A stretch of DNA of 34,140 bases from contig CAZCPV010000002.1 of assembly GCA_964500765.1 (NCBI GenBank), positions 1 to 34,140 of the forward strand, read 5' to 3'. The first letter of the stretch is position 1. Each line of letters begins with the position of its first letter. The notes beneath the pieces were generated by a model. It saw nothing but the letters and a program-made list of their open reading frames with translations. It was not told the DNA's origin and ran no database searches. The DNA is from an uncultured Draconibacterium sp. (GTDB taxonomy: Bacteria; Bacteroidota; Bacteroidia; Bacteroidales; JAADGE01). This document shows positions 1 to 34,140 of the stretch, piece by piece. Made by a program: the position numbers and the translations under genes.

Positions 1-2041
1 CTCTTTTTTCATATTGTGCCGTACCGGCGGGCATGGTGCCGTCTTCAATTCCTTTAAATACGCTTACCGGAAGTTCGTCGCCTTTCAACGCATTTATCGG
101 ATCCATAATTTTTTTCACATAATCAGGAACATCATCACCTCTTTCAACACCGAATTTCAATTCTCCGTTCAGTGATTTCCATTCCGAAGGAATTTCTATT
201 TTTGTAATTGCTTTACCGCCTTGGTCAACGGCTTCGTAATTCATATTTACGATTTTATCGCCTTTTTTGCCGTAGGTTTTTTTAATGGCATTTTTCATTT
301 GCTCAACGGCAAAATCGTAAGGAATAACTTCCGATACTTTAAAAAATGCCGATTGCATAATGGTATTGGTTCGGTTACCCAAACCGATTTCGTGAGCAAT
401 TTTTGTTGCATTAATAATATAGAAATTGATATTTTTTTCTGCCATTACTTTTTTGTAACCGTCGGGCAGTCGATTTTTTGTGTCTTCAACACTCCAAGTA
501 CTGTTTAAAAGGAATGAACCGCCTTCTTTTATGCCTTCGAGCATATCATATTTATAAAGATATGCCGGATTTGAACAAGCGACAAAATCGGGTTGTTTTA
601 CAAGATAGGTTGAGCGGATAATTTTATCGCCGAAACGTAAGTGCGAAATTGTAATACCGCCAGATTTTTTTGAGTCGTAGGCAAAATAACCTTGTACGTA
701 TTTATCGGTTGAATCGCCGATAATTTTTATGGAATTTTTATTGGCACCTACGGTTCCGTCGGCACCGAGACCGTAAAATTTACCTTCAAAAGTTCCTTCC
801 GGTACGGTACTTATTTCCGGTAAAATCGGTAAGTTACTGAATTTTACGTCATCAACGATTCCTACCGTAAAGTGGTCTTTCGGTTCGTTTCTTTCCATAT
901 TTTCAAAAACGGAAAGCATCATTGCCGGAGTTGTATCTTTTGAACTTAAACCGTAACGACCGGCTAAAATTTCGGGAGCGTCGTTTTTTCCCTTAAATAA
1001 TTCGACAACATCAAGATAAAGCGGTTCACCGTTTGAACCGGGTTCTTTTGTTCGGTCGAGAACCGTAATTTTTTTAACGGTTTCGGGCAGTGCATTCATA
1101 AAATATTTTGCCGAGAACGGGCGATACAGGTGAACCACCATTACGCCTACTTTTTTGCCTTTTGCATTTAAGTTTTCGACAAGTTCTTTAATTGTTTGGG
1201 TAACTGAACCCATGGCAACGATAATATGTTCGGCATCTTTTGCACCGAAATAGTTGAAAGGTGCATACGGTCTGCCGGTTATACGCGTAATTTCTTTCAT
1301 ATATCCGGCAACAGTGTCAGCAATCGGGTCGTAAAAAATATCCGATGCTTCGCGTGCTTGGAAAAAGATATCCGGATTTTGTGCCGAACCTCTTGTTACC
1401 GGAGCGGTGGATGTTAAAGCATTGTTTCTGAATTTTTGTAAGGCATCGGTATCAATTAATTTTTTCAATTCATCTTCATTCGGAATTTCTACTTTTGATA
1501 TTTCGTGTGATGTTCTGAAACCGTCGAAGAAGTGAATAAAGGGGATTCTTGTTTTAATCGCCGTTAAGTGTGCAACGGGAGCAATATCCATAATTTGTTG
1601 GGCACTTCCGGTTGCGAGTATAGCGAAACCTGTTTGTCGGGTTGCCATTACATCACTGTGGTCGCCGAAGATTGAGAGTGCTTGTGCGGCAATACTTCTG
1701 GCTGCAACGTGAAATACGCCGGGCAATAATTCGCCGGCAATTTTGTACATATTCGGAATCATCAAAAGTAAACCTTGTGATGCCGTAAAGGTTGAAGTTA
1801 AAGCACCGCCTTGCAAGGCACCGTGTACGGCACCCGAAGCTCCGCCTTCCGATTGCATTTCGGTAACGCTTACGGTTTGTCCGAATAAATTTTTTCTGCC
1901 GTGTGCCGACCATGTGTCCACATATTCCGCCATGTCCGATGAAGGTGTAATCGGGTATATAGCAGCTACTTCGCTGAATAAGTATGCAACATGAGCTGCT
2001 GCATGATTACCTTCGCAGGTAATAAATTTTTTCTCTGCCAT
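1..2041 (-). CDS. nifJ: pyruvate:ferredoxin (flavodoxin) oxidoreductase, N-terminal ~680 codons; the rest of the gene lies beyond the left window edge
   Basis: Not in the ORF track because it runs off the edge. My minus-strand translation from the ATG at 2041 reads MAEKKFITCEGNHAAAHVAYLFSEVAAIYPITPSS...MQSEGGASGAVHGALQGGALTSTFTASQGLLLMIPNMYKIAGE...GLGADGTVGANKNSIKIIG... It has no stop codon down to position 1. These are hallmark motifs of the single-polypeptide PFOR. Confidence 0.93.
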   Translation of the reverse strand, partial: MAEKKFITCEGNHAAAHVAYLFSEVAAIYPITPSSDMAEYVDTWSAHGRKNLFGQTVSVTEMQSEGGASGAVHGALQGGALTSTFTASQGLLLMIPNMYKIAGELLPGVFHVAARSIAAQALSIFGDHSDVMATRQTGFAILATGSAQQIMDIAPVAHLTAIKTRIPFIHFFDGFRTSHEISKVEIPNEDELKKLIDTDALQKFRNNALTSTAPVTRGSAQNPDIFFQAREASDIFYDPIADTVAGYMKEITRITGRPYAPFNYFGAKDAEHIIVAMGSVTQTIKELVENLNAKGKKVGVMVVHLYRPFSAKYFMNALPETVKKITVLDRTKEPGSNGEPLYLDVVELFKGKNDAPEILAGRYGLSSKDTTPAMMLSVFENMERNEPKDHFTVGIVDDVKFSNLPILPEISTVPEGTFEGKFYGLGADGTVGANKNSIKIIGDSTDKYVQGYFAYDSKKSGGITISHLRFGDKIIRSTYLVKQPDFVACSNPAYLYKYDMLEGIKEGGSFLLNSTWSVEDTKNRLPDGYKKVMAEKNINFYIINATKIAHEIGLGNRTNTIMQSAFFKVSEVIPYDFAVEQMKNAIKKTYGKKGDKIVNMNYEAVDQGGKAITKIEIPSEWKSLNGELKFGVERGDDVPDYVKKIMDPINALKGDELPVSVFKGIEDGTMPAGTAQYEKR

Positions 2042-2082
2042 GATATTTTTGTTTAATTAATTTCAAATTTTATTTCAATCTG

Positions 2083-2090
2083 CAAATTTA
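2083..2090 (-). promoter_or_regulatory. candidate Bacteroidota-type -7 box (TAAATTTG) for the PFOR gene
   Basis: Exact TAnnTTTG on the minus strand about 40 nt upstream of the ATG at 2041. Confidence 0.4.
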
Positions 2091-2220
2091 GTATAAGTTT
2101 GGTTAATAGCATATAAGATAGCTTTATTTTTGACTTATAAAAGTGTTTTGTTGTGTATGTTTCAGTAAATAAGTGTATTACAGATGTGTAAAATTAAATG
2201 TTTTTTAACATTTCAGGAAT

Positions 2221-5151
2221 TTATATGTCCAACAAAGCGGCAAGCATTTCTTCCGTTAGTTTACCTAATCGGTTTTCGGATGAAATAATTGAATCTGCCA
2301 ATTTTGATTTTGATTTTTGAAGATTTAGAATTTTTTCTTCAACGGTATTTTCCGTAATGTATTTATATACCATAACTTTGCGTTTTTGCCCAATTCTGTG
2401 AGCACGGTTTACGGCTTGTTTTTCAACGGCGGGATTCCACCACGGGTCAAGAATAAAAACATAATCGGCTTCGGTTAAATTTAATCCCGTTCCGCCGGCT
2501 TTTATCGAAATCAAAAATACGTTGTTTTCTTCCTTATTTTGAAATTCCGAAATTGCATCTTCTCTGTTTTTTGTTTGTCCGGTAAGCATGGAATATTTAA
2601 TTCCGTTGTTTTCGAGATAATCGGCAAAAAGTTGCAAATGTTTTACGAATGAAGAAAAAATAAGCACTTTATGATTTTCGGAAATAATATTTTCAAGATT
2701 TCTTATAACTTCGTTAAATTTTCCCGACTCTCCTTCATAATTTTTATCCGTTAATACCGGATGATTGGCAATTTGTCTTAATTTCATCAAAGCTGCCAAT
2801 ACTTCGGCGGAAATATTTTGCTTTTGTCCGGTTTCTTCAAGTTCGAGAAATTTGTTACGGATTTTGGATTTTTCGGTTTCATAAATTTTTCCCTGTTCTT
2901 CGTGCTGTACACAATAAATAATTTGTTCGGTAAGTTCGGGCAAATCTTTTGCCACTTCGTTTTTTGTCCTTCGTATGATAAACGGACTTATGATTGACTT
3001 TAATTTTTGTTCCGAGATTTCATCTTTTGCTTTTTCAATAGGTTTAATGAAAGTTTCTTTGAAAAATGCTTCATTTCCGAGCATTCCGTTATTAATAAAA
3101 TTCATTTGCGACCAAAGGTCTGATAATGAGTTTTCAACGGGTGTTCCGGTAAGAACGGCTTTATATTCCGAAACTAATTCGCTTACCGCTTTATAAGTTT
3201 TTGATGAAGAATTTTTTATAAATTGGCTTTCGTCTAAAATAACATACAAAAACTCGTATTTTTCTATTTTTTCAATATCGTTTCTTACGGACGCATAGCC
3301 GGCAAGAATAACATCATAATCATTAAATTTCTTTATGTGCTTTTGTCGGTTTACACCTCTGTATTTCAGTACTTTCAATTCGGGAGCAAATTTTCGTAAT
3401 TCATTATCCCAATTGTGAATAAGTGAAACAGGCATAATTATTAAACTTGCTTTTCTGCTATATTCCTGTTTTGTGTTTTCGGTATTAAAAATGCTTAATT
3501 GTTCTGTGTTCTTTCTTTTGCCGGTAAAATTATTGTTGTTTTTTTTTCGTTCGTTTATTGTATCTTGCAGAAGCGTAATTGTTTGCAAAGTTTTACCCAA
3601 GCCCATATCGTCTGCGAGACAAACACCGAATTCGGCATCTCGCAAAAATCGCATTATTTTAAAACCTTCTTTTTGATACGGGCGTAATTCGGCTTTAATG
3701 TTATCGGGAATACTTACTTTGTATTTTTTATAGTTCAGAAGTTTTGCGATATTATTTTTAAATTCATTGTCAACGGCTTTTATTCCGGCAAGTTCGAGCG
3801 TATTAAAATGCGTTTTACTTATTTTAAGATTTTCGTTTTTATTTTCACCGAACATAAACAGTTCGCTGTATTTTGCAAACCATTCTTCGGGAATTATGGC
3901 AATACTTTTATCCGGCAAGACAAACTCTCTGTTACCGCTTAAAATATTGTTTTTCAGCTTAATAAACGGGATTTTAAATTTCCCGAATACAGCCGTACCG
4001 TAAATATCAAACCAATCTTTTTTATTTTCGGTATGTAAATTCAAACTGATTTTTTCGGTAAAATATTCTTTTTTAAAAAAGTTTTGTTTCAGCTCTAAAC
4101 CGATTTTCTCGAGTTGTTCCGTATGTTCTTTCAGCCAAAGAATAGTTTTATGGTGTTGTTTTTCAATGTTTTTTTCCGAAAAATTAATTTTCAATATTCC
4201 TTCGTTGTGTTCTTTCAGTCCTAATTTTTTTATTCCGGCAATTAAGTTGTTTTCCGCATTCTTATTGCGTGTGTTTTTTATAAATTCGAAATTATCAAAA
4301 TTAAATTCAATTTTGGTGTCGTAGTTTATGCCGTATTGATATGTTGTTTTTTCGTAATAAAAAAAGAGTAAAAAAGCATATTCGCCTTTCCAGTCTTTTT
4401 CGGCGGAAAGTACGGCTTTAAGAGGGGGAGTAATTTCTTTTACGGAAAATCCGACGGGATTTACGGTAAATTTTTTCATGGCATTGAGGGCAAATGTTTC
4501 AAACCATTTTTTTTCAAAAGAACGGGGAATTAAGATATGCTCTTTTTTGAAAAAAGGCAGCAATTTTTTGCCGTCGATGTCATCAAAAAAATATAAATTA
4601 TTATCAAGAATCAAACGGCAGGGTTTATTGGTAAGAATGTAAGCTGATTTTTGGAATAAGCTGATATGCTTACTGTTATGTTTTATTGAGAGGTAATATT
4701 TTGTGCCGTCTTCGGTTTTTTCTATATTGAAAACGGTTTTTGCCGGCTCGGTTTGTATATTGAGTAATTCTTCTTCGTATAAAGTAGTGAATTTGTCTTT
4801 TTTAAAATACAGTTTGATATTATTTTCGGCAATTTTATCAATCAAGTTTACCGATATTTTTTCGATAAACGGTCGAATTCGTTTCTCAATATCGTCTTTT
4901 GTAAGTGAATTAAAAAATTCGCGAGATTTTTGTTTTCTTCCGAAAATTTTAGTCAAATTTTTGTCGGAATACGCATCGCAAGATTTAATTATGTTCGTTT
5001 CATTTTCCGAAAGCTTGTCGTATTTTTTGAGAACATCAATATCCGCTGCTTCCGTAACTTCGATAAAGTGTTCGGTTTCATTATAAAAATAGGGTTTTAT
5101 TATAAATCCGAGATTTTTGTGATTTTGTATAACTGTTATAATTTTCGACAT
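2221..5151 (-). CDS. SNF2-family DEAD/DEAH-box helicase with a ~500 aa uncharacterised N-terminal region
   Basis: 976 aa ORF. Walker A LADDMGLGKTLQ, DESQ box (ILDESQFIKN), and helicase-C motifs (LISIKAGGTGLNLTEADYVFILDPWWNPAVEKQAVNRAHRIGQKR). Confidence 0.9.
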   Translation of the reverse strand: MSKIITVIQNHKNLGFIIKPYFYNETEHFIEVTEAADIDVLKKYDKLSENETNIIKSCDAYSDKNLTKIFGRKQKSREFFNSLTKDDIEKRIRPFIEKISVNLIDKIAENNIKLYFKKDKFTTLYEEELLNIQTEPAKTVFNIEKTEDGTKYYLSIKHNSKHISLFQKSAYILTNKPCRLILDNNLYFFDDIDGKKLLPFFKKEHILIPRSFEKKWFETFALNAMKKFTVNPVGFSVKEITPPLKAVLSAEKDWKGEYAFLLFFYYEKTTYQYGINYDTKIEFNFDNFEFIKNTRNKNAENNLIAGIKKLGLKEHNEGILKINFSEKNIEKQHHKTILWLKEHTEQLEKIGLELKQNFFKKEYFTEKISLNLHTENKKDWFDIYGTAVFGKFKIPFIKLKNNILSGNREFVLPDKSIAIIPEEWFAKYSELFMFGENKNENLKISKTHFNTLELAGIKAVDNEFKNNIAKLLNYKKYKVSIPDNIKAELRPYQKEGFKIMRFLRDAEFGVCLADDMGLGKTLQTITLLQDTINERKKNNNNFTGKRKNTEQLSIFNTENTKQEYSRKASLIIMPVSLIHNWDNELRKFAPELKVLKYRGVNRQKHIKKFNDYDVILAGYASVRNDIEKIEKYEFLYVILDESQFIKNSSSKTYKAVSELVSEYKAVLTGTPVENSLSDLWSQMNFINNGMLGNEAFFKETFIKPIEKAKDEISEQKLKSIISPFIIRRTKNEVAKDLPELTEQIIYCVQHEEQGKIYETEKSKIRNKFLELEETGQKQNISAEVLAALMKLRQIANHPVLTDKNYEGESGKFNEVIRNLENIISENHKVLIFSSFVKHLQLFADYLENNGIKYSMLTGQTKNREDAISEFQNKEENNVFLISIKAGGTGLNLTEADYVFILDPWWNPAVEKQAVNRAHRIGQKRKVMVYKYITENTVEEKILNLQKSKSKLADSIISSENRLGKLTEEMLAALLDI

Positions 5152-5173
5152 TTTTTATACTAAAAATAAACAA

Positions 5174-5181
5174 CAAAAATA
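5174..5181 (-). promoter_or_regulatory. candidate -7 box (TATTTTTG) for the SNF2 gene
   Basis: Exact TAnnTTTG on the minus strand 22 nt upstream of the ATG at 5151. Confidence 0.4.
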
Positions 5182-5241
5182 CTAAATATTTCCCGATTTT
5201 TATTATGAAATATTGCATCTTTGCAATTTAAAAATGATATT

Positions 5242-5610
5242 ATGAAGGCATTGGCAACTATCGGTTTATTAATTTTATCGAATACTTTTATGACTTTTGC
5301 TTGGTACGGACATTTAAAATTTTCGGAATGGGATTGGTTTAAAAAATTGGGCTTAATTTCTATAATTTTAATAAGTTGGGGTTTGGCTTTATTTGAATAT
5401 TTTTTTCAGGTTCCGGCAAATCGGATAGGATATAAAGGAAACGGAGGACCTTTCAATTTGATGCAACTAAAAGTTATACAGGAAGTTATAACGCTCACGG
5501 TTTTTACGGTTTTCTCTGTTATCTTTTTTAAAAATCAAGAATTAAAATTAAATCATTTAATCGGCTTTGTATTTTTGGTGTTAGCCGTTTACTTTATTTT
5601 TAAAGATTAA
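5242..5610 (+). CDS. small DMT-superfamily membrane protein (DUF486-like)
   Basis: The ORF track starts at a TTG (5221). The first in-frame ATG at 5242 gives MKALATIGLLILSNTFMTFAWYGHLKF..., typical of the DUF486/DMT small 4-TM family. Confidence 0.7.
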   Translation: MKALATIGLLILSNTFMTFAWYGHLKFSEWDWFKKLGLISIILISWGLALFEYFFQVPANRIGYKGNGGPFNLMQLKVIQEVITLTVFTVFSVIFFKNQELKLNHLIGFVFLVLAVYFIFKD

Positions 5611-6296
5611 ATCTGATTTTTATCTTTTAAAGCAACTTCTCCTTTTACGAGCCAAGAAATGCCGAATGCCGCAAGGGCAAGTGTTTCAAGCCAAAAAACG
5701 GGGTGATATTTTTCAAGTTCGGGATATTTATTTTCAAAAAACCACATCCAAACGGTAATCAGAATTAAGCTTCCGAATATAACTAAACCGCAAGTTCTGT
5801 AAAGAATATTTCTTTTTTTCTTTTCGGGTGTAAAAATTACATTTTTGCTGTCTGTTCGGGTAAATAAGAAGAACGAATTAACAGAAAGTGTAATAAAAAA
5901 CAGCATCGCCGAAGCAAGGTGTACAAATCTTACCCAACCGGGGCGTTGAAGTTGCGGAATAATATAGTCGCAATTAATTATCATTTCTCCGGCAGGCGGA
6001 AAAAATGCAATGCCGAGAGCAAAAATAAATGTTAATATTCCGACAATTCTGTCTTTGTAGTCGTAGCCCCTGTATGCAAACATAAAAAATGCGAGTGCAG
6101 ATAAGATACTTATGAGAACATTTCGCATTACGGTATTGTAATATACACTTATTGATTTTTGAATACTCGTACAATCTCCTAAAGTAACAGCTCCGACGGC
6201 AACAATCGTCGGCAGCAAAATCCCCAAAATCCCGATGGCTCTTCTTAATGTTAAAACTGTTTTTTTATATTGTTCGGATAATTCGTTCTGTTTCAT
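5607..6296 (-). CDS. multi-pass integral membrane protein, family uncertain
   Basis: The ORF track gives 5607..6329 with a GTG start. I prefer the first ATG (MKQNELSEQYKK...) at 6296. About 6 hydrophobic segments. The 3' end overlaps the convergent DMT gene by 4 nt. Confidence 0.55.
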   Translation of the reverse strand: MKQNELSEQYKKTVLTLRRAIGILGILLPTIVAVGAVTLGDCTSIQKSISVYYNTVMRNVLISILSALAFFMFAYRGYDYKDRIVGILTFIFALGIAFFPPAGEMIINCDYIIPQLQRPGWVRFVHLASAMLFFITLSVNSFFLFTRTDSKNVIFTPEKKKRNILYRTCGLVIFGSLILITVWMWFFENKYPELEKYHPVFWLETLALAAFGISWLVKGEVALKDKNQI

Positions 6297-6307
6297 TATT
6301 TTTCTTT

Positions 6308-6315
6308 CAAAGATA
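6308..6315 (-). promoter_or_regulatory. candidate -7 box (TATCTTTG) for the membrane-protein gene
   Basis: Exact TAnnTTTG on the minus strand 11 nt upstream of the ATG at 6296, implying a very short leader. It lies just downstream (in the gene's sense) of the CACAGA repeat. Confidence 0.3.
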
Positions 6316-6325
6316 AAAAATTTCC

Positions 6326-6346
6326 TCACACAGACTACACAGATTC
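6326..6346. repeat. CACAGA tandem-repeat motif, copy A (tcacacagactacacagattc)
   Basis: 18 of 21 positions are identical to 15112..15132, in the same orientation. Two CACAGA units are spaced 9 nt apart. Confidence 0.5.
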
Positions 6347-6562
6347 CTTAGATTTTTTTAGTACCGAAATTTTAAATAAAAACATTTCAATAAATATTAT
6401 TGACTTACATTTATTAAGACTGATACTGATTTACAAGAAAACTATATGTCATTAGCAGGAAAACATGTTGAAATTAAATATTCAGTAACAGAACTTTTTG
6501 ACCCAAGAATTAATGAATACAGAGAATTTAAAATAATTACCGATTTAACCGTTATAAATTGA

Positions 6563-7504
6563 TTATTGACAGTTATTTATTTGATAAAATACCCCTCTTT
6601 CCAAACGAATATTTTTAATTTTTTTTTGTTCCTCAAGAACACCGAGATATTTATTAATTTCGTTAATATGAATTCCGAGAATTTTATGTAAATCGTCAAG
6701 TGTGCACGGTCTTCGTGCTATGGTTTCGAGAATTGCGGTTTCAATATCTTTACGATATGAATTTACTTTTTGCCGTTCGGGAACGGATGCTATAATTTCA
6801 ACATTATTGAGTTGCCAGTAATCAATAATTTTTTGAAGTTGTTCTCCGGTTGCGGCTTGCAATTCGGAAACGGTGCCGGGTCTGTCCAAAGTATTCAGTT
6901 GAACTTTATCGGGTTTAATTCTTTTTATTGCCGTTTTAAGGGCATCTATATTTTCTTTACTGTCGTTAAATCCGGGAATAATTAATATTTCAAGCCAGAT
7001 TTCACCTTTAAAAATAGTTGAAAATTTTTCAATTCCTTGAATATAGTTTTGAATATAAATAGTTTGTGCAGGTCTGTTAATTTTATTAAACGAACTTTGC
7101 ACGGCAGCATCCAACGAGGGTAATACAACATCGGCATTTATAATTTCATTTCTTACCGTCTCGTCGGAAAGTAGTGTGCCGTTTGTTAATACGGCAACCG
7201 GAATTTCAGGTTTAATTTTCTTAATAAAATTCAAAACATCACCGATACGAGAATTTAAGGTCGGTTCGCCGGAGCCCGAAAAAGTAATATAATCAGGGTC
7301 GGGATTTTTTGAGAAAAAGTCTTTTAATTCATTTACAACTTTATCGAAGAGAATATATTCTTTTCTTTCGAGCGTTAATTTTGTCGAAGCACCGCATTCG
7401 CAATAAACACAATCGAGTGTGCATACTTTATGCGGCACTAAATCTACGCCCAAGGACATTCCCAATCGACGTGAAGGCACCGGACCGAACAGATATTTAT
7501 ACAT
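6563..7504 (-). CDS. radical SAM enzyme (COG0731-like) with a C-terminal winged-helix-like tail
   Basis: N-terminus is MYKYLFGPVPSRRLGMSLGVDLVPHKVCTLDCVYCECG (CxxxCxxC cluster motif). A GSGEPTL SAM-binding motif is present. The C-terminal ~60 aa (ILETIARRPCTLDDLHKILGIHINEINKYLGVLEEQKKI) looks like a wHTH. Confidence 0.85.
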   Translation of the reverse strand: MYKYLFGPVPSRRLGMSLGVDLVPHKVCTLDCVYCECGASTKLTLERKEYILFDKVVNELKDFFSKNPDPDYITFSGSGEPTLNSRIGDVLNFIKKIKPEIPVAVLTNGTLLSDETVRNEIINADVVLPSLDAAVQSSFNKINRPAQTIYIQNYIQGIEKFSTIFKGEIWLEILIIPGFNDSKENIDALKTAIKRIKPDKVQLNTLDRPGTVSELQAATGEQLQKIIDYWQLNNVEIIASVPERQKVNSYRKDIETAILETIARRPCTLDDLHKILGIHINEINKYLGVLEEQKKIKNIRLERGVFYQINNCQ

Positions 7505-7545
7505 TTTTAATTAAAATTGAGGTTTTAGTTACGGGCTTGCGTATT

Positions 7546-7998
7546 TTAGTTATAATCAATACGTGTTTTTTCGTCAGCCGTTGTCGGTTTTATTTTTTCC
7601 TGCCAAGCGGTTGAGTCCCACGTTCCGATTTTTTTGTGAATATCTAAATATTTTTGCGGTATCGGATGTGTTCCTATAATCACTTTCATATTGTATTTTT
7701 CTTTAATAACCGCCTTAAAATCATCAATATACGGGCAAGGCGGATAGCCGACAACAAATCCGGTTGCGAGATGGATAATTTCGGCTCCGTTTTTTTTCAT
7801 TTCTTCGGGTGCATATTCAATATTTCCGCCGGGGCAACCGCCGCAATTTGTATAGCCGACTAATTCGACTTCTTCATTTTTCCCGTAAATATCAAAAGCT
7901 CCGTCTCGGTTTTGCAATGCTCTGAAACATTTGCCTCCGGCACAATTGCGATATCTGTCGCAAATAATAATTCCGATTTTTGTTTTTTTATTCTTCAT
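7546..7998 (-). CDS. CGGC-domain protein (putative metal-binding)
   Basis: 150 aa, Cys-rich. Motifs ICDRYRNCAGGKC and YTNCGGCPGG are the signature of the CGGC domain family. Confidence 0.8.
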   Translation of the reverse strand: MKNKKTKIGIIICDRYRNCAGGKCFRALQNRDGAFDIYGKNEEVELVGYTNCGGCPGGNIEYAPEEMKKNGAEIIHLATGFVVGYPPCPYIDDFKAVIKEKYNMKVIIGTHPIPQKYLDIHKKIGTWDSTAWQEKIKPTTADEKTRIDYN

Positions 7999-8007
7999 GT
8001 GTAAAAT

Positions 8008-8787
8008 TTAAAAATTAAAAATCATTCCCGTTTTAACTTGTTGAATTTTAAATTCGTTATAAAATAGGGTCAAAGCCGGAAGTTGAGTACAATGTGAAGG
8101 TAATAAATTTTCGACTTTATTCTTCTTAAAATATTCGACAGTTTTAAGTGTTTGCTTATTTTGAATTTTCAGATGAAAACCGCCTATAACAGCTTTTACG
8201 GTGTTGATACCCGTGATTTTCTTTGCATATTCAACAATATTGCAAATGCCTGAATGTGAGCATGCCGATACAATTATTAATTCATTATTTTTTATTATTG
8301 CCAATGCGGTATCATCCGGAACAAAATCATCCTCTCCGGTTTCACGAACAAAAGCGGTTGTTTGGGCTTCAAAATTAGTTAATCTCGGAATTTCACCGAG
8401 AAAAATAATTTTTTCGGTAATATAATAAGGTGTTTTGCTTTCAGTTATTGAAAATTTATTTTTTAATTCTTCAAAGCTTAATTCCAAACCGATATTTTTA
8501 TTTTCGCCTTTCCGGAAACGTTTCGCAAAAACATCGGGATGGCATATTAAGGGTTTGTTTTCAATGTATTTTAATCCGTTGCCGTGGTCCCAATGCCCGT
8601 GGCTTAAAATAATTACATCCGTATCGTTAAGATTAATATTTAATTTTTCGGCATTTTTCAAAAATACATCGCTTGCTCCGGTATCAAAAAGTATTTTTTT
8701 ATTGTCGTATTCTATAAAATAGGATAAGCCGTGTTCGGCTGAAAAATATTCTCCGGCTGTATTTTCCGTAAGTATTGTCAGTTTCAT
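8008..8787 (-). CDS. MBL-fold metallo-hydrolase (COG1237-like)
   Basis: 259 aa. HxHxDH motif as ILSHGHWDHGNG, with later SACSHSG and GGFHL motifs. Confidence 0.85.
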   Translation of the reverse strand: MKLTILTENTAGEYFSAEHGLSYFIEYDNKKILFDTGASDVFLKNAEKLNINLNDTDVIILSHGHWDHGNGLKYIENKPLICHPDVFAKRFRKGENKNIGLELSFEELKNKFSITESKTPYYITEKIIFLGEIPRLTNFEAQTTAFVRETGEDDFVPDDTALAIIKNNELIIVSACSHSGICNIVEYAKKITGINTVKAVIGGFHLKIQNKQTLKTVEYFKKNKVENLLPSHCTQLPALTLFYNEFKIQQVKTGMIFNF

Positions 8788-8803
8788 TTTAACCGTAATA
8801 TAA

Positions 8804-9097
8804 TTAAAGACCTTTCCATCCTTCGGTTTCCATTTGCATAAAACGAGCTTTTTCTCCTTCTGTCATCAATACTGTTTCATATTCAAATTTTACACCCATA
8901 TTTAAAATCGGTTGAGAAACCGAAAATATTAAATCGTGCAGTATCGGAATATTCGGAAAAGGCAATGCAAAAATCACTTTTGCCGTATTGTTTTCAAAAA
9001 TAATATCTCTTACGATACCTAATTTTACGAGTGAAAAATTAATAGCCGGATGCATAACATGCTCAATGCTTTTGTAAATATCTTCTTTGGTTTTCAT
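8804..9097 (-). CDS. DUF59 / MIP18-like Fe-S assembly family protein (Cys-less variant)
   Basis: 97 aa. The N-terminal pattern KEDIYKSIEHVMHPAINFSLVKLGIVRDI matches the DUF59 fold signature. The protein has no cysteine. Confidence 0.6.
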   Translation of the reverse strand: MKTKEDIYKSIEHVMHPAINFSLVKLGIVRDIIFENNTAKVIFALPFPNIPILHDLIFSVSQPILNMGVKFEYETVLMTEGEKARFMQMETEGWKGL

Positions 9098-9099
9098 CG

Positions 9100-9531
9100 T
9101 TAATTATCTGAATATTTTGTTAATATTTCGTTTGAAATTTTAAAAAGTTCGAAATTTGTATCTTTATTTTTGACTTCTTCATGTATTTGAATCATATTTT
9201 TTTCTAAAATTTTCAAGGTATTATTAATATCGGAATTTAAAACAATTATCGGAATAAATTTTTTATTTATAATATTTATATTTTTGCCGAATTGCAGAGA
9301 AATCAATACTTTAACATCAAATTTTTTAAGATATTTCGTTATTTCCCGACCTTTTATTTTTGAACCGTGTTTTGTTTCTTCATCAATATCTCTTTTAGTG
9401 TTTTCAATTTCATCAATAAAAACCAATCGTTTTGAATCGTATTCGTAGATGATATATTTATCGGCATCACCGAAATGTTTATTTTGAAAATCACCTTGTT
9501 CGTTAACTGCAAAAGCAAATCTTAAACCCAT
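9100..9531 (-). CDS. NifB/NifX/NafY-fold (dinitrogenase FeMo-cofactor-binding domain family) protein, copy 2
   Basis: The track ORF extends to 9657 and overlaps the upstream gene. The internal ATG at 9531 (MGLRFAFAVNEQGDFQNKHFGDADKYIIYEY...) leaves a 10-nt gap and begins with the family HFG-x-A-x-x-(F/Y)-x-IY motif. Confidence 0.8.
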   Translation of the reverse strand: MGLRFAFAVNEQGDFQNKHFGDADKYIIYEYDSKRLVFIDEIENTKRDIDEETKHGSKIKGREITKYLKKFDVKVLISLQFGKNINIINKKFIPIIVLNSDINNTLKILEKNMIQIHEEVKNKDTNFELFKISNEILTKYSDN

Positions 9532-9541
9532 ATTTTTTCTG

Positions 9542-11398
9542 TTAAATGTTAATTGCCGATTCATAAGCACTGTGTATAGCTTCTTGAGCTTTCCCCGGTT
9601 TTCGGGCATCTCCGATGATGTAAACAGGAATGTTTCCCGCTTTTTTAAACGGAACATAGCTTTTCATTCCTACGGCAACAACAATTTTGTCGATACCATT
9701 GATGTTTTTTTGTCCTTCGTTGCCTTCAAGAATTACGGTTTTCCCTTTGATTTCAACAACGGTATGTCCTGTTATAATTTTCGTTTTTTTCTCTTTTAAT
9801 TTTTTTATTGTTAAGGATTTTTCAATCATTTCCATTCCTCTTGCAATTTCATCAAGCATTTCGACAATATAAACTTTATTGTTGTTATCAACAAGTTTTG
9901 AAGCAATTTCAATTCCGATTAAGCCGCCGCCAATTACCAAAACATTTTTATTTACGGGTAAGTGTTCGTCTTCCAAAAATTCTGTCCAATAATATTCATT
10001 TAAACCTTTTATTCGGGGAATATTCGGAATTGCACCCGAAGCCATAATAATACCGTCGTAATTTTCGCTTAACAAATCGGGTTTCAGGGCTTCTTTTTTT
10101 ATAATATTGATATTTTTTTCGGAAATTTCTTTGATATAATAATCGATAATTCGTTTTAAACTTTGTTTGTGAGGCGGTAAATATGCTAAATTAAATTGCC
10201 CGCCGAGTGTATTTTTTTCGTACAAATCGACTTTATGTCCTCTTTCCGAAAGGGTAATTGCCGATTGCATCCCTGCCAAGCCGCCTCCGATAACGGCATA
10301 TTTTTTCGGTTTATCCGTTTTAGTTACTTTCAGTAAATTTGTATTAACCAGAGGATTAACAACACATCCCAAACCTTTGCCTTGTTTTACGCCTCCGAGG
10401 CATCCTTCGGCACAAGCCAAACACGGGCGGATAGTTCCTTCAACTTTATTTAAATATTTTCCGATAAAATTTTCGTCGGCAACTAATGCTCTTCCTACGG
10501 CAATATATTCTGCATTATACTTATCTTCAAGCAATTGAATATCTTCTTTTGTATTTATTTGTCCGACAAAAATAACCGGTATCGAAAGTTCTTTTTTTAT
10601 TTTTTCCGCCGTTTCCCAAGTTTTTCCTTTCGGGATAAACATGTGTTGAAAAAACCAAGGCGGAGTTGAACATACCGAACCGGCGGAAACATGAACGGCA
10701 TCAAATCCTATGGTTTCCAATTTTTCGGTAAATTTAATCATTTCTGGAATATGAAAACCGTTCGGAATTATTTCATCGCCGCTTATTCTTGCAATAAGGG
10801 GCACGTCAATTGCTTTTCTGACAGTTGTTGCAAGTTCGAGCGGAAATTTTATTCTGTTTTCAAAAGAACCTCCGTATTCGTCGGTTCTGTCGTTTACGGC
10901 GGGAGAAATAAATTGGGCAAGCAAATAACCGTGTCCGAATTGAATTTCAATCATGTCGAAGCCCGAAGCAACGGCTCTTTGTGCACTTTCAACGAACATA
11001 TCAATTACTTTATTCATCATTTTCCTGTTCATTTTTTCGGGAACTTTGCCTCCGTTTTCGCATGCTTTGTCGGTTGACGACCACCAATAATTGCCGGGTA
11101 TTTTCGGATTTGCCATTCTGCCGGGATGGTTTAAATGTGCAATTGATTTTGCACCGTTAGCGTAAATCAGATTGGTTAAATCTTTCAATCCGTGCATTTT
11201 ATCGTTGTTGTCAATACCCAATTGTGTGGGAATTTCACGTAAGCCGGCATCCATATATAAAGGTTCGATTGTAATTGCACCGATATGCTTACTTCGTACA
11301 TTATAAAAATCTATGTGTTTTTGGTTAACAAAACCCGGCTTGTCGCAATACCCGAGTTTTACGGGAGCCATTATAAATTTATTTCTTAATGTATTCAT
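9542..11398 (-). CDS. OYE/2,4-dienoyl-CoA-reductase-type oxidoreductase (FMN TIM barrel + [4Fe-4S] + FAD/NAD(P) domains)
   Basis: 618 aa. N-terminal old-yellow-enzyme-like barrel (IEIQFGHGYLLAQFISP), cluster motif CLACAEGCLGGVKQGKGLGC, and two dinucleotide folds (VIGGGLAGMQ, VIGGGLIGIE). Confidence 0.88.
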   Translation of the reverse strand: MNTLRNKFIMAPVKLGYCDKPGFVNQKHIDFYNVRSKHIGAITIEPLYMDAGLREIPTQLGIDNNDKMHGLKDLTNLIYANGAKSIAHLNHPGRMANPKIPGNYWWSSTDKACENGGKVPEKMNRKMMNKVIDMFVESAQRAVASGFDMIEIQFGHGYLLAQFISPAVNDRTDEYGGSFENRIKFPLELATTVRKAIDVPLIARISGDEIIPNGFHIPEMIKFTEKLETIGFDAVHVSAGSVCSTPPWFFQHMFIPKGKTWETAEKIKKELSIPVIFVGQINTKEDIQLLEDKYNAEYIAVGRALVADENFIGKYLNKVEGTIRPCLACAEGCLGGVKQGKGLGCVVNPLVNTNLLKVTKTDKPKKYAVIGGGLAGMQSAITLSERGHKVDLYEKNTLGGQFNLAYLPPHKQSLKRIIDYYIKEISEKNINIIKKEALKPDLLSENYDGIIMASGAIPNIPRIKGLNEYYWTEFLEDEHLPVNKNVLVIGGGLIGIEIASKLVDNNNKVYIVEMLDEIARGMEMIEKSLTIKKLKEKKTKIITGHTVVEIKGKTVILEGNEGQKNINGIDKIVVAVGMKSYVPFKKAGNIPVYIIGDARKPGKAQEAIHSAYESAINI

Positions 11399-11424
11399 TA
11401 TTAATTATTTAAAATTATATAAAA

Positions 11425-12459
11425 TTAAAAACCTGCTGATAAAACGGCAAATCCGAATAGTAAAGCAACAGAAATATTAATTAATTTAACGATTAGAAAT
11501 GCTTTTCTGTTTTCCGCCAACATGGGCAACATGCCGTGTCCGTCTTGTGAAATTGAGCTTGCAAGCAAAATACCGAAAGGGATATTTCCGGATGCAAATA
11601 ATGTAACAAAAATCAGATGCGGTCCGGATTCGGGGATAATTCCGATTAAAACGGCAATTAATAAAACAATATACATATTTTTTGACATCCAAGTTTCGAC
11701 ATCAATATAATTCATTAAAACAGCCATAAAAAACAGGGTTCCGAATGTCCATAAAAATATTTTTGGAAGATGTACTTTTACGACATGTTCCCAAAGATGT
11801 TTTTGTATAAAATGGTCGGGAACGCTGAAAACGATGAATAATGAAAATCCGGCAGTCAGTAAAAGGGTGATTTTTACCCATTCTTTTGAATTTTCGGCTA
11901 AAATTCCGGTTAAAATTCCGACTATTAATCCGGTTAATAAAATAAACAATACGATTCGGTGTAAAGACGGCTTTAACAGCTGTGGAAGAATAGTTTTTTT
12001 ATTAAAACAAACACATTTTTCTTCTTTATGCAGAGCAAATCCGAGTTTATTGTTTTTAAAAATAAATTTTTCGGGTTCAATGAATTTATCGGTCAGCCAA
12101 CCGGCAAAAATACCGATTAAAAAAATTATAAGCGTTAAAAAAGCAGCTTTTACGGGGAACATTGCAAACATTACAAATGCTTCATCGCCGCTTGTAGCAA
12201 TCATGGTTGCAACGATTGCTCCGAGCGATAACATTCTGTGTGTAAACATGGTAACGGCGGTAAATGCACCGAGGCAACCGGGAATTGCTCCGAGAAATGC
12301 GGAAAACAGATATTGTTTAAATTTGTTTGTCGAAATTGTTTTTCGCCATAACCCTTTTGTCTGAACATTGATGTATTCAATTGCAAGCATCATGGTAAAC
12401 ACAAATCCGGTAATAACCAAAGCGTGTTTAAATGTATTAAATAACTCCGAAAATATCAT
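11425..12459 (-). CDS. ~10-TM permease resembling the putative heavy-metal/arsenical exporter (ArsP_2-like) family
   Basis: 344 aa, highly hydrophobic. Motifs GAIPGCLGAF and IIPESGPHLIFVTLF...SQDGHGMLPMLA are as I remember them for this family. The family assignment needs an HMM check. Confidence 0.55.
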   Translation of the reverse strand: MIFSELFNTFKHALVITGFVFTMMLAIEYINVQTKGLWRKTISTNKFKQYLFSAFLGAIPGCLGAFTAVTMFTHRMLSLGAIVATMIATSGDEAFVMFAMFPVKAAFLTLIIFLIGIFAGWLTDKFIEPEKFIFKNNKLGFALHKEEKCVCFNKKTILPQLLKPSLHRIVLFILLTGLIVGILTGILAENSKEWVKITLLLTAGFSLFIVFSVPDHFIQKHLWEHVVKVHLPKIFLWTFGTLFFMAVLMNYIDVETWMSKNMYIVLLIAVLIGIIPESGPHLIFVTLFASGNIPFGILLASSISQDGHGMLPMLAENRKAFLIVKLINISVALLFGFAVLSAGF

Positions 12460-12540
12460 ATTTACAGTCTGTCTTTAAAATAAAACATTCTTGATAAACA
12501 GTCAGCGTATTAATTTTAAGTTGATATGTAACACAGATAT

Positions 12541-12858
12541 TTATTTTACGGGGTCCCAAATTACAAGAATTAAAGCACCTTTTTCCGATTTGAAAGGACC
12601 GTGTTCGTCGCCTTCCGAAAAAATTTGAAAAGAACCTTTCGGAATTTTTTTGCCGTTACTTTCGTATTCGCCTTCAAGCACAAAATGTTGCTCTGCGGTA
12701 ATATGAGAGTGCGGAGCCATATAAAATCCGGCAGGTAATTTTAATAAAACGGTTTTTGCTCCGTTGTCGTCTCTTAAAACTTTTCGCAAGGTTCCTTCGT
12801 AATATTCGTCGGCATTTTCCCAATTCAAATCATCATACAAATTCAGTAAATTTTTCAT
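12541..12858 (-). CDS. cupin-domain protein
   Basis: 105 aa. Motif PHSHITAEQHFVLEGEY...GDEHGPF is typical of a small single-domain cupin. A strong GGAGG lies 7 nt upstream of the ATG. Confidence 0.7.
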   Translation of the reverse strand: MKNLLNLYDDLNWENADEYYEGTLRKVLRDDNGAKTVLLKLPAGFYMAPHSHITAEQHFVLEGEYESNGKKIPKGSFQIFSEGDEHGPFKSEKGALILVIWDPVK

Positions 12859-12946
12859 AATAATTCCTCCTTTTTTTATGAATATATTTTAAACATATAC
12901 AAGTTACCGCATATTTTCATAATTCGGAAACAAAAATCGGATTATT

Positions 12947-13288
12947 TTAAGAAAATATGTTCAGTTCTCCTTGTTTATATGCTTCATAAGCTTGTTTTAC
13001 GGTCATTTCGCCTGCACCGGTAAATATTTTCAAACCTGCTTGTTTTAAAACGGTTGCGGCATTTCCTCCGGGTCCGTTTCCGGTAATTAATATATCGGCT
13101 TGTAAATCAAATAATTTTTGGGCGGTTTTGGGTCCTGCTCCGTGTGCTTCTTGTGTTGAATCGCTGTTATCAACATAATTTATTTTGTTTGTTTCATCGT
13201 CATAAACAAGAAAAAACTCGGTTCTTCCGAAACGCGGATCCATCATTGAGTCCCAATCTTTTCCTTTTGTAGTGAATGCAATTTTCAT
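12947..13288 (-). CDS. NifB/NifX/NafY-fold (orange-protein-like) protein, copy 1
   Basis: 113 aa. Sequence MKIAFTTKGKDWDSMMDPRFGRTEFFLVYD...AHGAGPKTAQKLFDLQADILITGNGPGGNA matches the dinitrogenase FeMo-cofactor-binding domain family. Confidence 0.85.
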   Translation of the reverse strand: MKIAFTTKGKDWDSMMDPRFGRTEFFLVYDDETNKINYVDNSDSTQEAHGAGPKTAQKLFDLQADILITGNGPGGNAATVLKQAGLKIFTGAGEMTVKQAYEAYKQGELNIFS

Positions 13289-13299
13289 TTTCAGTTATT

Positions 13300-14175
13300 T
13301 TAATTTATAATTTCAATTATTTTTTCCCAAGTATTTTTTATTGTTGTTTTACTTCTGCTGTCTATATATTCAACAACTGTTACACCTTCGGTCATTGCTT
13401 CGGTAAATATTTTATCATAAGGCAGCTTTGCAAGCTTATCAATATTTTCGGCAGATAAAAATTGCTCAATTTTATCGGAAACATTTTTATTTAAATCAAA
13501 TTTATTGATAATACAACCGGCTTTCAGGTTGAATTTTTTCACCAATTCGTACACTCGTTTTAAATCGTGCAAACCCGAAACGGTGGGTTCGGTAACCAAG
13601 ACAACGTAAGAAGCACCCGAAAGTGATGATACTACGGGGCAACCTACACCGGGCGAGCCGTCAACAATTATATATTTCTTATTTAATTTTTCGGCGAGCT
13701 CTTTGGCTTTATTTTTTACCTGTGCCACTAATTTTCCGGAATTATCGGCACCTGTTGCCAGTTTTGCATGAACCATTTTGCTGCCGGTTTTTATGTTTGA
13801 GATATACCAATTCCCGACATTCAAATCAATATTAAGAATTGTGTGGGTCGGGCAAATCTTGGAACAGTATCCGCAACCTTCGCAGTTTAAGGGATTTACA
13901 ATATATTTTTCGTTTACGATATCAATTGCATCGAATCGGCAAACATTTTTGCATTCGCCGCATTGAATGCAATCTTCTTGTTGAATAAGGGCAAGTTCGC
14001 CGCTGAAAAATTCTTCCGAAAATTCATAATCAGGATTCATAAGAATGTGCATGTCGGCAGCATCAACATCGCAATCGGCGACAATTACATCTTTTCCGCC
14101 CAACACTGCAAATGATGCGGTTACGGATGTTTTTCCCGTTCCGCCTTTTCCGGAAATAATTACGATTTCTTTCAT
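13300..14175 (-). CDS. MinD/ParA-type P-loop ATPase with inserted 2x[4Fe-4S] ferredoxin domain (B)
   Basis: Deviant Walker A SGKGGTGKTS. Two CxxCxxCxxxC motifs (CIQCGECKNVC, CEGCGYCSKICP). ATGA start/stop overlap with the upstream paralogue, and GGAGG 6 nt upstream of the ATG. Confidence 0.88.
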   Translation of the reverse strand: MKEIVIISGKGGTGKTSVTASFAVLGGKDVIVADCDVDAADMHILMNPDYEFSEEFFSGELALIQQEDCIQCGECKNVCRFDAIDIVNEKYIVNPLNCEGCGYCSKICPTHTILNIDLNVGNWYISNIKTGSKMVHAKLATGADNSGKLVAQVKNKAKELAEKLNKKYIIVDGSPGVGCPVVSSLSGASYVVLVTEPTVSGLHDLKRVYELVKKFNLKAGCIINKFDLNKNVSDKIEQFLSAENIDKLAKLPYDKIFTEAMTEGVTVVEYIDSRSKTTIKNTWEKIIEIIN

Positions 14176-15035
14176 TTCCTGCCTCCTTTCACTTCATTAA
14201 ACAAAAATTTTTTTATTTTTTTTAATTCTTCGGCAACTTCCGGTATTTTTTTATAAAGTAATTTTCCTTTTGAATATAATTCGGCAATTTCCCGTTTGTC
14301 CGGTATTTTTGCAATAATCGGTATATTTTGTTTTTCGCAAAATTGCTCGACTTTATTATTTCCTGTTCCGTATCGGTTTATTACGACACCGAATTTTTTA
14401 TTAAGTTCTTCGACTGTTTCAACGGCAAGTTTTAAATCGTTTAAGCCAAAAGGTGTCGGCTCGGTAATTAAAATAACGAAATCGGCATCTTTTACGGTTT
14501 CAATAACCGGGCAGGAGGTACCGGGCGGCGAATCGAAAATTTTGATATGATTTTTGAAATGAGCATTAACATATTGAATGGTTTGCTTGATTAAAGGAAC
14601 GGCTTGTTCTTCGCCTATAATCAAACGACTTTCGATAAAATCGAGTTTGTTAATTTTGAAATGCGATAAATCGCCGATTTTTTTCGAAATCATCGGCAAG
14701 GCATCGGTCGGGCACAATTCTGAACAGGCATAGCATGAATGACACAATTCCGGGAAAACCAAAATCATTGTTCCGAGTTGTATGACAGCATGGAAATTGC
14801 AGTTTTTTTGACATTCGCCGCAAAGTGTACAAGCATTTTTATTCCATTGCGGAATCATTTTAAATTTTTCTTCCTCTGAAATCAAATTGCCTTTCAAAAA
14901 TAGACCCGAATTGGGCTCTTCAACGTCTGAATCAACTAAAACAACATTATCGTTTTCGGCAAGGAAAGATGCCAAATTAGTCGATAATGTTGTTTTTCCC
15001 GTTCCTCCTTTACCGCTTGCTATGGCTATTGTCAT
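14172..15035 (-). CDS. MinD/ParA-type P-loop ATPase with inserted 2x[4Fe-4S] ferredoxin domain (A)
   Basis: Walker A SGKGGTGKTT. Ferredoxin motifs CTLCGECQKNC and CHSCYACSELCP. Confidence 0.88.
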   Translation of the reverse strand: MTIAIASGKGGTGKTTLSTNLASFLAENDNVVLVDSDVEEPNSGLFLKGNLISEEEKFKMIPQWNKNACTLCGECQKNCNFHAVIQLGTMILVFPELCHSCYACSELCPTDALPMISKKIGDLSHFKINKLDFIESRLIIGEEQAVPLIKQTIQYVNAHFKNHIKIFDSPPGTSCPVIETVKDADFVILITEPTPFGLNDLKLAVETVEELNKKFGVVINRYGTGNNKVEQFCEKQNIPIIAKIPDKREIAELYSKGKLLYKKIPEVAEELKKIKKFLFNEVKGGRK

Positions 15036-15111
15036 AAATTATTTATTTGAATAAAGCATATAAGTAATACTAAAGAATCTTAATAAATAACTGCATTTAA
15101 TATTTATTTTA

Positions 15112-15139
15112 TCACACAAATTTCACAGATTCTCACAGA
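15112..15139. repeat. CACAGA tandem-repeat motif, copy B (tcacacaaatttcacagattctcacaga)
   Basis: Three CACA(G/C)A units at ~10-nt spacing in the 198-nt gap upstream of MinD-Fd A. The first 21 nt match 6326..6346 at 18 of 21 positions. Confidence 0.5.
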
Positions 15140-15233
15140 AAAAATGTGTTCTTTTTATGAGTTAAGTATAAAAAGACTTTGCGGGTTTAAATCTGCCAAG
15201 ATTCAAAACTGTAATCCTCTGATATTAATTCAA

Positions 15234-15467
15234 TTATTTATTTTTGTTTAAAAGTTCTTCTCGAATCATTGTATGACCGCAGGCGGGACATTTTATTGTC
15301 GTACATTTTACGCCTTGTTGATGCGGGATTTTTTCGCCGCATTTTGCACAAACACAAAATCCGCCGGTTCCGAAAGCACCGCCGTTATTCCTTCCGTGTC
15401 CTTGCCCGCGTCCGAGACCTTTTCCTCCGCCTCGTCCGAGCCCTTTACCTGTTTGAAATATTCCCAT
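15234..15467 (-). CDS. small protein with a Gly/Arg-rich N-terminus and a C-terminal Cys-rich zinc-ribbon-like motif
   Basis: 77 aa. GKGLGRGGGKGLGRGQGHGRNNGG is followed by CVCAKCGEKIPHQQGVKCTTIKCPACGH. Coding status is supported by position in the cluster. Confidence 0.6.
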   Translation of the reverse strand: MGIFQTGKGLGRGGGKGLGRGQGHGRNNGGAFGTGGFCVCAKCGEKIPHQQGVKCTTIKCPACGHTMIREELLNKNK

Positions 15468-15507
15468 TTTTGTTCGATTTTAAGTTAAAACAATTAATAA
15501 AAAGTAA

Positions 15508-15539
15508 AATCATCGGATAAACAAATTTATCCGATGATT
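15508..15539 (-). terminator. perfect 14-bp stem / 4-nt loop hairpin; candidate leaky intrinsic terminator or attenuator after the DUF5320 gene
   Basis: aatcatcggataaa-caaa-tttatccgatgatt. On the minus-strand RNA it starts 7 nt after the TAG stop and is followed by UUACUUUUUAUU. Confidence 0.5.
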
Positions 15540-15546
15540 AAACAAA

Positions 15547-15840
15547 CTAACTTTCATCTTTCAGTTCAGAAAGTCGTTTTTCTAATGACACTAATTGATC
15601 TTTCAGGGTATTAATTTCGTTTTCAAGAATTGTTTTTTCGGAAACGTTTGTCAGTCCTTGGTTATGGAAACTTCCTGCATATCCGAAACCCCTTCCGAAG
15701 CCGTGTCCTCTTCCGAAGCCGGCTCCGAAACCTCTTCCTCGAAAAGTTCTTGTTTCGTCGGATACGCCGGCACAATACCCTAAGCGTCTTCCTGTCATTG
15801 CTCCTCTTCCGAGCGGTCCTGTTCTGTCAAATCCGGGCAT
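15547..15840 (-). CDS. DUF5320-like small protein (Gly/Arg-rich N-terminal region + C-terminal coiled coil)
   Basis: 97 aa. MPGFDRTGPLGRGAMTGRRLGYCAG... is the family N-terminus as I recall it. GRGFGAGFGRGHGFGRGFGY repeats follow, with a C-terminal heptad-like LENEINTLKDQLVSLEKRLSELK. GGAGG lies 5 nt upstream of the ATG. Confidence 0.72.
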   Translation of the reverse strand: MPGFDRTGPLGRGAMTGRRLGYCAGVSDETRTFRGRGFGAGFGRGHGFGRGFGYAGSFHNQGLTNVSEKTILENEINTLKDQLVSLEKRLSELKDES

Positions 15841-15937
15841 AATTACCTCCTTTTTAAATGATTAAAACTTAAGTTCATTTATTAAAAAATATAAAACATC
15901 ACTGATTAAATATAACAGTAAATCATTTTTTATACTG

Positions 15938-15945
15938 CAAATATA
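15938..15945 (-). promoter_or_regulatory. candidate -7 box (TATATTTG) for the DUF5320-led cluster
   Basis: Exact TAnnTTTG on the minus strand between the upstream terminator (16011..16036) and the ATG at 15840. This implies a ~90-nt leader. Confidence 0.35.
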
Positions 15946-16010
15946 ATGCACTTATGTTCATAATACAATTTTTTTTTATGTGTTTTACGACAGAAAAGGT
16001 ATTCGGGAAT

Positions 16011-16036
16011 AAAAAAGCCCGCTGAAGCGGGCTTTT
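16011..16036 (-). terminator. rho-independent terminator of the OmpA-family gene
   Basis: Minus-strand RNA is AAAAGCCCGC-UUCA-GCGGGCUUUU followed by UUAUU. It begins 3 nt after the TAA stop. Confidence 0.78.
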
Positions 16037-16039
16037 AAT

Positions 16040-18385
16040 TTATCTTTTATAATTCGGATTATATTCCGGATGTTTATATTCGGGCGGTAATTCTTTAAAT
16101 TGAATGATTTTTAATTTCGGCTGTCCTTGAGATATTACTTGAAATTCTACCCGTCTGTTAAATTTCTTTGAGGGTTCAAAGTATTTATTATTCTTTTTAT
16201 TAAATGCTACCGGATTATCTTCTCCGTATGCATAAATTTCTATTTGGTTTTCATTGACACCTTCATCGGTCATATACTTTTTAATTGTTTCTGCTCTTTT
16301 TTGTGACAATCTGTCATTATAGGATTTTGATCCTACGGCATCGGTATATCCGATAACGGCAACTTTTGCTTCCGAATTTTTCTTTAAATATTTACATAAA
16401 GAATCAATCTTTTCATTTTTATTAACTTGCATTTTCGATTTATCAAAATTGAAGAAAACATTATTAATTTCAACAATATATTCTTTCGGAATAATTTCTT
16501 CTGCTTTTTTCTTATCAGTAACTGCTTTTTTAACGCTTTCCTTATCATAAATCGTGTATTCGGGTTTATTTTCCGGTATATCTCTGTTTGACAGGTCGGT
16601 ATATATTCTGTCTTTTGGAATGCCTTTATTCATAAGATATTCAACCATTTTACGTTTTCTTTCGTCAGACAATTTATTGCTTTGTTTTTGATAATTTTCG
16701 GTTGAAAAATTCACGACAAGACTGTCATTCTTTTTAAGATTTTCAGCAATAATATCAAGTTCTTTTTTTGTATAGTTTGTTAAATCTGAGTTATCTTTTT
16801 TAAATGATATATTTTTAAACTTTTCAGTTTTTCCGGATTCAATTTTTACAAGAACAGGGGATTTTTTGATTATTTTTTTTCCGGTCATGTCTTTAACGGG
16901 AATATCTTTCGTATCAAATACGTATCCGGGAGCTTCGTAAACGAATTTATAGTCTTTGTCTGTTACAATAACTGATTTGTATTTTGCTTTCTCGAGTTTT
17001 AACGTATAAGCATTGGGTTCTTCATTTGAATTGACATCACATATATTGATATCGGCATTTTCCGGATATAGGTCTTTTCCGATTTCTTTTCCGCTGACAT
17101 TACTTTCTACGATTAACGTATTATCCGGAAACATTGTTTTGTAAATTTCGGCATTATCGGTTTTTCTTCGGGTAAAATAAGCTATATCTTGATTGGAAAC
17201 AGGAAAGAAAAAGACATCGTCTTCGACGGTATTAATCGGGAATCCGATATTTTCCGGTTCGCTGAAAGTGCCGTCGCTTTGCAACATACATTTAAAAATA
17301 TCATATCCGCCCATACCTTTATATCCTTTTGAGCTGAAATAGAAAGTAACACCGTCTGCCAGCATATAAGGAGCTTCTTCATCGTATTCAGTATTAATAC
17401 TCAAGTTTTCGGGCTTTCCCCATGTTCCGTCATTTTGTTTTTCCGATACCCAAATATCTCTTCCGCCTTTTCCTCCTTTCATATCTGTTGAGAAATATAA
17501 TTTTTTTCCGTCGGGAGATAATGCGGCATGTCGTTCAACAGCTCTTCTTTTATCGATATTGAGTTTTACCGGATTTTGCCATTTCCCGTCATTCCCTTTT
17601 TGTGAAGAATATAAATCGCCGGCTTTTCCTTCTTCTGTTCTGTATATAAAAAGTGTTTTTCCGTCAAGAGATAAGCCGCCGGTTGCATCATGACCCATGG
17701 TATTTACGGGAGGACCTACATTAACCGGATCGTCTTTACCGTCCCAAAACCAAATATCTTCGTAATATTTGCCTTCGCTGCTTAATTTATCGCCGCTTAT
17801 ACCGCCGGGACGTTTTGATGTGAAGTATAATTCTTTTCCGTTTGAAGTCGGTATCGGAGTGTGATCATCGTAACCGGAATTCAGTATATCCAAACGAGTT
17901 ACAATAATAGGTTTAAAATTGAAAAAAATTTCTTTCGCATTATTCGCTCTGTCAAGAGATTCTTTTAATTGTTTTTTTTCAGCATCTTTAAGCTCAAAAG
18001 CATTTAATTTATTTAAGGTTTCAATTTCTTGATCAAACATATATAAATTATGATATGCTTCGGCTTTATAGAAAACAGCACCTTTAACAAATCCGTTGTC
18101 GATTTTTGTTTTGTTGTAATTATCAATTATTTTGTCAAAATGTGCAATTGCTTGATCTTCTTTGCCTGAATTTATTTCACAAATGCCTTTGTAGAAAGTG
18201 TATTCGAGATTGCTTTTATGTTTTTTAAGGAGTTCTTTCAGAATATTGTCGGCAGAGCGATATTTATTATTTGCTAAAAATTCTAATGCTTCATTAAATT
18301 TTTTAGTGTCTTTTCTGCTTGATTGTGCGTATATACTATATCCCGAAAAGAATAAAACCAATAATAGTAAAGATATTTTTTTCAT
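16040..18385 (-). CDS. OmpA-family outer-membrane/periplasmic protein with N-terminal TPR, PD40 (TolB-like beta-propeller) repeats and C-terminal OmpA-like domain
   Basis: 781 aa. Signal peptide MKKISLLLLVLFFSGYSIYAQ. Repeated S.DGK.LYFSS/GG.DI[WF] PD40-like units. C-terminal IGYTDAVGSKSYNDRLSQKRAETIKKYM. Confidence 0.85.
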   Translation of the reverse strand: MKKISLLLLVLFFSGYSIYAQSSRKDTKKFNEALEFLANNKYRSADNILKELLKKHKSNLEYTFYKGICEINSGKEDQAIAHFDKIIDNYNKTKIDNGFVKGAVFYKAEAYHNLYMFDQEIETLNKLNAFELKDAEKKQLKESLDRANNAKEIFFNFKPIIVTRLDILNSGYDDHTPIPTSNGKELYFTSKRPGGISGDKLSSEGKYYEDIWFWDGKDDPVNVGPPVNTMGHDATGGLSLDGKTLFIYRTEEGKAGDLYSSQKGNDGKWQNPVKLNIDKRRAVERHAALSPDGKKLYFSTDMKGGKGGRDIWVSEKQNDGTWGKPENLSINTEYDEEAPYMLADGVTFYFSSKGYKGMGGYDIFKCMLQSDGTFSEPENIGFPINTVEDDVFFFPVSNQDIAYFTRRKTDNAEIYKTMFPDNTLIVESNVSGKEIGKDLYPENADINICDVNSNEEPNAYTLKLEKAKYKSVIVTDKDYKFVYEAPGYVFDTKDIPVKDMTGKKIIKKSPVLVKIESGKTEKFKNISFKKDNSDLTNYTKKELDIIAENLKKNDSLVVNFSTENYQKQSNKLSDERKRKMVEYLMNKGIPKDRIYTDLSNRDIPENKPEYTIYDKESVKKAVTDKKKAEEIIPKEYIVEINNVFFNFDKSKMQVNKNEKIDSLCKYLKKNSEAKVAVIGYTDAVGSKSYNDRLSQKRAETIKKYMTDEGVNENQIEIYAYGEDNPVAFNKKNNKYFEPSKKFNRRVEFQVISQGQPKLKIIQFKELPPEYKHPEYNPNYKR

Positions 18386-18413
18386 GTGTTTATATTTTTT
18401 CTGACGATAGCGA

Positions 18414-18421
18414 CAAATATA
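18414..18421 (-). promoter_or_regulatory. candidate -7 box (TATATTTG) for the OmpA-family gene
   Basis: Exact TAnnTTTG on the minus strand 28 nt upstream of the ATG at 18385. Confidence 0.4.
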
Positions 18422-18438
18422 AAATATTAATTAAAAGT

Positions 18439-20373
18439 TTACAACTTTTTATTGCCAATCTTATTAAATGTTTTGTAAACGGTATAAAAATCATCCGTTA
18501 AATGATAATCACGGGCATAACGAAAGTTAATTTTGGATATTTCATCGGAATCAAAAATCGGATAATTAACAGGACTTAAAATTCCGGGTTTTATTTTTGG
18601 AAGGAATTTGTTTCTTTCTGAGTTTATATATCCTACCCACGTCTTTTTTCCGCTTAAAACAATGAAAATATTTTTAAAATAATTTTTTTTATTATCCGTC
18701 AGTAAAATTAAAACAGGTGATAACAGGGTAAAAATACAAGACGAAACGATATCAAACATTCTTTTTTGAAATCGTAAAAATTTATTGTTTAAATTAAAAC
18801 TTTCGTTGACATATTCTTCGGATGAAACGATAATATTACTGCTTCCGATTACAAAACCTTTATCCGGATAAGCAATTTGAATTTCGGTATGTAAAAGTTT
18901 ATTATCTGAAATTATTGAGATTATTTCTTTAAAAGAGAATTTGCCGGCAGATATTATTGTATGAGAAATTTTGTTAGTTTTTACTTTTTCAATAATACTG
19001 TCAGGATTTTTTTCATTGATACTGATTGAGGAAAATTTGTTTGTAAAATGCCGGGAAATGATTTTTTTTATTTTGTCTTTATCGGACAGGAACAGAAATT
19101 TATTTTCTTTTTTCTTTTTGAAAGAAAAATTTTTTATTTTCAGAATTGTAAATATTGCTCTTATCAGCCATGCAAAAAACATTGCCCAAGCAGTTCCCGC
19201 CAACAGTAAAAGTCTTGAGTATCGGTATTCTTCATTAAGCAGAGAGTAAATTATCAAGATTATTAAAGTTCCGGATAAAATACCTTTAAATAATCGTTTG
19301 GAATCTGCAGGACTTTGGTATCCTTTTGCTGACATTATTGAAAAAATCCAAACAATAATGTAGCCGGGAACCGCGTATAGCATATATTCCGGAGGATAGT
19401 GGTTAGTGTGATGAAACTTGTAATTTTCCCACAGCGGTTTTAAAAAGTAAAATCCTAAATAAAATACTACGGCATCGGTAAGGGGCAGAAAAAGAGCTTT
19501 AAACAACCTTTTTATTACGGATAGTCCGGCTCTGAAAATAATAGCCGACTTTATCAGAAAAGAAAATAATGCGGCATTTTTTCCGGTAAAATGTTTTTTT
19601 GCAAAAATAATCATTGCATTATAAAATATGAAAACATAGTTTAAACTGCCTTTTTTTGTGCTTTCGCCTTTATAGTGTATAATTTCAACTTCGGGATAAT
19701 AATAATTTACAAAACCGTTTCTCGTAATTCGGTAAGAGAGGTCTATATCTTCACCGTACATAAAAAATGTTTCGTCCAATAAGCCGGCTTTATCCAATGC
19801 AGATTTTCGCAATAACATGAAAGCACCGGGCAAAACGTCTATTTTATTTACCTCATTATCATCTAAATATGTTAAATGGTATTTTCCGAAGCGTTTTGAT
19901 TTCGGGAATAATTTTGAGAGTCCGAAAATTTTATAGAACGAAACAGAGGGTGAAGGAAATGCTCTTTTTGATTCGGGCAAAAAAGCACCTTCTCCGTTTA
20001 TCATTTTAACGCCTACTCCGCCGGCATCCGGATGTTTGTCGGCAAAATCAAGAATTTTTATGAAAGTATCTTCGGGAATAACGGTATCGGGATTTAATAA
20101 CAACACATATTCGCCTTCGGACTGTTTGATTGCCTGATTATTAGCAGTTGAAAACCCGACATTTTTTTTATTTTCTGTAAGATTAATTTCAGGGAAATTC
20201 TTTTTAATGTATTCGCATGAATTATCTTTGGAATTATTATCAACAACAAAAACTTCAATTAAATTTTGCCCGTATTTTTTTTCATATTCTGTTTTCGCTT
20301 TTTCAACACTTAAAAGGCATTGCGTTAAAAAATATTTTACGTTATAGTTGACAATTACAACAGACAGTTTCAT
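18439..20373 (-). CDS. family-2 glycosyltransferase fused to a multi-TM region and a C-terminal segment with remnants of a polyprenyl-phosphate sugar-transferase fold
   Basis: 644 aa. GT2 N-terminus (LSVVIVNYNVKYFL...VVDNNSKDNS...LLLNPDT). About 5 TM segments in the middle. C-terminal KRMFDIVSSCIFTLLSPVLILL ... LSGKKTWVGY. Confidence 0.82.
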   Translation of the reverse strand: MKLSVVIVNYNVKYFLTQCLLSVEKAKTEYEKKYGQNLIEVFVVDNNSKDNSCEYIKKNFPEINLTENKKNVGFSTANNQAIKQSEGEYVLLLNPDTVIPEDTFIKILDFADKHPDAGGVGVKMINGEGAFLPESKRAFPSPSVSFYKIFGLSKLFPKSKRFGKYHLTYLDDNEVNKIDVLPGAFMLLRKSALDKAGLLDETFFMYGEDIDLSYRITRNGFVNYYYPEVEIIHYKGESTKKGSLNYVFIFYNAMIIFAKKHFTGKNAALFSFLIKSAIIFRAGLSVIKRLFKALFLPLTDAVVFYLGFYFLKPLWENYKFHHTNHYPPEYMLYAVPGYIIVWIFSIMSAKGYQSPADSKRLFKGILSGTLIILIIYSLLNEEYRYSRLLLLAGTAWAMFFAWLIRAIFTILKIKNFSFKKKKENKFLFLSDKDKIKKIISRHFTNKFSSISINEKNPDSIIEKVKTNKISHTIISAGKFSFKEIISIISDNKLLHTEIQIAYPDKGFVIGSSNIIVSSEEYVNESFNLNNKFLRFQKRMFDIVSSCIFTLLSPVLILLTDNKKNYFKNIFIVLSGKKTWVGYINSERNKFLPKIKPGILSPVNYPIFDSDEISKINFRYARDYHLTDDFYTVYKTFNKIGNKKL

Positions 20374-20401
20374 CGATTGTTACAATTATTTTATTTTTCA
20401 A

Positions 20402-20409
20402 CAAAATTA
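20402..20409 (-). promoter_or_regulatory. candidate -7 box (TAATTTTG) for the GT2 gene
   Basis: Exact TAnnTTTG on the minus strand 28 nt upstream of the ATG at 20373. Confidence 0.4.
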
Positions 20410-20449
20410 ACAACACTTTTTCGATACACAAATAAAAGAAATTTCGTAC

Positions 20450-21361
20450 TTATATTAAACCGGAATATTTATATCTTAACAACATACTTTCGTTTCCTAT
20501 GGTTCCTCCGCTGTGAACGTACAATATTTCGCCTTTTATGTTTTTGTTATGTTCGCTTAATGCTATAAGTGTTTTCGGGTCGTATAATAATTCAAATTCG
20601 ATATTGTTTTCTTCGGAAATTTCTTTCCAAATATCGTAATATTCTTTATAAAGTTTTCCGAAAATATATTTCTTTTTTGTTTCAAGAATAACCGGATAAT
20701 TTGATTTTTTATTTTCTAAAAGTGCAAATTGTTTTAATAAATACTTGGTATTTCCTATATTCGGCACAGTGTAAACTTTAAAATTAAGATGTTTTTGCAG
20801 AAAAACAGCCGTTGTGCCGGTTCCGGATTGAATAAAAACGGACAAATTGTGCAGTTTTCTTTTTTCAGCCCAGTTGTTAATTTCTTCTGCTAATTTTTTT
20901 ACTCCGTATTCGGCTTCTTTTTCTGCACCTCCCTGCCTGATTAAAAGAGTGTCTGTCCCTAATTGCGAATAGTTTTTTTCCGGAGAAGACATTTTTTGAA
21001 AAAACGTTTCGTAATCGGGAAGTTCGATATAATTCATACCGAATTCCAGTGCGTATTTATAATTTCCGACCGGATTTTTTTTAAGAAAAAGCGGTAAGGG
21101 TTTTCCGTAATAATCGAATTTAAGATTTTTTATTTTTGCGAAAGCGGCAAGCGAAAACATTGCATTCGACTGATTGCCGCCGTATGATGCAACTTTTTTG
21201 TATGAAGATAAATCGGCATTTAAAAAGTAATCAAATTTTCGGGCTTTGTTGCCGTTAAAAAACGGATTTATCAAATCGTCTCTTTTTAAAAAATATTTTC
21301 TGCCTCTGAAAGTTATATTTTCAACCGGAGAAACATTAAAGGTTGTATTTAATTCTCTCAT
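20450..21361 (-). CDS. PLP-dependent enzyme of the 1-aminocyclopropane-1-carboxylate deaminase / D-cysteine desulfhydrase family
   Basis: 303 aa. LKRDDLINPFFNGNKARKFDYFL (PLP-lysine motif GNKxRK) and a later SGTGTT loop. Confidence 0.82.
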   Translation of the reverse strand: MRELNTTFNVSPVENITFRGRKYFLKRDDLINPFFNGNKARKFDYFLNADLSSYKKVASYGGNQSNAMFSLAAFAKIKNLKFDYYGKPLPLFLKKNPVGNYKYALEFGMNYIELPDYETFFQKMSSPEKNYSQLGTDTLLIRQGGAEKEAEYGVKKLAEEINNWAEKRKLHNLSVFIQSGTGTTAVFLQKHLNFKVYTVPNIGNTKYLLKQFALLENKKSNYPVILETKKKYIFGKLYKEYYDIWKEISEENNIEFELLYDPKTLIALSEHNKNIKGEILYVHSGGTIGNESMLLRYKYSGLI

Positions 21362-21366
21362 ATTTT

Positions 21367-21984
21367 TTATTGATTAAATTGAATTCTGTCAATAATTGAG
21401 CGTCCCAGAGTAAGTTCGTCAACATATTGCAATTCGCTGCCTACGGAAACGCCTCTTGCCAAAGTCGTAATTTTAATTCCCGTACCCGAAATTTTTTTAT
21501 AGGTATAGAAATTTGTTGTTTCACCCTCGGGAGTTGAGTTAAGAGCGAATATAAGTTCTTGTATATCAGAAGAATTCAACCGTTCAATTAATGAGTTTAT
21601 TTCTAAACTGTCGGGACCGATGCCGTCCATCGGTGAAATTAATCCGCCCAAAACATGGTATAAGCCGTGATATTGACCTGTTCTTTCTACGGCGATTACA
21701 TCATTAATATTTTCAACAATACAAATTGTTTTTTTATCTCTTGAAGGGTCGGAGCAAATTTCGCAAATGTCGTTATCGGAAACGTTTTTACAAATTTTGC
21801 ATTTTTTTATATTTTTTCGGAGTTCCGTAATGGTTTCTCCGAATAAAGTAACTTCTTCTTCCGATTTTTTAAGCAGATGCAACACCAGTCGCAGAGCCGT
21901 TTTGTTTCCGATACCCGGGAGTTTTGAAAATTCGTTTACGGCATTGTTCAAAAGTTTTGATGAGTATTGATTTTCCGGAATCAT
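21367..21984 (-). CDS. recR: recombination protein RecR
   Basis: 205 aa. HhH ([17 protein letters not shown]), C4 zinc finger ([18 protein letters not shown]), Toprim ([28 protein letters not shown]). Confidence 0.93.
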
Positions 21985-22007
21985 TTTATATTATTGTTAA
22001 TGTTGAT

Positions 22008-22598
22008 TTAGTGAGAATTGTTTGCTTTAAACCATTTTGAAACTGATTTTTCGGGTTTGTAACTGTTGATATAAGGAAAAATATCTTCTGCATTTTCGGT
22101 TATAAAATAATATTTTCGATAATCTTCTTTTGAAAACTTTTCTTTGTAAATAGTTTCGTAAAATGCTGATAAATTGTCATAAAATCCGTTAACATTCAGG
22201 ATGATAATCGGTTTTTTGTGATAGCCGAGATGTTTCAGGGTTAATACTTCCGATAATTCTTCCAAGGTACCGAAGCCGCCGGGCAAAGCAATAAAAACAT
22301 CAGCCAATTCTTCCAATTTTGCTTTACGACTGTGCATATCGGGTGTTACTATAAGTTCATCAACAATTTCACAAGCCAAATTATTGTCTTTTATTCGTTG
22401 CGGAATAACTCCGATAAGTTTTCCGTTTTGCTTTTTTACTGTTAAAGCAAGTTTTTTCATCATTCCTACATTGGCTCCTCCGAACAGCAGGGTATCTCCG
22501 TTTTCGACAATTTTATTGCCGATATCAATTGCTGTTTCAAAATATTTTTCATTTAAAGCATCGCTTGAAGAGCAAAAAACGCATATATTTTTTTCCAT
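22008..22598 (-). CDS. LOG-family (TIGR00730-type) nucleotide phosphoribohydrolase
   Basis: The track ORF runs to 22838. The extra 80 residues are low-complexity and overlap the divergent gene and promoter region. The ATG at 22598 gives MEKNICVFCSSS..., with GGANVGMM and PGGFGTLEEL motifs. Confidence 0.88.
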   Translation of the reverse strand: MEKNICVFCSSSDALNEKYFETAIDIGNKIVENGDTLLFGGANVGMMKKLALTVKKQNGKLIGVIPQRIKDNNLACEIVDELIVTPDMHSRKAKLEELADVFIALPGGFGTLEELSEVLTLKHLGYHKKPIIILNVNGFYDNLSAFYETIYKEKFSKEDYRKYYFITENAEDIFPYINSYKPEKSVSKWFKANNSH

Positions 22599-22633
22599 TA
22601 TAATTGTAAATAGTATCTTGCAAAAAATTTCAC

Positions 22634-22641
22634 CAAAAGTA
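22634..22641 (-). promoter_or_regulatory. candidate -7 box (TACTTTTG) for the LOG-recR transcription unit
   Basis: Exact TAnnTTTG on the minus strand 35 nt upstream of the ATG at 22598. Confidence 0.35.
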
Positions 22642-22651
22642 ATCATTAAAA

Positions 22652-23164
22652 ATGGAAAAATATAATTCTGATTTTCCGATAAAATTATTTGTATTCGGAA
22701 CTTTAAGAAAAGGAGGACGACTCGATTACTATACCGACGGGAGTATTTATGCCGGAAAATATTATACGGAAGGTCAATTAATGTTATCGGAAACAGGCAG
22801 TGCTTATATTGATTTTGAGGTAAAAAACACGGCAACAATCGGAGAATTATATTATATGAATTTTTCGGGATTGCTTAGAATTGACCATTTGGAAAGTACT
22901 TCGGGCGAATTTCCGAAAGGGTATGATTTAGATATTGCTCCCGTGTGGAATTTAACAGATAAACCAAATAATTTTTCAGACAAAAATAAATCACTTGCTT
23001 TTGTTTATAAAAGAAGGAACTCACCTTTAAAAATACATTCCGGCGATTGGTTAAAAAGAAAAAATCCTTTGTCGGAAATTAAGAAATTTATTAGCAACAA
23101 TAATAAAAAAGCTGTAAATCCCGAAGATTTAATTACACATATTCACAAGTATTTAAGAAAATAA
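22652..23164 (+). CDS. gamma-glutamylcyclotransferase (AIG2/GGACT-like) family protein
   Basis: 170 aa. N-terminal LFVFGTLRKGGRLDYY (YGTLR-type motif) and a later IGELYYM, as in the family. Confidence 0.72.
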   Translation: MEKYNSDFPIKLFVFGTLRKGGRLDYYTDGSIYAGKYYTEGQLMLSETGSAYIDFEVKNTATIGELYYMNFSGLLRIDHLESTSGEFPKGYDLDIAPVWNLTDKPNNFSDKNKSLAFVYKRRNSPLKIHSGDWLKRKNPLSEIKKFISNNNKKAVNPEDLITHIHKYLRK

Positions 23165-23168
23165 AATA

Positions 23169-23176
23169 TATCTTTG
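23169..23176 (+). promoter_or_regulatory. candidate -7 box (TATCTTTG) upstream of the NRAMP-like gene
   Basis: Exact TAnnTTTG 14 nt upstream of the ATG at 23191, implying a very short leader. Co-transcription with the GGCT-like gene is the alternative. Confidence 0.3.
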
Positions 23177-23190
23177 TATCTTTCAAAAAC

Positions 23191-24582
23191 ATGACTTTAA
23201 GAAAGCGTATATTAAGTATCTTGTTTTGGTCGGTTGTAGCGGCTGCTTTTATAGGTCCCGGTACGGTTACTACAGCTACAAAAGCGGGTGTTTTTTATAA
23301 TTTCAGTTTACTTTGGGCACTTCTTTTTTCAACTTTTGCCACATTATTACTTCAAGAAGCAAGTGCACGGCTTACTATCAGAAGTCAAATGAATTTGGGA
23401 GAAGCCATTTCAAAAAAATTTGAGAATAAATCAGGAAGGACTTTAATACTTTTCATAATAATAATTGTCATTGTATTGGGCTGTGCCGCTTATGAAGCCG
23501 GAAATATACTCGGGTCGGTTGCCGGCTTGGTACTTATTTTCGATATTCCGTATTATTATTTTGTAGCCGGAATAGGCATACTTGCGACTTTGGTTTTTGC
23601 ATTGAATTCTGTTCATACGATTGCAAAGGTTATGGGTGTTATTGTTTTTTTAATGGGTATCGCATTTTTATATACTTCTTTATCTTTAAAACCCGATTGG
23701 GGAGAAGTTTTGAAAGGAAGCATTGTACCTATAATACCGGAAGGAACCGGTTCTACGCTTTTAGTTTTGGGTTTGGTGGGAACAACGGTTATTCCGTATG
23801 ATTTATTTTTGGGATCGGGGGCACTTGATAAAAAGCAAACGATAAAGGAAATGCGTTTCGGACTGTCAATTGCCGTAATTTTAGGCGGTGTTATTTCTAT
23901 GTCGATTATGGGAGTAGGTAACGGAGTTACGGCGGGTATGTCGGAAAGTGTAAAAACTGATTTTTTAGCAAATTTGAATTTTGACGATCAAGGATATATT
24001 ATTTTGAAAGAATTTCTGAAAAATAAAATCGGTCCTTATGCGGTTTATGTATTCGGTTTCGGGATGTTTGCAGCGGGATTTTCGTCTGCGGTTACATCAC
24101 CGCTTGCTTCTGCTATTACTGCAAGGAGTTTGTTTTCAAATGAGCAAAATAAAGAAAAATGGCATCCGAAAAAACTGTATTTTAAATTGGTAATTGCCGG
24201 CGTTGTAATTACGGGCTTAACATTCGGATTTTTAAACATAAAACCAATCCCCGCAATAATAATTGCTCAGGCATTCAACGGTCTTATACTTCCGTTAATT
24301 GCCGTATTTTTAATATCAGTGGTTAATGACCCTGATATAATCGGTGAAGACAATCTTAACGGAATGCTTTCCAATATTTTAATGAGTATTGTGCTGTGGG
24401 TTACCATGATTTTGGGATTTACGAATATTTCAAAATCAATTACTAAAACAATAGGTTATAACATAGAAGCAAACGATACTGCTTTAATTATCCCGGTTGT
24501 TATCGTATCGTTTATTTTGTCCTTAATTTTTCTTTTTTTTATTTATAAAAAACGACTTAAACTTGTAACGCAGCGACTTTAA
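23191..24582 (+). CDS. NRAMP-fold transporter, divergent (canonical metal-site residues substituted)
   Basis: 463 aa, ~11 TM. IGPGTVTTATKAGVFYNFSLLW aligns without gaps to the NRAMP TM1 block I-DPGN-FATNIQAGA-FGY-LLW. LVGTTVIPYDLFLGS aligns to the TM6 block GATVMPH-IYLHS. Confidence 0.72.
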   Translation: MTLRKRILSILFWSVVAAAFIGPGTVTTATKAGVFYNFSLLWALLFSTFATLLLQEASARLTIRSQMNLGEAISKKFENKSGRTLILFIIIIVIVLGCAAYEAGNILGSVAGLVLIFDIPYYYFVAGIGILATLVFALNSVHTIAKVMGVIVFLMGIAFLYTSLSLKPDWGEVLKGSIVPIIPEGTGSTLLVLGLVGTTVIPYDLFLGSGALDKKQTIKEMRFGLSIAVILGGVISMSIMGVGNGVTAGMSESVKTDFLANLNFDDQGYIILKEFLKNKIGPYAVYVFGFGMFAAGFSSAVTSPLASAITARSLFSNEQNKEKWHPKKLYFKLVIAGVVITGLTFGFLNIKPIPAIIIAQAFNGLILPLIAVFLISVVNDPDIIGEDNLNGMLSNILMSIVLWVTMILGFTNISKSITKTIGYNIEANDTALIIPVVIVSFILSLIFLFFIYKKRLKLVTQRL

Positions 24583-25324
24583 ATTTTACGGGGTTTCCCG
24601 TATAATAATTTCCGGATAAATCAAAATCCCAAGTCCATTCTTTTATTATTTTTTCTTTCGGTAAGGAAAACGAAAGTCTGTTTTTTTCTTTAATTACTTG
24701 TCCTGAAAAGTTGTATTCTAGCTCAAAGAAGTCTGTTATTAAAATTGATTTCTTTTCGGGAAGCATATCTAAATGTCTTTTTTCAATCATTTCTTGAATT
24801 TTCAATAATTCATTTTCCGAAGCCAATTTATACCTTTTAATATATTCGCTCGGAAAATAAGCTATTTGACTTAAAATATTAGCGGAAACAACAAAATCGG
24901 GATTAATTTGTTCAATGAATGAAACTTTGTTTTGTTTGTTTAAGAAAGTATATAAATTTTGTTTTTCAGTTTTCTCTTTTTTATATGTCAACAGCGGTTT
25001 CAGGATGCCGGTAAGGTCAAGTGTTATAAATTCTATACCGGGAAAATTCCGAAATTTATGTTCGATTTGTCTCGGATGAATAATATCTGCTAAAATAACT
25101 TTTTTAAAAATTTCGGATAATTGTACGACGGGTACGTCTAAACACCAACCGCTTCCTATTATTAAACAAATATCTTTATTTTTGCCGGAAATATTTTTAA
25201 GGATAAAATCTTTTGTATTGTTAAGATGTTCAAACCAATTTTTTTCTTCATTTAAATATCGCGACATAATACCCGATCGGTCTGCATTAAATCCGAACTT
25301 TCTTCGTATCTTATTTATTGTCAT
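24557..25324 (-). CDS. hypothetical protein, possibly class I SAM-dependent methyltransferase fold
   Basis: 255 aa. Rossmann-like succession ICLIIGSGWCLD / VILADIIHP / FITLDLTG / FVVSANILSQI resembles MTase motifs I-IV. Assignment is by eye only. Confidence 0.45.
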   Translation of the reverse strand: MTINKIRRKFGFNADRSGIMSRYLNEEKNWFEHLNNTKDFILKNISGKNKDICLIIGSGWCLDVPVVQLSEIFKKVILADIIHPRQIEHKFRNFPGIEFITLDLTGILKPLLTYKKEKTEKQNLYTFLNKQNKVSFIEQINPDFVVSANILSQIAYFPSEYIKRYKLASENELLKIQEMIEKRHLDMLPEKKSILITDFFELEYNFSGQVIKEKNRLSFSLPKEKIIKEWTWDFDLSGNYYTGNPVKFKVAALQV

Positions 25325-26034
25325 TGATTTTTTGTTTTGTTTATTTCTTCCTTCAATTTTTTAATTTCTTTTCTTAACAGCTCGGTATTCGCCGAATCAT
25401 CGGCTTCATTAAATTCGGAAGTTATTTTATTCATATATTCGTTAACTTCTTGTTGAATGAGAAAATCGTTTTCCGTTTCGCTAATCTCATTCCGAACAGA
25501 TTTTAAATTTTCGGATTCTTCGTATATTGTACTTAAATCTTCGGTACTTTCCGTAAAGGTATTTAATTTTTTTTTGTATTTTTTAAGCGCTTTAACATAT
25601 TCGTCTTTAGTTTTCAGCATAAGGGTTTTGTGAATAATTTTTTCTGCCTTATCCGATAATGCTTCATATTTTAACAGTAATGAATTTAAAAAATCAATTT
25701 TTGATTCACATAATTTAATTTGTTGGGTATATTCTTCGAGTAATTTATCAATTTTATCCTGTACAGAAGCATTTATTGTTTTATTTTCGGGATGATTTTT
25801 AATTTCATTTATAAATTTCAATTCATCATACCAATATTCGGAAGGGACAAAATAAACATCTGCAATCAATTTCTTTGTCAAAGTTTTTATTTCGTATATT
25901 TTGTTTCTTTCCGTTGTTATATCGTTTTTACAAACTTGAACGGCAGCTGTTATCTTTTTTTTTATTAATTCCGAGGCACCTAAATCCTTATGTTCGGACT
26001 TTTTATTTTTTAACCTAAAGTTAAACAATTTCAT
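25321..26034 (-). CDS. hypothetical coiled-coil protein
   Basis: 237 aa, very K/E-rich with heptad-like stretches. ATGA overlap with the downstream MTase-like gene indicates translational coupling. Confidence 0.5.
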   Translation of the reverse strand: MKLFNFRLKNKKSEHKDLGASELIKKKITAAVQVCKNDITTERNKIYEIKTLTKKLIADVYFVPSEYWYDELKFINEIKNHPENKTINASVQDKIDKLLEEYTQQIKLCESKIDFLNSLLLKYEALSDKAEKIIHKTLMLKTKDEYVKALKKYKKKLNTFTESTEDLSTIYEESENLKSVRNEISETENDFLIQQEVNEYMNKITSEFNEADDSANTELLRKEIKKLKEEINKTKNQ

Positions 26035-26113
26035 TATAAGATTTTTATTTAAAACTTTTGCTAATATAATAATTAAACCGAAAAAGATAAAATTTTAATT
26101 TATTTATTCACAC

Positions 26114-26140
26114 GTAAATGTGCTGTGTAACATAATATTA
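26114..26140. repeat. split direct repeat, copy 1 (taaatgtg-ctgtgt-aacataatatta)
   Basis: Same 20 nt as 26344..26363, interrupted by a 6-nt insert. Confidence 0.5.
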
Positions 26141-26332
26141 TAAAGTCGGGATAAGATTATTTTATTGATTTAACGAGATTGTTTGAAAAACGGGGGATTT
26201 AAAGCATAGTAATTCTCTTTGTTCAGGAATAAATAAATCCTCTTGGCGGCTAATTATTTACAAATGAGTTATGAAAAGTGAAAAAATAAAAAAATAAATG
26301 CTAAATTAATTTTTTAAAATTGAAAAGATTCT

Positions 26333-26340
26333 TAATTTTG
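26333..26340 (+). promoter_or_regulatory. candidate -7 box (TAATTTTG) for the TPR lipoprotein gene
   Basis: Exact TAnnTTTG 43 nt upstream of the ATG at 26384. Confidence 0.4.
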
Positions 26341-26343
26341 CGT

Positions 26344-26363
26344 TAAATGTGAACATAATATTA
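26344..26363. repeat. split direct repeat, copy 2 (taaatgtgaacataatatta)
   Basis: Lies in the predicted 5' leader of the lipoprotein gene. Its 20 nt are identical to the two halves of copy 1. Confidence 0.5.
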
Positions 26364-26383
26364 ACTGTTTAATTTATAAAATT

Positions 26384-28159
26384 ATGAAGAAATCAATAAT
26401 TATTCTTTCATCACTTTTTATTGCAGCTGCGATTTTTTCGGGTTGTAATCCGTTGACGAAAATGGTCAAAAAAGCCGGTGAGGTTGAATACAAAACAACC
26501 CCGAATCCGTTGGAAATGCATGCCGGTAAAGTTCCGATTGACGTAAAAGTTACTTTTCCGCCTAAATATTTCGGAAAAAAAGTAAAATTAGTAATCACAC
26601 CCGCATTAGTTTCTGATTACAGTTCTTCCGACGAAATCCTTTTCAAAACTCAAACCATTATAGGTGAGAAATTTGAAGATAATTACGAGCAAATCAGCTA
26701 TAAAGAAGGCGGAAGTTTTTCTTTTCAAGATACGATTGCTTATGATTCAAAATTCAGAGCGTCTGATTTGAATTTAAAATTCCAAATTTCTACTCAAAAA
26801 GGAAAATCTGCGGATATTACGGAAATTAAACTTGCCGACGGTATAATTACAACACCCGAATTGGTTGACGGGGGTATGACAATTGACGGCGGATTAAAAA
26901 GAGGAACCGTTTTAGGTCAAATGGTTTCTGTTCCGGTTACAAAACCCGAAGTAAGATTAGAAACCGAAAGTGCTAAATTGATGTTTGATTTACAAAAATC
27001 GAATATTAAAAGAAGCGAACTTAAAAAAGATGAGATTGTTAATCTTGAAAAATCTATCAAAACCGCATCGGAAGATCCCGATAAAGAATTGAAAAGTATA
27101 AAAATTGCCAGTTATGCTTCACCGGACGGACCTCAAGATTTAAATGAAAAATTGGTACAAGAAAGAGGTAAAAATTCTAAAAAAGCGTTTGATAAAGTTT
27201 TAACAAAAGAAGATATCGAACAAATTAAAAATGCTGATTTCTTAACTACGGAAACAACTCCGGCAGAAGACTGGGACGGTTTCAAAAAATTAGTCGAAGC
27301 TTCCGATATGGAAGATAAAGCTCTTGTTTTAAGAGTTTTAAGTATGTATTCAGACCCTGATACAAGAGAAGCTGAAATTAAAAAATTAGCCGCAGTTTAC
27401 GATAACTTAAGAAAAGACATTCTTCCGATGTTAAGACGTTCAGAAATTCATTTTAATTATCAAGGAAGAGCAAAAACCGATGCCGAATTAAAAACATTGG
27501 CAACAACAAATCCTTCTTCATTATATCAGGAAGAATTACTTTATGCCGCTACAATCGCCGATAATCCGGAAGTTGTTTATAAAAATTATACTTCGGAATA
27601 TCCCGATGATTGGAAAGGATGGAATAATTTAGCCGTTACACAAGCAAAAGACGGAAACTTATCCGATGCAAAAACGAACTTTGAGAAAGTTATCTCATTA
27701 AAATCGGATAATCCGGCAGCTTTAAATAATCTCGGTGTTATTTCTTTGGCAGAAGGCGATCTTGATGCTGCTTGGGATTATTTTGAAAGAGCTGAAAATG
27801 CAGGATGTAAATCGCCGAATTTACATTATAATAAAGGTGTTATCCTGATAAAAAGAGCTCAATACAGTTCAGCTGTTGCCGAATTCGGAAGTGATTCTTT
27901 CAACAAAGCATTAGCTCAAACTTTAGCAGGAAGCAATGATGATGCTATTGCTACTTTAAATAACTTAGGAAGCAGCGAATACGGATTATATTACTATTTG
28001 AAAGCCGTTACTGCCGCCAGAGCAAATAAAGTTGACGATGTAATTGAAAACTTAAAAATTGCAATTACAAAAGAAAGTTCTTTAAAAGATTATGCTAAAA
28101 AAGATATGGAATTTTTGAAATTCATTGACAATTCTGCATTCAGAGGAGTTATTGAATAA
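26384..28159 (+). CDS. lipoprotein with C-terminal TPR repeats
   Basis: 591 aa. Lipobox AAIFSGC. The C-terminal third has TPR-like units (GWNNLAVTQAKDGNLSDAKTNFEKVISLKSDNPAALNNLGVISLAEGDLDAAWDYFERA). Confidence 0.7.
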   Translation: MKKSIIILSSLFIAAAIFSGCNPLTKMVKKAGEVEYKTTPNPLEMHAGKVPIDVKVTFPPKYFGKKVKLVITPALVSDYSSSDEILFKTQTIIGEKFEDNYEQISYKEGGSFSFQDTIAYDSKFRASDLNLKFQISTQKGKSADITEIKLADGIITTPELVDGGMTIDGGLKRGTVLGQMVSVPVTKPEVRLETESAKLMFDLQKSNIKRSELKKDEIVNLEKSIKTASEDPDKELKSIKIASYASPDGPQDLNEKLVQERGKNSKKAFDKVLTKEDIEQIKNADFLTTETTPAEDWDGFKKLVEASDMEDKALVLRVLSMYSDPDTREAEIKKLAAVYDNLRKDILPMLRRSEIHFNYQGRAKTDAELKTLATTNPSSLYQEELLYAATIADNPEVVYKNYTSEYPDDWKGWNNLAVTQAKDGNLSDAKTNFEKVISLKSDNPAALNNLGVISLAEGDLDAAWDYFERAENAGCKSPNLHYNKGVILIKRAQYSSAVAEFGSDSFNKALAQTLAGSNDDAIATLNNLGSSEYGLYYYLKAVTAARANKVDDVIENLKIAITKESSLKDYAKKDMEFLKFIDNSAFRGVIE

Positions 28160-28185
28160 ATAGAATTTTCGATATAAAACTTAAG

Positions 28186-28215
28186 AAAGCCCTTGATTTT
28201 TCGAGGGCTTTTTTT
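28186..28215 (+). terminator. rho-independent terminator of the lipoprotein gene
   Basis: aaagcccttga-tttt-tcgagggcttt forms an 11-bp stem with one G-U pair. The stem runs into a T-tract. Confidence 0.8.
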
Positions 28216-28339
28216 CGTGCAATAATTTCATAAAATTTGTATTTGACCTGTAAAATTGGCATAAAAATATATCCGGCACATGCTTTGAAAGACAGCAGTG
28301 TAAAATTTAAGTTCAAAACATAAAAAAATAAGATAAGCT

Positions 28340-30394
28340 ATGCAAAAAGGTAAGATTAATGTAACCGGAGAAGATATTTTTCCGATAATAAAGAAATTCC
28401 TCTACTCAGACCATGAAATATTTTTAAGAGAATTAGTTTCCAATGCCGTTGATGCTACTCAAAAATTAAAGATTTTGGCATCGAAAGGCGATTTTAAAGG
28501 TGAACTCGGAGATTTAACAATTCGTATTAAAGCTGATAAAAAAGCAAAAACATTAACCATATCGGATGCCGGTATCGGGATGGATGCCGAAGAAATTGAT
28601 AAATATATTAACCAAATTGCTTTTTCGGGTGCCGAAGATTTCTTAGAAAAATATAAAGATGACACAAATGCAATAATCGGGCATTTCGGGCTTGGCTTTT
28701 ATTCTGCATTTATGGTTTCCGATAAGGTTGAAATTGTATCGAAATCGTATAAACAGGAAAGTAAAGCCGTGCGATGGGAGTGTGACGGCAGCCCGAATTT
28801 TACTTTGGAAGAAACTGAGAAAGAACGCAGAGGAACAGATATTATATTACATATAGACAAAGATTCCGAAGATTTTTTGAACGACTCTAAAATTGAAGAG
28901 CTTTTAAATAAATATTGCAAATTTTTGCCTATAGAAATTGCTTTCGGAAAAGAGAAAGAATATAAGGATAATAAACAAGTTGAGACTGATAAAGACCATA
29001 TAATCAACAATACGAAACCGGCATGGACAAAAAAACCGGCTGACTTAAAGAACGAAGATTATATGAATTTTTATAAAGAATTGTATCCTTCAAGTTTTGA
29101 AGACCCCTTGTTTTATATTCACCTGAATGTTGATTATCCGTTTAATTTAACCGGTATTTTGTATTTTCCGAAGTTCAAAAATACGATTGAAATCCAGAAA
29201 AATAAAATACAACTTTACCAACGTCAGGTATTTGTAACCGATTCGGTTGAAGGAATCGTTCCGGAGTTTTTAACCCTTTTGCACGGGGTTTTGGATTCGC
29301 CGGATATTCCGCTTAATGTTTCGAGAAGTTATTTGCAGAGCGACAGAAATGTTAAAAAAATATCAAGCCATATTACCAAAAAAGTTGCCGACCGCTTAAA
29401 AGAAATTTTCACCAAAGAGAGAGAAGATTTTGAGAAAAAATGGAACGACCTCAGAATTTTTATCGAATACGGTATGTTGAGCGATGAAAAATTCTATGAA
29501 AAAGCAATTAAATTTTTCTTGCTGCAAAATACCGAAGGAAAATTCTTTACTTTTGATGAATATAAAAAACTGACGGAAGCCAATCAAACCGACAAGGATA
29601 AAAACTTAATTTATTTATACACAACAGATTCCGAAGGACAGTACAGTTTTATTGAAGAAGCTAAAGAAAAAGGATACGATGTTTTGGTAATGGACGGGCA
29701 GTTGGATGCACATTTTATTAACCATGTTGAGACCAAACTCGGAGGTATTCGATTTGTACGTGTTGATGCGGATGTTATTGATAAACTGATACCTAAAGAA
29801 GAAAAATTTGAATCGAAACTCACTAAAGAAGAGGAGGAAAATTTGTCGGTTGTATTTCAAAGTCAATTGCCGGATAATGCTACTTTTTTAGTGAATTTTG
29901 AAGCAATGAGTGAAACAGCCAATCCGACTGTTGTAACCCAAAATGAATTTATGAGACGTATGAAAGATATGTCGAAAATGGGCGGTGAAGCATCGTTTTA
30001 CGGAAATTTGCCCGACAGTTTTAATTTAATTGTTAATTCAAATCATAATTTAGTATCGAAATTGAATGAAAAACTTCATAAATCGCTTGATAAAGAGTTA
30101 GAAAAAATAAATGAAGAAAAGGCGGTTATAAATTCTGAGATTGATGCGTTAAATACACTTCAAAAAGATAAAAAAGAGGAAGAAATACCGCAGGAAGAAA
30201 AAGATAAACGGGAAGAATTGAATAAAAAACTTCAGGAAATTGAGGATAAAAAACGAAAAATTTTAGAAAAATTCGGTAAAAAGCAAAAACTCGTAAAACA
30301 ATTAATTGATTTGGGCTTATTGGCAAATAATATGCTTAAAGGAGAGTCTTTAAGTAAATTTGTAAAGCGAAGTATTGAATTAATTAAAGCGTAA
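28340..30394 (+). CDS. htpG: molecular chaperone HtpG (Hsp90)
   Basis: 684 aa. GHKL N-terminus FLRELVSNAVDA, ISDAGIGM, GHFGLGFYSAFMV. Middle-domain LNVSRSYLQ. Confidence 0.95.
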   Translation: MQKGKINVTGEDIFPIIKKFLYSDHEIFLRELVSNAVDATQKLKILASKGDFKGELGDLTIRIKADKKAKTLTISDAGIGMDAEEIDKYINQIAFSGAEDFLEKYKDDTNAIIGHFGLGFYSAFMVSDKVEIVSKSYKQESKAVRWECDGSPNFTLEETEKERRGTDIILHIDKDSEDFLNDSKIEELLNKYCKFLPIEIAFGKEKEYKDNKQVETDKDHIINNTKPAWTKKPADLKNEDYMNFYKELYPSSFEDPLFYIHLNVDYPFNLTGILYFPKFKNTIEIQKNKIQLYQRQVFVTDSVEGIVPEFLTLLHGVLDSPDIPLNVSRSYLQSDRNVKKISSHITKKVADRLKEIFTKEREDFEKKWNDLRIFIEYGMLSDEKFYEKAIKFFLLQNTEGKFFTFDEYKKLTEANQTDKDKNLIYLYTTDSEGQYSFIEEAKEKGYDVLVMDGQLDAHFINHVETKLGGIRFVRVDADVIDKLIPKEEKFESKLTKEEEENLSVVFQSQLPDNATFLVNFEAMSETANPTVVTQNEFMRRMKDMSKMGGEASFYGNLPDSFNLIVNSNHNLVSKLNEKLHKSLDKELEKINEEKAVINSEIDALNTLQKDKKEEEIPQEEKDKREELNKKLQEIEDKKRKILEKFGKKQKLVKQLIDLGLLANNMLKGESLSKFVKRSIELIKA

Positions 30395-30414
30395 ATTTTG
30401 GAGGTTCTATTGGA

Positions 30415-30444
30415 GCAGTCGAAAATTTTTCGGCTGCTTTTTTT
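30415..30444 (+). terminator. rho-independent terminator of htpG
   Basis: gcagtcgaa-aattt-ttcggctgc forms a 9-bp stem with one G-U pair. It is followed by 7 T. Confidence 0.7.
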
Positions 30445-30507
30445 GGTTGTTCGTCAATTTTTTAAATGATATTCAATACTTTTTTGGAAATCTAAATTTT
30501 TTATTTG

Positions 30508-30515
30508 TATATTTG
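30508..30515 (+). promoter_or_regulatory. candidate -7 box (TATATTTG) with an upstream TTTG for the DUF1987 gene
   Basis: Exact TAnnTTTG 34 nt upstream of the ATG at 30550. A TTTG lies ~21 nt further upstream. Confidence 0.42.
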
Positions 30516-30549
30516 AACTCTAAAGTTTTAAAAAACAATTTTTTCTGTA

Positions 30550-30930
30550 ATGGAAAGCATCTACGTAAAAAAAACAAAAAAAACGCCTTTAATCAGTTTA
30601 GATTTAAGTGAAAATATATTTCAAATAAAAGGACCTTCTTTTTCGGAAGATATTTTGTCGATATATGATCCTGTTCTGAATTGGATTAACGAAAACCTCC
30701 CTCAACTTGAAAAAGAATTGACTTGCGAATTTTATTTTACGGTATTGAACAGTGCTTCTCACAAAAAAATATTCCAAATTTTAATTATTTTAAACGGTTT
30801 TATGGACCGCGGAAAAAAAATTAAAGTAAAATGGTATTATGATGAAGATGATGAAGACATCATGGAAATGGGCGAAGATTTAACGGAATTGATAAACCTT
30901 CCTTTTGAACTTGTTCCGATAACTAATTAA
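30550..30930 (+). CDS. DUF1987 (SiaC-family regulatory phosphoprotein-like) protein
   Basis: 126 aa. The N-terminal pattern TKKTPLISLDLSENIFQIKGPSFSED...YDPVLNWINE and central YFTVLNSAS are as in DUF1987/SiaC. Confidence 0.72.
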   Translation: MESIYVKKTKKTPLISLDLSENIFQIKGPSFSEDILSIYDPVLNWINENLPQLEKELTCEFYFTVLNSASHKKIFQILIILNGFMDRGKKIKVKWYYDEDDEDIMEMGEDLTELINLPFELVPITN

Positions 30931-32071
30931 TTACGAGTTGTAATATAAAATAAGATGTTTTGGAATTAATTTCTTTAAAAACATACTTTATTTTATTACA
31001 ATTATTTTTCAATCGCATATCAATTAAATTAATATCCGGCTTTTTGCTCAGGTCGGATTTGAAAAATTCATCTAAATAATCTCTTATTTTCAGTAAACTT
31101 TCTTCTTTTGTTTTATTAATAATACTAATTTTATTCCCGAGAATTCTTGTTTTTTCGTTTAAAATCACATTCCCTGCCGTAAGGAATAAACTTCCGTTTG
31201 TTTTACTTAATAAAAATACACCTCTGCTGTTACGTTTCCCGGTGTTCGGTGTATCATAAACAAATTCGTCCGCAAAATCAATAATATTTCTTATTAACTT
31301 TACCGTTAAATCAAAAACCTTTTGTTTTACAAGTTTCCCTCCTATTGAATGCGATTCAATTACAGGCAGTAAACTTTCCAGATTTTGAAAAGCAAAAGAA
31401 CCGTTAAAATTAAGAAGAATATTTTCGGTATTCAATAATTCATGAAATTTTGAAATTCTTTCTAAAGAAATTAATTCAAGGATACCTTCTTTATTTTCCT
31501 CTTCATTTAAAATCAGTTGAATTTGATAATAATAATAAGAAAAATTTTCATTAATTTTTTTGAATTTATATTGTATATGTCCGTCGGTTCTGCGAGCCAT
31601 AGTAATAATTCCAAGCCCGCCGCCGCCTTTTTCCGAAATTACGCCGTCTAATAAAATTTTTTGATATTCGGTTTTTAATTCTTTAGGATTTAAGGTTTTT
31701 ATTTTTTTTAAATACGCTTCTAAAGCAGGAATATTTTCATTACTGATAACATTAGCGGTAGTTATATATATCGAATTATTCGTTTTTTGAATAACCAGCA
31801 AACTCTCATCATCAACATTCTGATTGTCAGGCATATCCTGATGCCGAATAACATTTTGCAAAGATTCGATTAAAAAATATGATATCCTGTTTCTGTAAGC
31901 AGATGCTTCCGAATCATTGATAAATTTTGAGTCATTTAAATTTAAAATATTTTCCGTAATATTTTCGGAAAAATGGCCTCTGTAAACATATTCAAAATAA
32001 TCTTCATCAATATATTTTGTCAGTTTGTAAGCCAAATCTATTTGCTTAATATTATATTGATTATCTTCCAT
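30923..32071 (-). CDS. tandem SiaB/anti-sigma-kinase-like (GHKL) protein: kinase-like half + degenerate half
   Basis: 382 aa. The first half has an N-box-like LIESLQNVIRH and a G-box EKGGGGLGIITMARR. The second half is collinear (TVKLIRNIIDF ... KKPDINLIDMRLK ... IKYVFKEINSKTSYFILQLVI vs IQYKFKKINENFSYYYYQIQL) but lacks the glycine-rich box. Confidence 0.6.
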   Translation of the reverse strand: MEDNQYNIKQIDLAYKLTKYIDEDYFEYVYRGHFSENITENILNLNDSKFINDSEASAYRNRISYFLIESLQNVIRHQDMPDNQNVDDESLLVIQKTNNSIYITTANVISNENIPALEAYLKKIKTLNPKELKTEYQKILLDGVISEKGGGGLGIITMARRTDGHIQYKFKKINENFSYYYYQIQLILNEEENKEGILELISLERISKFHELLNTENILLNFNGSFAFQNLESLLPVIESHSIGGKLVKQKVFDLTVKLIRNIIDFADEFVYDTPNTGKRNSRGVFLLSKTNGSLFLTAGNVILNEKTRILGNKISIINKTKEESLLKIRDYLDEFFKSDLSKKPDINLIDMRLKNNCNKIKYVFKEINSKTSYFILQLVIN

Positions 32072-32104
32072 TTATCTGTAAATTGTTTTTATGGTAATCA
32101 GTTT

Positions 32105-33199
32105 CTATTTTATAATTTGGTTATTTTTATATTTTACGGTGTTAATTATTTTTCCCGTTTGGTCATATAAAACGGTTTTTCCGTTTTTCTTTCCGTTTTT
32201 ATATTTTGTTGTTTGTTTTATTTTCCCTGTTTTATAATAAATTATCTCATCAGCTTCTTTTTTCCCTTCCGAAAAAATGCTTTTTTGTTTTAATTTTCCG
32301 TTCGGATAATATACAAACCATTCTCCGTCGTATATTCCGTTTTTATAATTTCCTTCGGAGAATAATTTTCCGTCGGGATAATGTGATTTCCAATGTCCTT
32401 CGCGTAAATTATTCTTATATTCGCCTTCTTCGGCAATATTACCGGTATTGTGATACGATTTATATTCTCCGTTTAAATTTCCGTTAAGGTAATTATACTC
32501 CGCCATTAACTTCCCGTTCTCATAATATGCCGTCAGTTTTCCGTTTAATAATCCGTTTTTATAAAAACATTTTCGTTCCGAATTACCGTTTTTATAGTAA
32601 ACGAACAAACTGTCTTCAAAGTGTCCGTTAATTTTTTCTCCTTTATAATTTAATTCTCCGGTTTTATAAAATGATTTCCAAAATCCTTCGGGTTTATTTA
32701 GTTTATAATTTTGAACATCTTTAAGCGTTCCGTCTTCTCGAAAATTTTCTACCTTCCCGTTTAAAATTCCGTCGGTATAATATCCTTTAATTTTCGGATT
32801 TCCGTTTTTATAATAAGTTATCACTTCACCTTCCGCAAAACCGTTTTTATAGTTTCCTTCCTGTTTTTTTTCTCCTGTTTTATAAAAATGAACAAATTTA
32901 CCGTTTCTTTTGTTCTTTTTAAAATTTATAAGCGATTTTATTTGTCCGTTATCATAATAAATTTTCCATTCTCCTTCAATTAAATTACGAACAAATTCAC
33001 CTTCTTGTTTTTTATTTCCGTTTTTATCAAAGAAGATATAATGTCCGTGTTTTATTGTATCCTGCTTATTTACAAAGGCATAATATAACTCTTTTAATTT
33101 GTTGTCGGAATTTTGATAATATGTTTTTACCGGTTCCTGGTTAAACCCGGGAAAACTGATTGATATAAAAAATATGCCGATAAGAATAAATTTTATCAC
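32105..33199 (-). CDS. secreted MORN-repeat-variant (YwqK-family-like) protein
   Basis: 364 aa. Signal peptide MIKFILIGIFFISISFPGF. About 14 tandem ~23-aa units of type G.W..YY.NGK.K.EG.Y.NG. GTG start in a GTGA overlap with the upstream stop. Confidence 0.8.
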   Translation of the reverse strand: MIKFILIGIFFISISFPGFNQEPVKTYYQNSDNKLKELYYAFVNKQDTIKHGHYIFFDKNGNKKQEGEFVRNLIEGEWKIYYDNGQIKSLINFKKNKRNGKFVHFYKTGEKKQEGNYKNGFAEGEVITYYKNGNPKIKGYYTDGILNGKVENFREDGTLKDVQNYKLNKPEGFWKSFYKTGELNYKGEKINGHFEDSLFVYYKNGNSERKCFYKNGLLNGKLTAYYENGKLMAEYNYLNGNLNGEYKSYHNTGNIAEEGEYKNNLREGHWKSHYPDGKLFSEGNYKNGIYDGEWFVYYPNGKLKQKSIFSEGKKEADEIIYYKTGKIKQTTKYKNGKKNGKTVLYDQTGKIINTVKYKNNQIIK

Positions 33200-34038
33200 T
33201 TTTTATCATTTTCCTCGGTATCTTCCGAAGGTAAAATTATTAAAGGTTTATTTAAGCGTGTTCCTTCAATGGTAATGTCTTTCCCGTAATCAAGAAGCAC
33301 TGCCAGGGAATATTTTCCGGAAGGAATTGTATTCGGTAATTTAAATTTAACTTCTCTTAAAAATCCCGGAAACGAATTAAAAAAAATCGGGTCAAATTCA
33401 ATCTCTTCAGCGGTATTTAAGTCGGAAGCAATAAAGGTAACTTTGCATTTTGCAATAGTTTTTCCGGTATTTATCACATCTGCCGTAAAATAACGATGTG
33501 TAGAATCAATATCGCTGACTTCTCTTAAATCTTTTATTTTTAATTTCGGAACTAGAGGCATGACGGGCTCTCTGTATATTTCAACGGCAATTCGTCCGCT
33601 TACTCGTACGCCTGCACCGATTCCTTCGTCAACATCAAAACTCGTTTTTTCGTGAACCGTTTGGATATACATTAATGCCCATCGTGTTGTATAATCATCG
33701 ACAGGCGGCTGCATGGTTATTTTAATTTGTATTTGTTCATTCGGATTAATATCAAAAAAAGTTTTTTCAGGCGTAATCCATTCCGTACAGGAAGTTTTTG
33801 ATGAATTTCGTTCTATAGCTTGCTTTCTGCCGTTTTTATCAATAATAAAATCAGCAAATGAAATGGAAAAAGAGGTTCGGAAATTTGAGTGATTTTTAAC
33901 CGATAAAATTTTTGTTTGTGATTCTTCCGGATCAACTTTAAATTTCATTTTTACCGGAGCCACTTCAAAATCCTGAGACTTCAAAGCGAGAGAAAACAGC
34001 AAGAATAAAACAGTAAAAAAAAGATTATTTCTTTGCAT
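33196..34038 (-). CDS. secreted protein, probably two Ig-like beta-sandwich domains (PapD/DUF916-like?), function unknown
   Basis: 280 aa. Signal peptide MQRNNLFFTVLFLLFSLALKSQ. Alternating beta-strand-like pattern (FEVAPVKMKFKVDPEESQTKILSVKNHSN). The family call is tentative. Confidence 0.5.
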   Translation of the reverse strand: MQRNNLFFTVLFLLFSLALKSQDFEVAPVKMKFKVDPEESQTKILSVKNHSNFRTSFSISFADFIIDKNGRKQAIERNSSKTSCTEWITPEKTFFDINPNEQIQIKITMQPPVDDYTTRWALMYIQTVHEKTSFDVDEGIGAGVRVSGRIAVEIYREPVMPLVPKLKIKDLREVSDIDSTHRYFTADVINTGKTIAKCKVTFIASDLNTAEEIEFDPIFFNSFPGFLREVKFKLPNTIPSGKYSLAVLLDYGKDITIEGTRLNKPLIILPSEDTEENDKK

Positions 34039-34077
34039 TTTTTTGGTTTTTAAAAAAAAGTATTTAATTTAGATTTT

Positions 34078-34085
34078 CAAATATA
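34078..34085 (-). promoter_or_regulatory. candidate -7 box (TATATTTG) for the 34038->30923 transcription unit
   Basis: Exact TAnnTTTG on the minus strand 39 nt upstream of the ATG at 34038. Confidence 0.4.
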
Positions 34086-34140
34086 AATATTATTTATTAA
34101 TTTTCATAATTATTTGAAATCCGAAAAACCGAAACACCAA

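Follow-up and report, generated by a model that had tools for sequence, protein, structure and literature searches.

Judged from its sequence, the gene cluster at 6563-15840 of the window (the whole stretch of DNA analysed, 34,140 nucleotides) appears to be a single promoter-proximal, co-directional unit of 13 genes, made up of a core and two accessory blocks (Table 1). The core consists of DUF5320, a Gly-rich Zn-ribbon protein, the ferredoxin-MinD ATPases A and B and an orange-protein homologue; the first accessory block is cupin-ArsP_2-OYE reductase and the second NifX2-DUF59-MBL-CGGC-radical SAM. Comparison of loci indicates that the cluster represents one of the combinations in which a modular pool of accessory genes occurs; this pool is common across Bacteroidota and neighbouring phyla. 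As to function, the most likely reading, at a probability of roughly 45%, is a system that uses ATP and electrons to handle an inorganic metal-sulfur species held non-covalently, and that has modules for reductant supply and export.

Table 1 Features of the cluster and its upstream region, in order of transcription.
Feature	Position	Strand	Basis or remark
Palindromic operator	15947..15960	-	window copy TGAACATAAGTGCA, 2 mismatches vs consensus TGAACATATGTTCA
-7 promoter box TATATTTG (TAnnTTTG), Bacteroidota-type	15938..15945	-	sequence
Shine-Dalgarno AAAGGAGG	15846-15853	-	sequence
DUF5320 protein	15547..15840	-	Pfam 91.5 bits
14-bp stem-loop, then U-rich tract	15508..15539	-	directly 3' of DUF5320 stop codon
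Small Gly/Arg-rich protein with 6-Cys Zn-ribbon	15234..15467	-	family unannotated
MinD/ParA-type ATPase A	14172..15035	-	Pfam CbiA + Fer4
MinD/ParA-type ATPase B	13300..14175	-	Pfam CbiA/ParA-type + two Fer4 motifs
NifX-fold protein 1 (NifX1), orange-protein (ORP/Orp8) homologue	12947..13288	-	Pfam Nitro_FeMo-Co 64.4 bits
Small metal-binding cupin (Cupin_7)	12541..12858	-	Pfam; conserved HxH..E..H residues
ArsP_2-family polytopic permease	11425..12459	-	Pfam 135 bits
OYE/FadH-type flavoprotein	9542..11398	-	Pfam Oxidored_FMN + Pyr_redox_2
NifX-fold protein 2 (NifX2), 143 aa	9100..9531	-	Pfam Nitro_FeMo-Co 30.8 bits
DUF59/FeS_assembly_P-like protein	8804..9097	-	Pfam 26.8 bits, cut-off 23.5
COG1237-type metallo-beta-lactamase-fold protein (MBL)	8008..8787	-	Pfam Lactamase_B; HxHxDH intact
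CGGC-domain protein, six conserved Cys	7546..7998	-	Pfam 105 bits
Radical SAM enzyme	6563..7504	-	Pfam Radical_SAM
Possible 14th gene: hydrophobic, probably membrane protein	5607..6329	-	no Pfam match

The ORF coordinates place all 13 genes on the minus strand, separated by 79, 198, -4, 11, 88, 81, 26, 10, 2, 16, 9 and 41 nt; the genes of ATPases A and B are joined by an ATGA stop/start overlap that can be read in the sequence. The first-pass annotation had described this consecutive run, and its account agrees with both the coordinates and an independent ENA metagenome assembly (L245). The latter covers ten genes, from the second ATPase gene to that of the radical SAM enzyme (98% identical to the protein of the window), in identical order, so the arrangement is not an assembly artefact. 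Both the 198-nt gap and the hairpin are points at which the 13-gene unit could be split. Membership of the possible 14th gene is uncertain because homologues were found in only two to three loci. In L001 a homologue comes next after the radical SAM gene; in L245 this place is taken by a cut-off gene on the same strand.

New here are a palindromic operator and a hairpin of conserved position after DUF5320. At the starts of clusters, the operator site is flanked by the -33 box on one side and the -7 box on the other. Its palindrome, TGAACATATGTTCA, is enriched 5' of the first genes of clusters: when at most one mismatch was allowed across 3.1 Mb of loci, 64 of 64 unique sites fell at cluster starts, and 61 aligned sites gave the consensus context ..TTtg..TGaACATATGTTCATTAtaTttg. 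Promoters with this palindrome open clusters of ORP-like type in Bacteroidota and neighbouring phyla; TAnnTTTG/TTTG is the promoter type of Bacteroidota. DUF134 is likely the regulator acting at the operator, given their co-occurrence; neither DUF134 nor DUF89, both common members of the pool, was found in the window. The hairpin (-20.2 kcal/mol, z = -5.6) is a candidate partial terminator or transcript-stabilising element, and hairpins of differing sequence stand at this position in five related loci, the position being conserved in six loci in all.

Profile-HMM searches upheld all family assignments made at first pass, including the NifX-fold and ferredoxin-MinD proteins. The N-terminal region of the DUF5320 protein is Arg/Gly/aromatic-rich (62 aa, 19 G, 9 R, 9 F/Y/W, pI 11.5) with one conserved Cys, and its C-terminus is a coiled-coil-like helix. 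The Zn-ribbon protein also begins with a Gly/Arg-rich stretch (36 aa, 17 G, pI 12). It has the conserved six-Cys motif CVCaKCGeK..H..G.KCT..KCP.CG and no Pfam match above threshold, zinc-ribbon matches being sub-threshold only, and no Pfam domain was found among its best 120 homologues. Both N-termini resemble the cationic tail of IssA (PMC5524996) in composition only; Gly/Arg-rich regions of this sort might just as well bind nucleic acid.

ATPase A carries an inserted 2x[4Fe-4S] ferredoxin domain (two Fer4 motifs), a deviant Walker A (GKGGTGKT) and a Cys within DsPPGTSCPV that is conserved in 70 homologues. ATPase B is a distinct paralogue of the same architecture, and both keep the Walker A, the ferredoxin motifs and the post-Walker-B Cys. 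The A-to-B adjacency occurs at 83 unique loci and that of B to NifX1 at 72. The proposed kinship of NifX1 to the orange protein is borne out by an end-to-end alignment with the D. gigas protein (2wfb, E 3.5e-16), and TM1290 likewise aligns over the full length (E 1.2e-18); NifX1 is Cys-free, with a pI of 5.0.

ORP proteins are Fe-S/metal-sulfide proteins of which Orp3, Orp4 and Orp8 co-purify (PMC6345978); in D. vulgaris their role was termed unclear as late as 2021 (PMC8359166). The core had been equated with the ORP gene set, an identification we reject in its strict form: the ORP complex includes MrpORP (Orp9) and is under OrpR/sigma-54 control, whereas the cluster has neither, and the DUF5320 and Zn-ribbon proteins are not among the five ORP subunits as listed (PMC6345978). 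A nitrogenase system is likewise rejected, there being no nif genes in the whole 34 kb window, in line with the earlier statement that this is not nitrogenase maturation.

In the first accessory block, the cupin lacks Cys and belongs to a recurrent DUF134-ZnRib-cupin-ArsP_2 module. The permease has an invariant Cys62, His144 and Cys149/Cys151 and invariant SGDE and DGHG motifs, and its gene adjoins that of the OYE reductase in 11 loci. The latter flavoprotein is ordered as FMN domain, conserved CxxCxxxC...C [4Fe-4S] motif and FAD/NAD(P) domain; it resembles BaiCD, BilR and mycofactocin-FadH, with scores far under the cut-offs of those families. In the second block, NifX2 is Cys-free and has an HFGDA motif; its family assignment holds, but its start is most likely 9531, as called independently in L245, and not 9657 as first annotated. 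The DUF59 protein has zero cysteines, and the closest PDB relatives of the MBL protein, 2p4z and TM1679, are both uncharacterised. The CGGC protein is very highly conserved (its best 119 matches, itself excluded, are 72-98% identical); its AF2 model shows an alpha/beta fold of Rossmann/flavodoxin-like type, for which the PDB gave no match at E<=1e-3. CGGC adjoins the radical SAM gene in 16 loci. CX3CX2C is the only cluster motif of the radical SAM enzyme, which ends in a winged-helix domain with a conserved Cys267. This tail, noted at first pass, is supported by the helices and beta-hairpin at about 250-310 of the AF2 model and by precomputed WHD_DprA/FaeA matches of homologues. In Desulfobacterota the family adjoins cobalamin genes (identities read from the sequences), which counts against the reading of metal-sulfur handling.

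Co-occurrence was assessed from three independent seeds (radical SAM, orange protein and ArsP_2). Among 32 long loci (>=16 kb) seeded on the orange-protein homologue, the ATPase pair was present in 100%, ZnRib in 97% and DUF5320 in 94%. The accessory genes were less regular: CGGC 66%, MBL 62%, NifX2 59%, radical SAM 50%, cupin 34%, ArsP_2 31%, OYE 16% and DUF59 16%. The recurring families lie nearly all on the strand of the seed, and identities for the loci used are 32-83%. Several junctions of the window reappear as adjacent pairs, and across loci the gene content is kept and the order shuffled. The association of the radical SAM, CGGC, MBL, DUF59, reductase and exporter genes with paired ferredoxin-MinD genes thus extends, on the same strand, over many genomes of several phyla. 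Adjacency in this genome alone, which the first-pass annotation had named as a refuting outcome, is not what was seen, and the fusion it described is not unique to this cluster. In Methanomicrobiales and Syntrophomonadaceae (L054, L080, L064) the radical SAM gene is linked to NifX genes and the paired ATPase genes, at one locus with CGGC and DUF5320 as well. Two loci have SufBCD next to the DUF134-ZnRib-cupin-ArsP_2 module, and the accessory pool often includes PLP Cys/Met lyases. Modules that lack the ATPase pair include ZnRib-VOC-DUF89-radical SAM-ArsP_2 in Lutibacter (L174, L186) and radical SAM-ArsP_2 pairs. Because only 16-66% of core loci have any given accessory gene and some modules lack the ATPase pair, the accessory genes may serve a separable function. 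The first interpretation as a whole is partly supported: it survives in its families, orange-protein kinship and absence of nif genes, and not in its ORP gene-set identity or one-time fusion; its functional reading, metallocluster assembly or trafficking, is still an inference.

In the mechanism that we propose, ATPases A and B would pair as a MinD/NifH/Nbp35-class heterodimer that spends ATP, and electrons passing via four ferredoxin-type [4Fe-4S] clusters, on the assembly, reduction or transfer of an inorganic metal-sulfur species; this could be an anion of Fe-S, thioferrate-like or thiometallate-like type. The Cys-free NifX-fold proteins would carry the anion non-covalently, as the orange protein carries its Mo/Cu sulfide cluster (PMC6345978), and the Arg/Gly/aromatic-rich N-termini of the DUF5320 and Zn-ribbon proteins may bind it in trans, like the IssA tail. 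The hairpin might cause the DUF5320 protein to be produced in excess. The flavoprotein would be the source of NAD(P)H-derived reducing power; CGGC, radical SAM, MBL and DUF59 would perform or support some chemistry on the cluster or on its ligand; and ArsP_2 would transport the product or its surplus across the membrane. A DUF134-type regulator encoded outside the window in the same genome would repress at the operator.

We consider it unlikely that the cluster serves the detoxification or efflux of a thiophilic metal(loid) (thioarsenic, thiomolybdate/Cu, Sb, Se or Te) in sulfidic habitats, with orange-protein-type carriers sequestering the toxic anion, the reductase and cupin altering its redox or ligand state, ArsP_2 exporting it and DUF134 as a metal-sensing repressor. 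The Mo/Cu sulfide cluster of the orange protein would suit this scheme, as would the invariant Cys and His residues of ArsP_2, the compact operator-controlled DUF134-ZnRib-cupin-ArsP_2(-OYE) module found without the ATPase pair, and two SAM-dependent methyltransferase-like families (judged by sequence) near ArsP_2 in six loci each. ArsP_2 also scores above the NCBIfam arsenic_eff ('arsenic efflux protein') cut-off (147 bits against 100). However, the view of the permease as an arsenic or metal(loid) transporter reduces to this family name: no tested ArsP_2 member was found, and the recurrent neighbours of 80 ArsP_2 relatives include no arsR, arsC, acr3, arsA or arsM. Only 31% of the long core loci have ArsP_2, and the ATP-driven double-ferredoxin machine, three Fe-S-related genes and SufBCD/PLP-lyase neighbours favour cluster building over removal.

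Less probable again is the biosynthesis of a new complex metallocofactor by a 'split NifB/NifX/NifH' logic, feeding some target enzyme: a cluster or its organic ligand would be modified by the radical SAM enzyme together with CGGC, MBL and DUF89, the NifX-fold proteins would be carriers and the ATPase pair a NifH-like maturation reductase. The extreme conservation of CGGC, weak Pfam Fer4_NifH matches in both ATPases, and radical SAM genes that adjoin NifX-fold genes and abut the ATPase pair even in archaeal loci (L054, L080) are consistent with this, and NifB structures rank 8-10, 14 and 20 among the fold matches of the radical SAM model. Viperin, PFL-AE, TYW1 and MoaA fit it equally well, however (TM 0.45-0.5), and the fold match is therefore generic. 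NifB needs ligands for extra clusters, which the radical SAM enzyme of the window lacks, since it has only CX3CX2C and one winged-helix Cys. Moreover, half of the long core loci have no radical SAM enzyme, and no conserved candidate recipient enzyme is present in the neighbourhoods of the 32.

It is very improbable that the cluster acts in MinD-like positioning or cell division, the role first suggested for the ORP proteins of D. vulgaris, and that the accessory genes just happen to lie beside the core: the ATPases are of the MinD/ParA class, and in D. vulgaris loss of OrpR causes morphological defects and MrpORP is polar (PMC8359166, PMC6345978), but the division hypothesis is itself described as unproven there (PMC8359166), none of the loci links division genes, and the partners that are conserved bind metals or clusters. 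Chance juxtaposition of unrelated small same-strand operons is strongly disfavoured, for although there are gaps of 198, 88, 81 and 79 nt, a terminator-like hairpin after the first gene and accessory genes that differ between genomes, all families of the cluster are found close to the core and in its orientation in 16-100% of the 32 long loci, which come from several phyla, a single-copy gene within 20 kb of a given point (3-4 Mb genome) being expected well under 1% of the time, content is retained despite the shuffled order, the common operator is at cluster starts only, and the loci, at 32-83% identity, are not from near-identical strains.

The extra genes recur beside the core in many anaerobic bacteria, behind a common operator, and the cluster would therefore represent a widespread, uncharacterised metal-sulfur system.

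The cluster comprises 13 consecutive minus-strand ORFs in the ORF listing of the window, separated by gaps of 79, 198, -4, 11, 88, 81, 26, 10, 2, 16, 9 and 41 nt as calculated from their coordinates, with the genes of the paired ferredoxin-MinD ATPases A and B sharing an ATGA overlap that can be read in the sequence. Profile searches upheld every family named in the first-pass annotation, whose description proved largely correct: the cluster is a conserved, real feature. The most likely start of NifX2, the second NifX-fold protein, gives a product of 143 aa, and an independent gene caller agrees. L245, a related locus from an independent ENA assembly, has the same order as the window from ATPase B to the radical SAM gene, and so the arrangement is not an assembly artefact; the two radical SAM proteins are 98% identical. 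The flanks are housekeeping genes unrelated to the cluster (OmpA/PD40, glycosyltransferase, RecR, LOG, Nramp and HtpG on one side, a DMT-family protein and an SNF2 helicase on the other). Base composition shows nothing unusual, an Rfam search of the window, including the 198-nt and other gaps, returned no riboswitch or known RNA, and the gaps and the rest of the window hold no remnants of the gene families that recur around related clusters (the pool). The radical SAM gene is followed, after 233 nt, by a gene for a hydrophobic 240-aa product that matches no Pfam family and probably resides in the membrane; the close relative L001 has a homologue 52 nt after its own radical SAM gene, and this may be a lineage-specific 14th cluster member.

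Coordinates of features in the window and, where a locus is named, in related loci
Feature	Coordinates	Sequence	Remarks
Thirteen-gene cluster	6563-15840		minus strand
Operator	15947-15960	TGAACATAAGTGCA	
-7 box	15938-15945	TATATTTG	
Shine-Dalgarno	15846-15853		strong
Second operator copy	15864-15877	TGAACTTAAGTTTT	degenerate, 4 mismatches
Operator-like site	12950-12963	AGAAAATATGTTCA	2 mismatches
Hairpin after DUF5320	15508-15539		U-rich tail; -20.2 kcal/mol, z = -5.6
NifX2 start	9531		most likely
DUF59-like protein	8804-9097		
Hydrophobic protein	5607-6329		
Hairpin after DUF5320	L001:2689-2759		
Hairpin after DUF5320	L087:7929-8010		
Hairpin after DUF5320	L088:7874-7943		
Hairpin after DUF5320	L122:7885-7982		
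Hairpin after DUF5320	L081:1668-1781		
DUF134 protein	L010:1-393		
SufB-, SufC-, SufD-like genes	L171:2898-6808		

Related loci were gathered in three independent scans of contigs from one genome per species, seeded with the radical SAM protein, an alignment of NifX1 (the orange-protein homologue beside the ATPase pair) and an alignment of the ArsP_2 permease. HMMs made from the window proteins and from recurrent neighbours served to label the ORFs at these loci, and representatives of the neighbours were checked against Pfam.

The closest known system is the orange protein (ORP) complex of Desulfovibrio vulgaris. As in that complex, a pair of paralogous ATPases of the MinD type, both with two [4Fe-4S] ferredoxin motifs, lies beside an orange-protein-homologous NifX-fold protein, the pair corresponding in Pfam and motif architecture to Orp3/Orp4; such clusters are so far known from genomes of anaerobe-typical lineages. 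NifX1 (113 aa, pI 5.0, no cysteine and no tail) can be aligned along its whole length to the orange protein of D. gigas (PDB 2wfb, E 3.5e-16) and to TM1290. The earlier equation of the core with the ORP gene set thus stands for the ATPase pair and the orange-protein homologue and falls for MrpORP, OrpR/sigma-54 and the divergent layout. Unlike the ORP locus, the window lacks MrpORP/Orp9, an Mrp/NBP35 domain fused to a Di-Nase domain: with the NCBIfam MrpORP model, whose cut-off is 450 bits, the scores were 53, 41 and 27, and the other ORFs of the 34-kb window hold no such gene. OrpR and sigma-54 promoters are missing as well, no EBP gene was found in the window, and a single operon with a -33/-7 type promoter and a palindromic operator replaces two divergent ones. 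DUF5320 and the Gly-rich Zn-ribbon protein (ZnRib), near-universal partners in the present clusters, do not appear in the ORP subunit list (PMC6345978). For these reasons the cluster is ORP-like and falls outside the D. vulgaris-type complex, from which it differs also in its large, variable accessory pool (radical SAM, CGGC, MBL, DUF89, flavoproteins, ArsP_2 and others). The ORP-like kind is already known, with a physiological role called unclear as of 2021 (PMC8359166; also PMC6345978), and the window cluster is an extended variant of it with a function that we infer. Literature searches returned nothing on the extended cluster as such, and nothing relevant to it on DUF5320, the CGGC domain, PF08821 or PF17253.

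Both NifX proteins belong to the Nitro_FeMo-Co family (Pfam). NifX2 (pI 8.0) is also cysteine-free and has no Gly-rich tail, and the cupin and the DUF59-like protein share this lack of cysteine. The orange protein is reported to bind an inorganic Mo/Cu sulfide cluster non-covalently (PMC6345978); because the four window proteins are without Cys, a non-covalent hold on an inorganic cluster would fit them. IssA, the thioferrate storage protein of Pyrococcus furiosus, has the same NifX-fold IPR003731 domain and binds anionic inorganic Fe-S without a full set of Cys ligands. Its disordered cationic Arg/Gly/aromatic-rich segment has been proposed to wrap the anionic thioferrate (PMC5524996). In the window, by contrast, the NifX-fold proteins have no tail and an acidic to near-neutral pI, and cationic Gly-rich segments are found on two other, small proteins: DUF5320 and ZnRib have Arg/Gly/aromatic-rich N-terminal segments (pI 11.5 and 12) whose composition agrees with that described for the IssA tail (PMC5524996). 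The cluster further differs from IssA in its ATPase pair and operon context, and shows no sign of nanoparticles. IssA-type storage, which calls for a C-terminal cationic Gly/aromatic-rich tail and a high pI, was rejected since the NifX domain itself bears no such tail; from composition we infer a possible link of DUF5320 and ZnRib to IssA-type anion binding. ZnRib matched no Pfam family. The ORP complex also includes Orp5, a small [2Fe-2S] protein; relatives (L010) have an extra NifX-fold gene with an FGHC motif, with no counterpart in the window.

The permease raises the possibility that the cluster serves detoxification and efflux of a thiophilic metal(loid). It scores 135 bits with Pfam ArsP_2 (PF11449), the domain of the ArsP family (PMC7176098) of organoarsenical efflux proteins (TC 2.A.119), and 147 bits with NCBIfam arsenic_eff (cut-off 100), so that by family score alone it is a permease of a named arsenic efflux family; it has invariant Cys and His residues. 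The window holds no ars regulatory, reductase, methylase or ATPase genes and no acr3. Nor was arsR, arsC, arsA/D, acr3 or arsM seen among the unlabelled genes that recur in the 4 kb around ArsP_2 at 80 loci; the clusters of these genes were read by eye rather than with dedicated ars HMMs. The recurrent partners around the 80 relatives are pool genes, not ars genes, with DUF134, ZnRib, the cupin, the radical SAM protein and the OYE reductase conserved. We rejected an arsenic operon because ars genes do not recur near these 80 ArsP_2 relatives, and consider detoxification and efflux unlikely. PLP Cys/Met lyases are frequent in the pool, and SufBCD flanks the ArsP_2 module at two loci: at L171 and L197, SufB-, SufC- and SufD-like genes, assigned from their sequences by eye, lie directly upstream of an operator-controlled DUF134-ZnRib-cupin-ArsP_2 module, a hint that the module may be linked to Fe-S assembly.

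The radical SAM enzyme bears on a second alternative, the biosynthesis of a new metallocofactor by a split NifB/NifX/NifH logic. The cluster does resemble Nif maturation in its NifX fold, its SIMIBI-class Fe-S ATPases and the radical SAM enzyme nearby. Nitrogenase maturation itself had been excluded in the first-pass annotation, and rightly: the window is without nifHDK, nifEN and nifB, and the NifX and NifB models reach 22.7 and 18.7 bits against cut-offs of 112 and 343. The radical SAM protein (Pfam, 64 bits) belongs to its superfamily by a CX3CX2C motif and a partial TIM-barrel core. Unlike its Nif counterpart it has that single cluster motif (C28/C32/C35, invariant) and a winged-helix tail, which is borne out by an AF2 model and by precomputed WHD_DprA/FaeA matches in homologues and carries one conserved Cys. 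Its fold matches are generic (viperin, NifB, PFL-AE, TYW1, MoaA), it reaches no NCBIfam subfamily cut-off, and the JGI label is COG0731 ‘wyosine synthetase’. A NifB-like role was rejected on the generic fold match and the absence of the extra Cys ligands; the split-logic cofactor pathway appears quite improbable.

The remaining accessory proteins are the Cupin_7 cupin, a FeS_assembly_P (DUF59) protein, an MBL-fold protein whose nearest solved relatives, 2p4z and TM1679, are both uncharacterised, a CGGC protein and a flavoprotein. DUF59 proteins such as SufT usually keep a conserved Cys; the window protein has no cysteine at all and is therefore an atypical member. The OYE gene product combines Oxidored_FMN and Pyr_redox_2 domains with a conserved CxxCxxxC...C motif, and across genomes its slot is filled by non-orthologous flavoproteins, either OYE/FadH-type or CoA-disulfide-reductase-like. 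The CGGC protein has six conserved Cys, and its best matches besides the window’s own are 72-98% identical. Its AF2 model (pLDDT 72) has a Rossmann/flavodoxin-like fold; a closer fold assignment was dropped, with the PDB search at E<=1e-3 empty and only a generic Rossmann-like likeness to CfbA, B12-binding and Argonaute MID domains.

A MinD-like role in division or positioning, to which the ATPase class could point, is highly unlikely. In Pfam, A and B are both CbiA/ParA-type proteins interrupted by a pair of 4Fe-4S ferredoxin motifs, and they are distinct paralogues, each conserved (70 homologues of each). Each combines a deviant Walker A and the two ferredoxin motifs with a Cys that follows Walker B in D-x-P-P-G-x-x-C-P-V, at a position which we take to recall the switch II cluster ligand of NifH; both also give weak Fer4_NifH matches, and the PF10609 ‘NUBPL iron-transfer P-loop NTPase’ model is matched. 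They share the deviant Walker A P-loop superfamily with the Mrp/NBP35/ApbC and Nbp35-Cfd1 carriers, which act as Fe-S-delivery dimers, and differ from them in the inserted double-ferredoxin domain and in having a single conserved Cys after Walker B instead of a C-terminal CxxC bridging motif.

Family frequencies were counted over 32 orange-protein-seeded loci of at least 16 kb each, which, going by their record titles, come from Bacteroidales, ‘Chlorobiota’, Neomarinimicrobiota, Cloacimonadota and Calditrichia, with one spirochaete and one clostridial MAG. The pool families lie almost all on the same strand as the seed. Gene order varies between genomes; several junctions nonetheless recur, and the window cluster is thus made up of the core (DUF5320, ZnRib, A, B and NifX1) and two blocks of a shared modular pool, cupin-ArsP_2-OYE and NifX2-DUF59-MBL-CGGC-radical SAM. 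The nearest relatives, L001/L089 and L088, have nearly the same content as the window in a different order. Synteny partners recur at many loci, clearly countering the idea that these genes adjoin in the window’s genome alone, and a chance juxtaposition is scarcely credible.

Pool families among the 32 loci (percentage of loci) and recurrent junctions (number of loci)
Family or junction	Occurrence
Ferredoxin-ATPase pair	100%
Gly-rich Zn-ribbon	97%
DUF5320	94%
DUF134 (predicted DNA-binding)	84%
DUF89/ARMT1-like	69%
CGGC	66%
MBL	62%
NifX2	59%
Radical SAM	50%
CoA-disulfide-reductase-like flavoprotein	41%
PLP Cys/Met lyase	38%
Glyoxalase/VOC	38%
Cupin	34%
ArsP_2	31%
DUF4405	25%
TrmO_N-like	19%
OYE/FadH	16%
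DUF59	16%
ThrRS-editing-like	16%
DUF5320->ZnRib	48
ATPase A->B	83
B->NifX1	72
CGGC->radical SAM	16
ArsP_2->OYE	11
NifX2->MBL	11
OYE->NifX2	8
Cupin->ArsP_2	5

The radical SAM gene adjoins the ATPase pair and NifX genes also at two Methanomicrobiales loci and one Syntrophomonadaceae locus (L054, L080, L064), with one archaeal locus adding CGGC, DUF134 and DUF5320. Cultivated carriers of related loci include Caldithrix abyssi, Ancylomarina, Lutibacter and Ca. Sulfidibacterium hydrothermale. Most Desulfobacterota radical SAM loci contain none of the pool families, so the HMM labelling is not promiscuous. At L025, L027, L028 and other Desulfobacterota loci the radical SAM family stands beside apparent cobalamin lower-ligand/nucleotide-loop genes (cobS, cbiB, cobD and cobU-like, identified only by reading sequences) and not beside an ORP-like core. 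L174 (Lutibacter citreus) and L186 (a Flavobacteriaceae MAG) carry a module ZnRib-VOC-DUF89-(CGGC)-radical SAM-ArsP_2 that lacks the ferredoxin-ATPase pair, DUF134 and the operator. Part of the accessory pool may therefore be able to operate without the ORP-like core.

Upstream of the first cluster genes, a perfect 14-bp palindrome, TGAACATATGTTCA, is enriched (the operator). The 3.1 Mb of fetched loci contain 64 unique sites with at most one mismatch, against a chance expectation roughly estimated to be of order one, and all 64 either immediately precede the first cluster gene or fall on its mis-extended start. That gene is mostly DUF134, otherwise DUF5320, or ZnRib or ArsP_2 in mini-modules, and the operator marks cluster starts in several phyla (L081, L113, L127, L162, L225 and about 60 other loci). 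The aligned context, ..TTtg..TGaACATATGTTCATTAtaTttg, places promoter boxes around the palindrome, which thus fills the spacer between -33 and -7 boxes, a classical repressor-site position; we take these boxes to be of the Bacteroidota type. The window shares this layout. The operator is present where DUF134 heads the cluster, including an ATPase-less compact module, DUF134-ZnRib-cupin-ArsP_2(-OYE). It is absent from the individually checked loci with no detected DUF134 (among them those of Lutibacter and four with a radical SAM-ArsP_2 pair), and also from some DUF134 carriers (bacterial L177 and L213, and archaeal and Syntrophomonadaceae loci). Since operator and cluster-heading DUF134 tend to co-occur, DUF134 is likely to be an autoregulatory repressor acting at this site. 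Neither DUF134 nor DUF89, both common pool members, has a gene or remnant in the window; in the window’s lineage DUF134 must be encoded elsewhere.

The DUF134 proteins of the clusters (that of L010, for example) have a C-terminal Zn-ribbon and a Gly/His/Cys-rich tail (…GGFGHGHCC…), plausibly a metal- or cluster-sensing module on the candidate regulator. In the window, a degenerate second operator copy precedes the DUF5320 start codon by about 23 nt; L001, L088 and L122 have weak operator-like sites at the equivalent place, and other loci a good second site some 20-350 nt downstream of the first. A further operator-like site overlaps the 3' end of NifX1, 92 nt upstream of the cupin gene, and may be due to chance or form an internal control point for the cupin-ArsP_2-OYE block; two operator sites at no more than two mismatches, as in the window, were matched by 6% of shuffles.

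Two other modes of control were rejected. The core of the palindrome resembles the Gram-positive LexA box, yet 64/64 sites are confined to clusters, which speaks against SOS/LexA control; the operator also differs from both published Bacteroidetes SOS motifs, GGA-N5-TCC and CTAA-N5-TTAG (PMC8565304), and no description of it was found in the searchable literature. A scan for D. vulgaris-style sigma-54 sites (TGGCAC-N5-TTGC) returned chance-level matches only, none near the cluster.

Directly past the DUF5320 stop codon, the window has a strong hairpin with a U-rich tail, and hairpins of different sequence occupy the same position at five related loci (z-scores across loci -3.4 to -5.7). Through partial termination or stabilisation, the hairpin may set the stoichiometry of DUF5320, and its conserved position right after the stop codon suggests that DUF5320 would be produced in larger amounts than the proteins encoded downstream.

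The gene families, conserved linkage, modularity, promoter with operator, and hairpin observed here are best read as an operator-controlled operon for an ORP-type machine that handles inorganic metal-sulfur species, the most likely mechanism, at a probability of roughly 0.45. The putative complex would be built around an A/B heterodimer that draws on ATP and on the electrons of its ferredoxin clusters; its task would be to build, reduce or pass on an inorganic metal-sulfur species, the presumed ligand. Cys-free NifX-fold carriers would keep this species non-covalently and the cationic Gly-rich DUF5320 and ZnRib would stabilise it, while the flavoprotein would supply reducing equivalents. CGGC, the radical SAM enzyme, the MBL protein and DUF59 would carry out or support some chemical step, and the direction of flow would end with ArsP_2 moving the product or its surplus across the membrane, under the candidate regulator.

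More broadly, the cluster could be one instance of a DUF134-regulated metal-sulfur system that is widespread among anaerobic Bacteroidota and allied phyla, has relatives in methanogens, and makes, reduces and traffics non-protein-ligated inorganic metal-sulfur species, with Gly/Arg-rich small proteins in place of the IssA tail and with a dedicated radical SAM/CGGC step and permease; taken jointly, these propositions are possible but on the doubtful side. If true, this would be a new metal-sulfur cluster or cofactor pathway and would finally give the orange-protein machinery a function. What is new here is the widespread modular pool, the shared operator with its candidate regulator, the position-conserved DUF5320 hairpin and the composition-based link to IssA. 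The ORP-like core of Bacteroidota and neighbouring phyla sits in a much larger pool behind a shared operator, one that includes the uncharacterised CGGC and DUF5320 families, an unannotated Zn-ribbon family, radical SAM enzymes, flavoprotein reductases and a permease. The handles gained are a defined operator, a candidate regulator, a list of partner proteins and cultivated carriers. Should the mechanism hold, it would describe how anaerobes handle inorganic metal-sulfur in sulfidic settings, outside the Isc/Suf/Nif paradigms, and would give functions to several uncharacterised domains together.
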